Shown here piece after piece: positions 1 through 23,550 of a DNA stretch of 23,550 bases. Position 1 is the first letter of the stretch, and every line of letters starts with the position of its first letter. The DNA comes from a virus (Duplodnaviria; Heunggongvirae; Uroviricota; Caudoviricetes): IMG/VR virus record IMGVR_UViG_2718218360_000001. One strand, 5' to 3'. The notes beneath the pieces were generated by a model that did no database searches, had not been told where the DNA came from, and saw only the letters and a list, made by a program, of their open reading frames with translations. Made by a program: the position numbers and the translations under genes.

Positions 1-10139: not shown

Positions 10140-10725
10140 ATGTTGCAATGAATGGTTTATACCAAAATATCAAAATCAATATTGGTGTAATGAGATTTGT
10201 GGAACCAAGATAGCACTCGAACGACGAAGTAAAGAACGCGAAAAAGCGGAAAAGGCAGAAAAGGCAGCAGAGAAGAAACGACGACGAGAGGAGCAGAAAC
10301 AGAAAGATAAACTTAAGATTCAAAAACTCGCCTTAAAGCCCCGCAGTTACTGGATTAAACAAGCCCAACAAGCCGTACACGCCTTCATCAGAGAAAGAGA
10401 CCGCGACTTACCATGTATCTCGTGCGGAACGCTCACGTCTGCTCAGTGGGATGCCGGACATTACCGGACAACTGCTGCGGCACCTCAACTCCGATTTGAT
10501 GAACGCAATATTCACAAGCAATGCGTGGTGTGCAACCAGCACAAAAGCGGAAATCTCGTTCCGTATCGCGTCGAACTGATTAGCCGCATCGGGCAGGAAG
10601 CAGTAGAGGAAATCGAATCAAACCATAACCGCTATCGCTGGACTGTCGAAGAGTGCAGGGCCATCAAGGCGGAGTATCAACAGAAACTTAAAAAACTGCG
10701 AAACAGCAGAAGTGAGGTTGCATGA
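10114..10725 (+). CDS. ninG: NinG (Rap-like) recombination protein with a recoded N-terminus
   Basis: AAAGGAG then ATG 10114. From [19 protein letters not shown]... onward the protein closely follows lambda NinG as I recall it; the first ~25 residues ([29 protein letters not shown]) are divergent and AT-rich but keep the Cys pattern. Confidence 0.85.
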
Positions 10726-11387
10726 ATATCTACGAAAGAATTGATGGCAGCAAATACCGAAATATTTGGGTAGTTGGCGATCTGCACGGATGCTACACGA
10801 ACCTGATGAAAAAACTGGAGACGATAGGATTCGACACCAAAAAAGACCTGCTTATCTCGGTGGGCGATTTGGTTGATCGCGGTACAGAGAACGTAGAATG
10901 CCTGGAATTAATCACATTCCCCTGGTTCAGAGCTGTACGTGGAAACCATGAGCAAATGATGATTGATGGCTTATCAGAGCGTGGAAACGTCAATCACTGG
11001 CTGCTTAATGGCGGTGGCTGGTTCTTTAATCTCGATTACGACAAAGAAATTCTGGCTAAAGCTCTTGCCCATAAAGCAGATGAACTTCCGTTAATCATCG
11101 AACTGGTGAGTAAAGGAAAAAAATATGTCATCTGCCACGCCGATTATCCTTGTGATAAATACGAGTTTGGAAAGCCAGTTGATCATCAGCAGGTAATCTG
11201 GAACCGCGAACGAATCAGCAACTCACAAGACGGGATCGTGAAAGAAATCAAAGGCGCGGACACGTTCATCTTTGGTCATACGCCAGCAGTGAAACCACTC
11301 AAATTTGCCAACCAGATGTATATCGATACTGGCGCAGTGTTCTGCGGAAACCTCACATTGATTCAGGTACAGGGAGAAGGCGCATGA
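10722..11387 (+). CDS. Lambda-type Ser/Thr protein phosphatase (221 aa, metallophosphoesterase)
   Basis: GDLHG, GDLVDRG, GNHE motifs; near-identical in recalled sequence to the lambda phosphatase; ATGA overlap with ninG. Confidence 0.9.
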
Positions 11388-12007
11388 GACTCGAAAGCGT
11401 AGCTAAATTTCATTCGCCAAAAAGCCCGATGATGAGCGACTCACCACGGGCCACGGCTTCTGACTCTCTTTCCGGTACTGATGTGATGGCTGCTATGGGG
11501 ATGGCGCAATCACAAGCCGGATTCGGAATGGCTGTATTCTGTGGTAAGCACGAACTCAGCCAGAACGACAAACAAAAGGCTATCAACTATCTGATGCAAT
11601 TTGCACACAAGGTATCGGGGAAATACCGTGGCGTGGCAAAGCTTGAAGGAAATACTAAGGCAAAGGTACTGCAAGTGCTCGCAACATTCGCTTATGCGGA
11701 TTATTGCCGTAGTGCCGCTACGCCGGGCGCAAGATGCAGAGATTGCCACGGTACAGGCCGTGCGGTTGATATAGCCAAAACAGAGCAGTGGGGGATAGTT
11801 GCTGAGAAAGAGTGCGGAAGATGTAAAGGCGTCGGTTATTCAAGAATGCCAGCAAGCGCCGCATATCGCGCTGTGACGATGCTAATCCCAAACCTTACCC
11901 AACCCACCTGGTCACGCACTGTTAAGCCGCTGTATGACGCTCTGGTTGTGCAATGCCACAAGGAAGAGTCAATCGCAGACAACATTTTGAATGCGATCAC
12001 ACGTTAG
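11384..12007 (+). CDS. Q: Late-gene antiterminator Q (lambda Q type)
   Basis: Translation [50 protein letters not shown]... matches lambda Q as I recall it, including the zinc-binding CRDCHG...CGRCKG. Confidence 0.9.
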
Positions 12008-12049
12008 CGCCATGATTGCCACGGATGGCAACATATTAACGGCATAATA

Positions 12050-12083
12050 TTGACTTTTTGAATAACTTTGGGGAAACTTGACA
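12050..12083 (+). promoter_or_regulatory. pR'-like late promoter and probable Q-utilisation region
   Basis: TTGACT (12050-12055), 17-bp spacer, GAAACT, then TTGACACCAATAATGGG; resembles lambda pR' (TTGACT...TAAATTTGACTCAACGATGGG) from memory and sits about 45 bp after the Q stop. Confidence 0.4.
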
Positions 12084-12244
12084 CCAATAATGGGCGTTTT
12101 TTACATGTCATTGATGAGTCTCAATAACCTGCCGCCGAGTAGTTTTTATGCTCTGAATTGTATTTGTGTAGTAAACATGCTGACTGCAATGTAATAGAGT
12201 TTTTTTAGCCTGTAACCTCTTGACGGCATTGAATTGCTTTTGTT

Positions 12245-13003
12245 ATGAGTTGTAAGCCAATGTTATCATCTTGTATTGGGGTGGTTATGAAGGATGGTGC
12301 GCTGCTCAGGAGTTCTTCACTTTTTATTGCCTACATGGGATGCCTTGGATGGGGGAGTGCTTATTTCTATGGATGGGGTACTTCTTTTTACTACGGCTTC
12401 CCATGGTGGATTGTAGGTGCAGGTGTTGATGATGTTGCCAGAAGTTTATTTTTTGCAGTTATCGTCATTGCTATATTTCTTATCGGTTGGGGTATTGGTG
12501 TTGTATTCTTTTTCGCAGTGAAAAGAAAACATTCTATGCAAGAGCTAAATGTATTTCGCCTTTATTTTGCTGTGGAATTATTGTTTGTGCCGGCAATTAT
12601 TGAGTTTTCTATATTGAGACAGAAGATTCAGGTACCTCTTTTGCTACTGTCAGCAGCGATTGCGCTGGCGGTCACAATTTCGATAAGATCTTATGGGCGA
12701 TTTTTATCGGTATCATGCTTCTATGATAAGCCATTTATAAAAAAACATTTTTTTGAGATTGTGATGATTGCTTTTGTGGCATATTTCTGGCTTTTTTCAT
12801 TTCTGACAGGATATTACAAACCGCAGTTTAAGAAAGAATATGAAATGATTAATTATAATGATGGTTGGTATTATGTTCTTGCTCGTTATGATAATTGTCT
12901 GGTTTTGTCTACTTCTTTCAATGCAGGTAGTAAAAGGTTTGTGATTTATCAATCAGCACAAGATAAGAATCTTCAGGTTGATATTGTAAGGACCAGAATT
13001 TAA
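12245..13003 (+). CDS. Hypothetical polytopic membrane protein (about 5 predicted TM segments plus a C-terminal soluble domain); late-operon moron
   Basis: AT-rich ORF between Q/pR' and the esterase gene. Hydrophobic stretches WWIVGAGV..., LFFAVIVIAIFLIGWGIGVVFFFAV, FAVELLFVPAIIEF, VPLLLLSAAIALAVTISI, FFEIVMIAFVAYFWLFSFLTGYY. No family recognised. Start codon uncertain (12245, 12260 or 12287). Confidence 0.6.
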   Translation: MSCKPMLSSCIGVVMKDGALLRSSSLFIAYMGCLGWGSAYFYGWGTSFYYGFPWWIVGAGVDDVARSLFFAVIVIAIFLIGWGIGVVFFFAVKRKHSMQELNVFRLYFAVELLFVPAIIEFSILRQKIQVPLLLLSAAIALAVTISIRSYGRFLSVSCFYDKPFIKKHFFEIVMIAFVAYFWLFSFLTGYYKPQFKKEYEMINYNDGWYYVLARYDNCLVLSTSFNAGSKRFVIYQSAQDKNLQVDIVRTRI

Positions 13004-13422
13004 TTGGCTGCATAAATAATATTTTAAGTTGCAAGTTGGCTATTCGTAGGAATAGAACCTTAGGCATGCTGAATGCGTTTTCTGAACATTGTTTTATAAA
13101 CTGTGTCTGCTTGCTGTTGTGATCCTGCTTTTAGTGATGGTGATGATGGATTTCACCAGCAGGATAATGTTGGTACTGACTGATGGCGCTCTGGTCTGCG
13201 GCATTGTGGTATTGCTGTGGCCGGTGATAAAAAGAAACAGCCTGCATAATGCTTGATTTTTTTGTTTACTGTTTATTAAAAATACTACTGCATGGTGAAT
13301 CCCCCTGTGCGGAGGGGCAATCAGCAACCAGGTATATGTGATAATCGCGGATTCAGGTGCTGATACTGAATTCACCGGGAGGCACCCGGCACCATGCAAG
13401 AAAAAGAATGTGCATGCAAACA

Positions 13423-13448
13423 TGCCCCTCTCCGGAGGGGCATTTTTT
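13423..13448 (+). terminator. Rho-independent terminator (stem TGCCCCTC/GAGGGGCA, loop TCCG, then TTTTTT)
   Basis: Read directly; a second hairpin CCCCT-GTGCGG-AGGGG lies at about 13305-13320, and a minus-oriented hairpin TGCCCGAA/TTCGGGCA at about 13461-13480. Confidence 0.5.
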
Positions 13449-13574
13449 ATGGGTAAAAAATGCCCGAATGGGTTCGGGCAATAGCATGAGATACTGATAT
13501 TGTTGTGTTGTTATCGTGTGGATTTTAACCAGGGTTTATCAGGCTGCGCAACTGCGTGGTCTTTTTTCATTTCT

Positions 13575-13621
13575 TGGGCTGTAGTCCCCGTGTGTCATTC
13601 AGGCTTCCGGACTACAGCCCA
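13575..13621 (+). repeat. 13-bp perfect inverted repeat (TGGGCTGTAGTCC ... GGACTACAGCCCA) with 21-bp spacer, 42 bp upstream of the esterase start
   Basis: Read directly; arms at 13575-13587 and 13609-13621. Confidence 0.6.
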
Positions 13622-13663
13622 CTCCATATCTGATTTAATACACTATCCCGGCCGGGAGGAATA

Positions 13664-15517
13664 ATGACATTTAAACATTATGATGTTGTCAGGGCGGCGT
13701 CGCCGTCAGACCTTGCGGAAAAGCTGACACACAAACTGAAAGAGGGCTGGCAGCCGTTTGGTAGTCCGGTGGCCATAACCCCTTATACCCTGATGCAGGT
13801 GATTACAGCAGAAGGTGATGTGGTGGTCAGTGGTGCAACTGAGCCGGATTGGTACTACGTCATCGTACTGGCCGGGCAGTCCAATGCCATGGCTTACGGT
13901 GAAGGGCTTCCGCTGCCGGATTCATACGATGCTCCGGATCCGCGCATTAAACAGCTGGCGCGCCGCAGTACAGTTACGCCGGGTGGGGCTGCCTGCAGAT
14001 ATAACGATATTATTCCGGCCGACCACTGCCTGCATGATGTGCAGGATATGAGTACGCTGAATCATCCGAAGGCAGACCTGAGCAAAGGGCAGTACGGCTG
14101 TGTCGGCCAGGGCTTACATATTGCCAAAAAACTGCTTCCGTATATCCCGAATAACGCGGGGATCCTGCTGGTACCATGCTGTCGTGGTGGTTCGGCATTC
14201 ACCCAGGGCGCGGAGGGGACATTCAGTGCGGACGCGGGGGCCAGCCAGGATTCGGCGCGCTGGGGTGTGGGTAAACCGTTATATCAGGACCTGATTGCGC
14301 GCACTAAAGCTGCATTACAGAAGAACCCGAAAAATGTGTTGCTGGCGGTGTGCTGGATGCAGGGAGAGTTTGACATGAGCGCCGCCACCCACGCACAGCA
14401 ACCTGCGCTGTTTACAGCCATGCTGGCACAGTTTCGTGCTGACCTCTCCGTGTTTAACGCGCAGTGCCATGGTGGCAGTGCTGCAGATGTGCCGTGGATT
14501 TGTGGTGACACGACGTATTACTGGAAAAATACCTACGGCACCCAGTACAACACCATTTACGGGGCGTACAAAAACAGGGAGAGTGAGGGCGTTTATTTTG
14601 TGCCCTTCATGACAGACGGTAACGGCGTCAATACCGCCACTAACGCGCCGGCAGAAGATCCGGATATTCCGGCATCAGGATATTACGGTGCGGCATCGAG
14701 AACGAATGGAAACCAGGTATCATCAAACCGCCCGACACATTTCAGTTCATGGGCGCGCAGGAGCATTATTCCGGATCGTATGGCAACCGCTATTCTGAAC
14801 GCAGCCGGGCGCACCTCAGCCTTCATCAGTGGTAAGGCACCGGAAATCAAACCCTCGCCCGGCGGCAACACGCCATCGGGTCCGTCTGCAGATACGTCCG
14901 TTCGCACAATCTCCCTGCTGCCGGCAGCCGGAGAGGCTGCTGCGCAGGGCTGGAGCATTAAGGATGGCGGAATTCAGTTGTCAGATGGTGTATTTAAGAT
15001 CACCAGGCAGAGCAATAAAACCTGGTCCCTGACGCATCCGGTGGATGACGCAATTACCCTGCTGACACAGGGCGGCAGACTGACCTGTAAGTTCCGCCTG
15101 TCAGGCGCACTGACCAACAATCAGTTCGGGCTGGGGATTTATCTGTATACGGATGCTCCCGTTCCTGATGGTGTGGCGATGACGGGTACCGGTAATCCGT
15201 TCCTGATGTCGTACTTCACTCAGACCACTGACGGCAGAGTGAATCTGATGCATCACAGGAAAGCCGGAAACACGAAGCTGGGGGAGTTCGGCGATTACGG
15301 TAACGACTGGCAGACGCTGGAGCTGGTGTTCACCGCCGGCAGTGCCACGGTTACTCCGAAACTGAATGGAGTGGCTGGCCCGGCATTCCAGGTTATAAAA
15401 GACAGTATGACACTGGGACTGAATGCGCTGACGCTGACGGATGTTACAAAAAATGCAGCGTATGGCGTTGAGATAGAAAGTCTGGTGCTGGAGATAAATG
15501 CACCGGCATCATCATAA
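13664..15517 (+). CDS. Prophage-encoded sialate O-acetylesterase of the NanS-p type (N-terminal DUF1737-like region, SGNH/SASA esterase, C-terminal extension)
   Basis: GGGAGG then ATG. N-terminus [33 protein letters not shown]; esterase motif [14 protein letters not shown]; 617 aa; position between Q and the lysis genes as in Stx-type lambdoid phages. Confidence 0.8.
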
Positions 15518-15601
15518 AAAGTGAGCCAGTCAAATGGAAGGTATCGTTAAACTCACCGGTAGTGTCAGTGGGTCGTCTGAGACGCCTGCATGAGTTATCA
15601 G

Positions 15602-15633
15602 AGCCATCAGTAGTTAACTGGTGGCTTTTTTAT
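15602..15633 (+). terminator. Putative rho-independent terminator after the esterase gene
   Basis: Stem AGCCATCAG/CTGGTGGCT (one G-U wobble), followed by TTTTTTATT. Confidence 0.45.
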
Positions 15634-15666
15634 TGTTGTCAGCTTCCGGATAACGGGAGACGGGGT

Positions 15667-15882
15667 ATGTACCAGATGGAAAAAATCACAACGGGTGTGT
15701 CATACACCACGTCAGCGGTGGGGACGGGATACTGGTTACTGCAGCTGCTGGACAAAGTCTCTCCGTCCCAGTGGGTGGCGATAGGCGTGCTGGGGAGTCT
15801 GCTGTTTGGGCTGCTGACATATCTGACGAACCTGTATTTCAAGATTAAAGAAGACCGGCGTAAGGCGGCGCGGGGAGAGTAA
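15667..15882 (+). CDS. Class II holin / pinholin of the phage 21 S type, with dual-start motif MYQM
   Basis: [71 protein letters not shown] closely resembles S21 from memory; two Met codons three residues apart. Confidence 0.8.
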
Positions 15883-15883
15883 A

Positions 15884-16231
15884 GTGATGAAGAAAAAATA
15901 CGAACTGGTTGTTAAAGGGATAAATAATTACCCGGATAAGATTACTGTTACTGTGGCACTGGAAATTGGTGGGTATCCGTCACTGTTGTTGCCAGATGTG
16001 GCGATTAGTCTTGACCGTACTGAAGGTGCCACGCTGGAGTTTTACGAAGCTGAGGCGAAAAAGCAGGCGAAGCAGTTTTTCATGGATGTTGCTGCCGGGT
16101 TATGTGAAGGGGATGGTCCGTTACCGGAAAAGCGTCCCGTAATTTTAGAGGCGCAGGATGTGTTGATAACCTACAGAGGAAAACTACCGGGAATAATTAC
16201 GGGTTCTCTGAAGACTCCACCGCTGGCCTGA
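15884..16231 (+). CDS. Hypothetical protein between holin and endolysin (possibly YdfR/DUF1327-like)
   Basis: Tightly coupled to the holin stop (GTG 15884 / ATG 15887). Family assignment is from gene position only; sequence not positively recognised. Confidence 0.5.
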   Translation: MMKKKYELVVKGINNYPDKITVTVALEIGGYPSLLLPDVAISLDRTEGATLEFYEAEAKKQAKQFFMDVAAGLCEGDGPLPEKRPVILEAQDVLITYRGKLPGIITGSLKTPPLA

Positions 16232-16281
16232 AGACTTAACATATCCAGGGATTTGAAATCGATAAACCCTGATAAATATCC

Positions 16282-16495
16282 ATGAACGCAAAAATCAGAT
16301 ACGGCCTGTCGGCTGCCGTTCTGGCGCTGATTGGTGCAGGGGCGTCTGCGCCTGAAATCCTCGACCAGTTTCTGGATGAAAAGGAAGGTAACCACACCAC
16401 AGCATACCGTGATGGTGCGGGTATCTGGACCATCTGCCGTGGAGCCACCCGGGTGGATGGTAAGCCTGTGATTCCTGGCATGAAGCTGTCGAAGG
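16282..16495 (+). pseudogene. SAR endolysin (phage lysozyme), truncated after about 71 codons by an IS66-family insertion
   Basis: N-terminal Gly/Ala-rich SAR segment (LSAAVLALIGAGASA) and catalytic region EGNHTTAYRDGAGIWTICRG. The reading frame runs into the IS terminus GTAAGCG at 16496 and stops at 16512. Confidence 0.7.
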
Positions 16496-16587
16496 GTAAG
16501 CGTACAGCCTGAACCGTCTGGTCAGAATCTGACGAATTAGACAAAGTGGTGTCCACCAAATAAGTAGTGGGAACCAAAGTATCAGAT

Positions 16588-16968
16588 ATGCAGAAAAATG
16601 TGACTCCCGGCAGGCGAAAAGGCTGCCCTAATTATCCTCCCGAATTTAAACAGCAGCTCGTTGCTGCCTCCTGTGAACCCGGGATATCCATCTCAAAACT
16701 TGCTCTTGAAAATGGCATTAACGCCAATCTGTTGTTCAAATGGCGACAACAATGGCGCGAGGGAAAGCTGCTATTACCTTCTTCAGAGAGCCCCCAGCTA
16801 CTTCCTGTGACTCTCGATGCAGCTGCCGAACAGCCAGAATCGCTCGCAGAGGACCCGGAAACCCTCAGTATCAGCTGTGAGGTAACGTTCCGGCACGGGA
16901 CGCTCCGCTTCAATGGCAATGTCAGCGAAAAGCTCCTGACTCTGCTGATACAGGAACTGAAGCGATGA
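16588..16968 (+). CDS. IS66-family accessory protein (Orf1/TnpA-like)
   Basis: MQKNVTPGRRKGCPNYPPEFKQQLVAASCEPGISISKLALENGINANLLFKWRQQWREG... typical IS66 orf1. Confidence 0.8.
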   Translation: MQKNVTPGRRKGCPNYPPEFKQQLVAASCEPGISISKLALENGINANLLFKWRQQWREGKLLLPSSESPQLLPVTLDAAAEQPESLAEDPETLSISCEVTFRHGTLRFNGNVSEKLLTLLIQELKR

Positions 16969-17312
16969 TCCCGTTACCTTCCGGGACCAAAATTTGGCTG
17001 GTTGCCGGTATCACCGATATGAGAAATGGCTTCAACGGCCTGGCTGCGAAAGTACAAACGGCGCTGAAAGACGATCCCATGTCCGGCCATGTTTTCATTT
17101 TCCGGGGCCGCAGCGGCAGTCAGGTTAAACTGCTGTGGTCCACCGGTGACGGACTGTGCCTCCTGACCAAACGGCTGGAGCGTGGGCGCTTCGCCTGGCC
17201 GTCAGCCCGTGATGGCAAAGTGTTCCTTACGCAGGCGCAGCTGGCGATGCTGCTGGAAGGTATCGACTGGCGACAGCCTAAGCGGCTGCTGACCTCCCTG
17301 ACCATGCTGTAA
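16965..17312 (+). CDS. IS66-family Orf2 (TnpB-like)
   Basis: MIPLPSGTKIWLVAGITDMRNGFNGLAAKVQ...; ATGA overlap with orf1. Confidence 0.85.
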   Translation: MIPLPSGTKIWLVAGITDMRNGFNGLAAKVQTALKDDPMSGHVFIFRGRSGSQVKLLWSTGDGLCLLTKRLERGRFAWPSARDGKVFLTQAQLAMLLEGIDWRQPKRLLTSLTML

Positions 17313-17361
17313 ATCTCTTTATCCTGGTTGTCACAGAATAAGCCCGGTAAAATACGGGCTT

Positions 17362-17928
17362 ATGAACGACATCTCTTCTGACGACATCTTCCTGCTGAAA
17401 CAGCGCCTGGCCGAACAGGAAGCGCTGATCCACGCCCTGCAGGAAAAGCTGAGCAACCGGGAGCGCGAAATAGACCATCTGCAGGCGCAGCTGGATAAAC
17501 TCCGCCGGATGAACTTCGGCAGTCGTTCCGAAAAAGTCTCCCGCCGTATCGCACAAATGGAAGCCGATCTGAACCGGCTTCAGAAAGAGAGCGATACGCT
17601 GACTGGTAGGGTGTATGACCCGGCAGTACAGCGTCCGTTGCGTCAGACCCGCACCCGTAAGCCGTTCCCTGAATCACTACCCCGTGACGAAAAGCGACTG
17701 TTGCCTGCGGCGCCGTGCTGCCCGAACTGCGGCGGTTCACTGAGCTATCTGGGCGAGGATACCGCCGATGGCGCACTCATCACCGGACTGACCTTTCTTG
17801 CCCCCAAAGATGCCACACGGGTTCAGGGTTTTTTTCAGCATTTGCAGGTCAGGTTTGGTGACGGGCCGTGGCAGGATGTTAAGGGGCTGGATGAAGTGGG
17901 CAGTGATACAGGCAGAACAGGAGAATGA
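17362..17928 (+). pseudogene. IS66-family transposase, N-terminal fragment only
   Basis: N-terminal leucine-zipper and CxxC zinc-finger region (CCPNCGGSLSYLGED) present; the DDE catalytic core is absent and the C-terminal about 55 residues are unrelated read-through. Confidence 0.7.
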
Positions 17929-17929
17929 C

Positions 17930-18199
17930 ATGAATATACTAAAAAAACTTATGCAGCGTCTGTGCGGTTGCGGAAAGCATGATGACCGTGAACACGGGGA
18001 GTTACTTACAGCACAGCTGCGACTGGGGCCGGCAGACATCCTGGAGTCAGATGAGAATGGCATTATCCCGGAGCAGGCCAGGGTAATCACGCAGGTGGTG
18101 ATACTGGATGCGGATAAAAAGCAGATACAGTGCGTGGTAAGACCGCTGCAAATCCTGCGTGCTGACGGGACGTGGGAAAATATTGGCGGGATGAAGTAA
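17930..18199 (+). CDS. Hypothetical 89-aa protein
   Basis: AGGAGA then ATG 17930; followed by a terminator. Not recognised. Confidence 0.4.
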   Translation: MNILKKLMQRLCGCGKHDDREHGELLTAQLRLGPADILESDENGIIPEQARVITQVVILDADKKQIQCVVRPLQILRADGTWENIGGMK

Positions 18200-18214
18200 C
18201 CCGACAGCTTCACA

Positions 18215-18240
18215 AAACCGGAGTCCGGCTCCGGTTTTTG
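18215..18240 (+). terminator. Rho-independent terminator (stem AACCGGAG/CTCCGGTT, then TTTTTG)
   Basis: Read directly, immediately after the 17930-18199 ORF. Confidence 0.55.
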
Positions 18241-18302
18241 TTGTCATGTACGGTGGATGTTTGTTATGACTCCCTGTGTTTGGAATGAATATTTAATAAC
18301 AG

Positions 18303-18782
18303 GTGTCTGGAAATATAGGGGCAAATCTACTGGATAGGCTATTGGGGCGTGAGAATCGAATGGAGAGAAGGGCTGTGGCTCTGGAAAGGCAATTAAATGG
18401 AGGTGTCGATTTTTTAAGGAGTGTTAATAACTATTTTCAGAGTGTCATGGCAGAACACAGAGAAAATAAAACAAGTAATAAAATATTAATGGAAAAAATA
18501 AATTCCTGTGTATTTGGAACGGATTCTAATCACTTTTCTTGCCCGGAGTCATTTTTGACATGCCCGATAACGCTGGACACACCTGCGAATGGAGTGTTCA
18601 TGAGAAACTCACAAGGTGCTGAGATATGCTCTCTATATGATAAGGACACGTTAGTGCAACTTGTTGAAACTGGTGGAGCTCATCCTCTGAGTCGAGAACC
18701 TATAACAGAATCAATGATTATGAGAAAAGACGAATGTCACTTTGATTCAAAAAAAGAATCCTTTGTTGCAAGTGATGCTTAA
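18303..18782 (+). pseudogene. nleG: NleG-family U-box E3 ligase effector, 5'-truncated (lacks about 60-75 N-terminal residues and an ATG)
   Basis: Shares with the full-length copy at 20049-20699 the motifs RQLNGG, CPITL, ICSLYD and HPLSREP; the ORF opens with a GTG and has no N-terminal secretion region. Confidence 0.6.
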
Positions 18783-18841
18783 TTTTTTTTGTTGGTGTGT
18801 TTTTATATTAATAGTTTATTATAATAGTGCCATGTAAGGAT

Positions 18842-18877
18842 ATATTGTCTGAACAATTATTCAGACAATATTTTTTT
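18842..18877 (+). terminator. Strong rho-independent terminator (12-bp perfect stem ATATTGTCTGAA/TTCAGACAATAT, loop CAATTA, T7 run) between convergent genes
   Basis: Read directly. Confidence 0.55.
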
Positions 18878-18911
18878 CTTGCTTTATATGAAATATATAA
18901 TATTTGGATCC

Positions 18912-23550: not shown

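Follow-up and report, generated by a model that had tools for sequence, protein, structure and literature searches.

A TfpB/STM1630-family membrane protein gene as an AT-rich cargo module in the late region of the degraded O157:H7 prophage Sp17

Two proteins have given their names to the family treated here, TfpB of Moraxella and STM1630 of Salmonella. To our knowledge no function has been established for Moraxella TfpB, and the name tfpB presumably derives from the Moraxella pilin inversion region; literature searches on TciA/TciB, and on tfpB together with Moraxella, returned nothing relevant. For STM1630, Canals et al. give the function as unknown and describe a gene that is bound by H-NS, active both in macrophages and in SPI-2-inducing medium, and missing from S. 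Typhi; in ST313, two SNPs in its -10 box silence it (PMC6785131 Text S1). It is also among the genes with expression that depends on regulators required for systemic virulence (PMC2639726). According to the summary of Morgan 2004 given in PMC6785131 Text S1, STM1630 mutants were attenuated in calves and chickens; in the same text, deletion in 4/74 led to more intramacrophage replication and deletion in D23580 had no effect. A hypermotile phenotype of the deletion appeared in one screen only, and the Salmonella phenotypes as a whole are modest and partly inconsistent.

A second set of observations concerns the site downstream of the antiterminator gene Q at which lambdoid prophages carry cargo genes, or morons. 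The late promoter pR' at this site is constitutively active in lambda and in Stx phages (PMC7547250). Tree et al. (2014, PMC4104026) described convergent sRNAs at the moron site, located EcOnc01b/AgvB in the O157:H7 prophage Sp17, and found that loss of both AgvB copies lowers fitness in bovine rectal mucus. Sp17 itself was scored by Asadulghani et al. (PMC2669165) as being without repressor, replication, lysis and morphogenesis functions, and was reported as non-inducible, with no excision, amplification or packaging found.

The stretch of DNA analysed here (23.5 kb; hereafter the window) is 100% identical to E. coli O157:H7 chromosomes. It is Sp17 of strain Sakai, a degraded prophage, because the genes ECs3485-3488 (EspM2, NleG8-2, EspW and NleG6-3') have been placed in Sp17 (PMC5931665). 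In the RefSeq annotation the window opens with two tyrosine recombinases, IS30 and IS1203 scars, an HNH endonuclease, NinG, a phosphatase and Q, continues with the tfpB gene, a DUF3927 gene, an esterase, a holin, YdfR and a truncated endolysin, and ends with IS66 tnpA/tnpB, tail-fibre fragments, the effectors NleG', EspW, NleG and EspM2, and then DinI, ssrA and smpB. The endolysin gene, which follows the YdfR/DUF1327 gene, has been cut by IS66-family sequences. An original prediction made from the DNA sequence had expected high-level expression of the cargo through Q antitermination on induction. Because the published work on Sp17 describes a non-inducible element, high expression on induction cannot be assumed for this copy.

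The gene under study (12287..13003, + strand), which encodes a 238-aa protein predicted to reside in the inner membrane, occupies the slot between Q/pR' and the esterase gene. Its upstream flank is a lambda-type Q (11384..12007, + strand; PF03589, E 4e-58; 98% identity with lambda Q across 207 aa), and its downstream flank a NanS-p-type sialate O-acetylesterase gene with DUF1737, SASA and DUF6645 domains (13664..15517, + strand), after which comes a class II holin (15667-15882). The predicted Q-pR'-esterase-holin backbone was thus recovered in full. As the content of the slot, a single AT-rich gene had been proposed; that gene is present, but it shares the slot with a TciB-like gene and two small RNAs. 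The first of these, at 13089..13256 (+ strand), encodes a small hydrophobic protein of 55 aa that RefSeq calls a 'DUF3927 family protein' and that matches PHROG 1470 (E 2.7e-19), a group labelled 'TciB-like inhibition of cell division or resistance to colicin'; a TciB-like gene also lies 3' of the tfpB gene in phages 434 and 2B8. It is followed by an STnc100-family sRNA (13264..13454, + strand; Rfam RF02076, 144.7 bits, gathering score 47) and, convergent with it, the Sp17 copy of the anti-GcvB sRNA AgvB (13455..13516, - strand; Rfam RF02702, 96.5 bits, gathering score 56). A second terminator-like hairpin (13541..13562, + strand) stands ahead of the esterase gene, and no tRNA genes were found in the Sp17 copy of the slot. 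We considered the STnc100-like sRNA as a tfpB-linked 3'-UTR product and set this aside, as the sRNA is upstream of tfpB in prophages that carry a relative in the stx slot and does not occur at the 434, ETEC, Salmonella and Citrobacter loci. Likewise, the 41-aa ORF that follows Salmonella STM1630 was considered as a TciB-like gene and is not TciB-like.

Where the window has the tfpB slot between Q and nanS-p, lambda has 6S, tR' and orf-64. GC content is 34-40% across the open reading frame that contains the gene (36.5% for the tfpB gene itself) versus 50-56% in Q and the esterase gene on either side, in agreement with the AT-rich composition first noticed. The tfpB gene is therefore inserted between backbone genes, absent at the related site and atypical in composition; it is a single-gene, AT-rich cargo module, or moron, between the lambda-type Q/pR' and the esterase gene of Sp17. 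The proposal that the slot is equivalent to that of stx was borne out by a 68%-identical relative that sits in the exact stx position of the late region of 933W-type prophages, where the order is Q, methylase, tRNA-Met, tRNA-Lys, STnc100-like sRNA, tfpB, lpxR (- strand), iraM (- strand), nanS-p, DUF1378, DUF826 and holin.

The open reading frame extends over 12245..13003 (+ strand), and translation from its first ATG gives the 252 aa originally stated. That length holds for the first ATG, but homologue starts favour ATG 12287 and a product of 238 aa. In the alignment, homologues that have neither an N-terminal extension nor a frameshift begin at the equivalent of ATG 12287 (MKDGALL...), a GGGGTGG precedes this codon, and most full-length members among the 108 homologues are 236-240 aa long. 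Annotators have differed, with ATG 12260 chosen in RefSeq and in the 434 record and 12287 in the 2B8 record. Judged from these alignments, ATG 12287 is almost certainly the true start.

Comparison with six relatives (from an ETEC plasmid, Salmonella, Citrobacter, a stx-slot prophage, a UPEC island and Shigella pINV) gave dN/dS values of 0.09-0.20 for the tfpB gene, with synonymous sites saturated. On these values the ORF is a real gene; it is intact and kept by purifying selection, and no chance ORF. They also bear on whether the ORF might be a non-functional remnant carried passively by a decaying prophage. The surrounding prophage is heavily degraded and many truncated copies of the gene exist elsewhere, as such a reading would have it, but the frame here is intact, the viable phage 434 encodes a 100% identical product, conservation spans four bacterial families, and the dN/dS values speak against a decayed ORF. 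We consider a passive remnant extremely improbable.

The protein had been taken to have no recognised family, a view that did not survive comparison with current catalogues. By sequence it belongs to the family held in Pfam as PF27470 (TfpB), in RefSeq as 'STM1630 family protein', the label of some E. coli relatives, and in PHROG as group 1521 (E 2e-154; label 'unknown function'), and the gene is annotated in phage 434. In a large protein database PF27470 is precomputed, under the family name TfpB, for all 108 homologues, among them a 247-aa protein (P0001) that is 100% identical over the full 238-aa query. A copy of Pfam-A that did not include the PF27470 model gave no match for the window protein, and NCBIfam gave nothing informative, its only match being CrgA at E 0.46. 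With a profile of 42 family members no PDB sequence matched at E<=10, and a Pfam scan of these 42 produced scattered single matches only.

The window protein has full-length homology to both namesakes of the family. M. bovis TfpB aligns with it at 27% identity (E 5e-23), and profiles built from enterobacterial and from distant members (Moraxella, Pasteurellaceae and Neisseria) align with an HHalign probability of 100% (E 6e-42). A Salmonella homologue with 46% identity (P0074) is STM1630 itself, as a published deletion primer encodes its N-terminus, NSSMLLAYLGGLGWG, and the 717-bp gene adjoins sseJ. Alignments, the AF2 model and hydropathy and charge profiles agree on the family architecture in the window protein, namely about 240 aa, a polytopic N-terminal part, the motif AY.YGWG...YG.PWW and a short C-terminal beta domain. 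When 1.84 billion representatives were searched exhaustively with a profile, only 70 hits were returned. Assignable hits, together with a genome scan that used a six-sequence sub-alignment as query, fall into four groups: Enterobacteriaceae, Pasteurellaceae (Mannheimia, Avibacterium, Gallibacterium, Actinobacillus, Aggregatibacter, Glaesserella, H. ducreyi and Pasteurella), Neisseriaceae (Neisseria and Conchiformibius) and Moraxella. Across the assignable hits and the genome scan, the family was seen only in animal-associated Proteobacteria. Matches occur in 1196 of 5426 complete E. coli genomes; O157 carries a second copy, which may be incomplete. Among 50,697 phage records the family is confined to two phages, 434 and 2B8 (three records); truncated or pseudogenised copies are frequent.

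We modelled the structure with AF2 from an alignment that included the distant relatives (pLDDT 78.9, pTM 0.71); an earlier run with 50 enterobacterial sequences only had reached a pLDDT of 59.9 and was too weak to use. The model predicts helices at residues 6-36, 47-78, 89-111, 116-136 and 155-181 and five beta strands at 184-235, which make up a C-terminal domain of about 55 residues, a refinement of the polytopic membrane protein with a C-terminal domain that had been foreseen. The first helix carries a highly conserved aromatic and glycine-rich segment, GWGSAYFYGWGxSFYYGFPWW, followed by an acidic loop. Because loops 79-90 and 135-156 have a K+R excess and a net positive charge family-wide (+1.9 and +2.3 to +2.9, respectively) and loop 37-50 is acidic across the family, an N-in/C-out topology is favoured, with five predicted TM helices, a cytoplasmic N-terminus, and the acidic loop, the aromatic/glycine-rich segment and the beta domain predicted on the periplasmic side. 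A lysine-rich stretch directly after helix 5 is in mild conflict with a periplasmic C-terminal domain.

Fold searches with the model returned nothing significant and matched no solved structure, and significant similarity to MscS-like mechanosensitive channels, which also combine TM helices with a beta domain, was not found. The family alignment contains no invariant polar or catalytic residues. Topology, remote-homology and structure prediction, the means of checking that had been suggested, delivered the five helices and the remote match to Moraxella TfpB, and no significant fold match. These results weigh on the idea of a toxin-like cargo analogous to stx that harms the bacterium or a eukaryotic host on induction. 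Its only argument is position, with one relative in the exact stx slot and another beside eltAB on ETEC plasmids; the protein, however, is polytopic, has no sequence or fold match to solved structures, toxins included, and is encoded by a conserved chromosomal gene in several genera, and in Salmonella its expression is tolerated and its deletion changes no growth (PMC6785131 Text S1). A toxin is accordingly a reading to which we give hardly any credence.

The genomic contexts of relatives are diverse. On ETEC plasmids they adjoin eltAB and estB, in Citrobacter rodentium a split lpxR, and in Salmonella sseJ; others lie in UPEC islands, close to pap genes in one strain, and the CFT073 copy, close to iro genes, is a pseudogene. 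Shigella pINV copies are found in 106 plasmid records. In Avibacterium and in one Logan contig tfpB is a lone insertion among housekeeping genes with no conserved neighbours. The M. bovis member lies between two inverted pilin gene ends and the M. lacunata member beside a pilin gene and an IS110-type recombinase. A gene that recurs near tfpB is lpxR, in Citrobacter, phage 434 and the stx-slot prophages, and a neighbour recorded as 'PmrD' is actually IraM. We considered a functional tfpB-lpxR link and did not retain it: the association is recurrent but the cassette is rare, of the 5426 complete E. coli genomes, no more than 2 have the tfpB-lpxR-iraM arrangement. Hitch-hiking in AT-rich mobile DNA may account for the proximity of lpxR and of virulence genes. 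Since no partner gene is conserved, TfpB probably acts alone or with core host components.

The same contexts bear on a role in superinfection exclusion or anti-phage defence, in which an inner-membrane protein would block DNA entry or cause abortive infection, perhaps together with the TciB-like neighbour. A prophage moron encoding an inner-membrane protein, next to a gene of PHROG 1470 and possibly expressed in the lysogen, is what this explanation calls for, and the frequent pseudogenised and truncated copies fit fluctuating selection. PADLOC, however, assigned neither TfpB nor the TciB-like protein to any of its families at E values up to 1, the TciB-like partner is missing from most contexts, and only two phages (three records) among 50,697 phage records carry the gene. 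Stable chromosomal copies among housekeeping genes in Avibacterium, and expression in Salmonella under SPI-2-inducing conditions and in macrophages, also fit poorly with exclusion. We hold this explanation to be unlikely, and in sum the suggestion of a toxin, exclusion or defence role found no support in the PADLOC and fold searches.

Transcription signals around the slot were located by alignment with lambda 44489-44819. The late promoter pR' was assigned to 12050..12086 (+ strand), with a -35 element TTGACT at 12050-55, the Q-binding region, a -10 element GAAACT at 12073-78 and a predicted +1 near 12086. Near-identity to lambda runs from the end of Q through pR' and stops about 10 nt past +1, and lambda 6S RNA and tR' are absent downstream. 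The -10 element is weaker in the window than the TAAATT of lambda. At 12126..12147 (+ strand), alignment with phage 434 reveals a decayed remnant of the terminator annotated there: the 434 sequence is AAACCCGCTGCCGAGTGGGTTTTTTTT, and the window and phage 2B8 have AACCTGCCGCCGAGTAG----TTTTT, with a 4-nt deletion, so that the best hairpin reaches only -4 kcal/mol. A hairpin search found no good terminator between pR' and the tfpB gene; the first strong intrinsic terminator past pR' is the hairpin at 13422-13443 followed by T6 (-17 kcal/mol), a candidate terminator for the cargo module that also forms the end of the STnc100-family sRNA.

Given a constitutively active pR' and no good terminator before 13422-13443, Q-independent transcription is possible, and by these signals the tfpB and TciB-like gene pair may be transcribed without Q; Rho-dependent termination may, however, act between pR' and the tfpB gene. 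A candidate promoter of its own, identified as a motif, precedes the tfpB gene at 12220..12249 (+ strand), with TTGACG at 12220-25, an 18-nt spacer and an extended -10 element (TGt TATGAG). The TTGACG and TGn-TATnnn elements are kept upstream of the gene in the window, the ETEC plasmid and the stx-slot prophage, and partly in Citrobacter (TTGATT); a promoter scan flagged TTGTTA-18-TATCAT at 12240-12269 instead. Relatives outside phages carry the same conserved motif as the 12220-12249 element, and in a non-inducible prophage such as Sp17 induction through Q is not the obvious way to express tfpB. Transcription in the lysogen is plausible from these elements, and would start from the promoter-like element at 12220-12249, from pR', whose transcripts would meet no good terminator before 13422-13443, or from both.

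A late accessory of lysis or virion release, expressed only through Q antitermination and working with the holin and endolysin or with the esterase, would instead need the Q-driven route. The gene does belong to the late operon, where it stands after pR' and before the lysis cassette, and in phage 434 a good terminator ahead of it would make it Q-dependent there. Against this, neither Pfam nor PHROG revealed any likeness to holins, antiholins, spanins or other lysis accessory genes, most relatives reside outside phages with no lysis genes near, phage 434B grows with the whole region replaced (PMC9119081), and in Sp17 the endolysin is truncated whereas the tfpB gene is intact. A lysis function thus appears very unlikely.

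The above analyses lead us to favour, with about an even chance of being right, an envelope protein of lysogenic conversion, produced in the lysogen, that acts at the periplasmic face of the inner membrane and has a role in host colonisation. In this proposal the tfpB product would be made in the lysogen and would not be a late Q-dependent product; it would most likely work alone, on the periplasmic side of the inner membrane, and, by analogy with STM1630, could modulate behaviour in the animal host, such as mucosal or intestinal colonisation, without killing, lysing or poisoning cells or host. Points for a host-interaction role are the pINV, ETEC, UPEC, lpxR and pilin-region contexts, the animal-associated hosts and the STM1630 data. 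A more far-reaching version, which we regard as rather doubtful, would make TfpB/STM1630 an uncharacterised class of inner-membrane proteins without known fold, restricted to Proteobacteria of animal mucosae and dispersed with plasmids, islands and phages, that act in periplasmic envelope remodelling or sensing during colonisation, for example by gating the outer-membrane lipid A remodelling of LpxR, a recurrent neighbour, and that became constitutive here by replacing 6S/tR' after an always-active pR'.

Annotations of the tfpB gene exist for O157 genomes and for phage 434, as do curated entries for its family, so that the window adds little. Nevertheless, a protein without known fold in about one fifth of complete E. 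coli genomes (1196/5426) makes modest follow-up worthwhile. If TfpB is a colonisation or envelope factor, its retention by unrelated mobile elements would be explained, and the apparent lack of a terminator between pR' and tfpB would, judging from the DNA, offer a defective prophage a simple route to express cargo without induction.

Among described systems, STM1630 (SL1344_1560), which lies between steB and sseJ, is a member of the same family with 46% identity over the full length, the same 238 aa, the same architecture and an AT-rich gene. Both it and the Sp17 gene are single stand-alone genes in horizontally acquired DNA, STM1630 being next to virulence genes; unlike the Sp17 gene, STM1630 is chromosomal and outside any prophage late operon; its own promoter has been mapped, at about 200 nt or more upstream, and H-NS silences the gene. 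TfpB of Moraxella bovis and M. lacunata is a whole-length homologue that has the N-terminal aromatic motif and the C-terminal beta domain in common with the window protein, but its gene is located inside a pilin segment that can invert, flanked by two pilin gene ends and close to an IS110-type recombinase.

In position, the Sp17 gene resembles the morons between pR' and the lysis genes of lambdoid phages (stx1/stx2; AsxR/AgvB), which occupy the same site downstream of Q/pR' and have atypical base composition, and like other lambdoid morons the Sp17 slot has a terminator and a convergent sRNA pair (PMC4104026). It departs from the stx morons in that its cargo is a membrane protein and not a secreted AB5 toxin, in the absence of tRNA genes, and in that lambda tR' is missing ahead of the cargo. 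Phage 434, which is viable where Sp17 is a remnant, differs further in its Q82-type Q, an intact terminator ahead of the gene, an lpxR gene placed before Q and one additional gene for a small membrane protein. Its CPT_434_68 'putative membrane protein' (OL657226) is nonetheless 100% identical to the window protein, encoded in the same slot and followed by the same TciB-like gene, and the phage 2B8 protein is 97.9% identical.

In the pR' region of the window (12050-12150), a lambda-type pR' is kept with a weaker -10 element (GAAACT), while the 6S/tR' segment of lambda has been replaced and the 434-type terminator present there carries a 4-nt deletion. Because of this replacement and this deletion, there is no good terminator from pR' to the cargo genes, which are tfpB and, directly after it, a gene for a small hydrophobic DUF3927/"TciB-like" protein of 55 aa (13089-13256, + strand). 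The two genes stand in the same order in phages 434 and 2B8, and the DUF3927/TciB-like gene is missing in most other tfpB contexts. Two convergent sRNAs separate the cargo genes from the esterase gene: an STnc100-family sRNA (13264-13454, + strand; Rfam 144.7 bits) and the anti-GcvB sRNA AgvB (13455-13516, - strand; Rfam 96.5 bits), the latter being the copy that Tree et al. 2014 (PMC4104026) describe in Sp17. Downstream of pR', no strong terminator comes before that of the STnc100-family sRNA.

Elsewhere in the Sp17 remnant, three consecutive, overlapping recombinase-like ORFs occupy the left end of the window (1-3858), annotated in RefSeq as two tyrosine recombinases and a frameshifted DNA-binding protein, and these ORFs fit the reported tandem Sp17a/Sp17b structure. 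A hypothetical ORF of 432 aa (5469-6767) contains a perfect hexanucleotide array (GCCAGA, 30.7 copies; 6488-6671), which, judging from the reading frame, would be translated into a long series of Pro-Glu dipeptides. Also inside the remnant is a gene for a BamE-domain outer-membrane lipoprotein (about 6783-7085, - strand). The IS-scarred interval ahead of an HNH endonuclease gene contains a perfect microsatellite (TATTTC, 8.8 copies; 9326-9378). The endonuclease gene itself (9492-10139, + strand), which matches an AP2 domain weakly, is placed between the IS scars and ninG. Further downstream (16282-18199), IS66-family tnpA/tnpB truncate the endolysin gene, and are followed by C-terminal fragments of the tail fibre and then by the effectors nleG', espW, nleG and espM2.

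Among loci of tfpB relatives, the lipid A 3'-O-deacylase gene lpxR repeatedly adjoins tfpB, in three differing arrangements (L011-L014, 5001-7505; L001, 810-1769; L010, 3863-4823), and iraM also adjoins it in some prophages. This tfpB-lpxR linkage may be functional, or else may reflect hitch-hiking. A tfpB copy with 57% identity is carried by Shigella flexneri pWR501 (L022, 6001-6717), surrounded by IS fragments, and is conserved on virulence plasmids of S. flexneri, S. sonnei, S. boydii and S. dysenteriae (106 plasmid records). In Moraxella bovis (locus L030, region 18-1883), the tfpB-family gene is flanked on both sides by inverted pilin gene ends, and in M. lacunata (locus L032, region 3309-6530) the family member, whose ORF is shortened to 195 aa, adjoins a pilin gene as well as an IS110-type recombinase. 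Given this position at pilin gene ends and beside a recombinase, expression of the Moraxella family member is probably phase-variable along with pilin inversion.
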